Part shown: piece after piece, positions 1 through 64,000 of the stretch
Layout: the number at the start of each line of letters is the position of its first letter
How positions within the stretch are numbered: the first letter of the stretch is position 1
Origin: Calditrichia bacterium
Lineage (GTDB): Bacteria > Calditrichota > Calditrichia > JAJRVZ01
DNA: 64,000 bases
Assembly: GCA_963777955.1 (NCBI GenBank)
Contig: CAVZSQ010000019.1
Coordinates: forward strand, 256,001 to 320,000
Reading direction: 5' to 3'
The notes under the pieces: model-generated
The model's input: only the letters and a program-made list of their open reading frames with translations
Told to the model about the DNA's origin: nothing
Databases searched by the model: none
Translations under genes and position numbers: made by a program

Positions 1-61
1 ATTCAGGAAACAATTCCCGGCAATAAGCAGCAATCTGGTCAAAACTGATCGGTTCTGTCAT
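1..61 (-). CDS. 5' end of a gene running off the left edge (MTEPISFDQIAAYCRELFPE...), function unknown
   Basis: ATG at 61-59 with an open frame to position 1; co-oriented downstream of xerD. Only 20 codons visible. Confidence 0.35.
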   Translation of the reverse strand, partial: MTEPISFDQIAAYCRELFPE

Positions 62-148
62 GGCGCTAATATATAGGTTATAGAACAAAAATAAAATATT
101 TAATTCCCACCCGGATCTGTCGCCAGGCATGCTGATCAGGCGTGCCTT

Positions 149-1039
149 TCAGGCACGCGGGTGAAATTCCTGGTATACCTGCTTCAGATACGTACGATCC
201 AGGTGGGTGTAGATCTGGGTAGTGGAAATATCCGCATGTCCCAGCATTTCCTGCACCGCACGCAGATCCGCACCCCCCTCCAGTAAATGGGTTGCAAAGG
301 AATGACGGAAAGTATGGGGATGAACCTCTTTTTTTATACCGCAGTTCCGGACATGCGCCTGTAATATTTTCCAGAATCCCATACGGCTTAAAGGTTTGCC
401 GCGGGCATTCAAAAAAGTAATGCCTCTGGAACTGCGCTGGCGATCCAGCGCAGGCCGTGCCTGATCCAGATAGCGCCGGATCCACTGCAGGGCGCGATCC
501 GATGCAGGTACCAGCCGTTCCTTTGATCCTTTGCCCAGAATGCGCACGAATCCTTCTTTAAAATATATCTCCCGGATCGGCAGGTTCAGTAATTCAGAGA
601 TGCGCAGACCACTGGCATAAAGCAGTTCAATCATCGCCCGGTCTCTGATTCCGCCCGGTTGATCAATTTTGATCGAGGTTAGAATTTTTTCTATTTCCGG
701 AAAAGACAGTACATCCGGCAGATATCTTCTGATCTTCGGACCATCAACATTCTCACATGGATCAAAATCCAGCACCTCTTCCATTAACAAAAACTTATGG
801 AACGAACGTATGGCGGAAAGATTTCTGGCCAGTGATGAAGCGCTTAAGCCCAGTTCGCTCAGCATTTGCAGCAAACGCCGGACATGACGATCCCTGATCT
901 GAACAGCCCGTTGGATATCCTGGGATTCTAAAAAGGCAATATAGCGGCTGAGATCCTGCTGATAGGCTTGAATGGAATTTTCGGATAAATTTTTTTCGAA
1001 TCTTAAAAAGGTGAGGTATTGCTGCAGATATTCATTCAT
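149..1039 (-). CDS. xerD: Site-specific tyrosine recombinase XerD
   Basis: 296 aa; LYASGLRISEL, GKGSKERLVP, HPHTFRHSFATHLLEGGADLRAVQEMLGHADISTTQIYTH and C-terminal HPRA, typical of XerD. Confidence 0.93.
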   Translation of the reverse strand: MNEYLQQYLTFLRFEKNLSENSIQAYQQDLSRYIAFLESQDIQRAVQIRDRHVRRLLQMLSELGLSASSLARNLSAIRSFHKFLLMEEVLDFDPCENVDGPKIRRYLPDVLSFPEIEKILTSIKIDQPGGIRDRAMIELLYASGLRISELLNLPIREIYFKEGFVRILGKGSKERLVPASDRALQWIRRYLDQARPALDRQRSSRGITFLNARGKPLSRMGFWKILQAHVRNCGIKKEVHPHTFRHSFATHLLEGGADLRAVQEMLGHADISTTQIYTHLDRTYLKQVYQEFHPRA

Positions 1040-1491
1040 TTAGTCTTTACGGTACTTTTATCATGCAACAGATGTTCGGCCAGGGACAGTGCTACACCGG
1101 ACAACATCACTTCGGATCCAAGTTTGGTGAAATCACTGGTCAGCAGGGCTGAATCCACATTACTATAAACCGAACAGGCAGCAGCTCTCTCGACGATTAT
1201 ACCTGAAAGGCGACCGTTATATTCCCCGATAAAAACGACTTCTCCCAGTACATCACTGGCTACAAAACCTGTACAGAAATGCAACTGCATATGCGCGCAG
1301 GGCGTAAAAACATTTACCAGATTCCCTTTATTTGCACCAATAGCGATATCCAGAAAAATCTCCAGGGTCAGCCGGCGACCCTGTTCCTGGTCCTGCAGCA
1401 GCGCCCGGAATTGATTGCCCCGCTTGCTAAACTTTGTATTCAGTACCTTTTCAATCTCGCCAATTCTGGTATCGGTAAATTTAAATTTCAT
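1036..1491 (-). CDS. Hypothetical protein, stop overlapping the xerD start
   Basis: 151-aa ORF with an AAGG-type RBS and 4-nt overlap with xerD; no recognisable motif. Confidence 0.75.
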   Translation of the reverse strand: MKFKFTDTRIGEIEKVLNTKFSKRGNQFRALLQDQEQGRRLTLEIFLDIAIGANKGNLVNVFTPCAHMQLHFCTGFVASDVLGEVVFIGEYNGRLSGIIVERAAACSVYSNVDSALLTSDFTKLGSEVMLSGVALSLAEHLLHDKSTVKTK

Positions 1492-1511
1492 GAGCCCTTT
1501 CCTTATCTCGT

Positions 1512-2234
1512 TCAGTACATAGTATACGTAAAAAAATCCATGACGTTACCAATTTTTAAAATCCCGTCAAAATAATAAGGTTCGCCATACTGACAGTTCA
1601 CCTGCTGTCCGTAAAACCTGGCCCGGGTGGTGATTGATTCCAGGAACTCCGGCCGGCTGATATACGTACTTTCTGCCTGATTTGTTTTAAAGAATTGTGA
1701 GCGATATGCCTGGATGGCGGCCATTTTTGTATCCATATCTGCGGAGATGTCTACTACAAATGATGGAGTGAAAATCCGGTGCAGCATGTAAGACAGGACC
1801 AGGCCGGGACGATAAAATTCCTGGCCATCTGTAATTTTTTTTAAACCAGCCTGGTAAATCGCTGTCCTGGCCAGCGCTGCTGCTGCCTCGTGATCGGGAT
1901 GACGATCATGCTGAAAGGGTATCAGACACATTCTGGGACGCCATTTACGAACAATTTTTATTACTTCCAGACGGTGTTCGGGTGTGTTAACCAGATTCCC
2001 GTCGGGTAAGCCCAGATTCCCGCGCCAATCCAGTTTCAGGATGGCACTTGCCTGCTGACTTTCCTGTTTTCTTTGTTCAGTATTCCCCTGCGTGCTTAAT
2101 TCACCTGCACTCAGATCCAAGATCCCGGTGGTATAACCTTCGCGTTTGGCCCTGGCCAGCAATCCACCGCAAAACAACTCGGCATCATCCGGATGAGGAC
2201 TGATAGCCAGCACATCAAGAGAAGTCAACAGCAA
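1512..2234 (-). CDS. bshB1: Bacillithiol biosynthesis deacetylase BshB1 (PIG-L family)
   Basis: SPHPDDAELFCGG and DRHPDH zinc motifs, DLSAGELST, AYRSQF, and ISRPEFLE..RAR..G....YGEP C-terminus. Confidence 0.88.
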   Translation of the reverse strand: MLLTSLDVLAISPHPDDAELFCGGLLARAKREGYTTGILDLSAGELSTQGNTEQRKQESQQASAILKLDWRGNLGLPDGNLVNTPEHRLEVIKIVRKWRPRMCLIPFQHDRHPDHEAAAALARTAIYQAGLKKITDGQEFYRPGLVLSYMLHRIFTPSFVVDISADMDTKMAAIQAYRSQFFKTNQAESTYISRPEFLESITTRARFYGQQVNCQYGEPYYFDGILKIGNVMDFFTYTMY

Positions 2235-2361
2235 CCCCGTCTATTTGGTTACAACTTAAATATTTTCATTAGATTATTCGAAAATTTAATTAAATAGAAT
2301 GGCAAAGGAAATAGAAAATTATATCCATGTGGAGGTTGCCGGAATAGATTGTGGAGAGAAA

Positions 2362-2391
2362 GAAAAACCGGGCGGGAAACTAAGCCCGCCC
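2362..2391 (-). terminator. Rho-independent terminator of the ECF/anti-sigma/YbjQ operon
   Basis: Minus strand GGGCGGG-cttagttt-CCCGCCC followed by ggTTTTTCTTT. Confidence 0.75.
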
Positions 2392-2429
2392 ATGAACGCC
2401 AGAAATTAAGTCAAAATCAAATCTGCAGT

Positions 2430-2750
2430 TCAGGTTTTTTCTACAATCACCGCAGTACCGTAAACCAGAATCTCTGCAGCCATCTGCATAATATATGAAG
2501 TACTGAAACGTACACCGACAATGGCATTAGCCCCCAGTTTTTCAGCTTCGGTAACCATCCGGTCTACAGACTGATCGCGTGATTCAGCCAGGAGTTTAGT
2601 GTACTCCTCGATTTCTCCGCCGATGATATTTTTGAAAAGAGCCGCGATGTCTTTTCCGATATGCCGGGCCCGGACCGTATTCCCTTTCACTAAACCGACA
2701 ATTTTTATTACCTTCATCTGAGGAACATCAAAAGTTGTTGACAGTATCAT
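2430..2750 (-). CDS. YbjQ/UPF0145 family protein
   Basis: 106 aa; GLVKGNTVRARHIGKDI..IIGGEIEEYT..GANAIVGVRF..YGTAV. Confidence 0.9.
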   Translation of the reverse strand: MILSTTFDVPQMKVIKIVGLVKGNTVRARHIGKDIAALFKNIIGGEIEEYTKLLAESRDQSVDRMVTEAEKLGANAIVGVRFSTSYIMQMAAEILVYGTAVIVEKT

Positions 2751-3208
2751 CGTTCCACCTCTTTGTATTTGTCGACTTTTCTGACCATCAGTTTTTCCCT
2801 TAAAACAGAGACAAATAAAATCACACCGCCGATAATAAGGATGAAAATACCGAATTTTAAAACCGGATTAATGGTATGATCGGCCAGCAATTCTGTTACA
2901 GCCGTCCACACGGCAAAAGTCATCACGATGATTGCACCGAGTGAGACCAGAATCCAGCTAATCCCGCGTTCCAGCCGGTTATATACGTTCCGCCAGTATT
3001 CATCCCAGTACATATCAGGTAATATTTTAAATTTCATAGCGCCGGTTACCTCCTTCAACTTTTTAAGTTGATTATAACTTTTCTGGTAGCGGGGATCTGC
3101 CGCAATTTTCTGCTCGAGCAGAGCACTCTCTGCTGCCGGAAGTTCCCGGTCCAGATATGCCATTATCTTTAAGTTTATATTCTCTTCCGGGTAATGAAGG
3201 TCATTCAT
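2747..3208 (-). CDS. Membrane anti-sigma factor (two TM helices)
   Basis: N-terminal MAYLDREL anti-sigma-like helix, two hydrophobic segments, overlaps the ECF sigma gene. Confidence 0.75.
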   Translation of the reverse strand: MNDLHYPEENINLKIMAYLDRELPAAESALLEQKIAADPRYQKSYNQLKKLKEVTGAMKFKILPDMYWDEYWRNVYNRLERGISWILVSLGAIIVMTFAVWTAVTELLADHTINPVLKFGIFILIIGGVILFVSVLREKLMVRKVDKYKEVER

Positions 3209-3755
3209 ATTCCCTCCCCAATAATTTGGCTAATCTCTGGCGAGCATAATATAATCTGGACATAACGCTGCCGATCGGAATTTCCAGCAGCAGGGAGATT
3301 TGCTCATAAGACTGATCATTAAATTCCTTCAGCATAATGATCTCCCGGTCCTGTGTTTTCAACCTGTTCAGGGCAGTCCATAAAAGTTCTCTCATTTCAT
3401 GTTCCTCGAAGATCTCATCCGGTCGTAAGACTGCCAGTAACTGGTCCTCAGCGATTTCCTGTTCTCCATCAGCTGACAGCGGCCGGCTGCGGCTGCGGTG
3501 ATGCTGATGATTAATACAAATATTCTTGACAATTTCATAAAGCCAGGTATAGAAATTTTTGCCCGTTTTAAATGATTTTATCGAACGGAAAGCGCGACAA
3601 AATGCTTCCTGCGAGAGATCCAGCGCATCATCACGATTTCCGCTATACAGCAGGGCCAGCTGATAAGCCCGCACTTTGTATTTTTCCACCAAAAAGCGGT
3701 AACTCTCTGTTTTACCCATCTGACATTCCGTTATTGCTTGTTCATCCTCGTCCAT
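3201..3755 (-). CDS. ECF-type RNA polymerase sigma factor
   Basis: 184 aa; DALDLSQEAF, FYTWLY, SYEQISLLLEIPIGSVMSRLYYAR (regions 2 and 4). Confidence 0.92.
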   Translation of the reverse strand: MDEDEQAITECQMGKTESYRFLVEKYKVRAYQLALLYSGNRDDALDLSQEAFCRAFRSIKSFKTGKNFYTWLYEIVKNICINHQHHRSRSRPLSADGEQEIAEDQLLAVLRPDEIFEEHEMRELLWTALNRLKTQDREIIMLKEFNDQSYEQISLLLEIPIGSVMSRLYYARQRLAKLLGREYE

Positions 3756-3950
3756 ATCTGATCCTTAAGCATGTTGCTGTTCGTGGAACATTACCGTAAC
3801 CTTTACTGCAAATCAGCATTATCATCTGCACTATATACCTGTCAGAATAATGTTTATTCAATAGATTTTGAGAAATATTTATATACTTCCTGTTCCTGGC
3901 CTAAACCGGAAGTTGTGTAATTAGTCGAATTTACCCGCTGGCAGGTGAAA

Positions 3951-4709
3951 TTAAATCTTCTGTTTTTTGAAGAAATTCACGTACAAAATTAAGAGGACAC
4001 CCGATAAAAAAAGTATAATACTGATTAATTGCGCCTCTGACATGAATCCAAAAATATATTTCGGATCGGTACGCCAGAATTCGGTGATAAAACGCTCAAT
4101 ACCCATGCAAACTGCGAACAAGCCGAACATCGTACCTCTCTTAAAGTTATTCTTACGCACCGACCATAGGATCAGAAATAGCGTGGTTAAAAACAGTGTA
4201 TCATATAAGGGTGTTGGATGCACTCTTTCCAGGGTTGGTACTACTCCCCTGGGAAAGGCCATAGCCCAGGGAACATCACCGGGCGGACCATAACAGCCAT
4301 CACCGGACAGAAAACAGCCAATCCGGCCCATACCCTGGCCCAGCAGCAGCAGTGGACCCATTAAATCGGCAACCAGCAGGAAAGGTAATTTTTTGCGCCG
4401 TATCCACCAGGTCACTGCCAGTAAGCCGCCGATGGCACCACCATACCAGACCAGCCCGGCTCCTGAAAATACATTGCCCCAGAAATCCTGTACCAGCAAA
4501 TCAGGATTTTGAATCAGATAATATATTTTAGAACCCACAATTCCGCCAATTATGGCTGCGATAATGATAGACCCGGCTAATTCCCTGTCCCGGCCAACAC
4601 GCAGCAGTTCCCGTTCCAGTAAATAGCCACATAACAAAAAACCCAGAGCGGCCATTAAACCATAACTGTAAATCGTAACCGGACCTAATTTCAAAATCTC
4701 GGGGAACAT
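3951..4709 (-). CDS. lgt: Prolipoprotein diacylglyceryl transferase
   Basis: YSYGLM, GLVWYGG, GRIGCFLSG, HPTPLY, RFITEFWR motifs; multiple TM helices. Confidence 0.9.
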   Translation of the reverse strand: MFPEILKLGPVTIYSYGLMAALGFLLCGYLLERELLRVGRDRELAGSIIIAAIIGGIVGSKIYYLIQNPDLLVQDFWGNVFSGAGLVWYGGAIGGLLAVTWWIRRKKLPFLLVADLMGPLLLLGQGMGRIGCFLSGDGCYGPPGDVPWAMAFPRGVVPTLERVHPTPLYDTLFLTTLFLILWSVRKNNFKRGTMFGLFAVCMGIERFITEFWRTDPKYIFGFMSEAQLISIILFLSGVLLILYVNFFKKQKI

Positions 4710-5000
4710 AGTTACCTCGTTGTTTAGTAATCACTTACTGCTGTTTACTCAGATGTATGAACCAGATTTAAATATTTAATTTAATCAGAACCGTCGTATT
4801 AAACCTAAAGAAAATTTTAAAAATAATCGATCAGCAGCTGATTCCCGAGAGAAATCCGGATAAAATAGTCGTAATTGAATTTTAGCAAAAAGTATATTGC
4901 CCTTTGAACCTAATTGGTCGTAATTTGTCATGTTCTTCACTCCACTTGTATAAAAAGAATAAAAAACCAGATTTAAAACCTGAAATGGAGTTAATAGATC

Positions 5001-7358
5001 ATGCCCGCCAAAAAGACCAAAACCTACAGTTCAAAAGTAGAACAGCTCGCTGTCTCCCGCACCGGCCAGGCATTGCGCTATCCACCCACCGAAAAGGTCA
5101 ATGTCATAATTGTTGAAAACGTCCCGGATTTAGGAAAACTCACCGCTTTGCGTTTTCTGGAGTGGGCTCAGAATAATGAAGGTTGGTCAGTCTCGCTGCC
5201 GACAGGAAAATCTCCGGTTCAATTTATTAAATGGGTTAGCAGATTAATGGGCAGTTGGGATAATCGTGAAACCCAAAAGTTTCTGGACAAAAATGGTGTG
5301 GATCCCGGTCATAAACCGGACATGAAGAGTTTCCATTTTATTCAAATCGATGAATATTACCCCATCAGCGGCGAACAGCACAACAGTTTTTATTATTTTG
5401 TCAGCAAGTTCTATGTAAAAGGATTTAACTTCGATGCGAAAAAGGCTTTGTTGATTAATGCCAACTCCATTGGCATTCCACAGAATGAGACACTATATTC
5501 GATCTGGCCGGATCGCCGTGTCGATCTGAATCTGCGCATTGGTCAGGTAAAAAATTCACAGGAGATCAAGCAGAAGAAAGTATTGGAAGCTGTGGACCAA
5601 TTCTGCACTGATTATGAGAGTAAAATACGTGCTCTGGGCGGAATCGGATTTTTTCTCGGCGGCCTTGGTCCTGACGGCCATATTGGTTTTAATGTCAGAG
5701 GTACCGATCATTTTTCAGCAACCCGCTTGACCTCGACCAATTATGAAACACAGGCATATTCTGCGTCAGATCTGGGCGGGATGGAAATTTCACGCCACCA
5801 TCTGGTGATCACCATCGGTCTGCAAACCATTGTCAATAATCCGGCCACGACCGCCATCCTTATTGCCTCGGGTGAAGCCAAAGCGCAGGTTGTCAGGGAT
5901 GCCATCCAGCAACCGAAAGATAATCAGTACCCGGCCACAGTATTGCACGATCTGGAAAATAGTGCCTTTTACCTGACTAAAGGCGCTGCAAAATTATTGT
6001 CGGAACGGCAATATCTTGAAATTCAAAATAGTAAAGTTGTCGCTCCCGCTCTGGAACACCGGATTTTAATTGACCTGGCCATTAAAAGAAATAAGCGCCT
6101 GACCGATCTGAACAGAGCGGATATGTCTGCAACCCGCAGCAGTAAGGAACTATTGGAACTGTTTAAAGATGCCTATAAAGAGCATCTGCATGATCTGGAA
6201 CAGGAATTACAAAAAAGAATCACTTCTGCCCTGATCATACCACAGAATCAGGTTTTCCTGCACACTGCACCTCAGCATGACGAGATCATGCTGGGCTATT
6301 TCCCCTATCTGCTCAGGTTGATACGCGAATCGAGCAACACCCATTATTTTAATTATCTGACCAGCGGATTCTCTGCCATAACCAATCATTATATGCACCG
6401 GTTGTGCAGTAAATTAAAATGGTTTCTAAACCGTTCCGAATTCCGCCAGTTAGGCCAGAACAATTATTTTGACCCGAATAATATTTCCGCCAGGAATCAG
6501 GATGTTCTGCTCTATCTCGATGGTATTGTGGCTAACAGTGACCTGATGAAAGATGAGGCCATTTCACGGCGACTGCTGCGCAATTTTATGGAAATATTTG
6601 AAGATGATAGTTTTACTATTCTGAATAACCGGGTAAATGAATTGTTGAATTATTTCAGCACCCTGTATTCGGGTAAAAAAGAGTTGCACTATATCCAGCA
6701 ATTGAAAAGTATGATCCCTGAATGGGAATCCGATGTAAAATGGGGACATTTCGGTTTCCGCAGTGAGTCGGTCATTCATTCCCGGCTGGGATTCAACCGG
6801 AGAGAAAATTTTGCCGAGGAACCGGTAAACGACCGTGACCTGGTTCCGCTGCTCAATAATCTGAAAAAAATAAAACCCACGGTGATCACTGTTGCCCTCC
6901 ATCCTGAAAGTAGCGCTGTCGGCACTTCTTATAAGGTTCTGCAGATTTTAGCCCAGGCTTTACGGATTTACTGCCAGGATACTAATCGCCGGGATATTGA
7001 GATTTGGGGTTATCGCACGGTGTGGTTTCGTTTTCACCCTGCCGAGGCTAACTTTTACATCCCGGTTAATCTGAACAGTTTTGCCATTTCCTCTTTTACC
7101 TATATGAATTCTCTGGTTTCACAGACTGAAACCTCATTTCCCAGTTATGAATATGATGGACCGTTGATCGAGTTAGCCCAAAAAATACAGGTGGAACAAT
7201 ATCAGCAGATAAAAACTTTGTTGGGTAAAGAATACTTTCTGGATAATTCTTCTCCGCTGATCCGGTCAACCCGGGGTATGATCTATCTTAAACGGATGAC
7301 GCCGGACGAATTATGGCAGACAGCACTTGACCTGAAAAAAATCATGGAAAATCCATAG
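5001..7358 (+). CDS. Glucosamine-6-phosphate deaminase (NagB) fused to a PIG-L-like deacetylase-fold domain (NagB-II-like)
   Basis: LPTGKSP, QIDEYYP and GPDGHIGFN NagB motifs in the N half; HTAPQHDEIMLG degenerate PIG-L motif in the C half. Confidence 0.8.
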   Translation: MPAKKTKTYSSKVEQLAVSRTGQALRYPPTEKVNVIIVENVPDLGKLTALRFLEWAQNNEGWSVSLPTGKSPVQFIKWVSRLMGSWDNRETQKFLDKNGVDPGHKPDMKSFHFIQIDEYYPISGEQHNSFYYFVSKFYVKGFNFDAKKALLINANSIGIPQNETLYSIWPDRRVDLNLRIGQVKNSQEIKQKKVLEAVDQFCTDYESKIRALGGIGFFLGGLGPDGHIGFNVRGTDHFSATRLTSTNYETQAYSASDLGGMEISRHHLVITIGLQTIVNNPATTAILIASGEAKAQVVRDAIQQPKDNQYPATVLHDLENSAFYLTKGAAKLLSERQYLEIQNSKVVAPALEHRILIDLAIKRNKRLTDLNRADMSATRSSKELLELFKDAYKEHLHDLEQELQKRITSALIIPQNQVFLHTAPQHDEIMLGYFPYLLRLIRESSNTHYFNYLTSGFSAITNHYMHRLCSKLKWFLNRSEFRQLGQNNYFDPNNISARNQDVLLYLDGIVANSDLMKDEAISRRLLRNFMEIFEDDSFTILNNRVNELLNYFSTLYSGKKELHYIQQLKSMIPEWESDVKWGHFGFRSESVIHSRLGFNRRENFAEEPVNDRDLVPLLNNLKKIKPTVITVALHPESSAVGTSYKVLQILAQALRIYCQDTNRRDIEIWGYRTVWFRFHPAEANFYIPVNLNSFAISSFTYMNSLVSQTETSFPSYEYDGPLIELAQKIQVEQYQQIKTLLGKEYFLDNSSPLIRSTRGMIYLKRMTPDELWQTALDLKKIMENP

Positions 7359-7375
7359 TGCAAAATTATTGAAGA

Positions 7376-7801
7376 GTGATCATGAAATCGTATCGTAAAG
7401 AATTGTGGTTCAATACTCCTGCGCGCCGTGAGTTCATTAATATTACGTCGCAAATAGAAGTATGTCTCAGAGAGAGCGGCATCCAGGAAGGACTCTGTCT
7501 GGTCAATGCCATGCACATTACGGCCAGCGTCTATATCAATGACGATGAAAGCGGATTGTTGCAGGACTATGATGAATGGTTGGAAAAATTGGCACCCCAT
7601 GAGCCGGTATCCCGATACCGGCACAATCGTACCGGCGAGGATAATGGCGATGCCCATTTAAAGCGTCAATTGATGGGCCGGGAAGTGCTGGTGGCGGTGA
7701 GCAGCGGTAAACTGGATTTCGGACCCTGGGAGCAGATCTTTTATGGCGAGTTTGACGGACGCCGGCGCAAACGCGTACTGGTGAAAATTATCGGAGAGTG
7801 A
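7376..7801 (+). CDS. YjbQ family (secondary thiamine-phosphate synthase-like, UPF0047)
   Basis: [45 protein letters not shown]. The start may be the ATG at 7382. Confidence 0.9.
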
Positions 7802-7806
7802 ACACA

Positions 7807-8478
7807 TCACAAGTCAACGGGATTTGTGTTTAAATCCACAGGTAACAGATTTATTGCTGCTAAATACAGCAACAGTTTATCCTCGGCCTCCAGTATCTCC
7901 ATAACCCGCATATTGTGCATTGAATCCCAGACTGCCTGCGCAGAAACTTTTTCATCCACGGCTACCTTTTCCAGAGTACCAAATTCCTTGTACTTCCAAT
8001 AGCGATTAAAGGTCAGCACATTCCATCTTCCTTTTATCGCATTCATCAGGTTCAGGATGGTATTAATCAAAAGATCACTGGTTTCATTATCCGTCTTGCA
8101 GCAGGTGATTTGTTTTTTTTTCTTCAATAACGACAGGGCTTCGCTGGCACGGTGAAAAGCCGGTCCATCCATCTCGACCGGAATCTTGCTGCCCATTTTC
8201 TGAATGGTTCCCAACCCTATGCCATAGCGTATTTGCAGGGGGAACAGCAGTCTTTCAAATTCCAGCATAACTTCGAAAGCATTCTTTAAATCCGCTAATA
8301 CCCCCTGGAATTCATCCCCGCGGGTGAGCATGAACGGAGCTTCGATAACATCGGCTTTTTTCTCATTTATCTGGATAATAGCGGATTTTAAATATAATTG
8401 TCCCTCGTACCGTGCGTCCTGCGCCATTTTACGGGAACCGCATACATCACCGATTATAACCGCTGCACTATTGATCAT
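7807..8478 (-). CDS. SatD family protein (cyclase-like N domain plus C-terminal HTH-like region)
   Basis: IIGDVCGSRK, TRGDEFQG, RYGIGLG, MDGPAFHRA. Start placed at the ATG at 8478, 1 nt after the upstream stop. Confidence 0.8.
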   Translation of the reverse strand: MINSAAVIIGDVCGSRKMAQDARYEGQLYLKSAIIQINEKKADVIEAPFMLTRGDEFQGVLADLKNAFEVMLEFERLLFPLQIRYGIGLGTIQKMGSKIPVEMDGPAFHRASEALSLLKKKKQITCCKTDNETSDLLINTILNLMNAIKGRWNVLTFNRYWKYKEFGTLEKVAVDEKVSAQAVWDSMHNMRVMEILEAEDKLLLYLAAINLLPVDLNTNPVDL

Positions 8479-8479
8479 A

Positions 8480-9040
8480 TTACTGCAATAATATCTTATA
8501 TTTACATTCGAAACAGTCCGGTTGGCTGGCACATGATTCTTCGATCAATTGTACTTTTCTGGCGCCGCACAGGCGCAAGCCTTCGGCAATGAATCCCTGC
8601 TCGCTCAGGCACACATTGCGCGGAATCGGCTGGCCGTAATCGGTACAGACCAGCACCGTCTTTTTATCCAGCACATTGATTTTAGTCTCACCCGTACCGA
8701 TCAGCATCTCACGCAAACGGCTGAATTGATCCAAAAAATCCACCGGTTTCTGCTCACTCAGGTAAAGTTGAAAATATTTGGGCATCAGGTTCTGTGCATT
8801 CCATTGCCCCAGTTTTCTGAACTCTTCCAGATCCCGCTTGAAATGTACCTCAAGTAATTTCTGATCGATGGCGACCAGTAAATCATCGGCATACAGATTT
8901 GCGGTATCTACAGGTTGTTTGGCAAAATTATGGTCTGCCGTACTGATGGTATCCAGGAATTCCTGGTATACCGTTGTACCATATTTTTTCTCCAGGTACT
9001 CAAATCTGCTTAATAAAACTAATCCTTTGATCCATGGCAT
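8480..9040 (-). CDS. H-NOX/V4R-fold-like protein (TIGR02265/DUF2378-like)
   Basis: KG..L.SRFEYL...YG N-terminus and C-terminal C...GF.......CG......E.C.....CFEC pattern. Start reassigned to ATG 9040, 4 nt after the alaX stop. Confidence 0.6.
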   Translation of the reverse strand: MPWIKGLVLLSRFEYLEKKYGTTVYQEFLDTISTADHNFAKQPVDTANLYADDLLVAIDQKLLEVHFKRDLEEFRKLGQWNAQNLMPKYFQLYLSEQKPVDFLDQFSRLREMLIGTGETKINVLDKKTVLVCTDYGQPIPRNVCLSEQGFIAEGLRLCGARKVQLIEESCASQPDCFECKYKILLQ

Positions 9041-9044
9041 ATGG

Positions 9045-10253
9045 TCATTCCTGTCCCGTAAAATAATCTTCAAAATGTTTTTGCAATCCGGTAAAATAAG
9101 CAGCATCATTGTTTGTTTGATTGATGATGCCCTGAACGAATTCTGCAGAACCGCCCCCCTTTAACGATAATGCCTGGCCATGCTTGCTGAGGAACCCCAG
9201 TACGTTTTGGTTATGTGCAGCAGGAGAGCGCATGGTGAAGTTCAGTTGTTGAGGGGGTTCGCCGCTGGCGATAAAACAGGGTTTATTATTCTTTTCCAGC
9301 CAGAAACCGCTCAATTTACCTGCCTGTTCACTCGTCGTCAGATCTGCGATCTTAAAGAAACCGCAGGAACTGCCGGTATGCAGTTCACCGGCATAGGCCC
9401 GCAACCATTTTTCGGTAACAGTTTTCAATTGCCTGTTCAACTCCCGCTGTTCATCCAGCAGCGTTTGTACCCGCGGAGACAGGTCATCGATTTCCATACT
9501 GAGCAGGGTGCACAACCGTTGGGCCTGATCATTCAGTTTGGCATAATATTCATAAGCCGGCCGTCCTATTTTGCTCTGCACACGGATGTGCTTGCGAATT
9601 TTTTCAATACCGATGATTTTAATTAAACCGATCTCGCCGGTATGCTGAACATGGAGTCCCCCGCAACCGGTACAATCATGCTCCCCGATCTGGATAACCC
9701 GGATGGGATCATCATCCACCTTGATATCGCGCCGTAGATTGTACTGAGTCAGGTCTTCCCGGTAGATCCACATTTGCTTCACCGCTATATTTTGTGCGAC
9801 AATCCCGTTGGCATGTTCTTCAGCTGACCGCAATTTTTCGGGAGTAATGCCGGGGGTATTCAACTCGATCAATGTATTTTCACTGCCCAGGTGTACCGAA
9901 ACGGTTTCCAGTTTAAAAAGCCGGCTGAAACTTGCTGAAAGCACATGCTGGCCGGAGTGCTGACGCATATTATCATAGCGATAATTCCAGTCCAGTTTCA
10001 TCTCCACGGCCGGCGGTAATTTTTCCATCAGCAGGTGCCAAACGGTTTCTCCATCTTTTTGTACATCCCGCACTTCATAACCATTGATCCAGCCGCGATC
10101 TGCAGACTGGCCCCCGCCCTGCGGATAAAAAATGGTCTGTTGAAAGGCGAACCAGTTGCCGCGTTCATCCTGTTTCTGATCGATAACATTCGTTTGTAAC
10201 TGTAGTAAGTAAGGTTCTGAAAAATACAGCAATTTTTTCCGGTACTCCTGCAT
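9045..10253 (-). CDS. Alanyl-tRNA editing protein, AlaX-L type (with C-terminal DHHA1-like region)
   Basis: FYPQGGGQ, MRQHSGQHVLS (HxxxH) and CGGLH (CxxxH) zinc motifs, C-terminal KGGGS. Start is ATG 10253 or TTG 10289. Confidence 0.85.
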   Translation of the reverse strand: MQEYRKKLLYFSEPYLLQLQTNVIDQKQDERGNWFAFQQTIFYPQGGGQSADRGWINGYEVRDVQKDGETVWHLLMEKLPPAVEMKLDWNYRYDNMRQHSGQHVLSASFSRLFKLETVSVHLGSENTLIELNTPGITPEKLRSAEEHANGIVAQNIAVKQMWIYREDLTQYNLRRDIKVDDDPIRVIQIGEHDCTGCGGLHVQHTGEIGLIKIIGIEKIRKHIRVQSKIGRPAYEYYAKLNDQAQRLCTLLSMEIDDLSPRVQTLLDEQRELNRQLKTVTEKWLRAYAGELHTGSSCGFFKIADLTTSEQAGKLSGFWLEKNNKPCFIASGEPPQQLNFTMRSPAAHNQNVLGFLSKHGQALSLKGGGSAEFVQGIINQTNNDAAYFTGLQKHFEDYFTGQE

Positions 10254-10281
10254 CGGTAAAATTTGCTCCGGCGTAATAACG

Positions 10282-11698
10282 TCAGTCAAGTTTGAAATAC
10301 CTGCGGTAGTTAATTTTAAATCCCTGCGGATGATACTCTCCCGTTTCCCTGGATACCTCGTATCTGCCTTTATATTTATTGGCCGCAATCAATTGCAGGA
10401 GATCGATCATTCGGTCTACCTCGGATTTTGTATTATACATCCCGAAACTGATCCGTACCGCGCCCGGGATGGTACGGCGATCATGATGCAGGATATTTTC
10501 TTCCAGGACCTGGGATTGTTCGATGGTTACCCCCAGCAGGCATTTCACATAAGGGTGGGCACAGAAGCAGCCTGTACGTACGCCAATTCCCCCTTCATAA
10601 TTGAGAATAGCCCCTACCAGTGCATGGGATTTATCCTGCAGGTTAAACGATATTACCCCCAAACGTTTTTGTACACTTTTTTCATCCACCGAACCATAAA
10701 TCGTAATTCCCGGGATCTGTTTTAATTTTTTCAGTGTATAGGCGGTAAGTTCGGCTTCATGCCTGGCAATTTTTTTCAGACCAATCTTCTGTACAACCCG
10801 TAAGGCCTTAGCCAGGGCGATCGCACCGGCGACGTTGGGTGTGCCAGCTTCTTCTTTCTCCGGCGCATCGGTCCAATAAGCATAATCGTCGGAGACCAGG
10901 GCCACGGTGCCCCCGCCCACCATATCCGGATCCCCTTCCTTGAAGGTATCGCGGTCGGTAATCAGCACCCCGAGTCCAAACGGGGCATAGATTTTATGAG
11001 CGGAAAATGCCAGAAAATCAATATGCCGGGGATGGCCAACCGGTTTAATATCGATCGCGCGATGCGGCACCAGTTGGGCGGCATCAATCATAATTTTGGC
11101 ACCATAGCGATGTCCCGTTTCCGCAATTGCTTCCAGATCGTTAATATAGCCGGTTACATTGGAGGCAGCGGTCATGGCCACCATACCTACCCGACCTTTG
11201 TTTTCTTCCAGTTTGGCGATAAAATCATGCCAGTCCAGACGACCCAGACTGTCTACATTGACATGAATTACCGGCCGCCGGAATCTCCAGGGCAGGTCAT
11301 TGGAGTGGTGCTCCATTTTGGAGACAAGAATAACCGAATGTTCGGGCAGGGGCACGCGGTGAGCCAGTTTATTGATCGCCTCTGTACCGTTTTTACCGAA
11401 GATGACCAGATGATCCCGGGTGTTGATCCGGAAAAATTCAGCTCACAATTTCCCTGGCCATTTCAAAATAATGCGTGCTTAGTAATGATTTGAATCCGGT
11501 ACCGCGATGTATATTAGAATACCATTCCATAAATTCGTTTAAAGTATCCAGCACCGGTTGCAGGGTAGGCGTACTGGCGGCATTATCCAGGTATACATAG
11601 GGCACATGTTTTCCGTTCAATAAAGGGACTTTCTTATTGATACCCACAACCTGCCGGCGAATATTCGTTAAATTCAGATTCTGTCGGGTGGTTTTCAC
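10282..11698 (-). CDS. Class V PLP aminotransferase / cysteine desulfurase-like protein (one apparent frameshift near 11443)
   Basis: YLDNAASTP and NIHRG in the 5' part; DAAQ, SAHKIYAP, EAGTP and VRTGCFCAHPY in the 3' part. Removing one base joins them. Confidence 0.85.
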
Positions 11699-11715
11699 GG
11701 GAACACTTCTTGTCT

Positions 11716-12283
11716 TTATCTAAACATTTTAGCGCGTATTACAAAAATCAGAGCCAGCGCGACTATTACTATAAAGGTACTTCTTTCGCTTCTGAGGGCA
11801 CCCGCAAAATCGGGTCGTACATTACTTCGCTGCGGGTAAGGGGACAACCTGGGTAAAAAACGAGGCACCGCTTCCCGGTAGTGAGCAAATTTTTCGCCAA
11901 ATAGTTCTCTTAATTTTTTTTCTTCTACTTTAATGATCAGTATATATTGCAGTGAAAAAAAGAAAATTGCCAGATACAGTAAGTAAGGCAAACATCCACC
12001 GAAGGCAATCACCACCCCGCAGTACATAAAGATATTCCCCAAATATAGCGGGTTACGCAAATGAGCATAAGGACCGTTGCTGACCAGTTCCGGTGCCCCG
12101 ACTTTTCTGGTCCGCGTTGCCGGGCCCGCATAACTTACACCCCATAAACGCAAGAGTTCACCCCACAGGATAAGCAGCAATCCAAGATTGATTAATCCCA
12201 GGCTCAGGTTGCTGATATATCACTGCGATCACAAAAAATGGTATGGGGGTGTAACCCCGGATTTTAAATAATATTTCACCCAT
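11716..12283 (-). CDS. ICMT/PEMT-family membrane methyltransferase (apparent frameshift near 12200)
   Basis: LVSNGPYAHLRNPLYLGN, EEKKL..FG...Y...VPRF. The true N-terminus MGEILFKIRGYTPIPF starts at ATG 12283 in another frame. Confidence 0.8.
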
Positions 12284-13316
12284 TTTTCAAAACCGACCTT
12301 TCTTTCACTACCCGGGTATGTTCATCAATTTTTGCCAAAACCTGGTTGGCCAGATGCAAGGCAGCCAATCCGTCTTCCCCGCTTACTACTGTTGCGGTAC
12401 CGGAGATAATGCTCTCCAGGAATCGGGTCAATTCATACTTTAATGGATTTATACCGCTCTTCTGTAAACGGTTATATTTTATTTCTTTCATGTCAGCGCC
12501 GCTGCCTATCTGTCCCAGGTTGAATGCCAGTGTTCCATCATTGAAAGTTTTTTGCCCACCCTGGGCACCCCCCTGCGGAATAAAATAGATCTCCGAGAAT
12601 CCGTCGACAAAATCCAGGGAAATATAGCTATTGGGTTGGAAGATACGCATTTTTCGCATTTTTTTTGCTGAAATCCTGCTGGCGGTAATATTAGCCACAC
12701 AACCGTTTTCGAATTGCAGCCGGGCATTGGCAATATCAATTGTATCCGAAATAACGTTCACACCACTGGCCGCAATATTAACCGGTTTGCTTTTAACCAG
12801 CGCCAGGATCAGATCCAGATCGTGGATCATCAGATCCAGAATCACGGCCACATCAGTACCACGCAGATTGAATGGTGCCAGGCGATGGGATTCAATAAAT
12901 AAAGGATTAATATCCACATCGGCCAGGGCCAGCACCGCAGGATTAAACCGTTCAATATGTCCTACCTGCAAGAGCTTCCCCTTTTCCCGGGATAAAGTAA
13001 TTAATTGTTCGGCTTCACTTTCTGCTGCACAGATCGGTTTTTCGATGAACAGGTGACAATTATGCTGTAAGGCCTGCATAGCCGTTTCAAAATGTGCGGA
13101 AGTAGGCGTGACGATGCTTACAGCATCCACCTGTTCCAGTAACTTTTCTCTCTCCTTAAATACTGCCAGATTTAATTCGGCACCTACCCGCTCCGCGATC
13201 GACTGATCCAGATCATGTACACCCACCACTTCGGCCAGATCGATTTCTTTTAACAGGGCAGCATGTAATTTTCCCAGATGACCGACACCCAGTATGCCAA
13301 CTTTAATTTTATTCAT
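12276..13316 (-). CDS. Gfo/Idh/MocA oxidoreductase, GnnA-like (UDP-GlcNAc 3-dehydrogenase-like)
   Basis: GVGHLG Rossmann motif, EKP, QVGHIERFNP, HRLAPF..RGTDVAVILDLMIHDLD, ANARLQFENGCVANITASRIS. Confidence 0.8.
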   Translation of the reverse strand: MNKIKVGILGVGHLGKLHAALLKEIDLAEVVGVHDLDQSIAERVGAELNLAVFKEREKLLEQVDAVSIVTPTSAHFETAMQALQHNCHLFIEKPICAAESEAEQLITLSREKGKLLQVGHIERFNPAVLALADVDINPLFIESHRLAPFNLRGTDVAVILDLMIHDLDLILALVKSKPVNIAASGVNVISDTIDIANARLQFENGCVANITASRISAKKMRKMRIFQPNSYISLDFVDGFSEIYFIPQGGAQGGQKTFNDGTLAFNLGQIGSGADMKEIKYNRLQKSGINPLKYELTRFLESIISGTATVVSGEDGLAALHLANQVLAKIDEHTRVVKERSVLKNG

Positions 13317-14601
13317 GTTTACTTTCCTCAAAATCTTCTATTGCGGATAATTTATAATTTTCATCTTTGTCTTCATCTACGAAAGTAACTTTTTTCTTTA
13401 ACGAACGGTAATACCAGATTTCATATGGTTTACCACTGGTTGAATACCGGTTAGTTTCCACACTGTCCGGTATACCCTGAGACAGCAGCGCATATCCCCG
13501 GTCGGTTTGCCACCCCTCAACAAAGCGCAAACCATATCTGGAATTTGCCATATCCACCCGGCGATAAAATTCATACTGGATTTCATTCAGAGGAGTTCCC
13601 GGTGTCGGATCCTTCCCTCGCCAGTAATCGTCAAACCACTTTTTTTTGTCTTGTGCAGACAGATCTTCCATCCTGTCCCACTCAGCTGCAGGCATGATCG
13701 CTTCAAGCGGGCGCAGGGCCAGACCGAATTCATACAGATAGACCGGTTTTTCATACCAGATCACCAGAAATTCTTTTTGCACCAGAATTGAATTTTTACC
13801 TGATTCGATTTTGTAACGCAGCAAATGCCGGCCTTCTTTCAGCACGTTTTTATCTATCCATTCTCTGAATACTGCCAGGCCCGGTTTGGGAGAAATATGA
13901 TAGGTTTGATTTTTAATAATTATCTCCTGCGGACCCGGTTGTTCTACAAGTTGCGAGACGATTAAAAGGGAATCCGGCTCCTTCCGGCCAATATAAAAAT
14001 TCGCCAAAAACGGCTGGTCAAATTCGATAATGGGTATTTGCCCGGCGATAGGGATCTCTGCACTCAAACTATCACGCGTTGAAAGCAATTTAATCTCTGA
14101 AACGGTAATTGGATTTTTTTGAAGACTGGGAATGGTTAATTTGCTTTTTAAGATCGAAATCCTGCGCGTTGCCTGATCGGTGAGCTCCAGAAAAAAGATA
14201 TAAATCCCCTCCGGCAGCGGCAGATTGAATACCTTATCATCGTTATGAAAAATCCGGGAGGAGTTAGTTCTTTCGAAGTGTGATTCCGTTATGGATTCTT
14301 TCCAACTGGTTGAAAAAACCGGAGCGGCGGCTTCATTTTCCCTGATTAAAACAGAGATATCATAACTGGCCTGATAATCATCGTCCACTCTGGTAAACTG
14401 CAACATATCATATTGAATCTTTAAACAGATACACAGTATCGGCTGCCCAGCGGTCTCTGAAAATTTCAGATAGGGATCACAATACAGTCTGGGTTTAACA
14501 TCAATGTCAAATCCATAACGGGTATTCCGACGGCCGGTGTCCTGACCCGGTAAAGACTGGCTGATCAGGAACAAAATCATAAAACATATCACGCGCCGCA
14601 T
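13309..14601 (-). CDS. GWxTD domain-containing exported protein
   Basis: Signal peptide; YW..KDPTPGTPLNE..EFYRRV..AN and GWQTDRG, followed by YEIWYY. Confidence 0.88.
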   Translation of the reverse strand: MRRVICFMILFLISQSLPGQDTGRRNTRYGFDIDVKPRLYCDPYLKFSETAGQPILCICLKIQYDMLQFTRVDDDYQASYDISVLIRENEAAAPVFSTSWKESITESHFERTNSSRIFHNDDKVFNLPLPEGIYIFFLELTDQATRRISILKSKLTIPSLQKNPITVSEIKLLSTRDSLSAEIPIAGQIPIIEFDQPFLANFYIGRKEPDSLLIVSQLVEQPGPQEIIIKNQTYHISPKPGLAVFREWIDKNVLKEGRHLLRYKIESGKNSILVQKEFLVIWYEKPVYLYEFGLALRPLEAIMPAAEWDRMEDLSAQDKKKWFDDYWRGKDPTPGTPLNEIQYEFYRRVDMANSRYGLRFVEGWQTDRGYALLSQGIPDSVETNRYSTSGKPYEIWYYRSLKKKVTFVDEDKDENYKLSAIEDFEESKHE

Positions 14602-14758
14602 ATTTACTCCCTTTTAAAAAATTTAACCAGAATACTTTATCAATGCAAGGATTGAAACCATGCCTGAGAGCAGATAATTTGAACAGCTACACAGTGGAAT
14701 TATAATCGTCGCAATAAACCGGGAAAATTGTCGTAATTAAATAGGCAGTTTTTCCGGA

Positions 14759-15520
14759 TTACCCTGAACTCCGGCAGAATTGATCTTTTAAGGTCTGATA
14801 GGTCGGATCATCTATATAATGGTAAAGAAATAATTTTTCGACAATCCAGCAGCAGCGCCAATATAACCAGCGACTGGTTCCATCGGCGCGAATGCTCAAG
14901 GGCCTGGGGATGACTGCCGTCAGGCGGATCATCTGCTCCAGACTCAATTCGGAAACCGGCACGGCAAAGTAATGCTGCGCCGCAGCTTCCACACCAAAAA
15001 TACCAGGGCCAAATTCGATCACGTTCAGATACAAATGATAGATTCTGGTTTTCGATAATTTCTTTTCCAGCCGGCGGGCAATCAGGTACTCTTTGATCTT
15101 CCGGAATACCGATTTTTCAGTAGAAAGATAAAGGTTTTTGGCCAATTGCTGTGTAATGGTACTGCCACCACGGGAATATTCGCCAGTCTGCCAGTTTTTT
15201 TTCAAAGATTCCTTCAATTCTTCAAAGTCAACCCCTTCGTGTTCAAAGAAACTGGCATCTTCACTGATACGGATGATCTTTTTTAACATATCCGGCACGG
15301 CAGAGTAGGCGACCCACTTTTGCTTGATTACAAATTTAATCCCATTTTCATTTGCTTCGCGGCGTCTTTGCTCTATCAGCGCTGTGGTTTGCGGATTCAC
15401 TTTTTCCAAGTCGGCGGGGTCCGGTAAGGTTACCAACAGCCACAACAGATAAATCACCAGCAGGCCAACGACAGCCAGCAAACCGCCTGATAACCATTTT
15501 TTTATAAATATTTTTCTCAT
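14759..15520 (-). CDS. mtgA: Monofunctional peptidoglycan transglycosylase
   Basis: GT51 motifs EDASFFEHEGVD, GGSTITQQLAKNL, RKIKE, YLNVIEFG; N-terminal TM; no transpeptidase domain. Confidence 0.9.
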   Translation of the reverse strand: MRKIFIKKWLSGGLLAVVGLLVIYLLWLLVTLPDPADLEKVNPQTTALIEQRRREANENGIKFVIKQKWVAYSAVPDMLKKIIRISEDASFFEHEGVDFEELKESLKKNWQTGEYSRGGSTITQQLAKNLYLSTEKSVFRKIKEYLIARRLEKKLSKTRIYHLYLNVIEFGPGIFGVEAAAQHYFAVPVSELSLEQMIRLTAVIPRPLSIRADGTSRWLYWRCCWIVEKLFLYHYIDDPTYQTLKDQFCRSSG

Positions 15521-15556
15521 CTGCTGCTCTTAGCTAAATCTGATCGCTGTTGAAAT

Positions 15557-16554
15557 TTATTCCCGGAAAAGGTCGGCTGCGTAAGGAAAAATACTGAAAA
15601 TCCCGCCGGTGTGCACAAATAGAATATTTTTTGATACAAGCGAGCCTTGCTGCAGCAGAGTTTGCATACCTAACACAGCCTTGGCCGTGTAAACCGGGTC
15701 CAGAATGATCCCCTCCTGCCGGGCAAATTCTTTGATTACCCTGATCTCCGCCTGGTCGAGCAGGCCATACCCCCTGCCTACGAATCCATCGATCACAGCA
15801 ATGTCGTTTTCCGAACATGAGCAGCCATAACCATAATGATCTTTAAAATCCCTGATAATCCCCATTATTTTCCGGCGACAGAAATCGGCATTATTGCATA
15901 CATTGATCGACACAATCTGCAACGAGCTGTCAAACAATAATTTTCCAAGCAGCAATCCGGCATGGGTCCCGCCTGACCCGGTACGCTACGATGACCGTAT
16001 CGATCGGCAGGGATTGATCCCGTATCTGCGTTAAAATCTCTGCAAAACACTTAATATAGCCCCAGATCCCGAGGTGATTGGACCCGCCTTCAGGGATACA
16101 GTATCCTTTTTTTCCTTTTACCTGCAAATCCGCCGCCTGTTCCGCCATCAGTGCATCGATCTGTTCATACTCCCGGGCAGTTACCGGAATTATATCCGAT
16201 TGCAGCAGTTTATTGAGCAACATATTGCCAGCGGGAATCCCTGCCCGCCGTCGAAGGTCTTTTGAGAAATAAAACCGGTTTCAGGCCAAGTTTAACAGCC
16301 ATAAAAGCAGCCGTACGACAATGATTTGATTGAACACTGCCGCAGGTTAAAATATGGGTGGCTTCTTGTTGAATTGCATCGTTTAACAGGAACTCTAATT
16401 TCCGCACTTTATTTCCGCTGACTTCCAGACCGGTCAGGTCATCGCGTTTAATCCAGATCGAAATACCGGAATTCTTTGCCCAGCTGGCTTTAAGCGGTGA
16501 AATAGGTGTAGGTAAATTTGATAATATTATAGATTTGGGAAAAGATATATTCAT
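15557..16554 (-). CDS. D-cysteine desulfhydrase family PLP enzyme (two apparent frameshifts, ~16240 and ~15970)
   Basis: KRDD, SGNKVRKLE, QSNHCR, PEGGS, DPVYTAKA and HTGG spread over three consecutive ORF fragments. Confidence 0.85.
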
Positions 16555-16582
16555 CTATTTTCTCTGAATACCAATCCACCTT

Positions 16583-16999
16583 TTAATTCAAGCCTTCATC
16601 GATCCAGATTTTGACGCCATTGCTGTTATTGGTATTGAGATAAGGTCCATCCAGAGGCATGCGCGGTTTATCCAGATATGCTGCCAGGAGAATTCTGTAC
16701 AGAGCACTATTTTCACCATCGCCGTTGATTACCAAAGGAATATTACCATTGATATAGTGATTAATTATAGCATAGTAATTTGTAAGGTCCAGGCCACCGG
16801 CCTGATCGCTGGTGGAGTGGCAGCCGCTGCGGCTGGTACATTTAGCTACAAGCAGATCCTGGATATTTTTGGCATATGTCAAATTACTGTCCGGTAAAAC
16901 GAATACCCGGTCTTCCGGATTGGTACCGTTATCCTGGCAGGTACTGATGATCACCAGAAGAGATGCCGATAAAAAAATCAACAAATAATACTTTTTCAC
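16583..16999 (-). CDS. Lipoprotein with planctomycete-type cytochrome c-like domain
   Basis: Lipobox-like IISTC, CTSRSGCH, GGLDL, GDGENS.LY, PRMP, IWIDEG. Confidence 0.7.
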   Translation of the reverse strand: MKKYYLLIFLSASLLVIISTCQDNGTNPEDRVFVLPDSNLTYAKNIQDLLVAKCTSRSGCHSTSDQAGGLDLTNYYAIINHYINGNIPLVINGDGENSALYRILLAAYLDKPRMPLDGPYLNTNNSNGVKIWIDEGLN

Positions 17000-17150
17000 C
17001 GGAATATCCTCTCCTTGAAAATGGCTCAGATCATTTAGCAGATTACTTGTTTATGCTTGATAAATCTGGTCAATTTTATTATTTTAAAATTAAAATTGCA
17101 ATTACAAACCTATAAATTCAAGCCATCCATGGATTTACCTAAGGAGATAC

Positions 17151-18665
17151 ATGGGCGATAAGGATGCAGCACGGATTTTGGTCGTAGAAGATCATGCAGA
17201 AATGCTGCAGGTCTTGAAGAAATTTCTGAGTGAACGCGGATTTGAGATTATTGAAGCAGAATCGGGGGAAATTGCTTTAAATCTGATCAACAAGACAAAA
17301 CCTGATATAATATTGTTGGATGTTATGTTACCTGGTATTTCGGGTATTGAGGTCACCCGGCAGGTCAGGACCAACGGATTCAGTGATAATTATATTCCGA
17401 TCATCATGCTGACCGCCAAGAGCGAAATTAAAGATGTGATCAGCGGTCTGGAGGTGGGTGCTGATGATTACATCATTAAGCCTTTCAGTTTCGATGAATT
17501 GATCGCCCGGGTAAACTCCGCGATCCGCATCAAGCGGCTTAATGATAATCTGCGCCTGAAGACGATTGAACTGGCGAATGCCAACCAGAAAATATACCAG
17601 TTGAATCAGGCTTTAATCGAGAAAAATAAAGAGTTACGGAAAAAAATCTATGACCTGCGCAATATTTTTGATATATCGCTGGAATTGCATTCCATACTGG
17701 ATGTAGATAGATTAATTAATTCGACCCTTTTGTCTTTGATTGGCAAGTTCAGTTGTAAAAGCGCTGTTTTTTTTCTATCGGCTAAAAGACATGAACACCG
17801 CCTGGCCGTGATCAATTCAAAAGGTCTATACAAATCAGAAACCGAAAACATGGTGATCCAGAAAAGCGATCCTTTGTTGACGCACCTGGCCGATCACCCC
17901 AATCCCATGCTGTTAAAGGATCTGCCGGTACCGATCAACAAATCGGCAGGTGTACAGGCCTTACAGAAAATTGGTATTGAACTGATCTCGCCTATCTCTT
18001 CTATTCATGAGGGGCAAAAGGCTTTGATCTGTCTGGGTCCGCGGGTCAATAATAATCCTTACACGGACAATGAGATAGAACTATTAATGACCGTCAACAA
18101 TATCGTTTCCATTGCACTCTCCAACGCTGCTCTGTATGATGAAGTCACGGAATTGTCCTATACCGATGGTATGACCGATCTGCATAATTACCGCTATTTT
18201 GAAATGCGTTTACGTGAAGAAGTATTACGGCATGCCCGTACCAAACAAGACGTATCCTTGATCATCATGGATGTGGATTTCTTTAAAAATTATAATGATA
18301 CTCTGGGCCATCAGGCCGGTGATATTGTGCTGAAGAAATTAGGCCATATCCTGAAAGAGACGGTTCGTGAGAACGATATTGTGGCCCGCTACGGCGGTGA
18401 AGAATTTGCCGTGATACTTCCGGGAGTGAGTAAAGAGGGAGTGATCATACTGGCCGAAAGGTTACGGGCCCGGGTGGAGGAAACAGATTTTCCCAATGAA
18501 GAGGTTCAACCTTCCGGCAGTTTGACCATCAGTGTGGGTACCGCTTCTCTGCCTTATGATGCCCAGGATAGTTCAAATTTAATCTACAAAGCAGATACCG
18601 CGTTGTATACTGCAAAACGCAGCGGTCGCAATCGCGTGGTTCAGTATAGTACCGATCTGAAATAG
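17151..18665 (+). CDS. Response-regulator diguanylate cyclase (REC - coiled coil - GAF-like - GGDEF)
   Basis: REC (VEDH, LLDVMLP, KPF); TDGMT.LHN, DVDFFKNYND..GH..GD, RxxD I-site RENDIVARYGGEEF, AD.ALY.AK.SGRN. Confidence 0.92.
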   Translation: MGDKDAARILVVEDHAEMLQVLKKFLSERGFEIIEAESGEIALNLINKTKPDIILLDVMLPGISGIEVTRQVRTNGFSDNYIPIIMLTAKSEIKDVISGLEVGADDYIIKPFSFDELIARVNSAIRIKRLNDNLRLKTIELANANQKIYQLNQALIEKNKELRKKIYDLRNIFDISLELHSILDVDRLINSTLLSLIGKFSCKSAVFFLSAKRHEHRLAVINSKGLYKSETENMVIQKSDPLLTHLADHPNPMLLKDLPVPINKSAGVQALQKIGIELISPISSIHEGQKALICLGPRVNNNPYTDNEIELLMTVNNIVSIALSNAALYDEVTELSYTDGMTDLHNYRYFEMRLREEVLRHARTKQDVSLIIMDVDFFKNYNDTLGHQAGDIVLKKLGHILKETVRENDIVARYGGEEFAVILPGVSKEGVIILAERLRARVEETDFPNEEVQPSGSLTISVGTASLPYDAQDSSNLIYKADTALYTAKRSGRNRVVQYSTDLK

Positions 18666-18669
18666 GTCA

Positions 18670-19791
18670 ATGAAAATAGGAATAACTTGTTATCCAACCT
18701 ACGGGGGCAGTGGAGTAGTGGCTACCGAGCTGGGCAAACGCCTGGCCCTGCTTGGTGAGGAAGTTCATTTTATTTCCTATGCCCTGCCCTATCGTTTAAG
18801 CACCTTTACAGCCAATATATTTTTCCACGAGGTTGACGTTTTACATTATCCGTTATTTCAGTATCCGCCCTATACTCTCTCCCTGGCCTCCAAGATGGTG
18901 GAAGTCGCCGAACGGCATCAACTGGATCTGTTGCATGTGCATTATGCTATTCCCCATGCCACCAGTGCTTATCTGGCCCAGCAGATGCTGGCCAGCCGGA
19001 AGTTAAAATACATCACCACCCTGCATGGCACAGACATTACCCTGATCGGCAGTGATCCTTCCTTTTTTAATATCACCAAATTCAGTATAGAAAACAGCAG
19101 CGGTATTACGGCTGTTTCACAGTATTTGAAAAACGAAACTGAGCATGTCTTTAAATTGAAAAAAAATATTGAAGTAATTTATAACTTTATTCCCATTGAA
19201 ATTTCGGTTTCTGCCGACAGAAAAAAACTGCGAAAAAATTTTGCCGGGGATGATGAATATGTTCTGACCCACATTTCCAATTTTCGTCCTTTAAAGCGCG
19301 TTACCGATCTGGTACCCATTATCAAAAAAGTGTCCCAACATAAAAAAGTAAAATTGCTGATGGTGGGTGACGGACCTGAGCGGTATAAAACCGAAGAACA
19401 GTGCCGCCGGGAAAACATATGTCAGCAGGTTTTCTTTTTAGGAAAACTGGAAAATATCCAGGACATTCTGGCCATTTCTGATCTGGTACTTATTCCCAGC
19501 GCCTCGGAAAGTTTTGGACTGGTAGCCCTGGAGGCTCTGGCTTTTGGTGTTCCCTGTGTATCGACCAATGCCGGCGGATTGCCGGAAGTCAATCGTCACG
19601 GGGAAACCGGTTTCACGGTAAACATCGGTGATCTGGATGCTTTTGCCGAGGCAATTTTAAACATTTTATCCGATCCAGCATTAGCCCGGGCCATGTCGCA
19701 GCGTGGCCGTGAGGTTGCTGTAACTGAATTTTCAGCGGCAAAAATTATTCCACAGTATCTGAAATATTATAAAAAGATTTTAAGTGCCTGA
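18670..19791 (+). CDS. bshA: N-acetyl-alpha-D-glucosaminyl L-malate synthase
   Basis: MKIGITCYPTYGGSGVVATELG, HVHYAIPHA, TTLHGTDITL, HISNFRPLKR, ESFGLVALEA. Confidence 0.95.
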   Translation: MKIGITCYPTYGGSGVVATELGKRLALLGEEVHFISYALPYRLSTFTANIFFHEVDVLHYPLFQYPPYTLSLASKMVEVAERHQLDLLHVHYAIPHATSAYLAQQMLASRKLKYITTLHGTDITLIGSDPSFFNITKFSIENSSGITAVSQYLKNETEHVFKLKKNIEVIYNFIPIEISVSADRKKLRKNFAGDDEYVLTHISNFRPLKRVTDLVPIIKKVSQHKKVKLLMVGDGPERYKTEEQCRRENICQQVFFLGKLENIQDILAISDLVLIPSASESFGLVALEALAFGVPCVSTNAGGLPEVNRHGETGFTVNIGDLDAFAEAILNILSDPALARAMSQRGREVAVTEFSAAKIIPQYLKYYKKILSA

Positions 19792-20518
19792 AGAACCGTA
19801 CATCATTTCACATCGCGGCGACAGAGTAAATGCCGTGGAGAACACGATTCTGGCCTGTGAATTGGCCGTTCAACATGGTGCGACTGCGTTAGAGATTGAT
19901 ATCCGGCAGACCGCTACCGGGGAGATAGTGGTTTTTCATGACTTTTCGCTCAAGCGTATGTTCATGAAACAGAATTATGTCGGCCGGGTGGGATTGACAG
20001 AACTCAAAACCTATCCCTTTGTTATCAACGGCAGGCCACAACCTCAGGTGATCGATACATTAGATGCCCTGCTGGACCGGTTCAAGAATCGTTTGCCAAT
20101 CAATCTGGATGCTAAAACAATTCATTTTTTTGATTTTAAATTCGCCGATAAAATTATTTCCACAATAAGAAATCACAATCTGTTCGACCGGGTCTGGATT
20201 TCCTGCTTCAATCCGTTCCTGCTGCAAATCTTAAAAATAAAATATAATAAAATCCGTACTGGTTATCTTTTCCAGCGTTTAACCTGGATGCATACCGCTT
20301 ACGATCTGGTCACGGCTACCGATGCCTGGCATCCCCATTACAAGGTGCTCGATGATTACCTGATGGAGAAAGCGCTGAAACATGACAAGCAGATATATGT
20401 GTGGACAGTAAATGATGAAGAAACTCTGCGGCAAATTTCAGGTTATCCGGTACAGGGGATCATTACCGATGAAATCAAACTGGTCAGGAAATATTATCTT
20501 CGTCAGAATCCGGGTTAA
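19784..20518 (+). CDS. Glycerophosphodiester phosphodiesterase family protein
   Basis: SHRG, ENT, EIDIR, VVFHD, VWTVND, GIITD. Confidence 0.9.
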   Translation: MPEEPYIISHRGDRVNAVENTILACELAVQHGATALEIDIRQTATGEIVVFHDFSLKRMFMKQNYVGRVGLTELKTYPFVINGRPQPQVIDTLDALLDRFKNRLPINLDAKTIHFFDFKFADKIISTIRNHNLFDRVWISCFNPFLLQILKIKYNKIRTGYLFQRLTWMHTAYDLVTATDAWHPHYKVLDDYLMEKALKHDKQIYVWTVNDEETLRQISGYPVQGIITDEIKLVRKYYLRQNPG

Positions 20519-20523
20519 GACGG

Positions 20524-21057
20524 TCAGGCCAGAATATGTTCCAATCTGGATTTAAAAACTTCAAAGTTATCCTGGCCCCACAGGCAGAAACTGACTTCTT
20601 CGAGTTTACAGGGTCTCTTTAAAAATTCCACTACGATCATCAGCATGATCTCTGCGCATTTAACGACGGGAAACCCGAACACGCCTGTGCTGATGGCCGG
20701 AAAGGCAATTGATTTCAGATCATGTTCTTCTGCCAGCAGCAGGCTATTCATCGTAGCGTTGCGCAATTTTGTCTCTTCATCACCTTCACCGAACTGCGGC
20801 CCCACTGCATGAATGACATGCCGGGCTTTTAACCGGCCGGCCGAAGTTAATACTGCCGCGCCTACATAAGTTCCGCCGATGCGGTTGCACTCTTCCTGGA
20901 TGGCGGCTCCGCCTTTTTCCCGAATCGCTCCGGCAACACCCGAGCCTAAAATTAATTGGGCATTAGCGGGATTGACAATCGCATCAACTTCAAGGTCGGT
21001 GATATCACCTTCCATTAATACTAACCTGGCCTGGTTTATTTTATAATCTGCTTTCAT
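20524..21057 (-). CDS. Macro domain protein (MacroD-type ADP-ribose hydrolase-like)
   Basis: GDIT, AIVNPAN, GSGVAGAI, VIHAVGP, SIAFPAISTGVFGFP. Confidence 0.9.
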   Translation of the reverse strand: MKADYKINQARLVLMEGDITDLEVDAIVNPANAQLILGSGVAGAIREKGGAAIQEECNRIGGTYVGAAVLTSAGRLKARHVIHAVGPQFGEGDEETKLRNATMNSLLLAEEHDLKSIAFPAISTGVFGFPVVKCAEIMLMIVVEFLKRPCKLEEVSFCLWGQDNFEVFKSRLEHILA

Positions 21058-21084
21058 AATTCTTCCGCATAATTTTAGATTGCC

Positions 21085-21429
21085 TTACACTCTGGAGAAA
21101 CTTTTAATTGCTGCTGCTGTGTTTTCATAGATATCAAAAACCTTATCCAGGCGCGTTATCTGGAATACGTAGCGGACCGCGGGCCGCAGCCCTGCCAGTT
21201 TGATATCGCCGTTGTTCATGCTGGCCTGTTTCAAGCCGGCCAGCAGAGAACTGAGGAATGAACTGTCGGTGAATTCAATCTGGCTCATATCAATGATGAC
21301 TTTTGTACTGCCTTCTTTTATAAGCTTGGTCAATTTTTCTTTAAGTAAGTCGGCCGTATCAACAGTGGCCCGCTTAATCTCTACACTGAAAATCAGGATA
21401 TCATCAAGCACTTCACTTTTGATGGTCAT
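21085..21429 (-). CDS. STAS domain anti-sigma factor antagonist
   Basis: VIIDMSQIEFTDSSFL with phosphorylatable Ser, and VFQITRLDKVF; GGAGG RBS. Confidence 0.88.
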   Translation of the reverse strand: MTIKSEVLDDILIFSVEIKRATVDTADLLKEKLTKLIKEGSTKVIIDMSQIEFTDSSFLSSLLAGLKQASMNNGDIKLAGLRPAVRYVFQITRLDKVFDIYENTAAAIKSFSRV

Positions 21430-21585
21430 TCAATGTTTTCCTCCCCGGCTTTTACCAGTGTACGGCTACGGCTGACCTTTGGGGATAGTATATTTAAGAA
21501 ATTGCTGAACCGCAATATTAAAATCAATTGGTTTAATAAAATGAGCATTTCAGTTACTTTATTCAGAGCTAAAGATACTTTTGCT

Positions 21586-23136
21586 TCAACGCTGAAAATT
21601 GCAGAGCAGCACGCAGATTTTATCCTGCCAGCCATTGATCAGCGGAGTGGGAACAGTATAGTTGTTCACCAGCAAGGAAAACAGGAACAGCTCATTGTCG
21701 GCAGAATAAATATAGCCGGAGAGGTTGCGTACATGTCCTATAAATCCTGTTTTAGCGTGCACCCTGGATTCAGCCGGTGTTTTTTTCATCCGGTTTTTCA
21801 GTGTTCCATCCACACCCGTAACCGGCAGGGAAGCATAAAAGTAATCAAAGTAAGGATGGCGTGCCATGAAACGCAATAAGGTACTTACAGCATTCGGTGT
21901 AATCAGGTTATTTCTGGACAGACCCGATCCGTCCACCATTGAAAATTCCATATCGGAAATACCTATTTCTTTCATCTGGTTGAGCACGATCAGAGTACCT
22001 GCTGCCGCAGTGGCCTGCTGGCCATATTCCGCGGCCAGGGTCACCAGCAGTTGTTCCGTATATAAGTTCTGACTGACTTTGTTGGTAATCTCGATAATTT
22101 TCGCCAATTCCGGTGAAGAATGGGTCAGCAGGACCCGGCAGCGATCATAGGAAATCCGGTTCAATTCTCTGTTTGTACGCAAGGAACCATGGAGTATGAT
22201 CCCTCTCGATTCCAGGACCTCAGCCAATACAGTAATAAAATATAGGGCGGGATTCTCCACCGAGATCGACTCCTGGTAAGGTGGTTTGTTTTGTGGAATT
22301 TCATTTTCGGCAATGACAATATTTTGCAGTCGCGGTCGGTTCAGGATTAAGGTTTGCACAGAATCAGCCGCTGTGGTTCTGGCCCGGTTTTCGATAACGA
22401 AGAAACGGCTGGGAGGCATTATACTGATCTTTGGTCGAAGACCAATCGTATCATTGGGCACCACCGTGACATCGACACAATTATCATTCAAGGTGAGAGC
22501 GCTGATGGGCGCGGCATACCAGAAAGGTTCATCATCCCATTGCCAGCCGCTGCCCAGCGGATCAGTCTGGAAGTACGATTCATCGCCGATCAGGTCACCG
22601 TTAATTTCTTTGATGCCTAAATTAAGCAGGGAGTCAGCCCAATTCCCAAAAACCTGGCGTACATCCCCGTTATAAAAACGCGGAGCAATGGTCGGGTCTC
22701 CTTTACCGCGGATAATCAGATTCCCCTGCAGTATATTTTGCTCAATTTTACCGTCGGTATAGATCGCAGTGCGAAATCTGAAAAGCGGGCCAAATTTTAA
22801 CAAGGCTGTAGCTGTGGTAAAGATTTTCAAATTGGAAGCAGGGATAAACAACTTATGGTCATTCTGCCGGTAAAGCACTTCCCCGTCAGAGGCCGCTTCT
22901 ATATAAAGACCGATCTGGGCGTTAAACAAATTAGGATCGCCGGTCAAATAGGCAATCTGTTCACGCAACAGATCTATCTTGCGGCCAGGAATGCCCTGCT
23001 GATTGCCTGGACGGGAAACGCATTGATATTGAATACTGCCCGCACTGAGAATAATCAGCAAAAAAGCACGGGTGCCATATTTGTAGAGAATACGCAACCG
23101 CCTGAGGTATTTCGCTGAGGGTTTGTATACTTTCAT
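21586..23136 (-). CDS. dacB: D-alanyl-D-alanine carboxypeptidase/endopeptidase PBP4
   Basis: PASNLK (SxxK), GKGDPT, SQN (SxN), DGSGLSR, KTG. Confidence 0.92.
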   Translation of the reverse strand: MKVYKPSAKYLRRLRILYKYGTRAFLLIILSAGSIQYQCVSRPGNQQGIPGRKIDLLREQIAYLTGDPNLFNAQIGLYIEAASDGEVLYRQNDHKLFIPASNLKIFTTATALLKFGPLFRFRTAIYTDGKIEQNILQGNLIIRGKGDPTIAPRFYNGDVRQVFGNWADSLLNLGIKEINGDLIGDESYFQTDPLGSGWQWDDEPFWYAAPISALTLNDNCVDVTVVPNDTIGLRPKISIMPPSRFFVIENRARTTAADSVQTLILNRPRLQNIVIAENEIPQNKPPYQESISVENPALYFITVLAEVLESRGIILHGSLRTNRELNRISYDRCRVLLTHSSPELAKIIEITNKVSQNLYTEQLLVTLAAEYGQQATAAAGTLIVLNQMKEIGISDMEFSMVDGSGLSRNNLITPNAVSTLLRFMARHPYFDYFYASLPVTGVDGTLKNRMKKTPAESRVHAKTGFIGHVRNLSGYIYSADNELFLFSLLVNNYTVPTPLINGWQDKICVLLCNFQR

Positions 23137-23167
23137 GGAATAGAAGGTGATCGTTGAATCACGCTAA

Positions 23168-23196
23168 AACTAAAAGGGCGGTTTAACAACCGCCCT
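23168..23196 (-). terminator. Rho-independent terminator of hup
   Basis: Minus strand AGGGCGGTT-gtta-AACCGCCCT then TTTAGTTTT, directly after the HU stop. Confidence 0.85.
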
Positions 23197-23201
23197 GATT
23201 A

Positions 23202-23475
23202 TTACCTGACTACGTCCTTCAGACCTTTTCCTGCTCTAAACACTGGTACTTTTCTGGCTGGAATTTTAATAGTAGCGCCGGTTTGAGGATTACGGCCCAT
23301 ACGCGCACTACGTTTACTTACATTAAATGTACCAAAACCAACCAAGCCGACACTATCACCTTTTTTCAATGCAGTCTTTTACTCCTTCCAAAAAACTGTC
23401 CAGTGATGCTTCTGCATCTTTCTTAGTCAGACCGGTTTTCTTGGACATATGATTCACTATCTCTTGTTTAGTCAT
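23202..23475 (-). CDS. hup: DNA-binding protein HU (absent from the ORF track; one extra base near 23377-23380)
   Basis: [32 protein letters not shown], then in +1 frame [58 protein letters not shown]. Span 274 nt = 90 aa + stop + 1; AAGGAGG RBS. Confidence 0.93.
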
Positions 23476-23699
23476 TCAATTCCTCCTTATATATGACATG
23501 TATGACGGTTGTTAAATCTTTATATTACTTGCAGCATTTATTTTCAAATGCAGGATGGAAAAATTTCCCAAAAGAAGGTTTAAAAGTCAAGTAAAAAGAT
23601 AATGAACATGCGCTTAAACATGTCAGCAGGGGAGTCAGGTTACTCTGGTGGGAAAGAGGGACAATAGGCTGATATTACTAATACCCGGACGGGCAGGAT

Positions 23700-23885
23700 T
23701 TACTGGCGGCAGAAATCATCGCTATTTCTGATTTCGTTTTTAATAATTGAAGAAACCACTGTCTCCAGTACCTCGCTGCGATCATAAAATTTATTACGAA
23801 TGCGCAACTGAATTAATTCTATTTTTTCTTTCTCAAATTCTTTATTAACCGGAGCCAATTTTTTCCCCTTGATGTTCTCTTCCAT
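23700..23885 (-). CDS. Small FlgM-like anti-sigma28 candidate (61 aa)
   Basis: MEENIKGKKLAPVNKEFEKEKIELIQLRIRNKFYDRSEVLETVVSSII resembles the FlgM C-terminal EKV..LK..I..G.Y......IA..L helices; preceded by a sigma28-type promoter, two genes downstream of fliA. Confidence 0.6.
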   Translation of the reverse strand: MEENIKGKKLAPVNKEFEKEKIELIQLRIRNKFYDRSEVLETVVSSIIKNEIRNSDDFCRQ

Positions 23886-23911
23886 TCTCTCACCGCTTTC
23901 CTCTATGATAA

Positions 23912-23938
23912 TAGTCGGTTTGATCAGTAAGAACTTTA
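23912..23938 (-). promoter_or_regulatory. Sigma28 (FliA)-type promoter of the FlgM-like gene
   Basis: Minus strand TAAA-GTTCTTACTGATCAA(15)-ACCGACTA versus consensus TAAA-N15-GCCGATAA (extended TAAAGTTT); 26 nt upstream of ATG 23885. Confidence 0.7.
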
Positions 23939-24004
23939 TTAATGTTTCCGGTAAAAAGCATTTTGGCTGGAAACTGTACAACGGCAGGATGGCGGAACTG
24001 GCAG

Positions 24005-25153
24005 TTAAGAACGGGTCAGACTTTTCAGTTCTACAATAAAACGGTTACCGACCGGATTCTCTATGTCAAGCAACATTTTCCCTGCATGTGCATCGATAGC
24101 CATTTTGCAGAAAGTCAGTCCTAAAGCACGTTCCACGCGGTAACCCTTATTCTTTAATTCAACCTGGGAAAACTCATCAAATATTTTATCCTGGTATTTT
24201 TTAGGTATTTGGGTGCCATTATCATGTACGGTAAAACGGACACCATCGAGATCGATTTTTTCTGTTTTCAGCACCACCTGACCACCGTCTCCGACATTAT
24301 TTGTGGCGAAACTGATCAGGTTTTCTATTACCCGTTCTATTACCGACTGATCTAAAATCATTTCGTCCAGTTCCGGGTCAAGATTAAGTTGAACCATTTT
24401 GTTGGCATTTTCCGGATATTCGCGCACACGCTGAACGATATTGGTAATAATTGTATTAATTTTGGCCATATCCCGCTTCAGCGTAAGGGTGCCATCCTTG
24501 ATCCGTGAGATATCCAGCAGATTGACAACCATACGCAACAATTGCTGTACTCCGCGTTCGATCCGGTTGGAATATTTTTTTAAGTTATCTACCGACGTCG
24601 AACCTATGGTCATCTCCATCATCTGCAGATTCCCCTGGATGACGAACAGGGGATTCTTCATATCATGCACGATCAGATTCGTGAGGTCTTCCTTGAATTT
24701 ATCCATATGCAACAGCGTTTCATTCTTTTTAGCCAATTGCAGATTCTTTTCCTGCAATTCGTCATGATATTCTTTCAGGCGCAGCAACGACTTGACCCGG
24801 GCCAGTAATTCAACATTCTCAAACGGTTTGGAAATAAAATCATCCGCCCCGACATCCAGAGAATGTATTTTATCTTTCAGATCTTTCAAAGCGGTAATCA
24901 TGATGATCGGGATAAATTTTGTCCGCTGATCATTTTTTAACCGTTCACATACACCAAAACCGTCCAGTTTGGGCAACATAATATCCAGCAGGATGATCTG
25001 CGGATTTTGCCGAAAGGCAAGTTCCAATCCGCTTTCCCCGTCAGTTGCCGTGAAAATCTGATACCCCTGAGGTTTCAGGAAGTATAATAATAAATCCAGA
25101 TTCTCCTGGCTGTCTTCAATAATTAAAACTTTTTGCTTTTTGGATGCAGGCAT
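24005..25153 (-). CDS. Hybrid REC-HisKA-HATPase protein with degenerate ATP-binding boxes
   Basis: Intact REC (IEDS, LLDIMLP, SKP) and H-box LIVHDMKNPL; N-box ENLISFA, G1 DNGTQI and G2 ERALGL are degenerate. Confidence 0.85.
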   Translation of the reverse strand: MPASKKQKVLIIEDSQENLDLLLYFLKPQGYQIFTATDGESGLELAFRQNPQIILLDIMLPKLDGFGVCERLKNDQRTKFIPIIMITALKDLKDKIHSLDVGADDFISKPFENVELLARVKSLLRLKEYHDELQEKNLQLAKKNETLLHMDKFKEDLTNLIVHDMKNPLFVIQGNLQMMEMTIGSTSVDNLKKYSNRIERGVQQLLRMVVNLLDISRIKDGTLTLKRDMAKINTIITNIVQRVREYPENANKMVQLNLDPELDEMILDQSVIERVIENLISFATNNVGDGGQVVLKTEKIDLDGVRFTVHDNGTQIPKKYQDKIFDEFSQVELKNKGYRVERALGLTFCKMAIDAHAGKMLLDIENPVGNRFIVELKSLTRS

Positions 25154-25327
25154 AGCGCTAACCGGTTTTGTTTGTTCTTACGATTAATAAAATATAATAT
25201 AATCGTTCTTTTAATTCCAAACATTTTTATTTCGGTTAACACCACTCTGAAGTGGTACGGGATATATAAAATAAATAATGCAGTTATCTTAGATCAGATC
25301 CAGTTGTTCAGCTATCAGACGACCGGC

Positions 25328-26086
25328 TCAGGCATAAATCATTTTGTTGATTGATTTTTTCAGTTTACCCATCGTTTCAGAATGAATCTGCGAAATTCTT
25401 GATTCCGATACATTCAGTATCTGACCGATTTCTTTAAAGGTCAATTTTTCATAGTAGTAAAGGGTGATGGCCAGCCTGGTTTTCTCCGGTAATTGCTTTA
25501 TGGCTTTTAATAAAATTCGTTTCATTTCTTCCTCTTCCATTTTAAAATCGGGATTCTCTTCTTCTTCATCTTCGATCATATCGTAGAGATTTTGTTTATA
25601 GGTGTCATCAATAGGTTTATCTAAAGAAAGCATATTCACGCTGGTAATTTCCTTTTTCCAATTCTGTAATTCACTCATATCGATGCTCAGGCTTTTGGCG
25701 ATTTCCTGATCAGAATATGACCCGCCAAACTTCTGATCCAGTTCAACCATTTTTTCCTTAATCATGTTGGTTCGACTGCGCAGTGAACGCGGGATCCAAT
25801 CCAGTTTGCGTAATTCATCGATGATTGATCCTTTAATCCGCGGGATCGCATAGGTTTCAAACTTGATTCCATAATCCATATTAAATCGTTCCAGCGCTTC
25901 GACCAATCCCAGGATCCCAATATGATAAAGATCTTTTTCCTCGATAGCATGTGGAAAGTTTTTGATCATTTTGCGGACTACATATTTTACCAATCCAAGA
26001 TAACGCAGCACCAATTCCTGGCGCAACCGGGTGGTGGCGTTGGCTTTGTACATTTTCCAGAGTTGCATTGTAGTTAGATTTTTCAT
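25328..26086 (-). CDS. fliA: FliA/WhiG family (sigma28) RNA polymerase sigma factor
   Basis: GIKFETYAIPRIKGSIIDELRKLDWIPRS, LSLD, LYYYEKLTFKEIGQILNVSESRISQIHS. Start placed at ATG 26086 (GAGGG RBS); the ORF track uses 26101. Confidence 0.9.
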   Translation of the reverse strand: MKNLTTMQLWKMYKANATTRLRQELVLRYLGLVKYVVRKMIKNFPHAIEEKDLYHIGILGLVEALERFNMDYGIKFETYAIPRIKGSIIDELRKLDWIPRSLRSRTNMIKEKMVELDQKFGGSYSDQEIAKSLSIDMSELQNWKKEITSVNMLSLDKPIDDTYKQNLYDMIEDEEEENPDFKMEEEEMKRILLKAIKQLPEKTRLAITLYYYEKLTFKEIGQILNVSESRISQIHSETMGKLKKSINKMIYA

Positions 26087-26122
26087 GGGACCCTCGTTCA
26101 TTAATAGTGCGAATAAAATGGA

Positions 26123-26139
26123 TGCATTTTATATGCCAA
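26123..26139 (-). promoter_or_regulatory. Sigma54 (-24/-12) promoter upstream of fliA
   Basis: Minus strand TTGGCAT-ATAAA-ATGCA with exact GG-N10-GC spacing, ~37 nt upstream of ATG 26086. Confidence 0.7.
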
Positions 26140-26179
26140 TTTTTTTAAATTTTCGATTATTAGTTTATAACTTTATTAT

Positions 26180-26192
26180 TATCAATAAGATA
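26180..26192 (+). promoter_or_regulatory. IHF-like binding site
   Basis: TATCAAtaagATA, one mismatch to WATCAANNNNTTR, with an upstream A/T tract; lies between the sigma54 promoter and the palindrome. Confidence 0.35.
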
Positions 26193-26297
26193 TAAAAATA
26201 ACTAGCCTGCCGGTTACACTCTTAAATCACCGATTTCAAGTCCAAAATGCCTTGATTTTAAACACCTCAACTGACTGAAAATCGGACACTTGCTGGC

Positions 26298-26330
26298 CCA
26301 CCTTAAGGGTGCCATGCACCCTTAAGGTGG
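26298..26330. repeat. Perfect 15-bp inverted repeat with 3-nt spacer
   Basis: CCACCTTAAGGGTGC-cat-GCACCCTTAAGGTGG; each arm contains the palindrome CCTTAAGG. Confidence 0.95.
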
Positions 26331-26407
26331 TATGGTTTGGTATAAATTTTGATATGTATTTATGGAGGTTCAAACCATCGGAAAATCGTTAAATATGAGC
26401 AAACATT

Positions 26408-27132
26408 ATGCAGAAAAAGTTATATCAGCTAATCAATACTCTACTATTTCAACCCATACATTGATCTTTTCTTCCCTGCTCTGTGTTTTATTTGCGAAAA
26501 CCGTTTGGAAAGTAATCGTAAAATTGTTTGTATTCACTGTTTAAAGCAAATCCCTGGATCTGATCCGGCAGCAAATGCTCCCTTTCCCGATAAAAAATTT
26601 AATCAGGCTTTTATTCTGTACAATTTTAATGAAAGTGTCCGCCTGCTTGTTCATCTGTTAAAATATAAAGGTTACTTTACGCTGGCGGATTACTTTGCCG
26701 ACGCTATCGTGCAATCATTCCCCCGGTTGTTGAATACCAATTATGATTATATCCTGCCTGTACCTTTGCATCAAACACGGTTACGGGAAAGAGGTTTTAA
26801 TCAAAGCGCTATACTGGCAGCCGCCATCGGCAAGGAAACTGGGCCGGGCCATGTCTGAAAATATTCTGACCCGCCGGCGTAATACTCCTTCCCAGACTCA
26901 TTTGAACCGAACTCAGCGGCTGCGGAATGTTAGTGATGCTTTTTATTGCCAGGCTATCCGTTCAGATGCCCGTATTCTGATCATAGATGATGTCATTACC
27001 ACCGGTAGTACGGTTAACGCCTGTTGTCAGGCTATGCGGCAGGCCGGAGCTGCCGAGATCGATGTACTGGCCCTGGCGCATCCAGCAGCGACTGCAGCGC
27101 ATGATTTAATCAGCAATGCAGAAATTATCTAA
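26408..27132 (+). CDS. comF: ComF family phosphoribosyltransferase-like protein (two apparent frameshifts, ~26457 and ~26845)
   Basis: FFPALCFIC..CIHC zinc ribbon, LKY, PVPLH..RLRERGFNQS, SQTHL..R.RNV..AF, IIDDVITTGST. Confidence 0.85.
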
Positions 27133-27163
27133 ACAGTGAAGTTTGACAGAGGTATAAATTAAA

Positions 27164-28402
27164 TCAAATCGGCTTAACTCCCGCAATTTTGCGATAAGCC
27201 AGCCAGAAAAGAAATAGATCGCAGAAATAGACCATAACCAGGGTCCAGGCTGCGCCCATGATTTCATAGCGAGGTATGATCAAAAGACCTAAAATAATAT
27301 TCAGGGTTGGAATGATCATCGAGATGTTACGCACTGTTTTACCTGCTCCGCGCGCCATCAAAAACAGAGCAAATGGTTTACTGATACTCGAGAATCCGAA
27401 AGCCAGAGCCAGCGGTAACATAATATCCACGGTGGGCAGATATTCTGCAGAGAATAGATTGAGGATGATAAAACGCCGCATAAAAATAAATATACATACC
27501 GAAGATACCACGAAAATTATATTGATCTTTATCACCCGGAAATCTATCCGGTTTTGGACTGCAAAACGGTTAAACATCGTAGTGGCTAATGCCGATGAAA
27601 AATGTGATAAAGGGAAAGTCAGTGCATAACCCAGGTAATAATAGGCCAGTGCTTGCGCCGGTAAAAAAAATGAAATTATAAATTTATCCCCGTGAAAAAG
27701 GATTTCACTCCAGATATTACTCAGGTAAAGATGAACACCGTATGACTTCAGATCATTCCATATGCCTCTGGCCGAGTTTTTGAATAATTTAAACGATGGT
27801 CGCATATAAACTGTAATCCAGAGCAGGGAAATAGCAAAACCGACGAAAAACATATTCAGCGACTGAATCAGGTCGAATTGATTTAGAAAAATAATCAGCA
27901 GCAGCAGGCCTAAATAGAATATTCTTGGTAAAACGGTAAGCAGGGACAATAATTCAATATGACCGGTGCCCCGCAGGGCCAGTACGTAATAGGAATGCAT
28001 CAGTATCAAACCAACCCAGAGTGCAAAGTGCAGACACAAATCGCCGATTTTAATTTCAAAGAAACGGTCACTGCATGTTGCCAGCAGCAGGAAAAGCAAA
28101 GTGTAGATGATACTGAACGCCGCGGAAAAAAGGACGCCTGATCCCAGTATCTTTTTGCGTTCCGCTGAATCCGGGCTGACGGCCAGCAAATGGGAAGCGC
28201 TTTCGAACAGGCCGAAACCAAAAAATGAACGGCTGAAGAATAGTATGATGATAAAGAAAGAGTATCGTCCGTACTCAACGAGATCCAGGTAGGTCGTATT
28301 CAGTTTAGTAACCAGCCAACCCAAAAATATATTTAGAATCAGCGCGGCAAAGTACAGACTGGTTTCGATTACTGCCCGGCCGCCAGGTTGTCGCACCATC
28401 AT
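27164..28402 (-). CDS. Oligosaccharide flippase (Wzx/MOP family)
   Basis: 412 aa with about 12 hydrophobic segments; EYGRYS, DKFII..F, YYYLGY, LIIPRYEIMGAAW. Confidence 0.8.
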   Translation of the reverse strand: MMVRQPGGRAVIETSLYFAALILNIFLGWLVTKLNTTYLDLVEYGRYSFFIIILFFSRSFFGFGLFESASHLLAVSPDSAERKKILGSGVLFSAAFSIIYTLLFLLLATCSDRFFEIKIGDLCLHFALWVGLILMHSYYVLALRGTGHIELLSLLTVLPRIFYLGLLLLIIFLNQFDLIQSLNMFFVGFAISLLWITVYMRPSFKLFKNSARGIWNDLKSYGVHLYLSNIWSEILFHGDKFIISFFLPAQALAYYYLGYALTFPLSHFSSALATTMFNRFAVQNRIDFRVIKINIIFVVSSVCIFIFMRRFIILNLFSAEYLPTVDIMLPLALAFGFSSISKPFALFLMARGAGKTVRNISMIIPTLNIILGLLIIPRYEIMGAAWTLVMVYFCDLFLFWLAYRKIAGVKPI

Positions 28403-30131
28403 TAATTCACCGCAGCAGCATTAATCGCTTTGCTCAGATCGTATATTCTCAATTCGGGTCCCTTTCGCCACAACCCCGGTTTGAATATCTGTATCGGTTT
28501 ATAATTGCTCTCAACCTGCCGATAAAAATCGCGGATCACCTTGATCCGGTCGATTATCATCGGCGGATATTTTTCGATCGGTGCACGTTGATAAATCTTA
28601 TATAAAGGTTTTATTGGTAATCAGAAAACCAACCCCTTCGCTCCGCAGGCGTTTCAAATCTTTGCGCTGGTTGCGCGACTCGTCAATAGCGTAACGATTC
28701 GTGCCGGCATAGGTTACACTCGAATCCTGGTACCAGATCGAATTCAGGGAAATATTCCGTTTATCCGTACGATATTTTTCCAGTTCAGTTTTAACCGCTG
28801 CCGGCAAATATACTGATCCCGCTCCGTATTCCACATATCGATCGATGTCAAATATTGCTAAATCATATTGATAGTTGTCATAACAGTATTTCTGATTCGG
28901 TTGATGATTGCTGATAAGCCAATCGCTTGCTTCCTGACGGGTATCCCGGTTCAGATATAGGATATCATGATAGACACTGAGTACCAATGATGGGACAAAT
29001 ATCAGAGCCAGTAAAAGTATTCTTTGCCACCCCTTTTTAAAGAAATGCAGGTACACATATTCCAGCCAGGCCGTGCCGAAAATTATCCAGATCGGGAATA
29101 CCGCGAACAGATAATCCAGACCTTTTTTTTGCCAGGAACCGACATACAAAAAGGTCAGACAGCACTATCAACAGTTGCGGTAAATAATATTTGTTCTGTT
29201 TCCATAATACAAAAACTGTACCAGCAATAAAGGTGAAACCTATCCCCCATTCTTTACCAAGCAGATGAATGATTTCCCAGACATAATTAATCCCCTGTTC
29301 GCTCGAAACTGCGATACCCATTTGATCCGATATGTAGAAAAATCCTGCCAGGTACTTGCCGGGAATCACCAGCCAGAGCGGATTGGTTAGAAAAAAACTG
29401 ACCGCGATGCCGGCAATAGAAACTAGAGTAGTTTTAAAATAGTTAAATTTGTATTTGCGGTATAAACCATAATCAGCAATCAGGATCCCGATGACCAGAA
29501 CCCCGGCGTTATACTTGGCTGCAATCGCCAGACCACAGCACAGACCCTGAATGAATAAATATGACCAGCGCGGCGCATTATCGATGATCACAAAAAACAA
29601 AACCGTCAGGGTTGCAAAAAAGAGCAGGAGGGTATCAGGCGTTGCATTCCCGCTGAATTCGATATAACATTGACTCAGGCAGACCAGCGTTGCTGCTACC
29701 CCGGCAAAAAATTTTCCCCGGTATTTTTCTAAAATCCTGTAAGTCAGGTAAACCGTCAGCACCGCTACTAAAAGATTCACCAGACGTCCGAGCAAAATGA
29801 AATTAGTAGGGTCGATCAAAAATGCAACTGCAAAGGCTGTCTGGTTTGAAAAATAACCGATTAAGTTTCCCAGCAGATAATAGCAGCCGTAGAGGGTCAA
29901 TAAAATATAGGAATAGAATGTCGGGTAGACATAAATCAGGGGATCAAGTGACTGCCGGGCGCCCATATTTAACGATATTTTAGCCAGGTACATTTCAGTG
30001 GAATTTTCAACGATCGGAAGACAATCCCAGGCTGCCGGCAGCCGCAGGACCACAGCTATGATCAAAAGACCATAAATAAATTGATTAGCCCTGAAACTGC
30101 GCATAGATTTGAATAAGTTTTTTCTGCTCAT
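28402..30131 (-). CDS. Membrane GT-C glycosyltransferase (ArnT/PMT-like; two apparent frameshifts, ~29155 and ~28600)
   Basis: YPTFY, GRLVN, TPDT, GLAIAAKYN, TNP, DTRQEASDW. A third-frame tail ends KGPELRIYDL..VN* at 28402. Confidence 0.75.
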
Positions 30132-31210
30132 TTTCCCAATTCAGTTCTTCCGCGGCCCGTAAGGCATTTGCTTTCCATACTTTTAAGCGGTCGTCATCCG
30201 TGATCATCCCGGTTATAACCTGACTGAGCGTCTTGATATCATCCGGATCGACGCACACTCCGCATTTGTATTTATCGATATAATAGGTAAAGGTCTCAAT
30301 GTTACTGCACAATACCGGTAAACCGGCCATCATATATTCAAAAAATTTATTAGGTAAAGCAGCGGCATAATTTAAACTACTCGCTTCGAATAGAACAACT
30401 CCCAGGTCACCCTGGGCAGAAGTCGAGACCAGTTCCGTGGTCGGGATAAAATCATGAAAGAAAATGCGTTCTTGCTGATGCTTGGCCAGCACTAAATTTC
30501 TTAAAACCGGCTCAAGTTCTCCATTACCTATCAGATGCAATTTGATCCTGTCGTTTGTCAAAGCTATAGCCTGAATCAGTTTTTCCAGGCCCCGGCCCGG
30601 TTTAAAAAAACCCTGGTATATAATAATTTTATCATCGTTCTTCCTGATACGGAGCCGCACCAGTTTGGGATCGGCACGTTCGTATCCTGGTAAATTGCGG
30701 ATGATGCGGACCTGTTTTAAAGCGGGATAACGGTCGCGGAATCGTTCCCCTAGTTTTTCAGAAACCGTTAAAAGAATCTGTACACGTCGCAGTAGCTATT
30801 CGTTCGGTCAATAACCACAAAAACCGGCTGACTCTCTTTTTCCTGAATATTTCCAGTCCGGCATAGTATTCGTGGGCATCATAGATTAAGGCCGCGCGTC
30901 GTAACCAGGAAGCACAGGCCGCGGCCGGCAGGACCCACAGATCATGACAATGGATCAAATCATATTTTCTGCACAGCAGCAGAAAAAATAACTGCAGATT
31001 AATGCTGATAAACTTTATAGGCCCGCCGCGATAAAAGACCGTGAAGACACGCCGCAAACAGAATTTTTCTCTGCGTTCAATCTTAATTTCTCCCGGCCGG
31101 CCCAGAGCATAAACCTGAACCTTATGACCCAGATGCACCGCTGTATCAATCTGGTTAAAAATACGGCGTTCATAATCGATCGGGCTGATGGTTAAATGAC
31201 AGAGGTACAT
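30085..31210 (-). CDS. GT4 family glycosyltransferase (apparent frameshift near 30790)
   Basis: IHCHDL, IYDAHEYY, YQG..PGRGLE, ALPNKFFEYMMAGLPV. Removing one base fuses the two ORFs. Confidence 0.85.
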
Positions 31211-31265
31211 ACAAATTACCAGAAATTATTCAACATTCTTTAAAGTGAAAATCTGCCTAGCTATT

Positions 31266-32936
31266 TTAAGAGCGGTTAAGCACCAGTTCCATTTTTGTTT
31301 TCTCTGTATTGATAGTATAACTTCGTTCAGCAACCTGCTCTATCTGGATTTCTGCGGGGCTTTTTAACCTGCCTGATCCGATAATCTCGATCGAAAACGT
31401 ACGCAAGCCGACCGGCTTTTTAATTATCCAGACTTCCCTGGTCCTGGTCTGCAGCTCCGGAAATATTTCAATATGTTCCTTGAACTTAGACCATTTATAA
31501 TGTCCTGACAGAGTGTCTACATAAACTCTCCGTTGATCCAGTTCGGCGATCAGCTGATTCCATAATTCCCGGTAGGTGGGTTGCAGGAAATTACTGGGGT
31601 GCAACAGGACCACCAGTAATCCATGAAAACGTGATACCTGCCCGATGATGAGTTGCATCATGTGCCGTGCTGCTGATAGATCGCCCGAAGCGGATACCAG
31701 ATTATGATCAAAAAAGGCCAGAGAAAACTCCAACAGAGCCAGGCTGCTGTCCTGTTCCCAGTCAAAAGTGAAAAAAGGATGCCCGGTTCCGGCTCTGAAT
31801 CCCGCTTGATAATTATAAGCCAGACTCGAGTCATAGGCAAAATGTGCTGCCTCGGCTGCCTGCCATAATCCGGGATAAAGCGCCCGCAGATAATGTTGAC
31901 GCAGACCGGCACATTTGCTGCCGGTGATGGCTTCTAATTTACGCTTCTCAGCCAGATATTTCTTACGCTGCTTGAAAGCATTTAAACTGGAATGTAAACC
32001 GATTTCATGATTGTGATGCTTCAGGTCATTAAAGAGATCCTGGAACCGCGGCGATTCAATATTATAACGGTAATGGATTCCTTCAAACATTTTCGTGAGA
32101 AAAAAAAATGTCGCTTTCCATTTCCTCCTGCCGTAAAAATCCAGTAACTGTGGAAAACTCCAAACCTGGGCATCCTGCCGGTCCATTTCTGCTCTATTTT
32201 TCTTTAACGTCTCCCGGTCTCCAAATATTTTTCTGATCAGGCCCGTACCCGTTTTCCAGGCACGTTTTTTGTAACTGACACTGCGGGTTAGATCGACATC
32301 GTGAGTCAGGGCAACACCGTGCGACTCTCCTCCGGGCCAATTCATTACCCGTATGGCTGTCCTCTCATTTTCATTTATCTTCAGGCGGATCAACTGATCA
32401 AAATACTCCAGCAGAACATCGACGACCGGAACATGCAATTGATTGTCCCGGGACAAAATAGAAGCGGAATAGTCAGCAGCGGTTTCCCTGGCTGAATGGC
32501 GATCGTGCTCCTCAAAACGGCTGAGATGATAAAAGACATTTATGAATAAATCAAAACCGGTCAGCCAGATGGAAGCATCACTTTTACTATAATATCCGTA
32601 CCGCTCATTTTCCTGCCAGCCACCCCCGGGCTGAACGTGCAGCCATTTACCCAGCACAGGAATAGAATATTCCCCGTAAGCAAAATTACGGATATCTCCC
32701 TGAGCAGCCTGCAGATCATAAAACTGGCCGGAATTAAAAATATTTATGCCGGGAATATTTCCCGAAATCAACCGGGAATGATCCGCGGTATAGGAGATCA
32801 GTACGCCAGATTCCTGGACCTGATCAAGGGTAGTTATAATTTTCCAGGGATAGCCCAATATGTTGCCTGCCAGCTGAACGATATATTCAAACCGGGTTTT
32901 CTTTCCATGCTCCGGAATCAGAAAGTGTAATTTCAT
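31266..32936 (-). CDS. Polysaccharide deacetylase family protein
   Basis: LTHDVD, ATFFF, HEIGLH, RQHYLR, YDSSL, GFRAGT, LLHP. Confidence 0.8.
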   Translation of the reverse strand: MKLHFLIPEHGKKTRFEYIVQLAGNILGYPWKIITTLDQVQESGVLISYTADHSRLISGNIPGINIFNSGQFYDLQAAQGDIRNFAYGEYSIPVLGKWLHVQPGGGWQENERYGYYSKSDASIWLTGFDLFINVFYHLSRFEEHDRHSARETAADYSASILSRDNQLHVPVVDVLLEYFDQLIRLKINENERTAIRVMNWPGGESHGVALTHDVDLTRSVSYKKRAWKTGTGLIRKIFGDRETLKKNRAEMDRQDAQVWSFPQLLDFYGRRKWKATFFFLTKMFEGIHYRYNIESPRFQDLFNDLKHHNHEIGLHSSLNAFKQRKKYLAEKRKLEAITGSKCAGLRQHYLRALYPGLWQAAEAAHFAYDSSLAYNYQAGFRAGTGHPFFTFDWEQDSSLALLEFSLAFFDHNLVSASGDLSAARHMMQLIIGQVSRFHGLLVVLLHPSNFLQPTYRELWNQLIAELDQRRVYVDTLSGHYKWSKFKEHIEIFPELQTRTREVWIIKKPVGLRTFSIEIIGSGRLKSPAEIQIEQVAERSYTINTEKTKMELVLNRS

Positions 32937-33946
32937 AACTTGCGCTTTCTTGACAGAAACGCTTTGCGAATTTTGAAAATTGAAGAGAAGGGAAAGCGCA
33001 GCGGCCTGGTGATTCGAAAACCATGTACCAGTTGCCCGCCGAAACTTCTCTTGAACTGTTCAATTTGTGGATGATCAGCACCTAAAAAATTAACCTTGAA
33101 ATCTTGGGCACAATACGATTCAAAAATATGCGCCAATAGATAGGCCGAGGCCAATCCTGATTCATCCGTACCCCCTGTCAACAGATCATAGATCATATTC
33201 CGGTCGACAACAATGATCCGGCCGTTGACAGTTTGATTCTGCAATTGCAGATAATACATTTTGACCTGCGGCAGCGCCAATAAATCGGGTAATAAATTGT
33301 GCAGAGTGCCCGCAGGTATCAGAGTCGTCAGACCGTGTCGTTGATAACTTGCCAGATATAATTTGATGAACTCAGCAGGATCGGTAGCGGCCATAACCTG
33401 AAAAGGCATTTCCCGGGCCTGGCGGATCTTCTTACGCAAACTACTGCTGAACCTTTCGGCCATTTTGTCGCGATCGTCCAAATCCAGTAAATAAGTATAC
33501 GCAGGTTCTATCGTGCAGTTGGCCCATTGGAAGGCGCGCAGGTCGGTCAGCAGATAAGAACTTTCCAGGATCCACAGGGGATATACCCGATTTAAATAGG
33601 TTATCAGCGTAGAATTTAATTTGGCATAATCAGCGATGGTCTTTTGTGGTTTTTCATTTTGCGGATTATAAAAAATTGGGCCGGAATAAGGATACAAGGC
33701 CAGCGGAGTGATTAAAGATTTTCCAAAACGATTGTGTTCAAAAACCAGACAACCCGCTGCCGCTTGATTATGCCAGTATATCAACAATATCCGGTACGGA
33801 CGCTGAAAATGTCTGGAAAGAATATCAGCCCAGCGGGTGGTATGAAAAAAGGTCCCTTGCGGCGATTGAGCGACAAATTCATCCCAGTGTGCATAATCCT
33901 GCTCAGGCAGAACAGATACTGTCAGCGATCGCAGATCTTCATCCAT
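32933..33946 (-). CDS. GNAT/FemAB-like acyltransferase
   Basis: WDEFV..SPQGTFFH..W, YTYLLDL, RKKIRQA, FLGA..IEQFKRSFGG. Confidence 0.8.
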   Translation of the reverse strand: MDEDLRSLTVSVLPEQDYAHWDEFVAQSPQGTFFHTTRWADILSRHFQRPYRILLIYWHNQAAAGCLVFEHNRFGKSLITPLALYPYSGPIFYNPQNEKPQKTIADYAKLNSTLITYLNRVYPLWILESSYLLTDLRAFQWANCTIEPAYTYLLDLDDRDKMAERFSSSLRKKIRQAREMPFQVMAATDPAEFIKLYLASYQRHGLTTLIPAGTLHNLLPDLLALPQVKMYYLQLQNQTVNGRIIVVDRNMIYDLLTGGTDESGLASAYLLAHIFESYCAQDFKVNFLGADHPQIEQFKRSFGGQLVHGFRITRPLRFPFSSIFKIRKAFLSRKRKL

Positions 33947-33952
33947 ACTGGC

Positions 33953-34870
33953 TCAGGACCGGTTTAGCAGGGTTACAATAATCGCCTTTTGTACATGTAA
34001 ACGATTTTCAGCCTCATCCCAGACCACCGAGTTTGGGCCATCCAGGACGTCATCGGTGATTTCATCACCACGATGGGCCGGCAAACAATGCATGACCAGT
34101 GCCGTCGGTTTAGCATGCTGCATTAAGGCGCGATTGATCTGGTAGGGTTTGAATATTTTCTGCCTGGCCTTCGCTTCACTTTCCTGGCCCATCGAAGCCC
34201 ATACATCGGTATAGACCACATCGGCATTCTTTACCGCAGCCTGCGGTTCCCGGAGAACCTCGATCGAACTGACGCCCTGTTTACGCGCATATTGCAAAGT
34301 CTTCTGATCCGGTTCATAATCCGCGGGAGAACAGATGACCAGCTGCATAGGAATTTTAGCTGCCAGATTGATCCAGGAATTGGCTACATTATTTCCGTCG
34401 CCTACGTAAGTAATCTTCAGGTCATGCAGATGCTGGCGGTGCTCCAGTACCGTATAAATGTCGGCCATGATCTGGCAGGGATGATTATAATCGGTCAAGC
34501 CGTTGATTACCGGTACCGCTGAGTATTCGGCAAGTTCCAGGATGTGTTGATGATCAAACAACCGGGCCATGATAATATCATTGTAACGGGAAATAACCCG
34601 GGCAATATCTTTCACCGCTTCCCGTTTACCAATACCGATATCATTAGGTGAAAGGTACAAAGCGTATCCTCCTAATTGATACATGCCGGTTTCGAAGGAG
34701 ATGCGCGTTCGGGCCGAAGGTTTGGCAAAGATCATCGCCATACTTTTACCTTTGCACAACTGCTGATCTGCACCGCTTTTGGTTTTTTCCTTTAACTCCC
34801 GGGTAAGATTGAAGATTTCTTCAATTTCTGTTTTACTGTAATCGGCAATAGATATAAAATCACGCTTCAC
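33953..34870 (-). CDS. argF: Ornithine carbamoyltransferase
   Basis: KPSARTR, HPCQ, GDGNNVA, TDVWASMG, HCLPAHRG, AENRLH. Confidence 0.93.
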   Translation of the reverse strand: MKRDFISIADYSKTEIEEIFNLTRELKEKTKSGADQQLCKGKSMAMIFAKPSARTRISFETGMYQLGGYALYLSPNDIGIGKREAVKDIARVISRYNDIIMARLFDHQHILELAEYSAVPVINGLTDYNHPCQIMADIYTVLEHRQHLHDLKITYVGDGNNVANSWINLAAKIPMQLVICSPADYEPDQKTLQYARKQGVSSIEVLREPQAAVKNADVVYTDVWASMGQESEAKARQKIFKPYQINRALMQHAKPTALVMHCLPAHRGDEITDDVLDGPNSVVWDEAENRLHVQKAIIVTLLNRS

Positions 34871-34935
34871 TTGTCACTCCTCAGATTATTGACTGACTGA
34901 AACTAAACCAGGTATTGATAATATAAAGTTATTGA

Positions 34936-36294
34936 TCAGAGAATGTATTTGCTTAAGTCTTCATCAGCGACAATATACTCCAGCTTATGCTTGACCATTT
35001 CCGCATCCACATTAATTGTTGCTTGCCCTGACTCCGGCAATTTAAACAGGATTTCTTCCAGTAAATTCGTCATAATCGTATGCAAGCGGCGGGCACCGAT
35101 ATTTTCGGTCTTGGAATTGACCAGGGTGGCGATACGGGCAATTTCGCGGATGGCCTCCTGGTTGAATGTTAATTTTACATTTTCAGTTTCCAGCAGTGCG
35201 GTGTACTGTTTGATCAGGGCATTTTCCGGTTCGGTCAGAATACGCACAAAATCATTTTCACTCAGGCTCTTTAATTCTACCCGGATAGGAAAACGTCCCT
35301 GCAGTTCCGGGATCAGGTCGGAAGGTTTGGCCACATGAAAAGCGCCCGAGGCGATAAAGAGAATATGATCGGTCTTGACCACCCCATATTTTGTGACCAC
35401 CGATGTTCCTTCCACCACCGGCAGCAGATCCCGCTGCACACCTTCACGGGAAACATCAGGTCCATACTTACCGCCGCTGCTGCTGGTAATTTTATCGATT
35501 TCATCCAGAAACACAATACCGGAATTCTCCACCCGGTCTTTTGCTTCCCGGATAACCTCCTCCATATCGATCAATTTCTGCGCTTCCTGCTGGGTCAGGA
35601 TTTTCAATGCTTCAGGAATTGTGGTTTTACGTTTTTTTAGTTTCTTGGGCATCATACCGCCGAAAATTTCCTGCAGATTCAGACCCATTTCTTCGATACC
35701 ACCCGGCGAAAATATCTGCATCATGGGCAGGGAATCGGATTGGATATCGATTTCGACCTGACGATCGTCCATCTTCCCTTCCAGCAGTTGTGAACGTAAT
35801 TTTTCCCTGGTTCGCTGGTATCGTAATTCCGGTTCATCCCCTTCCTCCATCTCGCCGACGGCTTTCTGTTTTTTGGACAGGGGCGGTAACAGGATATCTA
35901 AAAGTTTTTCAACAGCTATTTCATGTGCCTTATTTTCCACACTGCTGGTTTTTTGCTCACGTACCATCTGGATGCTGATATCCATCAGATCACGGATGAT
36001 CGATTCCACGTCACGACCGACATACCCCACTTCAGTGAATTTGGAAGCCTCAACTTTTATAAAGGCTGCATCGGCTAAATGAGCTAAGCGGCGGGATATC
36101 TCCGTTTTACCCACTCCGGTGGGACCGATCAGGATGATATTATTCGGCATTATTTCTTCACGGATTTTACCCTGTACCTGCTGCCGGCGCCAGCGGTTAC
36201 GCATGGCAATGGCTACCGATTTTTTAGCTTCATCCTGGCCAATAATATATTTATCCAGTTCTTTTACAATTTGAATAGGTGTCAGTTCTTTCAT
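34936..36294 (-). CDS. hslU: ATP-dependent protease ATPase subunit HslU
   Basis: [48 protein letters not shown]. Confidence 0.97.
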
Positions 36295-36309
36295 CCGGAC
36301 AATAATCCC

Positions 36310-36855
36310 CTACAATGTTTCAACAATAATATTTTGATTGGTATAAATACAAATTTCCGCCGCAATCTGTAAAGATTCACGGGCTATCTCTGCTGCGCCC
36401 AGGTTGGAATATTTTATCAAACTGCGGGCCGCCGCCAGTGCATAATTCCCACCTGAACCGATCGCAATAATACCATCGTCCGGTTCAATCACATCCCCTG
36501 TACCGGAAACCAGGTAGGTATTCTGTTTATCCATAATTGCCAGCATCGCTTCCAGTCGCCGCAGGTACTTATCGGTACGCCAGTCTTTGGCCAGTTCCAC
36601 CACTACCTTTGGCAAATTCCCGGAAAAACGTTCCAGCTTTTCCTCGAAGCGTTCGAAAAGAGTGAAGGCATCGGCTGCAGCACCCGCAAATCCGGCCAGG
36701 ATGGAATTATTATGGATTTTGCGGATCTTTTTTGATTTTTGTTTGACAATAGCCTGGCCCAGGGTAACCTGCCCATCACCGCCCATCGCTACCTGCCCTT
36801 TATGGCGGACACCGATAATCGTCGTGCTGTAAAATTTAAATTCATTTTCAATCAT
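36310..36855 (-). CDS. hslV: ATP-dependent protease subunit HslV
   Basis: Catalytic N-terminal TT(II), [30 protein letters not shown]. Confidence 0.97.
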
Positions 36856-36864
36856 ATTATCTTC

Positions 36865-38340
36865 TCATAGTTTCTTTCTAAGTCTGGCCACGGGAATATT
36901 CAGTTGCTCGCGGTATTTTGCCACTGTACGCCGGGCTACCGGAAAACCTTCACTCAGCAGGATTGCCGAAATTTTTTCATCGCTCAACGGCTTTTTGGGA
37001 CTCTCTTTTTCAATCATTTCCAGAATACGATTTTTAATCCGCCTCGTGGAAATTTCCTCCCCGCTGTCGGTTTCAATTTTTTCGTTGAAAAAATATTTCA
37101 ACTCAAAAACACCGTAATCGGTCTGAACATATTTGCCATTGACCACCCGGCTGATAGTCGATATATCCATATTGATCATTTCGGCAATTTCACGCATGAT
37201 CAGCGGCTTGATATGTTCCGGACCTCTGGCAAAAAAATCGTATTGCCGCTGCAGAATCGAACGCATCACATTAAGCATAGTGATTTTACGCTGATAAATG
37301 GAAGTAATAAACCAGCGGGCTGACTCAATTTTTTTGCGGATATATTGCTTGGTCTCTTTATCGATTTTATTGCGGCTGCGCAGCAGATCCTTATAGGTTT
37401 TATTAATACGCAGGGGGGGTATATTCCAATCGTGGAGAGTAACCACAAACTCATTATCCACCTTTTCTACCAGGAAATCCGGGACAATGTAATTATGCTT
37501 GCTGTTGTAGATCCCCTCGCCAGGTTTGGGATTGAGCCGGCCGATATATTCGCTGGCTCCGCGCAGCGCCGCTTCGTCGATATTCAAATCAGCGACAATT
37601 TTATCATAGCGTTTGTTTTTAAAATCATCGAAATGCCGGTCGATAATGGTCAGTGCCAGTTCCGGCCGGTCTTCAGCGGCCTGCACCTGCACCAGCAGGC
37701 ACTCCCGCAGATTCCGGGCAGCGATACCGACCGGATCAAAAAATTGAATTTTCTTCAGGACCGTCTCGACCATTTTTTCGGTGCAGTCAAAAATATTAGC
37801 CACATTTTCCACGGTCACCACTTCATCCAGATAACCGTCATCCCGCAGATTGAGGATCAGATATTCGCCTATTTTTTGCTCGAGAGGATCCAGTGATATA
37901 AAATTCAATTGCTCCAGCAGGTGATCGGTCATGGTTTCGGTCACAATTTCCGGACGTTCATAATCTTCTTCATTCTTGTCCCGCGGCAACCGGATTTCAT
38001 AAGAATCCTCGTCATTGATTATATTATCCCAATCGGCATCCTCCTGTGCAGCCGCAAGTTCCTTTACGTCCAGATCGGTCTTATCTTTCTGCGAGTCGGT
38101 TAATTCTATTTCCTTACGTACTTCATTCTCTTCTTCGCTGACAGGATCGCTTGACTCGCCTGCCTCAGCAGGCTGCTCCGCTTCCTCTTCCAGCCCTTCT
38201 TCCAGTACCGGATTCATCTCCAGTTCATTCTGGATTTTTTGTTCCAAATTGAGGATAGGCAATTGCAGCAGGGTCGACAACAGTATTTGTTGCGGCGAAA
38301 GGCGCTGCTCCAGGCGCATTGTTTGAGATAATTGTACCAT
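36865..38340 (-). CDS. rpoN: RNA polymerase sigma-54 factor
   Basis: Q/L-rich region I, NPVLE, DPVGIAAR, STISR, RpoN box ARRTVAKYRE. Confidence 0.97.
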   Translation of the reverse strand: MVQLSQTMRLEQRLSPQQILLSTLLQLPILNLEQKIQNELEMNPVLEEGLEEEAEQPAEAGESSDPVSEEENEVRKEIELTDSQKDKTDLDVKELAAAQEDADWDNIINDEDSYEIRLPRDKNEEDYERPEIVTETMTDHLLEQLNFISLDPLEQKIGEYLILNLRDDGYLDEVVTVENVANIFDCTEKMVETVLKKIQFFDPVGIAARNLRECLLVQVQAAEDRPELALTIIDRHFDDFKNKRYDKIVADLNIDEAALRGASEYIGRLNPKPGEGIYNSKHNYIVPDFLVEKVDNEFVVTLHDWNIPPLRINKTYKDLLRSRNKIDKETKQYIRKKIESARWFITSIYQRKITMLNVMRSILQRQYDFFARGPEHIKPLIMREIAEMINMDISTISRVVNGKYVQTDYGVFELKYFFNEKIETDSGEEISTRRIKNRILEMIEKESPKKPLSDEKISAILLSEGFPVARRTVAKYREQLNIPVARLRKKL

Positions 38341-38370
38341 TTTTTAAAAATCAGTTAAAGTTCAAATGTT

Positions 38371-38386
38371 TGGCACGATTTATGTA
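38371..38386 (+). promoter_or_regulatory. Sigma54-like site antisense to rpoN, 30 nt upstream of its start
   Basis: TGGCAC-GATTT-ATGTA: perfect -24 box, GT instead of GC at -12. Confidence 0.5.
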
Positions 38387-38514
38387 TCAAAATAAAGATT
38401 TAAAAAAATTTATTCAAGGGAAAAGATATCTCAAAATATATTTTTCCCGCATCAGTTTTTATGGTTATAACACTGTACCACCATTTAAGATTTTAAATTT
38501 AAGCTCTTTAATAA

Positions 38515-38530
38515 TACAAATATCATGCCA
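38515..38530 (-). promoter_or_regulatory. Second sigma54-like site upstream of rpoN
   Basis: Minus strand TGGCAT-GATAT-TTGTA, again GG-N10-GT. Confidence 0.45.
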
Positions 38531-38645
38531 GGCCAAGGACAGAAAGGGTTGGTAATTTAGAATCGGTAAAATATTTTTCATAAATAAGAATTCTAAATAT
38601 AACCTACAGACATTAAATTCTAATGAACGGTCAGAAGAGTCTGAT

Positions 38646-39388
38646 ATGTCTCAAAAACGAAATAAACAGATAATTATCCTGTTATTAATCCTGAAATTTT
38701 CTTTTCCGATTAATAGTGCCGCAGAGCAGCCCTCCATTCACACTACAATCACCAGCACGGTTGTTTTTCTCAGCGATACGCAGAGTCCTATATGGTTTGA
38801 ATCGTGGTTACTCAAACGTAATAAAAATGATCAGGCCCGGGAAATAATTTTTAATGATATTATTAGACAGAAACCTCAGGCAGTTTTTCATTTAGGGGAT
38901 TTAGTTGCCAGGGGATATTCATCCCGGCAATGGTCAGTTATTGACTCCTTTACCAGCAAATTACGAGTCCTGAATATGCCTTTTTATCCAATCCCGGGGA
39001 ACCATGAGTATTTCCTGTTAGCGGCAAAAGGTATCGCTAATTTTCAACAACGTTTTCCTTCTGCCTGTCTAACCGGCTATTCAATAAAAATTAATAGGTT
39101 GGCCGTAATTCGGATCAACTCCAATTTTTCCAGGATGTCCGAGAATGAAATATCTACCCAGCAATCTTGGTATCAACAAAAACTGAACGAATATTCGCAG
39201 GATACTACGGTCACTTCCATTATCGTGGGTTGCCATCACTCCCCGTATACCAACAGCCGGATTGTCTCAGCAAATGAGAAAGTACAGGGGATAATTCTGC
39301 CCGCTTTTTTTAAAAATGTTAACTGCAAATTTTAAATGCAGACTTCACACAGTTTGAACCTGAGTACGTCATCACCATCCCTGATTGA
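38646..39388 (+). pseudogene. Exported calcineurin-like metallophosphoesterase, truncated or internally deleted
   Basis: SDTQ, LGDLV, PGNHE and HHSPY are present, but the ORF stops at 39335 before the final GHxH motif. A short out-of-frame tail LNADFTQFEPEYVITIPD* ends at 39388. Confidence 0.65.
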
Positions 39389-39410
39389 GCTTCTTTAAGC
39401 CGGCCAGTAT

Positions 39411-39548
39411 TTATTTTTGCCTGGAGAAATGCCGGTAGAGCAACCAGGTTAGTATGAACGATATTAACAGAATTGTCCCCGGAATAATTATACCCAGGAC
39501 AGGATGCCCAATCCGTCCGGCTGTCTGCAGCGTGATAAATCCGATCAT
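39411..39548 (-). CDS. Small single-TM membrane protein (45 aa), not in the ORF track
   Basis: MIGFITLQTAGRIGHPVLGIIIPGTILLISFILTWLLYRHFSRQK*; ATG 1 nt after the upstream stop; TM followed by basic tail. Confidence 0.7.
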   Translation of the reverse strand: MIGFITLQTAGRIGHPVLGIIIPGTILLISFILTWLLYRHFSRQK

Positions 39549-39549
39549 T

Positions 39550-39672
39550 TTATTTTGCCTTTTCTTGCTGTTGATGCCTGCGGCGATAGGTAAGCCAGGC
39601 CAGTATTAAGCCCAGAAACGAAGCCAGGTATGCGATGGACATACCCAGCACCATGGTTAGACCTTTTGTCAC
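39550..39672 (-). CDS. Small single-TM membrane protein (40 aa), not in the ORF track
   Basis: GTG start in a GTGA overlap with the upstream stop, GGAGG RBS; MTKGLTMVLGMSIAYLASFLGLILAWLTYRRRHQQQEKAK*. Confidence 0.7.
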   Translation of the reverse strand: MTKGLTMVLGMSIAYLASFLGLILAWLTYRRRHQQQEKAK

Positions 39673-39965
39673 TTTGATTCCTCCCAGCGGACTTTTTTCT
39701 CCAATTCTTCCAGATAGCCCTTCTGTTGTTTCTCATAATCAGCCGAAATTTTTTTTAACTTTGGATCAATCACCCAGTGCATGAAAATCGTGAAGATTAC
39801 TCCCAGAATCAAAATCACATATCCGTACCACAACAACAAAAAACTCAATCCTGTACCCACCATCAGAAAGGCATAGGCCAGTACCGATGCTACAATAGTG
39901 ATCCAATCTTCCTTGGTCCACTGGTCAGCGTCATGAGCTGTCCAGTTTCTGCGTATTTTAAACAT
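39669..39965 (-). CDS. Small two-TM membrane protein (98 aa)
   Basis: MFKIRRNWTAHDADQWTKEDW...HWVIDPKLKKISADYEK...; AGGAG RBS; ATG 1 nt after the SSS stop. Confidence 0.8.
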   Translation of the reverse strand: MFKIRRNWTAHDADQWTKEDWITIVASVLAYAFLMVGTGLSFLLLWYGYVILILGVIFTIFMHWVIDPKLKKISADYEKQQKGYLEELEKKVRWEESK

Positions 39966-39966
39966 A

Positions 39967-41562
39967 TCACATCTCCTGCCCTGACGATAAAACAGCAACC
40001 AGTAAACCTCTCTTTTCTGCTTCACGGCGAACCGGTGCCCACCAGCCGATTGGCCGCGACATCACATAATATTTTACCAGATGATCCATATTCTCCGGTT
40101 TAGTCAGGAAGGTAACCGGCAGATAAATCAAGGCACCCAGGATCATTAATAACCAGAATTGCTGGTAATCCGCTAACTCGGGCAGCAGACCAAATTCCGG
40201 TAAAATCCATACCACCAGCCAGCTCAGTCCCAGATTGGCGATCCAGGCTGACAGATAACCCCAGGCATTAAAACGCCACCAGACCACTTGCAGAATATTC
40301 GGCAACCAGATTCCGGCCGCCATAATCCATAAAGCGAAAATTAACCAGGAGGTAATCTCCTCCATCATCAGACCGTAATAGAAGGAACCTATCAGCAGGA
40401 TTAAAGTGGCAATCCGGCCCACCCAGATCAATTCCCGCTGTTTTGCCTGCGGTCTGAAATAGTGGTGATATAAATCCCGTGTGGCGTACATTGCACCCAG
40501 ATTCAAATGAGTGGCAATAGTAGAAATATGAATAGCGATAATCGCCGCGAAGAAGAATCCTATCATCCCCGCCGGCAAATAATCGAAGCCCAGCCGGAAC
40601 CAGCCCATCTCATAATCCGCGGCATTCGTAAGTCCGGGACTGATTACGTAGAAGCCCAGAATGGCCGCCGCCCAGATGGAATTACGGGTAAGCACAAACA
40701 CGGTCCCCCACCAGATACTGTAACTGGCATCCCGAATGGTCCGGTTCGATTGGATGCGCTGTGCCTCCACATACCAGTCAATACTGGTACCCATTCCGAA
40801 GCCCCCCAGTATGGCAATGACCAGCATGGTAATAAACCAGGCCACAGGAAAATTGCCGCTGAACCACCCTGTAAAACCGAAGGGGTTTAAGCGCCATCCT
40901 TCGCCCATCTCAACCAGCTTGCTGACGATATGTGTGGGGCCGCCGGCGGCAATGATGCCCCAGACCGAAACGATCAGGATCACCGCAAAAGCGATCACAC
41001 CCTGCTGGAAATCAGCCATCACCACACCCCAGTAACCGGCTGCCAGTACATAAATGGCACAAATGGATGAGAAGAGTATCAGGCCTATCCACTCATCCCA
41101 ACCGAAAATATAATGGCAGACCTTACCCATGGCAATTCCAACCCAACCCAGGATAAACATATTCATGAACACCTGCCAGCCCGAAATCCAGCCGCGCAAC
41201 ATTTCCGCACCTAATCCGCCAAAACGCAGGGTATTCCATTCCGCCTGCGTATAGGCCAGCGAGCGTCTGAATATCCGGGTAGAGACGAAAGCGCTGATCG
41301 CACACCAGGCCGAAAAAAATGTATACCAGATTCCGGCAAAACCATACCGGTAGATAACTCCGCTAACCCACATGGGGGTATCGGTGGCCGTGTGCGTGGC
41401 ATAAACCGATGAGGCTGGAAGCCACCAGGGTAATCCCCGTCCGGCCAGAAAAAAATCGGATTCTGATCTCTTACCCAGGCGGTAGAATAAAACACCGCAA
41501 CCGGTCATCAGGATTAGAAACAGGATAACCCATAACCAGTCGAGGAATCCAAATTGAACCAT
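39967..41562 (-). CDS. Sodium:solute symporter (SSS) family transporter
   Basis: FFLAGRGLPWW, S..AT....D, Y...AG..GVV.AD..Q, QRI, AII..HISTI, RD.Y, GR; about 13 TM helices. Confidence 0.9.
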   Translation of the reverse strand: MVQFGFLDWLWVILFLILMTGCGVLFYRLGKRSESDFFLAGRGLPWWLPASSVYATHTATDTPMWVSGVIYRYGFAGIWYTFFSAWCAISAFVSTRIFRRSLAYTQAEWNTLRFGGLGAEMLRGWISGWQVFMNMFILGWVGIAMGKVCHYIFGWDEWIGLILFSSICAIYVLAAGYWGVVMADFQQGVIAFAVILIVSVWGIIAAGGPTHIVSKLVEMGEGWRLNPFGFTGWFSGNFPVAWFITMLVIAILGGFGMGTSIDWYVEAQRIQSNRTIRDASYSIWWGTVFVLTRNSIWAAAILGFYVISPGLTNAADYEMGWFRLGFDYLPAGMIGFFFAAIIAIHISTIATHLNLGAMYATRDLYHHYFRPQAKQRELIWVGRIATLILLIGSFYYGLMMEEITSWLIFALWIMAAGIWLPNILQVVWWRFNAWGYLSAWIANLGLSWLVVWILPEFGLLPELADYQQFWLLMILGALIYLPVTFLTKPENMDHLVKYYVMSRPIGWWAPVRREAEKRGLLVAVLSSGQEM

Positions 41563-41674
41563 GCCCTCCTCCCTTCAGGGCCAAAGTAAATCATGATTTC
41601 ACCAGGTGGTGGCAGCGACTTCGCCTGGAATTCATTCATAATGACCGGGCTTGAAAAAAATATCAGTGATTTTA

Positions 41675-42736
41675 CTAATTGCTGGTAGATGACCCGGCTT
41701 CAGCCTGAACCTGGTGCAGTAATTTCCGGACCTGATCTATTTTATCAAATTTATCTTGGTCAGAATAGTTATTATACAATTCAATAATATTCACACATTG
41801 TTGCTGGCAGCGGGTATTATCATTCAGGGCCCGGTAGATTATGGCCAGTTTATATTTGCAATTAAGCAGGTGATTGAGGTTGCGCTGCGGGTCATCCTGG
41901 ATCAATTCAGCCAGAAAAAGGTATTCTTGCTCTGCCAAGGTGTACTCATTACTTTTATAATAAGCATGGGCCAGAGCCCAGCGCATGAACTGGCTGCGGG
42001 GATAATCCGCCACCAATTGCCGGCCATAAACGATTGCCTGGTCATTCCAACCATAATCCAGCAGTATGTAAACCAGTTGATGTTTAGCCAGATCGCGGCT
42101 TAAACAATCTGAGTCGGCCGTCTTTTTAATCAAGCGGATTCCCTGCTCCCGGTCATCGGGAAAGAAAGGCAGCCAGGAAATAAAACTTAATTTGCTTCTG
42201 CGCCAGTATTTATAAGTACCGATCCCCAGGTAAGCATCATACATGGTCGTGTCGGCATTAACAGCCTCCTGTAAATAATCCGTTGCTTTCAAACCGTTCG
42301 ACAATGCAGCGAACCATTTTCCATTTCTACCCTGATTATAAGCACGGTACCCGTAGGCACTGCCCAGGTAAAATCTGTACTGGCTCAATCCCACCGTATC
42401 AGGCAGGTTTTCAAAACGCATCTTTTGCTGGATTATTTTTATGGTCCTGTCGATGGCCTGATCAAATTGATCTTGCCCGTCCTGATTTTCAAAGTGGACC
42501 ATACGCGAATTTAAGGCAGCTGCCAGGTAAAAGTGAGCACGATAATCCTGCGGCCGCTGGTTAATTTCATGCCGGTACAGTTTTAAGGCTTGTTCAAAAT
42601 CGGTATTAATGATATAAGTAATACCGGTTTTAATCCATTCCTGGGCCGGCACTGAAGATAAAAGACCAAAGATTAAAGAAAAAAGAAACAATCTAAATTT
42701 TCCGTACCGGTAAGCTGAAAGAGTATTTATTTGCAT
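41675..42736 (-). CDS. Exported tetratricopeptide-repeat protein
   Basis: Signal peptide; FYLGSAYGY, YDAYLGIGTYKYW, DREQGI; helical repeats. Confidence 0.75.
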   Translation of the reverse strand: MQINTLSAYRYGKFRLFLFSLIFGLLSSVPAQEWIKTGITYIINTDFEQALKLYRHEINQRPQDYRAHFYLAAALNSRMVHFENQDGQDQFDQAIDRTIKIIQQKMRFENLPDTVGLSQYRFYLGSAYGYRAYNQGRNGKWFAALSNGLKATDYLQEAVNADTTMYDAYLGIGTYKYWRRSKLSFISWLPFFPDDREQGIRLIKKTADSDCLSRDLAKHQLVYILLDYGWNDQAIVYGRQLVADYPRSQFMRWALAHAYYKSNEYTLAEQEYLFLAELIQDDPQRNLNHLLNCKYKLAIIYRALNDNTRCQQQCVNIIELYNNYSDQDKFDKIDQVRKLLHQVQAEAGSSTSN

Positions 42737-42898
42737 GTTTAGAGAAATGCCTCTTTAAAAAGAATAAATCTGTGCATGTTTTTTTCAGGTTAGTTTAAAG
42801 AAAGCGGTTTTTAAATGCAAGTCAAAAGCAGGAGGTGAATTGCTGCCGGCCGGAGCTGGAATTAATGGATCGAAAGGGCTTGCGGGTTCTAAATCCGC

Positions 42899-43915
42899 CT
42901 AGCGTTTCATTAAAATACGTTTATAAAAATGGAAGTCATTCAATATTTTTTTAGTACCTTCTGCAACCGTATACAGGGCATTGTCAGCCACATGAACCGG
43001 TAACATGGTGCGGGTGCTGATCAGTTCATCCAATCCTCTCAATAAGGATCCTCCGCCGGTCAGGATGATGCCCCGCTCCAGGATATCATTTAACAAATCC
43101 AACGGCAACTTTTCGATCGTATTAACCACCGCTGAAATCATAATTTCAACTATATCCTTGAGAGCTTCGATAAAGATACTGTTGCTGACTATCAGTTGCC
43201 GCGGCAGACCGCTAGCCACATCCAGGCCTTTGACCACCACGGTTTTACTATTATATTTTTCCAGGACTGTTCCATATTCGATCTTAAGTCGTTCAGCCGT
43301 CGATTCACCGATGCGCATATGAAATTTTGACTTGAAATAGCGGACAATAGCTTCATTCATTTCGTCACCGGCGATCCGTATCGTACTATCGACTACGATT
43401 CCCCCGTAGGCAATCACTGCGATGTCGGTCGTACCACCGCCAATATCAACGATCATGTGCCCCTGCTTGCCCATGACATTGAGTCCCACTCCCACTGCTG
43501 CTGCCATGGGTTCGGCGATTAAAAATACTTCTCTTGCTCCAGCCCTTTCTCCGGATTCAATTACAGCAATTTTTTCGACTGCGGTAATGCCGGTAGGTAC
43601 ACCCATGATTACCTTGCCGATCATATAGCGGGGCACCGCTGCACTGCGGATAAATGCCTTGACCATTTCCTCACCTGCTAAAAAATCGGCAATCACTCCA
43701 TCGGCCAGAGGTCGTATTACCCTGATCAGTTCGCCTGTTTTGCCCAGCATTTCTTTAGCTCGGGTGCCATAGGCGATGACATCTGAGTGCTTATTGAAAG
43801 CAATAAACGAGGGCTGATCGACCACATACCCTTTCTTATCATCATAGATGACCGTATTGGCGGTACCCAGATCGATGCCGAGATTGTTAAAAATATGATT
43901 GAAAATATTATACAT
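42899..43915 (-). CDS. mreB: Rod shape-determining protein MreB-like actin homologue (orphan paralogue)
   Basis: GIDLGTANT, RPLADGVIADF, EPMAAA, VDIGGGTTD, LTGGGSLL. Start reassigned to ATG 43915. Confidence 0.88.
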   Translation of the reverse strand: MYNIFNHIFNNLGIDLGTANTVIYDDKKGYVVDQPSFIAFNKHSDVIAYGTRAKEMLGKTGELIRVIRPLADGVIADFLAGEEMVKAFIRSAAVPRYMIGKVIMGVPTGITAVEKIAVIESGERAGAREVFLIAEPMAAAVGVGLNVMGKQGHMIVDIGGGTTDIAVIAYGGIVVDSTIRIAGDEMNEAIVRYFKSKFHMRIGESTAERLKIEYGTVLEKYNSKTVVVKGLDVASGLPRQLIVSNSIFIEALKDIVEIMISAVVNTIEKLPLDLLNDILERGIILTGGGSLLRGLDELISTRTMLPVHVADNALYTVAEGTKKILNDFHFYKRILMKR

Positions 43916-44026
43916 CCCTTTTTCCCGCTTACCACCCGGAGTTTTGATCTCCGGGTATTCCTCTTCATCCATTATCGGCATATTAATGAAAAGTTCAATT
44001 ATTTTTTTAAAATAGGTCTTCGAGGT

Positions 44027-44068
44027 AAAAAAAAAGGGTGACCGGATAGCTGGATCCAATCACCCTTT
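44027..44068 (-). terminator. Rho-independent terminator of rpsA
   Basis: Minus strand AAAGGGTGA.ttGGAT-loop-ATCCgg.TCACCC followed by a T9 run. Confidence 0.85.
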
Positions 44069-44085
44069 AATCTGGTTGCCGGAAC

Positions 44086-46136
44086 CTATTCTGCTGTCTT
44101 TTCTTCCGTTTTTTCTTCGCTTGCTTCCGCTGCTTCCTTGGAATCTTTTTCTTTCTCTTTGGCAGTTTCTTTTTTAGCGGCACGTTTGGCGGTTGTTTTG
44201 CCTTCGGCTTTTTCCTTTTTCTCTTTAGCAGTAGTGGTGGTTTTGGTTTTGGCTTTAGGCTTTTCTGTTTCGGCAGGTTCGGCCACAGCAACAGTTGCAG
44301 CAACTTCCTGTTTCGGTTCCTCTTTTAATAATTCTTCAATATTCGTTTTCTCTACCCCCTGCTTGCTGAGGTAGTCCTCTAATTCCTGCTGTTCCTTATC
44401 CTTGAAATAATTTATAACCGACAGGACTATCTTTTTGTTCTCTTTATCAAATTCGATGACCTTGGCCGGTACTTCATCGCCAACTTTATAATATTCAATA
44501 GCTTTTTAAGCTGGTCTTGTCCTCCCAGATGCGTACTCGGAATAAAACCATCCACTCCGAGCGGCAGGGTCACGATCACTCCCTTATCGATTATCCGTGA
44601 AACGACACCGCTGGTTTCGGTATCAATTTTATATTTCTCCTGAAAGGTATCCCAGGGGTTTTCCTCTACCTGTTTATGACCCAGAGCGATGCGTCGTTCT
44701 TCCCGGTTGATACCCAGAACTATTACATCGATCTCATCCCCTTTTTTAACCACTTCGCTGGGATGGCGGATTTTTTTGGTCCAGGAAAGATCGGAAATAT
44801 GCACCAGCCCATCAATACCTTCTTCCAATTCGACGAATGCACCGAATTGCGTCAGGTTGCGGACGATGCCTTTATGTTTGGAATTGATCGGAAATTTACC
44901 TTCGACTTGATCCCAGGGATCCGGTTCAAGTTGCTTCAAACCGAGGGAAATTTTTTTATCGGTCGTTTCAATATTCAGGATCTTCGCTTCCACTTCCTGT
45001 CCCACATGCAGCAACTGGCTGGGATGCTTGATATGTTGCGACCAGGACATCTCGGAGATATGGATCAGACCTTCGATACCATTTTCCAATTCAATAAATG
45101 CACCATAATCGGTAATACTTACTACCTTGCCGGTAATCACCTTTCCCACCGGGTATTTTTTCTCGATATTTTCCCAGGGGTGAGGCAGCAATTGTTTACG
45201 GCCAAGTGAAATTCGGTCTTTATGTTCGTTAAAATCAAGAATCACCACATCTATTTCTTGATCCAGTTTCACAATTTCCGATGGGTGGCTGACCCGGCCC
45301 CAGCTGAGATCGGTGATATGCAGCAGTCCGTCTACTCCGCCCAGATCGATGAATACTCCAAAATCGGTGATATTTTTCACCATGCCCTTGCGTACCTGGC
45401 CCTTTTCGATGGTTTTAATAATGTCAGAGCGGTGACTTTCCATCTTCTTTTCGATCAATATACGGGATGATACGACGATATTACGTCGGGCATGATTTAC
45501 TTTAACGATCTTGAATTCCAGTTCCTTGCCCAGATATTCATCAAAATCGCGGATGGGTTTTACATCTATCTGCGAACCGGGCAGGAAAGCATCTACTCCA
45601 TTCAGATTAACTACCATACCACCTTTAATACGACGGGTAATGGTACCGCTGATGCTTTCATCTTTCTCATACTTTTCCACGACCTTTTCCCATACCCGGA
45701 TAAAATCAGCCCGCTTGCGGGAAAGTATCAATTGTCCGTTGGGATCCTCCAGATTTTCCAGAAAAACCTCAATCTGATCACCCACTTTAAGGTCTTTAAC
45801 ATTATCAAATTCGGCAATGGGCAGAACCCCTTCAGATTTGAAGCCTATATCGACTATAACTTCATTATCGGTAATGCCGAGCACCCTGCCCTTTACAATA
45901 TCCCCTTGTGTGATGGTATGCAAAGTCCGGTTGTACATCTGGGTCAGCATACTCAATTCTTCTGCGGAATAACCCAGTTCCTTGCCAATTTCCTCGGTGG
46001 TTGTCATCCCACCTGCTGTACTTGCATTACCCGGATTTGCTGCCGGTGCTTGAGTACTTCCCTCCCGGCCTTCCGGCCAGCTTTTTTCCTTTAACATGTT
46101 TGAATCGTTCATCTGTCCTTTTTGTTCATCAGCCAT
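44086..46136 (-). CDS. rpsA: 30S ribosomal protein S1 with N-terminal extension and K/E/A-rich C-terminal tail (one base missing at A5, 44503-44507)
   Basis: Six S1 repeats (DIGFKSEG, AFLPGSQ, DGLLHITDLSW, EGLIHISEMSW, DGLVHISDLSW, DGFIP). The shifted frame continues KVIEFDKENKKIVLS... to the stop at 44086. Confidence 0.93.
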
Positions 46137-46330
46137 TTAAAATAGTACCTCCTGACTACCTACAGAATTATAAATCCGCATGCGGATCTTCTATCAGTAT
46201 AAGCCGGTTAATTTAAGACAATTATATTTTGCCCACAACATTTTTCATGGATATTTCAACAAACAGGATCCTTAATTAGAAACCGAGGATATTTGCTTGC
46301 TCAGGATCAGTTTATCAGCAGGGGGTGAAA

Positions 46331-47035
46331 TCAGGTTGAAGAATCCCTGTCACATCTTTGCCTGTCCCTGACTAACTCCAGCACTTTTTCCACCTGCTGG
46401 TCGATGGATAAAGAGGAGGTATCGATGACCAGAGCATCGCCGGCCTTTTTTAGCGGTGCAATCTCACGTGAAGAGTCCAGGCGATCACGTTGTTTAATTT
46501 CTTTTTCGATGTCCCGCAAATCTGCTTTTATTCCCCGCCCGTGTAATTCTTTATGACGCCGTTGGGCCCTGTTTTTAAGATCGGCCTGCATGAAGATCTT
46601 GATTTCAGCATCCGGTAAGACCACCGTGCCAATATCCCGTCCATCCATGACTATGCCGCCTGCGGCAGCCAGCCGGCGTTGTTTTTCTACCATTATGCTA
46701 CGCACCCCCCGGTAAGCCGATATTTTGCTGATCAGTTCATCTACCTGAGGATGCCGGATTTCCGCCGTTACATCCCTGCCATCGATCAATGTCCGCAGTT
46801 TGTCGGGCAGATAGTCAAATTTAATATCCAGGCGCCGGGCCAGGGTTACAACCTGTTCTTCGTCATCACTATCCACATTTTCGAGTATGATATAATAAGT
46901 CAGAGCCCGGTACATTGCACCGCTATCAATATAGGTATAACCCAATCTGCGGGCTACTCTTTGAGCGGTTGTACTTTTTCCTGATGCAGCTGGTCCATCA
47001 ATGGCGATTTTATATTTTTTTTCTGCCGGTATCAT
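46331..47035 (-). CDS. cmk: Cytidylate kinase
   Basis: IAIDGPAASGKST, DSGAMYRA, MDGRDIGTVV, RDRLDSSR..PL; ATGA overlap with rluB. Confidence 0.95.
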   Translation of the reverse strand: MIPAEKKYKIAIDGPAASGKSTTAQRVARRLGYTYIDSGAMYRALTYYIILENVDSDDEEQVVTLARRLDIKFDYLPDKLRTLIDGRDVTAEIRHPQVDELISKISAYRGVRSIMVEKQRRLAAAGGIVMDGRDIGTVVLPDAEIKIFMQADLKNRAQRRHKELHGRGIKADLRDIEKEIKQRDRLDSSREIAPLKKAGDALVIDTSSLSIDQQVEKVLELVRDRQRCDRDSST

Positions 47036-47757
47036 TCTATGGGGGTGGCAATATATTTTTTCAACATGGTAATTTCTCTCTTGGTCAGATATCTCCATTC
47101 GCCCCGCCGTAAACCGGACAGGATTAAAGGTCCGAACGCAATCCTTTCCAGGCGCCGGACACGGTATCCCAGCAATTCAAACATTCTCCTGATCTGACGG
47201 TTACGGCCTTCATGGAGTTCCACTTCAACAAAACTGGCGTTATCAATAACCCGGATTTCCTGTAACTTACACGGTGCTGTTTTTTGACCATCCAGTTCTA
47301 TTCCATGTTCAAAAGCATATTTGGAAACAGGTTTTAGTTTTTTATCCAGCATCACATGATATTTTTTAGGAATTTTATAGCGGGGATGAATCAGGGCATT
47401 AGTCAGCATACCGTCATTGGTTACCAGCAGCAGCCCGCTGGTATCCGAATCCAGGCGTCCCACCGGATAGATGCGCTTTTTTGAGGGGATCAAGTCCATT
47501 ACGGTTTTACGTTCATACTCATCCCGGGCGGTAGTCATGACCCCTTTCGGCTTATTTAAGATAATATAAATGTACTGCTCCGGCAGTGAAACAGGCTTGT
47601 CTTTGAATTCTACCCGGTCCTTATTTTCATCAATACGCACACCCACCTGGTCAATGATTTCACCATTCACCTTGATCATTCTGGCCATGATCAGATCGTC
47701 ACATCTGCGCCGCGAATCGATCCCGGCCAGCGACAGATATTTATTCAGCCTCATCAT
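47032..47757 (-). CDS. rluB: rRNA pseudouridine synthase, RluB/RsuA family
   Basis: S4 domain RLNKYLS..SRR, NKPKG, PVGRLDSDTSGLLL, EGRNRQIRRM; located in the scpAB-cmk block. Confidence 0.88.
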   Translation of the reverse strand: MMRLNKYLSLAGIDSRRRCDDLIMARMIKVNGEIIDQVGVRIDENKDRVEFKDKPVSLPEQYIYIILNKPKGVMTTARDEYERKTVMDLIPSKKRIYPVGRLDSDTSGLLLVTNDGMLTNALIHPRYKIPKKYHVMLDKKLKPVSKYAFEHGIELDGQKTAPCKLQEIRVIDNASFVEVELHEGRNRQIRRMFELLGYRVRRLERIAFGPLILSGLRRGEWRYLTKREITMLKKYIATPIE

Positions 47758-47777
47758 CGGCAGTTTCTTCTTCCTGG

Positions 47778-48626
47778 TCAGCGGGCAGTCTCTTGCTGCT
47801 TTTTATCGGTTTGATCCTGTAGCGGGGATTCTTCTGAATTATCTACAGGTTCTGCTGCAGATTCTTCAACCTGTCCGGCTGACTCTTCAGCAGGTTGAAT
47901 TTTTTCCTGCTGTTCTTCCTGACTTGCCGTACCGTCCGGGCGAGCCTGTTCAAAAACGATTAATGGAATCTGTTTCCCGGCCTGTACGTCGGGCGTACCT
48001 GCCTCCCCGTTCAATTCTTCAGGATTTTTAAGTCCCAATGATTCCGGAGCAAGTTGATGCACGGCAACCTGATCGAGACTTTCCAGAAATTTATCATCGG
48101 CCTTCAGTAATTCGTCTATTTCCTTCAACTTGGGCAGAGCCTCCAGCGAATTCAAAGCAAAGTATTCCAGAAAGTACCTGGTGGTACCGTACAGTAGTGG
48201 ACTGCCCGGTGCTTTTTGCCTTCCTTCGATGGTGATCAAATTTCGTTCCAGCAGCGTTTTCATGACCGCATCGACATTTACACCGCGTATCGATTCAATC
48301 TCCTGTTTGGTTATCGGTTGCTTGTAGGCCACAATGGATAATGTTTCCAGAGCTCGCTGGGTCAGACGGGCTGCAGATCTGCCCTTATACAATTTTTGCA
48401 GGAAGGGAGCATATTCTTCGCGGGTGACCATCAGATAACCGCCGGCGATCTCGATGATTTTTAAGGCATTACCCCCTGACTCGTATTGCTGGTTCAGATA
48501 ATTGACAGCCTCCCGGATTTCTTTGATACCGGTACCGGAAATCAATTCTTTGCATTTCTGCTGAGTTAAGGGGGTGTCACTGGCAAATAACATGGCTTCT
48601 AAAATTCGATGTAAATTGTCACGCAT
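47778..48626 (-). CDS. scpB: SMC-Scp complex subunit ScpB with acidic disordered tail
   Basis: EAMLFA, IAGGY, ALETLSIVAYKQPIT, IRGV, YGTT..FL..F.L..L..LP. Confidence 0.93.
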   Translation of the reverse strand: MRDNLHRILEAMLFASDTPLTQQKCKELISGTGIKEIREAVNYLNQQYESGGNALKIIEIAGGYLMVTREEYAPFLQKLYKGRSAARLTQRALETLSIVAYKQPITKQEIESIRGVNVDAVMKTLLERNLITIEGRQKAPGSPLLYGTTRYFLEYFALNSLEALPKLKEIDELLKADDKFLESLDQVAVHQLAPESLGLKNPEELNGEAGTPDVQAGKQIPLIVFEQARPDGTASQEEQQEKIQPAEESAGQVEESAAEPVDNSEESPLQDQTDKKQQETAR

Positions 48627-48671
48627 CTTGTTTATTCACTCAACTGTAAAATTATTCGGATAAAGCTCCAC

Positions 48672-49394
48672 TTATTCATTTCTTAATTGAATTCTGATAT
48701 CCTCAAATAATTCAGACTGACTGACCAGAATCCTTCTGGCTTTGATCATTTCCAGCAGGGCCACGAAGGTTACAATCACGAAAATTCTTTCTTTGAAATC
48801 CCTGACCAGTTCACTGAATAGCATCATGGTTTTTTGCTGTAACTGCTGCAGTATAAACCCGGTTTGTTGTTCAATAGTTACTTCAATACGCCGAACTTCA
48901 TGGTAGGTTACTTTCGGCATATTATCCAGCGCTTTTTTAAAAGCTAACAATAAATCAAATAAAGATACATCCTGTAAAAATTCTTCTGTAGAAACTTCTT
49001 CCTTGCCAACCGGGGCTGGCAAGTACGGACGATTGAACAGCAAGCGCCTTTTATCTTCCAGGTCGCCCATTTCAGTGGCAGCCAGTTTGAAACGCTGGTA
49101 TTCGATTAACCGTTGCACCAGTTCGGTACGTGGATCTTCAATTTCATCTTCGCTGATCCCGACCGGCAGCGGTAATAACAGGCGAGCCTTGATATTCATT
49201 AAGATGGCTACCATCTCGATGAATTCACCCGCAATTTCCAAATCCAGTAATTTGATCAACTCCACATATTCCAGGAATTGCTCGGTGATCTCATGGATAG
49301 GGATATCATAGATATCCACTTCATTCTTTTTAATTAAGAAGAGCAGCAGATCGAAGGGACCTTCAAAAATGTCAAGTTTGATACGATAGGTCAT
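48672..49394 (-). CDS. scpA: Segregation and condensation protein ScpA
   Basis: FEGPFDLLLFLI, DIYDIPI..IT.Q, EDPR.ELV.RL.EY, TFVALLE. Confidence 0.95.
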   Translation of the reverse strand: MTYRIKLDIFEGPFDLLLFLIKKNEVDIYDIPIHEITEQFLEYVELIKLLDLEIAGEFIEMVAILMNIKARLLLPLPVGISEDEIEDPRTELVQRLIEYQRFKLAATEMGDLEDKRRLLFNRPYLPAPVGKEEVSTEEFLQDVSLFDLLLAFKKALDNMPKVTYHEVRRIEVTIEQQTGFILQQLQQKTMMLFSELVRDFKERIFVIVTFVALLEMIKARRILVSQSELFEDIRIQLRNE

Positions 49395-49395
49395 T

Positions 49396-50373
49396 TCAGC
49401 CCATTTTCATAGCCTGGTGTACTTCAGCCATGGTCTGTTGTGCCACCCGCCGTGCTTTTTGGATCCCGGCCGCGATGATATCCTCGACCTCTTCCCGATG
49501 GTTTTCATAATAAGCCCTTTTTTCGCGGTGCGCAGCAAAAAAAAGCCCCAATTTTTTGGCACAATTCTTTTTGCATTCCACGCACCCCAGGGCGCCGCTG
49601 ATACAATCCTGCCGTATCTGCGGTTCCTCCAGTGCATTGAATTTCCGGTGATACCAGTAGACATTACAAATATCGGGATGCCCCGGATCATTCCGCCGCA
49701 CTTTTTGCGGATCGGTAATGGCATTCCGTACCTTGTTATAAATCTCCTGCTCCCCTTCGGACATTAAAATATAATTATCGTTGGATTTTCCCATTTTACG
49801 GCCATCAAGACCGGGCAGACGCGGAAAAGTCGTCAGTTTGGCCTCAGGTTCGACAAAAACTTCGGCATAAGTCGAATTGAACTTGCGGGCAATTTCCCTG
49901 GTTATTTCCACATGCGGCACCTGATCTTCGCCCACCGGTACCAGGTTGGCTTTATACATCAGGATATCAGCAGCCTGTAACACCGGATAACCCAGATGTC
50001 CATAGGAAATATTCTCAGCATTAAGATCCCGCACCTGTTCCTTAAGAGTAGGATTACGCTCCAGACGGGCCGTGGTGATCAGCATGGAAAAAATCAAGTG
50101 TAATTCTGCATGCTCCTTAATCTGTGATTGGATGAATATCGGGTTTTCCGGCCGGAGGCCCGCACTTAACCAGTCAATAATCATCTCCCGGGTACTCTCC
50201 TGAATCCCAAAGGCAGCCTGAACATCAGTGGTCAGAACATGCCAATCAGCCACAAAGAAATAATTTTCATACTCGTTCTGTAATTTTAACCAGTTTTCCA
50301 GTGCTCCGGCATAATTACCCAGATGTAATTTACCGGAAGGACGCATACCGCTCAGGATTCTTTTAGATGGCAT
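49396..50373 (-). CDS. trpS: Tryptophan--tRNA ligase
   Basis: SGMRPSGKLHLGN, YPVLQAADI, VPVGEDQ, KMGKS. Confidence 0.96.
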   Translation of the reverse strand: MPSKRILSGMRPSGKLHLGNYAGALENWLKLQNEYENYFFVADWHVLTTDVQAAFGIQESTREMIIDWLSAGLRPENPIFIQSQIKEHAELHLIFSMLITTARLERNPTLKEQVRDLNAENISYGHLGYPVLQAADILMYKANLVPVGEDQVPHVEITREIARKFNSTYAEVFVEPEAKLTTFPRLPGLDGRKMGKSNDNYILMSEGEQEIYNKVRNAITDPQKVRRNDPGHPDICNVYWYHRKFNALEEPQIRQDCISGALGCVECKKNCAKKLGLFFAAHREKRAYYENHREEVEDIIAAGIQKARRVAQQTMAEVHQAMKMG

Positions 50374-50434
50374 GGGGATTTATTTCCTTTCAATCTCGCT
50401 GTCTTGCTGTCTCATTTATCACTACCGATCACTC

Positions 50435-50944
50435 TCAATGCAGGAACAGATAAGGCCGCCAGGAATCCTGGGGTTTTTCGATAAAGAACTGCAGGAAAAA
50501 CAAATAACTGGGTTTACCCGGTTTTTTCATCAACTGCAGATCAGCCTGTTCGGGAGTACGGTTGCCTTTACTATTGTTACAGCGTATACAGGCGCACACC
50601 AGATTCTCCCATACATGCTTACCGCCAAGATGTCTGGGAATAATATGGTCAACGGTTAACGGTGCCGTCTTTTTACCGCAATACTGACAGGTGTGATGAT
50701 CACGGCGCAGCACATTTTTTCTACTTAGCACGACAGGAGTAAACGGACGGTAGATATAAATCTGCAGGCGGACCACGCTGGGGAATGGAATCGAATATCG
50801 GACCGATTTCACTTCGCTTTCTAAGCGCTCGACAATTTCCGCTTTACCAAGATAGACCAGTACGATGGCCTTTCTGGCGTTGCAAATCGAAACCGGTTCA
50901 TAATTCTGATTTAGAACCAGCACGTTTCTGTTGAGACTATTCAT
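50435..50944 (-). CDS. HNH endonuclease family protein
   Basis: VLVLNQNYEP, RRD..CQYC, TVDHIIP..GG..WENLVCAC..CN..KG. Confidence 0.9.
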   Translation of the reverse strand: MNSLNRNVLVLNQNYEPVSICNARKAIVLVYLGKAEIVERLESEVKSVRYSIPFPSVVRLQIYIYRPFTPVVLSRKNVLRRDHHTCQYCGKKTAPLTVDHIIPRHLGGKHVWENLVCACIRCNNSKGNRTPEQADLQLMKKPGKPSYLFFLQFFIEKPQDSWRPYLFLH

Positions 50945-50949
50945 CGCTT

Positions 50950-51762
50950 TTACCTGAAACAGGTCCGGACTTCAACAAACGTATCTGCCAAATCCTGCCT
51001 GAATTCTGCGGCTCCTTCATATAAACTGTTAACACCCACCATTCCTCTGGCATGGATGATTTTTCCATCACCCAGAGCGATCCCGACATGCGAAATTTTT
51101 CCCGGCTGTTCGGCAAAAAAACAGAGATCACCGATTTCAGCCCGCTGCGGATCACTGCTTAGCGGAGTTGCCTCACGGTACTGCATCCAGGCATCACGGG
51201 GTAATTTTATATTCAGCAAGGCAAAAACCGTTTGCACAAATCCTGAACAATCAAAACCTTTTGGCGAGCGTCCGCCCCAGTGATAGGGATAGCCATAAAA
51301 CTCAAAAGCCAGTTCCCCGATCGCGGCTCGCGAGAAGGCCGGAAACGGTCCACAGTCCCGCTGCGCGGCATAACCTGTCTTTCCATCCGGCAATAATACC
51401 CGGAACCATTCCTGCTCTTCGTCCAGAATATTCAGCCGCGTGCCGATCACTGCATCCCGCACCGGTCGCGATAGAAAATCGGGCTTTTCGAATATCCGTA
51501 TAAAATGCGCCCGAACCCGCGCACAAACCTGTTTAATATTCTGTATCCCTGCGCTGGATTTTACCCACTGATAATCGCTGATCCATCCTTCATAACCATC
51601 TTCTAAAACAATCTTTGAAAAATTTCTATCGCTCTTTACTATCGTGCATTTCTCGCCCAGCAGTGCCTGCGATACTACCTCACTGCGGTACTGCGGTTGC
51701 AAATACAGATTCGCTACGCTGACATTGATCTGGCCGTACTGCATCCTGCCTTGATCATTCAT
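50950..51762 (-). CDS. SH3-containing NlpC/P60 peptidoglycan peptidase
   Basis: Two SH3b-like regions; PYHWGG, GFDCSG, LPRDA, GDL.FF, HVGI, IHA (Cys-His-His triad). Confidence 0.9.
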   Translation of the reverse strand: MNDQGRMQYGQINVSVANLYLQPQYRSEVVSQALLGEKCTIVKSDRNFSKIVLEDGYEGWISDYQWVKSSAGIQNIKQVCARVRAHFIRIFEKPDFLSRPVRDAVIGTRLNILDEEQEWFRVLLPDGKTGYAAQRDCGPFPAFSRAAIGELAFEFYGYPYHWGGRSPKGFDCSGFVQTVFALLNIKLPRDAWMQYREATPLSSDPQRAEIGDLCFFAEQPGKISHVGIALGDGKIIHARGMVGVNSLYEGAAEFRQDLADTFVEVRTCFR

Positions 51763-51779
51763 GTTATTATTAAATAAAT

Positions 51780-51808
51780 AATTTATACTTAATATTTACA
51801 GTAGTCAA
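51780..51808 (-). promoter_or_regulatory. Sigma70-type promoter of the NlpC/P60-HNH-trpS block
   Basis: Minus strand TTGACT-N17-TAAATT, ending 17 nt upstream of ATG 51762. Confidence 0.45.
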
Positions 51809-51910
51809 GGTTTTCGGTTTCGTTAAAAAATAAAATCCGATTTTGTTCTTGACTGCTAATTGTTTAATTTACGAAAACTTTATCTTAAATTACTAATATG
51901 GAGATGGCTC

Positions 51911-52339
51911 ATGCTCTTCTCCCGTGAGAGCGAATATGCGATCCAGACACTGCTGCATCTGGCCGGACAGTCTAAAGATTCTTATACCTATATCCGCAAG
52001 ATCGCGGCAGATTTGAATATTCCGTTCTTCTATCTGAGTAAAATTTTAAATAAACTGGTAAAGGCGGGGATTTTAACCTCGTTGCGCGGGATGAAAGGGG
52101 GCATCAAATTTGCCAGGAATCCCGCCGAGATCTCCATTTATGATATCATTATCACTATAGATGGTGAAGACATTTTTAGTCAATGTGTACTGGGATTACC
52201 GACCTGCAGCAGCGATCACCCCTGCGCAGTCCACACGGAATGGGGTGTCCTGCGTGAACAGATTGCCCTGCTCTTCAGGAATAAATCATTGATCGAATTC
52301 TCCAAGTTTCACCTGAAACCCATCAACTCTGAAAAATGA
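51911..52339 (+). CDS. Rrf2 family transcriptional regulator with three Cys (Fe-S candidate)
   Basis: FSRESEYAI, YLSKIL..L, SLRGMKGG, CVLGLPTCSSDHPCAVH; start ATG 51911. Confidence 0.9.
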   Translation: MLFSRESEYAIQTLLHLAGQSKDSYTYIRKIAADLNIPFFYLSKILNKLVKAGILTSLRGMKGGIKFARNPAEISIYDIIITIDGEDIFSQCVLGLPTCSSDHPCAVHTEWGVLREQIALLFRNKSLIEFSKFHLKPINSEK

Positions 52340-52352
52340 CCTGGAAAAAACT

Positions 52353-53343
52353 ATGAAGCCGATCTTTGCCATTACAGGCGGCGATCCTTACGGTATCGGC
52401 CCTGAGATCATACTGAAATCACTGGTCCGGCATCCGGAGCTGCATGAATTATGCACCCCGGTTGTTTTTGGCAGTGTCGCCACACTGCAACAAATGGCTG
52501 AATTGTTAAAAATGGAAATTACATTTAAAACGATAACGGCAATGGAGCAGGTCGCCGCAGGCCTTCGCCGCAACGATATCTGCTGTTATGATGTACAACC
52601 TTTTGCCTGCAATTCAACCTATGGCCAGATTCGTGCTGATGGCGGTCAACTGGCGTTATGACTGTATGCAAAAAGCCATTGCAGCAGCAATACATAAAAA
52701 AGTGCAGGCAATCGTTACGGCACCGCTGCATAAGGAATCATTGCACCTGGCCGGAGTGCCATACCTGGACCATACTGACATGCTGACCAAACTTACCGGC
52801 TCCAGTAATACAATGACGTTGTTCGTGACCCGTACCCTCAGGATTTTTTTCTATAGCCGGCATATCCCGCTTTCGGCAGTAGCAGCCTCGCTCAGCATTA
52901 ATAAACTGGTCGGCAGCCTGCAGGACTGCCAGCGTTACCTGAAACAGATCGGGTTCGAACAGCCGCGTTTGGCCCTGGCTGCTTTGAATCCACATGCCGG
53001 GGATCAGGGACTTTTCGGACAGGAAGAGATCGAGATCATGAGTCCCGCAGTCAGGAAAGCTTGTAACCTGGGCATTCTGGTCGAAGGACCCATTCCCGCC
53101 GACTCGGTATTCCACCTGGCCAAAGAAGGAAAATACGATGCCGTATTGAGTTTGTATCATGACCAGGGTCATATCGCTGCCAAAACATATGATTTCAGAA
53201 AAACCGTCTCGCTGACCCTGGGTTTGCCTTTCCTGCGAACTTCAGTCGATCACGGTACTGCCTTTGATATCGCCGGGCAGGGGGTTGCGGATGAAACCAG
53301 TATGGTCGAAGCAATCATGGTTGCCCATCAATACTACTGGTAG
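52353..53343 (+). CDS. pdxA: 4-hydroxythreonine-4-phosphate dehydrogenase PdxA family (extra T near 52656)
   Basis: GDPYGIGPEI, TAPLHKE, LNPHAG, GPIPAD, YHDQGHI, RTSVDHGTAFDIAG. Confidence 0.88.
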
Positions 53344-53413
53344 ATAATTCAGATAATAATTTCCTGAATATCAGTTTTCACTATTCTGTAGAATTTTGAG
53401 GAGGTGCTGTTCT

Positions 53414-54853
53414 GTGAGTGCAGTCAGGATAACCCGACGGGTCAAGATCATCTGTACTATTGGCCCCAGTTCTAATTCTTACGAAAAAATTATGGCGCTA
53501 ACCCGGGCCGGAATGGATGTAGCACGGCTCAACTTTTCACATGGCAGCCACGACGATCATCGCCGGGTCATCGAATATATCAGGCAGGTAAGTCATGATC
53601 TGCATAAACCCATCGCGATTATACAGGACCTGCAGGGACCGAAGATCCGGGTGCAGGATTTCGAAAAAGGCCAGGTGGAATTGCAGACAGGCTCTGAATT
53701 TATTCTGACCACCCGGGCCCTGCAGGGTACTGAAAAAATTGCCTCAGTCTCATTCGATACTTTTCACCAGGATGTTAAGACCGGCGATATCGTATTACTC
53801 GATGATGGATTATTAAAACTCAGGGTGATCAGGATTGACGGCAGCGACGTACATTGTACTGTTCTGTTTGGTGGAAAACTTTCCAATAAGAAAGGTTTAA
53901 ATCTGCCGGGCAGTGTATTATCCCTCAGCGCCCTGACCGATAAAGATATCGCTGACCTGAATTTCGGTCTGAAGATGGACGTTGATTATATAGCACTTTC
54001 ATTTGTGCAGAAACCACAGGATATAATCGACATCAAAAACCTGATCGCGGCCGGGAAAAAAGATATTCCGGTCATCGCAAAAATAGAAAAGCCCCAGGCT
54101 GTACAGGAAATTGACAAAATCACCGATCTGGCCGATGTAATCATGGTAGCCCGCGGTGATTTAGGAGTGGAAGTCAGCGCGGAGGAAGTTCCGCCCATCC
54201 AGAAAAAAATCATTACCTTGTGCAATCAAAAAGGTGTACCGGTCATCACTGCAACCCAGATGCTTGATTCTATGATCCACAATCCGCGTCCTACCCGGGC
54301 CGAAGCATCGGATGTTGCCAATGCTGTCCTCGATGGTACAGATGCGGTAATGCTGTCCGGTGAAACGGCTTCCGGAAGTTTTCCGCTGGAAGCGGTGGAG
54401 ACGATGCACCGTATTGTTCAGTTGATCGAGCAGGAACAGGATACCCGCTGGGACCTGCGCCGGCGTACCGGTAAGTGCGTCTATGATCCCAGTCTGGCTA
54501 TCGGTTACAGCGCCTGCCATGCGGCTGATCTCGTTCAGGCCACAGCCATTGTTTGTATGACTCAAAGCGGATCAACTGCGCGGATGATTGCCCGCTACCG
54601 TCCTGATCAACCGATCCTGGCGGTCACTCATACCAATAAAAGTTTGACCCGCATGGCCTTATACTGGGGCGTATCCGGGTTTCAGATAGATCAATTTAAA
54701 AGCAATATGGACCTGGCTATTCATGATGTTTTTGAAATTCTCAAAACCGGCGGCGCTTTAAAGGCAGGAGATACGATCGTATTCACCGCCGGCCTGCCCT
54801 TCTCAACCCGCCGGGGCACCAACATGCTGCGGATTGAAAAAATTCCGGATTAG
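53414..54853 (+). CDS. pyk: Pyruvate kinase
   Basis: KIICTIGP, ARLNFSHG, DLQGPKIR, AKIE, MVARGDLGVE, ATQML, MLSGETA; GTG start after GAGGAGG. Confidence 0.96.
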   Translation: MSAVRITRRVKIICTIGPSSNSYEKIMALTRAGMDVARLNFSHGSHDDHRRVIEYIRQVSHDLHKPIAIIQDLQGPKIRVQDFEKGQVELQTGSEFILTTRALQGTEKIASVSFDTFHQDVKTGDIVLLDDGLLKLRVIRIDGSDVHCTVLFGGKLSNKKGLNLPGSVLSLSALTDKDIADLNFGLKMDVDYIALSFVQKPQDIIDIKNLIAAGKKDIPVIAKIEKPQAVQEIDKITDLADVIMVARGDLGVEVSAEEVPPIQKKIITLCNQKGVPVITATQMLDSMIHNPRPTRAEASDVANAVLDGTDAVMLSGETASGSFPLEAVETMHRIVQLIEQEQDTRWDLRRRTGKCVYDPSLAIGYSACHAADLVQATAIVCMTQSGSTARMIARYRPDQPILAVTHTNKSLTRMALYWGVSGFQIDQFKSNMDLAIHDVFEILKTGGALKAGDTIVFTAGLPFSTRRGTNMLRIEKIPD

Positions 54854-54862
54854 CCCGGCAGA

Positions 54863-56758
54863 CTATAGTTTTTCCAGATAAAACTCAGTAGACTTTTCCA
54901 GCAGGGTCTCGATACGCTGAACCATCTGGTTGGCGTCCTGCAGATACCCTTCCAGCAACAAGGAAGATTCATACAGTTGCTCGGTGACCCGGGTCAGTTG
55001 CTCTGCCTTGGGGTCATGTTTATATATTTTTATTAAATTCCGGATCAAGGGGTGATTACGGTTAATTTCCATCAATCGTTTGGGGACCGTCTGGTCTTTA
55101 TTCATTAACTGCATTATACGCTGCATGGTTGAAGTAATCATACCATCTGCACTCACCAGGCATACCGGACTGTCCGTCAGGCGCTGGGATTCTTTTACAT
55201 CGGTAACCCGTTCACCCAGAATATCTTTCATCCGGCGCAATAAATTGTCAAAAGTTTTGATTTCCTCGGTACTGAGTTCGGCAATCTTTTTTTCGGTCAC
55301 CTGGTCGGTAAATTTTTGCACTTCCTGGAGATCGGCCTGTTCGACCGAATTCAGTTTAAAGTCTTTGAAGTTGCCTAATCCCCCCAGTACAAATTCATCG
55401 ATGGGCTCATATAAATAGAGCACCTCTATCCCCTTCTTTTTAAAAATTTCCAGATGGGGATTGGCTAAAATGCTTTGCCGGTTTGGAGCAAAAATATAAT
55501 AGATTACGCGTTGATCCGGTTTAATCCGGGAAGCATATTCGGCCAATGAGGTTAAGTCATTTTCCTGCTGACAGGCTGAAGAATTGAATCGTAACAATTC
55601 AGCAAATTTCTCATGCTGGCTGTAATCGGTATAACCCATTTTAAACTGGCGGCCGAATTCCTGCCAGTATTGACTGTATTTTTTGGGATCACTACCGGCT
55701 AACGAACCCAACTGCGTCAGGATCTGTGTCACCAGGTTATTTTTAATTTTTTGGATGACCAGGTTCTCCTGTAATGTCTCACGCGAGATATTCAGGGGCA
55801 CATCTTCCGAATCGACGACACCGCGAATGAACTGCAGATACTCGGGCAGTAAACCCTTATTTTCATGCTGGATCAGCACCCGTTTTACGTACAGATCCAG
55901 ACCATGCTCGCTCTTGCCCATACCGGCCCAATCGTAATTTTTTGCAGGGATGAACAGCAGTGCATTATACTGAACCGGGGCGTCAATAGCGATATGCAGC
56001 GTTTCCAGCGGGGGATCCGAATCGTAGCTGAGAAATTTATAAAATTCATCATAATCTTTTTGCTTCAGTTGGAATTTTGGTTCCCGCCAGATTGCCCGGA
56101 TTTTATTAACCTGTTCTTTTTCAATCGTGATGGGGAAAGCAATAAAATTTGAGTGCCTCTGGATTACCTGTTCCAGTTTATCTTTCCCGGAAAAATCTTT
56201 GGCATCTTCTTTTAAAATGATTTCGATTTTTGTACCCCGGGGAATCCTTTCGGCCAGGTTTTCAATTTCATACGTACCTGTCCCTTCAGACCGCCAGCGC
56301 ACAGCCATTGCCTCCGGCAGATAAGAACGCGTGGTGATAATCACTTCTTTGGCTACCATAAATACAGAATAGAAACCGACTCCGAATTTACCGATAATAT
56401 TAGTCGAATCCTGCTTATCCTGAGCGACCGTTTTCAAAAATTCAGCAGTTCCGGACTTGGCAATCGTACCGATATTATTGATCAGTTCCTGCTCGGTCAT
56501 GCCAATCCCGCTATCACTAATGGTTAGAATACCGGCTTCCTTGTTTGTTTCAATTTTTATATCCAGATTACTGTCCTTGTCGAAGATTTGCGTTCCCAGC
56601 AGTATCTGGTAACGCATTTTTTCCAGAGCATCTGAAGCATTGGAAATCAATTCGCGCAGGAATATCTCCCGGTTGGTGTACAGGGAATGAGCCAGGATAT
56701 CCAGCAATTGCCTGACTTCTGCCTTGAATTTATGCTGATGAGTTTGTTTATCCGTCAT
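54863..56758 (-). CDS. htpG: Molecular chaperone HtpG (Hsp90)
   Basis: SLY..EIFLRELISNASDA, IGTIAKSGT, IGKFGVGFYS, RGTKI, PLNISRE.LQ. Confidence 0.97.
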   Translation of the reverse strand: MTDKQTHQHKFKAEVRQLLDILAHSLYTNREIFLRELISNASDALEKMRYQILLGTQIFDKDSNLDIKIETNKEAGILTISDSGIGMTEQELINNIGTIAKSGTAEFLKTVAQDKQDSTNIIGKFGVGFYSVFMVAKEVIITTRSYLPEAMAVRWRSEGTGTYEIENLAERIPRGTKIEIILKEDAKDFSGKDKLEQVIQRHSNFIAFPITIEKEQVNKIRAIWREPKFQLKQKDYDEFYKFLSYDSDPPLETLHIAIDAPVQYNALLFIPAKNYDWAGMGKSEHGLDLYVKRVLIQHENKGLLPEYLQFIRGVVDSEDVPLNISRETLQENLVIQKIKNNLVTQILTQLGSLAGSDPKKYSQYWQEFGRQFKMGYTDYSQHEKFAELLRFNSSACQQENDLTSLAEYASRIKPDQRVIYYIFAPNRQSILANPHLEIFKKKGIEVLYLYEPIDEFVLGGLGNFKDFKLNSVEQADLQEVQKFTDQVTEKKIAELSTEEIKTFDNLLRRMKDILGERVTDVKESQRLTDSPVCLVSADGMITSTMQRIMQLMNKDQTVPKRLMEINRNHPLIRNLIKIYKHDPKAEQLTRVTEQLYESSLLLEGYLQDANQMVQRIETLLEKSTEFYLEKL

Positions 56759-58028
56759 CTCTAATTATTCCTCCTGAGGATTTTTTATTGATCCACAGCC
56801 ATGATCCGGCCAGGGCAAGCCAGATTGGCAGGAGCAATGAAATGATATCCCAATTATCCTGATCATATGCAGGAAAAACTTTTAACGCTAAGGCCAGTAT
56901 ACCTCCGGCAGCCAGGGCGCAGCTCAGATATAGTGTAAACTTTTGTTTCAAAGGTCTATTACGGATGATACTCATTCCTGAAAAAATTAATAAAAACGTC
57001 AGCGGATTAGCCAGATAAAGATTTTCATTATGATAAGTCACTATATGATCGGTGAAATTGGCCATGAAAAATAATGCCAGTCCGGCCAGACCGCAAACCA
57101 GACCCAGCAGGCCGTGATAAATTCCAAACAGGAATTTACTGCCTGCTGCCTGGTTCTGATATAGAAGCGCCAGGTAAAAGCCCAGCATGGCCAGAAAACC
57201 GCCCAGGGCCAGGGTTACCGGCCAGTGCTGCGGAGCAAATTCGGGTACCGGCGGCCGTTCACTCCCTTCAAAAAATAACAGATTTTCCGCAACCAATTTC
57301 CGGTAAACATTACTGGAATCGGTTAGCGTCAAATTCTGGATATTTCTTTCCAGTTCAGTCGGCAAAAACATTTCCTGCCAGCGCGTGACCGGTTTATCAA
57401 TAGAATCATTCATCAGAAACATTAACAGCAGGTCCATCCAGAAGTGCTGATGGGTATGACGGCGGGTATGCTGACGCAGAGTCATCCGGCCCGCCTGACT
57501 GCACGATTGAGCAAACTGTCCATCGACCATTTTATCAATCAGATCGCGAATCCGGGTAGAGCAATTATCATCATAATGATCATACAAATATTCCCGGTTT
57601 TCCGGAAGAATATTGTGATCCAGAAATCTGGCCAATTCCAGGCGTCGCTCAGGTGAAAAATCCAGGATTTGCATGCGGATGGTGCGATTCAGACTTTGAT
57701 AATAACTAAGCGCTCCTTCGGTATTCCAGGCGGCTACCCAGAATATCAGGCGCCCCATGGCAAAATTGCGCATGAAATTTTCCTGCTCGAAGGAAAAAAT
57801 TCCATAATTATAAAAAAGTGAACGATGAAAGCGCAGGTCTTCGACTATGAGAGCCGTATGCCCCCACCACATGGTAAGTTCATCACCAGGATCAATAGTC
57901 ACCAGTTTTATTTGCAGGTATTCGCCGCGACTGAAATTATTTTCCCAGGACGGTGCAGTTGATTGAGCGAGTGAACATCCGAAACTCAAATATAGCAGGA
58001 TGATGATCCAAACCAATCTCTTATTCAT
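56748..58028 (-). CDS. DUF4105/Lnb-like membrane protein (candidate lipoprotein N-acyltransferase)
   Basis: Signal peptide; GHTAL, YNYG.FSF, Y.YD..DNCSTRIRD, MFLP; C-terminal TM bundle. Confidence 0.75.
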   Translation of the reverse strand: MNKRLVWIIILLYLSFGCSLAQSTAPSWENNFSRGEYLQIKLVTIDPGDELTMWWGHTALIVEDLRFHRSLFYNYGIFSFEQENFMRNFAMGRLIFWVAAWNTEGALSYYQSLNRTIRMQILDFSPERRLELARFLDHNILPENREYLYDHYDDNCSTRIRDLIDKMVDGQFAQSCSQAGRMTLRQHTRRHTHQHFWMDLLLMFLMNDSIDKPVTRWQEMFLPTELERNIQNLTLTDSSNVYRKLVAENLLFFEGSERPPVPEFAPQHWPVTLALGGFLAMLGFYLALLYQNQAAGSKFLFGIYHGLLGLVCGLAGLALFFMANFTDHIVTYHNENLYLANPLTFLLIFSGMSIIRNRPLKQKFTLYLSCALAAGGILALALKVFPAYDQDNWDIISLLLPIWLALAGSWLWINKKSSGGIIRDDG

Positions 58029-58091
58029 CTAAGCAGACTTTCCTCCGGTGCTGGTCCAGGAATATACTGGCTTTGATTATTAACTATTTAT

Positions 58092-58613
58092 CTAGACGAC
58101 ATCAGAAATCAAGAAGAATAGCATGAATACCAGCACATAGACAATGAATCCCAGACCACAGACAATAACCGCCCTGACTGTTTTCTGATAATCTAAAGTT
58201 TGCCTGGTGGCCATGATCATTGTTACCAGCATCCACAGCGAAGTGCTGAGCCACACAAAAGTATCTAAAAGCGGGATGATACCCGCCAGGCGGAAAATTC
58301 CTGGTGCACTGGCAAAACCGAGAGTACGCAATAATTGCAGCGGATTGCTCTGCGTCTCCGCTGCCGGTACGATTTTAGTGCCGATCAGATAAACGAGACA
58401 GGTCCACACCATCCAGCCGCCCAGGCTCATAACAAAACCGGTGAAAATGCCGGTAATTCCGAATTTATAGATTGAGCCAAATCCACCGGCCATACTGGAA
58501 AGAATTACTACCAGTATCGCCTGAAAAGTGGCCGACAGGTCTGATTCAACTTCCGCATAAATATGGTAGTCTAATTTTAATACCCGCAGCACACGATCAA
58601 TAAAACTTGACAT
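58092..58613 (-). CDS. YIP1 family membrane protein
   Basis: YAEVE.D..AT.QA, W.VW...YLIG, LLRTLGFASAP, RQ.LDY; about 5 TM helices. Confidence 0.75.
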   Translation of the reverse strand: MSSFIDRVLRVLKLDYHIYAEVESDLSATFQAILVVILSSMAGGFGSIYKFGITGIFTGFVMSLGGWMVWTCLVYLIGTKIVPAAETQSNPLQLLRTLGFASAPGIFRLAGIIPLLDTFVWLSTSLWMLVTMIMATRQTLDYQKTVRAVIVCGLGFIVYVLVFMLFFLISDVV

Positions 58614-58705
58614 AATTCATTCTCTCGTTTTCAAATGCAGTTCTGACATTTCGGAGAGAACTTATCAATATCCTGTATTTTTTGCAATTGTTTAATCAGA
58701 TCCAA

Positions 58706-59646
58706 TCAGAGCAAATTATATATGATCTGCATCAATTGGCTGAGTTGTACCGGTTTGGAGATAACCTGCTGCACCTTATGGTCGGAGGCCTCCTGCGTGG
58801 AAATCAAATCGCCCCAACCGGTTAAAGCAATGATGGGCACCCCGCTGTTATTCTCCCTGATCCGGGCAATGAATTCCCATCCGTTCATACCGGGCAAACC
58901 CAGATCACAGATAATAAGGTCAAAAGAATCATTATCCCAGTGCCGTAGACCTTCTTCCCCCGATTCCACCGCAAAAACAACATAGCCCTGTATTCCCAGC
59001 ATATCTTTATACAGATCACGGATGGTACTTTCATCCTCGACAATAAAGATTCTCTTTCCTTGCTTAGCCATTACAGGTCCGGCCTCCTGCTTATTTTCAT
59101 AATCATCAGGATCGACCCGTAAAGAGTCCGGAAGATTTATCGTCATTGTTGTCCCCCTTTCAAGATCGCTTACTACATTTATTGTACCGTTTAATTTTGT
59201 AACCAGTCCATATACCTGACTCAAACCCAGTCCATTTCCTTCTACCCCCTTGGTAGTGAAGAAAGGATCAAAAATATGAATCAAAGTATCCTTATCTATA
59301 CCTTTGCCCCTGGATCAAACCGATTCAGCCCTCCGCCTGCTGTACCTATCCACATATTGCCAAATTCATCCTCACGGATAACCTGAATATAATTATCCGT
59401 GATGGCAGAGCTGTCATGGGGATCAGCCCGGTAGACTTTAAAAGAATATCCATCATAACAGTTCAAACCATCCTGTGTACCGAACCAAAAAAATCCTTGC
59501 CGGTCCTGGTAAATATCAAAAACAGAACTCTGCGATAAACCATCTTCAATGAATAAATGTTCAAACTTTAGACGATCTGCCGGGAAGAGAGCAACACCGG
59601 GAATTAAATGAAAAATTATCGAAAGAATTATAATTTTTTTATACAT
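58706..59646 (-). pseudogene. Beta-propeller hybrid sensor kinase with most of its middle missing
   Basis: 5' part: signal peptide plus propeller repeats (GLSQSSV, WFGTQDGLN, WIGT.GGGLNRFDP). This abuts, out of frame, GKGIDKDTLIHIFDPFFTTKG..GLGLS (HATPase end) plus REC. Confidence 0.8.
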
Positions 59647-59725
59647 AAAACTCTTAGAAAAAATATAGTCCCCTTTTGCAGCATGCGCATAATGATCTCT
59701 GATTAATTGTCCATTTTTATTCCTA

Positions 59726-59752
59726 TTATCGAACAGTAACGGCCAAATTTGA
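59726..59752 (-). promoter_or_regulatory. Possible sigma28-type promoter upstream of the sensor kinase
   Basis: Minus strand TCAA-ATTTGGCCGTTACTG(15)-TTCGATAA. Confidence 0.35.
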
Positions 59753-59822
59753 AATAAAAATTCGCATCAGCAATATTTAGATATAAGTGACCAATGGTGA
59801 GGGAACAGATCGGGTGTGAATA

Positions 59823-60587
59823 TCAAATCAAACGAATATCATTCAAAAAGGGATAGTCGCTTTGTACCTGGATGACCCGTGCCAGGGAGAGTGTACCTGT
59901 GATGATTTCTTCTTTCGCCCCGGCCTGACAGATTGCTTCGCCAAACGGTGCATAAACGCAACTGCAGCCATGATATTCACTTTTTTTATCATTGCCAATT
60001 CTATTGACGCCAATTACGTAACACTGGTTTTCGATGGAACGGGCTTTTAATAAGATCTGCCAGTGTTCGATCCTGGAATGCGGCCAATTCGCAATATCGA
60101 TAATTACATGTACCCTTTCTTTAGCATAAAACCTGAATAATTCTGGAAAGCGCAGATCATAACAGATAGCCAGCCCCAAACGAAACTTATTGATCCGGCT
60201 GATCACCGGTTGATTTCCGGCCGTATAATGCCTGTTTTCTCCTGAGAATGAAAAGGGATGTATTTTACGATATTTCGTTACGAACTGTCCCTCAGGATTT
60301 AAATGAAATAGGGTATTATAGAATGTTTGATCATCTCTTTCAATCATTCCAGCAAAAATATGTGTTTTATATTGCCGGGCCAGATTGCTAAAAAACTGTA
60401 TGCTGCTCTCATTTATATTTTCGGCGAATTTCTGAGAACGCATGGTGAAACCGGTTAAGGTCATCTCCGGAAAAACGATCATATCAACATTCTGAGTCAA
60501 CCTGCCCAGCAATTGCTGCAAATATTCAGCAGAGGCTTTTTTATCCTCAAAAATCGGTGCAAATTGCACCAGTGCAAATTTTAACAC
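59823..60587 (-). CDS. Carbon-nitrogen hydrolase (nitrilase superfamily, omega-amidase-like)
   Basis: FPEM, YRKIHPF, ICYDLRFPE (E-K-C triad), ARSIENQ. Confidence 0.9.
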   Translation of the reverse strand: MLKFALVQFAPIFEDKKASAEYLQQLLGRLTQNVDMIVFPEMTLTGFTMRSQKFAENINESSIQFFSNLARQYKTHIFAGMIERDDQTFYNTLFHLNPEGQFVTKYRKIHPFSFSGENRHYTAGNQPVISRINKFRLGLAICYDLRFPELFRFYAKERVHVIIDIANWPHSRIEHWQILLKARSIENQCYVIGVNRIGNDKKSEYHGCSCVYAPFGEAICQAGAKEEIITGTLSLARVIQVQSDYPFLNDIRLI

Positions 60588-60756
60588 GATAATCCGCCTT
60601 ATACTTTTCTGCTTAAACCAAAGATACTACAGGTATCTTTTAATATCAATTACTGCTTTTGTTATAGACGCAGTGCGCAGGTTTACACTGCACTCCAGTC
60701 TGCTTAACTAAGTTGGTATTTTTAAATTTAATCCCGGGCAAAAGAGGCAGGTGCTG

Positions 60757-62020
60757 GTGTTCAATTACAAACAAAAATTTGATTCCTATCTGGATAAAAC
60801 GCTTATATGCTCAGCTGCCCGGTCCGGAGCAGGAATCTATCAGGGAAATTTCATTCCGCTTTTATCTGACCTTTCAGGAATTCCGCCAGTTGGTCAACTC
60901 TGCCCGCGATCTGGAGATGTGGGGCGAAAGCGGCCTGGCTGAATGGTGGAAACGGCAGGCCCGCTCTGCCGGGGATAAAAGAATTTTTCTGAAGAAATTG
61001 GACCGTCATCTGCTGGCACTCAGGCGCAGTGAAAAAAAATATCCGGCGACCGCCCAGAACAACAATTCGCTCCGCCCGGTTGCAACCAGGCCTGTTGTTT
61101 ATACCCGGACTGCTAAAAATATAATCGGTCCCTGCCCCGTGGCCTCCCCGAAAACCGTTTGCTGTCAATTGCAGACAATTGATGCCGTTGAAAATTGCGT
61201 CTACGGCTGCAGTTACTGTACCATCCAGACTTTCTATACCGACCACACGGTGATCAATACCGGCCTGCGCGAAAAATTAGCACAACTTAAAATTGACCGC
61301 GATCGCTATTATCATTTTGGCAGCGGACAGGCCTCTGATTCTCTGGCTCTGGGCAATCTGGGCGGTATTCTGGATGATTTATGCTCGTTCGCAGCTGATC
61401 ATCCGAATGTTTTGCTGGAATTCAAAACTAAATCAAAGAATATTGATTATTTTTTGAAAAAAAATATCCCGCCCAATATTGTCTGCAGCTGGTCGCTGAA
61501 TCCTGAAATTATCATTACTCATGAGGAACATTTCACCGCCAGTTTGCAGGAACGTTTGAGCGCAGCCCGTGAATTGGCCGACCGTGGCATAAAAATAGCC
61601 TTTCATTTCCATCCGCTGATCTACTATCATGGCTGGGCTACAGATTATCCGGCAATAGCGGGCAGGATCATCGATAAATTTACAGCGGAGGAAGTACTAT
61701 TTCTATCCTTCGGTGCATTGACATTAATTAAACCGGTGATACAAAAAATCCGCAATCTGGGCATTAAAACAAAAACGTTACAGATGGAACTGGCAGCCGA
61801 TCCCCATGGTAAATGGACCTACCCTGATGAGGTTAAAATCAGGATGATCAGAAAAATCTACCGTGCCTTCAAACCCTGGCAGGATAAAGTTTACATGTAT
61901 TTATGCATGGAAAAAGCAAATATCTGGTTAAAAACTCTGGGTTACTGCTATCAGAATAATTCCATTTTTGAACAGGACTTTGCGCAAAAAACCATCGGCA
62001 GAATATATAAATTACAGTGA
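60757..62020 (+). CDS. Spore photoproduct lyase (SplB)-like radical SAM protein; probable frameshift near 60803
   Basis: CVYGCSYC (CxxxCxxC), G.ASDSL, LEFKTKS, SWSLN, FHFHP, YLCME. The likely N-terminus is GTG 60757 (MFNYKQKFDSYLDKTL) after a GAGG RBS; the ORF track uses 60713. Confidence 0.8.
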
Positions 62021-62024
62021 TATT

Positions 62025-64000
62025 TCAGGTTCCCTGCTTAACCGGTACCAGACTCAGACTGGATGCTGCCTTCAGATTATTTTTTTCTCTGGAGAGCGGC
62101 ACATTCCAGACTTCTCCTTTTTCCCAGCGGTCATAGAAATCGAAGAAATGGGGACTCACCGGATTTCCCGATTGCCCGGCCGGCAACATGATGGAATTGG
62201 CATCTTTATCACTGAAGTCGAATACCAACCGTGCACTTGGTCCGCCGACCGCCGAGAATTTTCCATTCGCCAGACGCAGAGAGGTAGTAGCGTTGAGTGT
62301 TCCCGGCGATCCGCCCCGTGCAAACGGGCCGCGCCGCAGATCGAATAATTGGGAGATTAATGGTATTTCAGCCAGGGGATGTCCCGGTGCTAACTGCTGC
62401 AGATCACCCCAATTTTTGTTTTTAACCTGCTGCAGGGTTAACTGCATGGCTTTTTGCGCGATATCCTCCCTGCTCTCCAGACGATCGCTGGTATTTTGAT
62501 CATCAAACCATTTTTGATCACCTTGAAAGTAGAGATACTCCATAACATAATCACGGAAAAGAATCCGGTTGTTAAATACACCGGCCAGTTCCTGGAACTC
62601 ATCAGCAAAGGTTAATTGTTTTAAGTTAGCCAACCAGGTCTCCACAATACAGGCAGCCGTTGAATCTGCGGACATCTGCCCTGCCCAATTTTCAATAATC
62701 CCGGCTTCGCTGCCGGCTCCCAGGTTTTGCAGGATCCTGATAATTTCCGTTTTCCAGCGTAATGCAGAGGGGGAAATTATATCCAACTGAAATTCCGTCA
62801 TATCTGCCGCAGTCAGATTATTCCGGGAATTTAATAATTCTGTAATTCTTAGTATGCGATCTTCGGCAAAATTTCCGGGTAGCAGTGAATCTCCGATTTG
62901 TCCCGGTTGGTTGTTGCAGGTAGCCAACCAGCCCTGCAGTGAATTATAGGCACCGGGAGTCTGCTCGGACGGATAATAACCCTGCCAGCTATATTGATCA
63001 TCCCAGCCCGGTAGCTGGACTTGCTTGCTGTTTCCCTGGCGGATCGGCACTGGTGTACCCAGTCTGATAGCCGGTATTACCCAGCGCATCAGCATAGACC
63101 CAATTTGCATTCAGAGCACCAAAATTTGTGATCAATTTTCTGAAGTTTTTAAAACTGGCAACCCAGGCCAGATCGAAAGCCGCTCTGATGCCCCGGCTGA
63201 TCGGGCAATCGAATCCTGCCCAGTACAAACAGGTAGCCTGTTGTAAAGAATCGTTTTCGATCATAACCGGCCCATGCCTGCCGATTTTTACCAGTAACGT
63301 ATCGGCGCCCGCACGTCCTTTGACCAGAATGATTTCTTTAATCAGTTCAAATTTTTGCCAACCAGCGCTGGCCTGATATTGCTGCGCATCATCTTTTGTC
63401 CGCTCAAGATAATAATCGGTGATGTCGACTCCACCGGCCGTGAAAGCCCAGGCAGCATGACTATTGCGGCCGTAGACAACGTAGGGCAGTCCCGGTGTGG
63501 TTAAACCCAGCACGTCCAGCGAATCCTGCTGTGCATGAATCCCGACGGCGTACCAGAATTGCGGCAGCATCGAAATATCAAGATGGGGATCACTGGCCAG
63601 CATAGCCGCACCTTTTTGGGTTTTGTGCGGGGCCACTACCCAGGCATTGGAAGAATGGGCCATGGTACCGGGTACAGTTTCAAACGACCAGTCTGGGAAA
63701 GGAATAATAAAGTCTCTGATACGTTCAACCGAAGATTTTTTCAGCAGTTCCAGGTAGAAATCATCCGGGGTTTGTAATGTGTGCGAATACCAGGTCTGAT
63801 AACTGAAGATACTCAGGCAATCCGTAAGAGTCCAGGGTTCAAAATCACAGCGCAGCAGGTGATATTCGAAAGGTAATGTCCTCAAACTCTGCACTCCGCT
63901 GTTTATTCCATCCACGTAGGCCTGGAGTTTCAGTCTACTCTGTTCATCCAGTTGAGCAAGTTCCGCTTCAGCCATGCGCCTATGCCCGATTTTTCGCTGC
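62025..64000 (-). CDS. Penicillin acylase family Ntn-hydrolase, 5' end outside the window (apparent frameshift near 63063)
   Basis: SNAWVV beta-chain start, SDPHL, N.VYAD..GN.GY, TCNN, R..RI..LL, PAGQSGNP.SPHF.D. Confidence 0.88.

Follow-up and report, generated by a model that had tools for sequence, protein, structure and literature searches.

In a Calditrichota genome in which no flagellar genes were found, a sigma28 gene, a histidine kinase homologue and a gene for a shortened FlgM form a conserved cassette. On balance, we read it as a sigma28/FlgM pair taken from a flagellar regulon and now probably working as a small switch with negative feedback: sigma made under sigma54 control would outrun a mini-FlgM that is not exported, and a handful of genes, predicted to be non-flagellar, would be switched on. 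The cassette adds a further form to the non-flagellar use of sigma28 known from Chlamydia and WhiG. A literature search on Calditrichota, FliA and sigma factors, with limited coverage of subscription journals, returned no description of it. FlgM normally makes sense solely together with the flagellar export gate. That the phylum lost flagella several times and still kept sigma28 and a shortened FlgM of its own raises the question of how FlgM inhibition is lifted without export. The cassette also shows the co-option of a sigma/anti-sigma pair and a way in which two paralogous sigma28 factors may be kept insulated.

Cassette layout and host genome

The window (the whole stretch of 64,000 nucleotides analysed) comes from a Calditrichota bacterium whose genome is 91.8% complete. 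An earlier sequence-only reading had placed a sigma54 promoter, a sigma gene, a kinase homologue, a sigma28 promoter and a FlgM-like ORF in one direction between hup and comF. All of these elements were found where it had put them, on the minus strand, and both flanking genes were confirmed (Table 1). The trio of sigma, kinase and small ORF, together with both promoters, proved to be conserved across relatives. That reading had also noted no flagellar, chemotaxis or T3SS gene in the 64 kb, and this was borne out, with no match to these families among 57 window ORFs in one scan and 8 in another. A search of the whole genome brought up no structural flagellar gene, flhA, flagellin and rod genes included; neither the flagellar export apparatus nor the same-genome structural targets of the FliA/FlgM checkpoint were found in the host, and the cassette FliA was the only FliA. 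The cassette is not a fliA/flgM pair serving a flagellum encoded elsewhere, nor can hook-coupled export relieve FlgM here.

Table 1. Positions (in the window) of the cassette elements and of neighbouring features
Feature	Position	Strand	Remarks
STAS ORF	21085-21429		above TIGR00377 cut-off
Terminator-like site	23175-23196		
hup (HU)	23202-23473	-	one-base insertion near 23375
61-aa mini-FlgM	23700-23885	-	C-terminal half of FlgM, identity via relatives
sigma28 promoter, W type (TAAAG-N15-CCGA)	23912-23938	-	TAAA-N15-ACCGACTA, before mini-flgM
REC-DHp-CA hybrid kinase (REC-HisKA-HATPase_c)	24005-25153	-	predicted unable to bind ATP
FliA/WhiG-family sigma28, W lineage, 257 aa	25328-26101	-	TIGR02479 and trees
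sigma54 -24/-12 promoter element (GG-N10-GC)	26123-26139	-	TTGGCA-N7-TGCA
IHF-like binding site, predicted	26180-26192	+	1 mismatch to consensus WATCAANNNNTTR
rpoN	36865-38340		

The hup and comF genes each carry a one-base insertion relative to L001, and these are probably assembly errors. The flgM-hup linkage is also present in families f7 and f8. No terminator-like site was found between mini-flgM and hup, the one detected lying beyond hup (Table 1), and read-through into hup from the sigma28 promoter is possible.

The sigma factor and its promoter

FliA/WhiG sigma28 recognises TAAA-N15-GCCGATAA-type promoters. The cassette sigma scored 249 bits against TIGR02479 (FliA/WhiG; cut-off 189.6) and matched the Pfam sigma regions r2, r3 and r4, which places it in this family. 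The sigma is 63-78% identical across families; regions 2 and 4 are conserved, and region 4 is almost invariant. The cassette sigma (W lineage) clustered with the flagellar FliA of f6-f8 (SH-aLRT 98-99), and the AU test rejected its grouping with the flagellar FliA of f1-f4 (p = 0.008), in quick-mode trees with long branches and with AU groups named after the first tree had been seen. On the sequence evidence, all three cassette genes descend from the flagellar regulon that is still intact in f6-f8.

The pattern TGGCA-N7-TGC was found at most 150 nt upstream of the sigma gene in all 35 cassette loci with enough flank, after being relaxed once the sequences had been viewed; the first, too strict, pattern was present in 17 of 41 loci, compared with 0.09 expected from shuffles. 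As rpoN lies in the window and the host genome has 17 strong matches to the sigma54-activator domain, the GG-N10-GC element is a predicted sigma54-dependent promoter with its sigma factor and candidate activators in the same genome. A predicted IHF-like site lies about 45-55 nt further upstream. Scored against the IHF consensus WATCAANNNNTTR, such a site (at most one mismatch, at most 90 nt upstream) occurs in 25 of 36 cassette loci, with 11.7 expected from base shuffles.

The 61-aa protein as half of FlgM

The 61-aa ORF alone had no Pfam or NCBIfam match, neither the protein nor its profile gave a usable direct PDB sequence match, and the PF04316 profile did not pick it up in the host genome. 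Its identity comes from relatives rather than from its own matches. PF04316 was matched by 4 of 28 members of the mini-FlgM family (best E 2.6e-4, below the cut-off), the family profile recovered flagellar flgM genes, and hhalign gave 94% for the family against a flagellar FlgM that passes the PF04316 cut-off. By this homology, the protein corresponds to FlgM's C-terminal half; the sequence-only label FlgM-like thus held through relatives' profiles and not through a FlgM profile match of the window protein itself. About 40 N-terminal residues are missing relative to W-type flagellar FlgM, and the length is 51-66 aa across cassettes. Both the full-length N-terminal region and, with no FlhA found, the flagellar T3SS export of FlgM are therefore lacking.

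A complex model of sigma and mini-FlgM scored 0.76, compared with 0.17 for the best of three controls, a result that may reflect the solved sigma28/FlgM structure; of the solved pairs, 116 of 157 attained the mark for this score, as did 2 of 215 mismatched pairs. The runs agreed in at least 51% of contacts, the partner pLDDT was at least 61, and the predicted interface comprised sigma residues 190-251. Mini-FlgM is accordingly predicted to bind sigma region 4. Between the kinase gene and the small ORF, TAAAG-N15-CCGA was present in all 30 relatives' loci that have both.

A conserved predicted pseudokinase

In active histidine kinases, the N-box Asn and the G1 motif (DxGxG) serve ATP binding. 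The N-box Asn was replaced by Phe or Tyr in 48 of 48 homologues of the cassette kinase (Phe in the host copy), and the second G1 glycine was missing in all 48; other kinases of the host genome aligned with Asn in 7 of 8 cases and with Gly in 8 of 8. The G2 motif is broken in the host copy and intact (GxGLG) in many relatives. The broken ATP boxes described in the sequence-only reading are thus general as regards N-box and G1 but not as regards G2. The REC Asp was kept in 48/48 homologues (Asp57 in the host) and the phospho-accepting His in 47/48 (His163 in the host), so that the His and Asp of an active hybrid histidine kinase are present and its N-box and G1 are not. From these motifs, the cassette kinase is predicted to be likely dead. 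LvrB was the top match in a fold search with a structure model of the kinase (8vc9 and 4q20 being the LvrB/DivL fold matches).

Distribution of two sigma28 lineages

The kinase and mini-flgM were found together in 45 of 49 f1-f5 genomes (18 of 19 without flhA and 27 of 30 with flhA); most Calditrichota genomes examined keep the cassette, flagella or not. The W sigma was retained in 30 of 34 genomes without flhA, in several lineages. In 28 of the 30 flagellated f1-f5 genomes, a second, distant FliA lies beside flhA, and in the other two (G010 and G012) only the cassette FliA was seen. Where read, the FlgM of flagellated f1-f5 genomes was full-length, with a different -35 element. TAAAG-N15-xCGA was found upstream of 18 of 23 W-type flagellins. 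F-type flagellins showed the W motif in 0/20 cases and TTAAR-N15-xCGA in 13/20. Likewise, all 12 W-lineage flgM genes have the W motif in front of them, and none of five F-type flgM genes does. As a sequence motif it is thus conserved before the cognate flgM and the W flagellins, and its recognition by the W sigma is predicted.

Living genomes contain intermediates that lead from an intact flagellar operon, through a remnant after flagellar loss, to a condensed cassette in genomes that also have a second flagellar system. In f6-f8, intact flagellar operons with full-length FlgM have the same pseudokinase behind fliA, as well as GAF kinase, HDOD and TPR genes that were dropped from the cassette. 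Five non-flagellated f7 genomes (G053, G057-G060; 83-97% complete) keep a short flgM; the pseudokinase was not found in them, and the sigma was kept in four. In non-flagellated f7 and f8 genomes, ORFs consisting only of sigma region 4 adjoin fliW and the short flgM; tblastn searches of the host genome found no such ORF and no FliW, CsrA or HDOD.

Predicted regulon

Target footprinting with the W motif covered a sample of an 86-genome set, with targets picked after scanning. An IHF-like gene had a W site in 17 of 36 cases at spacer 15 and in four more at spacer 16, with none in 11 cases from f6-f8. The host site has a spacer of 16 nt and is degenerate in G043, of the same genus; the site was missing in 6 of 9 f1 genomes read. 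A TonB-domain gene had a W site in 6/10 f1 genomes and 0/20 others, and an EAL gene had three exact and two one-mismatch sites in nine f1 genomes. These footprints point to a small candidate regulon of non-flagellar genes, namely those for the IHF-like protein, the TonB-domain protein and a c-di-GMP phosphodiesterase. Genome-wide scans for the motif, a check that the sequence-only reading had proposed with TAAA-N15-CCGA, gave no more sites than reversed-pattern controls (51 vs 55; 36 vs 56; 51 vs 91) and a weak excess upstream of host genes (18 vs 3-8 in controls; 11 vs 0-11).

Several candidates were set aside. The best-scoring site of the first scan (C3:115608) lies inside a coding region, the RimK-like gene C26:82741 had the site in 0/3 orthologues, and the G041 orthologue of the GAF-Hpt kinase C3:184146 had no site. 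Type IV pili, considered by analogy with WhiG, were rejected as no T2SSE-family ATPase above the cut-off was found in the host genome. A chemosensory-like cluster is present in the host genome, on another contig.

Proposed mechanism and alternatives

In the negative-feedback switch that we favour, a sigma54 activator, probably with IHF help, would drive transcription of fliA and the pseudokinase gene from the conserved promoter. Mini-flgM would then be transcribed by free sigma28; its product, predicted to cap region 4 of the sigma, would set a threshold and shut the response down. Release would come from an excess of new sigma together with FlgM turnover, without an export route. As outputs we predict, across f1-f5, a nucleoid protein of the IHF/HU type and, in f1, two more: a beta-helix/TonB-C protein, whose gene follows a chemosensory-like cluster, and a phosphodiesterase of REC-GGDEF(degenerate)-EAL architecture. 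The pseudokinase, which came down from the flagellar operon and has kept its phospho-Asp and His, would most likely tune the circuit as a relay or sink that depends on phosphorylation.

The sequence-only interpretation of a repurposed sigma28 switch under sigma54 control is supported by the conserved sigma28/FlgM loop. Its other part, that a signalling protein frees the sigma, found no support in any test: the pseudokinase predates flagellar loss, being present in the intact W operons with full-length FlgM, and was not found in the five f7 genomes that keep the short flgM. We consider it unlikely that the pseudokinase is an anti-anti-sigma that binds mini-FlgM or sigma in one phosphorylation state, despite its position between sigma and flgM in all cassette loci with sufficient flank, its place among the few genes retained when those for the GAF kinase, HDOD and TPR proteins were lost, and the conservation of its pseudokinase traits. 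In DivL of Caulobacter, a kinase fold that has lost catalysis already serves as a binding sensor, although DivL lacks the His, whereas the host kinase keeps His and Asp and loses N-box and G1 (PMC4211667, partial text). Leptospira LvrB shares the REC-DHp-CA architecture and signals to an anti-sigma, but it is an active kinase that binds ATP and phosphorylates LvrC, and its target is an RsbW-type protein rather than FlgM (PMC13269768, partial text). An equally doubtful elaboration is a stand-alone pulse or differentiation switch of Calditrichota, in which sigma28, made by sigma54 with IHF, would raise the amount of IHF-like protein (a positive loop) and of mini-FlgM (a negative loop), joined by a REC-gated pseudokinase that frees sigma as a substitute for export; the switch would run a Chlamydia-like nucleoid and c-di-GMP programme, insulated from a second flagellar sigma by the changed -35 element.

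Less probable still is release by an outside factor through partner switching. In Pseudomonas aeruginosa, HsbA binds FlgM and frees FliA independently of export under a phosphorelay, but there the regulon is flagellar and is controlled via a STAS protein and HsbR (PMC6482189, partial text). The STAS ORF of the window is linked in six relatives' loci and could be an HsbA-like candidate; this linkage was seen only where the hup flank is present too, and hup and dacB lie in between. The sigma-region-4-only ORFs could play such a part in f6-f8, but none was found in the host genome. That the cassette is a slowly decaying remnant with its own flgM as the sole real target would fit the flat genome-wide motif counts and the patchiness of targets between genomes. 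It is nevertheless very improbable given the sigma conservation described above, both promoters kept while the spacers diverged, and the W sigma in most flhA-lacking genomes across lineages. We give the least credence to an ordinary fliA/flgM pair whose flagellum is missing from the assembly, or which transcribes the flagellins of relatives. The incomplete genome and the two genomes with the cassette FliA alone leave some room for it, but no flagellar structural match was found in the host or in 8 of the 9 other f1 genomes, and flagellated genomes mostly have their own FliA and F-type flagellins that lack the W motif.

Relation to known sigma28 systems

With the flagellar FliA/FlgM checkpoint (Salmonella, Vibrio, the Aquifex structure), the cassette has in common a FliA-family sigma, a sigma28 promoter before flgM and sigma54 above sigma28, as well as a FlgM C-terminal motif predicted to lie on sigma region 4; the f6-f8 orthologues are still flagellar. 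It differs in that no export apparatus was found in the host, FlgM is cut down, the genes are condensed into one cassette with a pseudokinase, the predicted targets are non-flagellar, and relatives have, next to this pair, a second one that is flagellar and uses another -35 element.

Two clades of sigma28, one flagellar and one repurposed, are also described in actinobacteria, with c-di-GMP enzymes among the WhiG targets (PMC12871210, partial text). There, the anti-sigma that holds WhiG2, with c-di-GMP, is RsiG, a protein without relation to FlgM, whereas Calditrichota kept and shortened FlgM; the small protein of the cassette is a FlgM homologue. In Chlamydia trachomatis, a non-flagellar sigma28 depends on sigma54 and controls very few genes (hctB, tsp), a nucleoid protein gene among them; the anti-sigma is only hypothesised there, and the effect of sigma54 on sigma28 is indirect (PMC10597470, partial text). 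The cassette, by comparison, joins a FlgM homologue, a direct predicted sigma54 site and a pseudokinase in a free-living phylum, and it resembles Chlamydia in that the regulon predicted for it is small and has a nucleoid protein among its members.

Composition and conservation of the cassette

All elements of the cassette, that is, a FliA/WhiG-type sigma, a REC-HisKA-HATPase_c protein, the 61-aa ORF (mini-flgM) and the sigma54 and sigma28 elements before the first and last genes, were recovered on the minus strand where the sequence-only reading had placed them. The sigma (257 aa) was the sole protein in the genome to pass the FliA/WhiG cut-off, and the 382-aa kinase was identified by profile match; the 61-aa ORF alone matched no profile. 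In line with the claim that the window lacks flagellar, chemotaxis and T3SS genes, 0 of the 57 + 8 window ORFs scanned matched such a family. The one-base insertions in hup and comF, called against the closest relative (locus L001), are probably assembly errors. Together with the broken penicillin amidase gene, they give the assembly the look of one that carries indel errors.

Searching with the sigma yielded 43 loci, of which the closest 36 and L038 were assigned to Calditrichota or lower ranks. Synteny held: the kinase follows the sigma in 37/37 relatives' cassette loci, 30 of which were also found to carry the small ORF. Of the seven loci without it, five end too early; in the other two (L007 and L028) neither the mini-flgM ORF nor its promoter comes immediately after the kinase. 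The complete genome G006 has mini-flgM ~600 nt further away. The sigma54 element was present in 35/35 loci with sufficient flank and the sigma28 element in 30/30 loci holding both kinase and small ORF. An IHF-like site, scored against a consensus, was found upstream of the sigma54 element in 25/36 loci versus 11.7 expected.

By our reading of the search output, 52/86 phylum genomes had a strong FlhA match; in four further listed genomes the matches were weak only and lay in long ORFs. The FHIPEP-family matches of this kind in non-flagellated f7 genomes (G053, G057, G058 and G059; ORFs of ~500-1800 aa in tandem pairs) were rejected as FlhA. Nine of ten genomes are non-flagellated in f1, the family of our genome. 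Searches of the 49 genomes of families f1-f5 recovered kinase and mini-flgM from 45 and the sigma from 43; four fragmented assemblies had none of the three. Because kinase and mini-flgM occurred in 18/19 genomes without flhA and 27/30 with it, cassette presence is, as judged from gene content, independent of flagella. The Caldithrix abyssi genome is reported to have a full flagellar gene set (PMC5317091), and a C. abyssi record carries the cassette (L013).

Locations of features in the window, in the same genome (G000) and in relatives
Feature	Location	Remark
rpoN	window 36865-38340	
hup	window 23202-23473	one-base insertion vs L001
comF	window 26505-27132	one-base insertion vs L001
STAS anti-sigma-antagonist ORF	window 21085-21429	co-directional, downstream of hup and dacB
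REC-GGDEF diguanylate cyclase	window 17151-18665	5 kb from cassette
Perfect 15-bp inverted repeat	window 26298-26330	between divergent comF and fliA
Penicillin amidase gene	window 62025-63975	broken into two frames
IHF/HU-like gene	C18:126631	present in 84/86 genomes
Chemosensory-like cluster	G000:C13:176508-187817 (L185)	ParA-like, REC, CheW, MCP, three Hpt, CheA-CheW-REC
MotA/TolQ/ExbB gene, then two ExbD-like genes	G000:C22:886629-888760 (L196)	
85-aa sigma region-4-like-only protein	L104:14245-14553; L105:3436-3693; L072:2489-2752; L070:2216-2479	

The small protein and the pseudokinase

The lone 61-aa sequence had no match, and its proposed likeness to FlgM was established through relatives and a family profile. 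PF04316 weakly matched 4/28 family members, and the two profiles retrieved the same places in many flagellated genomes; where read, these were the last gene of fliS-fliD-flaG-flgN-flgM operons, with gene names assigned from reading translations. The family scored 94% against one operon FlgM (hhalign), and the alignment showed the cassette proteins to be shorter by ~40 N-terminal residues. In sequence terms, the 61-aa protein is half a FlgM. The C-terminal half of FlgM is the part that binds sigma region 4. Proteins bound for flagellar export carry their signals at the N terminus (PMC3372961), and FlgM wraps around both region 2 and region 4 of the sigma (PMC4598750). The modelled sigma/mini-FlgM complex reached a score of 0.76, against 0.17 for the highest of three controls; contacts agreed to at least 51% and partner pLDDT was at least 61. 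The mark used was reached by 116/157 solved pairs and 2/215 mismatched pairs. Its confident interface was limited to sigma residues 190-251. Because a sigma28/FlgM structure is already solved, the model indicates likeness to that complex, not binding; binding of mini-FlgM to sigma region 4 is predicted.

The broken ATP boxes of the kinase proved to be a family trait: the N-box Asn is replaced by Phe or Tyr and the second G1 Gly is missing in 48/48 homologues, compared with 7/8 and 8/8 other kinases of the genome that keep these residues. G2 is broken in our copy and intact in many relatives. The phosphorylation sites are kept (REC Asp, 48/48; His, 47/48). The model (mean pLDDT 85) matches the folds of LvrB, DivL and HK853; LvrB (PMC13269768) and DivL (PMC4211667) are also the literature comparisons. 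The kinase is predicted to be unable to bind ATP. The protein collection holds at least 356 relatives; the 120 listed all bear generic names.

Descent from a flagellar system

A quick tree (83 rows) split Calditrichota FliA into two groups: W, with the cassette sigmas and FliA of f6-f8, and F, the ~30% identical FliA that adjoins flhA in 28/30 flagellated f1-f5 genomes and also in G067, G068 and G075. In flagellated f6-f8 genomes, W fliA belongs to the gene run flhA-flhF-flhG-orf-fliA. After it come a GAF kinase, in some cases degenerate, a TPR protein, an HDOD protein in part of the genomes, and the same pseudokinase. A topology constrained to unite the cassette sigmas with the F sigmas was rejected (AU p = 0.008; 22 rows), in a test with long branches whose groups were named after the first tree was seen. 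FlhA showed the same split, with f7 genomes on both sides (22 rows). TAAAG-N15-xCGA preceded 18/23 W and 0/20 F flagellins, and TTAAR-N15-xCGA 13/20 F flagellins, both patterns being derived from the very sequences scored. The W motif (TAAAG-N15-CCGA type) preceded 8/8 short and 4/4 full-length W flgM and 0/5 F flgM, one with a short flank. In 15 non-flagellated f7/f8 genomes, the W sigma and a FlgM-like gene were each kept in 13; where read, the latter encodes 80-98 aa and the remnant comprises fliW, a sigma4-only ORF and flgM, often then hup. Given the W lineage, the shared motif and these remnants, the best reading is that the cassette represents the regulatory core of the W flagellar system and that it was condensed in the ancestor of f1-f5; the F group would be either an ancient paralogue or transferred.

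Calditrichota seem to possess two flagellar systems, W and F (L044-L063 compared with L084-L103). Their gene order is similar, their FlhA are ~52% identical and their sigma28 -35 elements differ. None of the genomes examined had both structural gene sets. In W-type flagellar clusters the 85-aa sigma4-only ORF comes after fliW-csrA; f7/f8 genomes that lost their flagella still have it, together with fliW, next to the short flgM. Its product could be a FlgM decoy (anti-anti-sigma); no copy was found in our genome.

Predicted targets

Scanning our genome for the W motif gave no genome-wide enrichment and weak enrichment upstream of genes, which points to a small regulon. Five candidate targets were tested in orthologues; three held and two failed, leaving IHF/HU-like, beta-helix/TonB-C and REC-GGDEF-EAL genes as predicted sigma28 targets. 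The IHF/HU-like protein falls below IHF equivalog cut-offs. In the 52 loci read, 5 of them left out for short flank, the motif occurred at spacer 15 in 17/36 f1-f5 genomes (15 sites lie 159-204 nt upstream), at spacer 16 in 4, including ours, and at spacer 11 in 2; none occurred at the other seven spacers or in 11 f6-f8 genomes, and the motif was weak within f1. The beta-helix/TonB-C gene, read in 30 of the 82 genomes having it, follows the CheA-like gene of the chemosensory-like cluster in 29/30 loci, with a site in 6/10 f1 genomes and 0/20 others. For the REC-GGDEF-EAL gene, whose GGDEF is degenerate, 9 f1 genomes gave 3 exact sites and 2 with one mismatch. A secreted-protein gene had a site in common with G041 only. 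The cassette sigma28 promoter may also read through into hup. The diguanylate cyclase near the cassette is possibly relevant, given the predicted phosphodiesterase target.

Mode of action and relation to known systems

Sequence comparison shows which genes these are, that they are linked, that their promoter elements are conserved, where they descend from and that they do not depend on flagella. We infer a switch turned on when sigma54-driven sigma synthesis exceeds the FlgM pool, with turnover, and turned off as the FlgM loop ends sigma activity. In another system, FlgM is known to modulate the proteolysis of FliA (PMC6598108). The sequence-only reading had a signalling protein release the sigma. 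Direct release by the pseudokinase is unlikely, and two observations speak against it as an obligatory releaser: intact W flagellar operons have this kinase too, and searches did not find it in G053 or G057-G060, genomes that keep the short flgM. Release by a STAS or decoy partner switch, paralleled by HsbA-FlgM-FliA (PMC6482189), seems less probable still; the STAS ORF is linked to the cassette in 6 relatives' loci. That the cassette is a decaying remnant is very improbable, and that the assembly missed a flagellum even more so, as FlhA, flagellin and rod profiles and tblastn with relatives' flagellar structural ORFs found nothing in our 91.8%-complete genome.

Non-flagellar sigma28 factors are already known: the sigma54-dependent one of Chlamydia, which drives hctB and tsp (PMC10597470), and WhiG/RsiG (PMC12871210). 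The cassette departs from them by keeping FlgM itself, in a shorter form and grouped with a conserved pseudokinase, beside a second flagellar pair. The passages of PMC13063649 consulted do not describe retention of a sigma28/FlgM pair after flagellar loss, and no account of the cassette was found in the literature covered; supplements or other journals could mention these genes.

Contig C13 bears the chemosensory-like cluster, and searches of the same genome found no flagella and no T2SS/pilus ATPase above cut-off. On contig C22, the MotA/TolQ/ExbB gene and the ExbD-like genes resemble a gliding-type motor.
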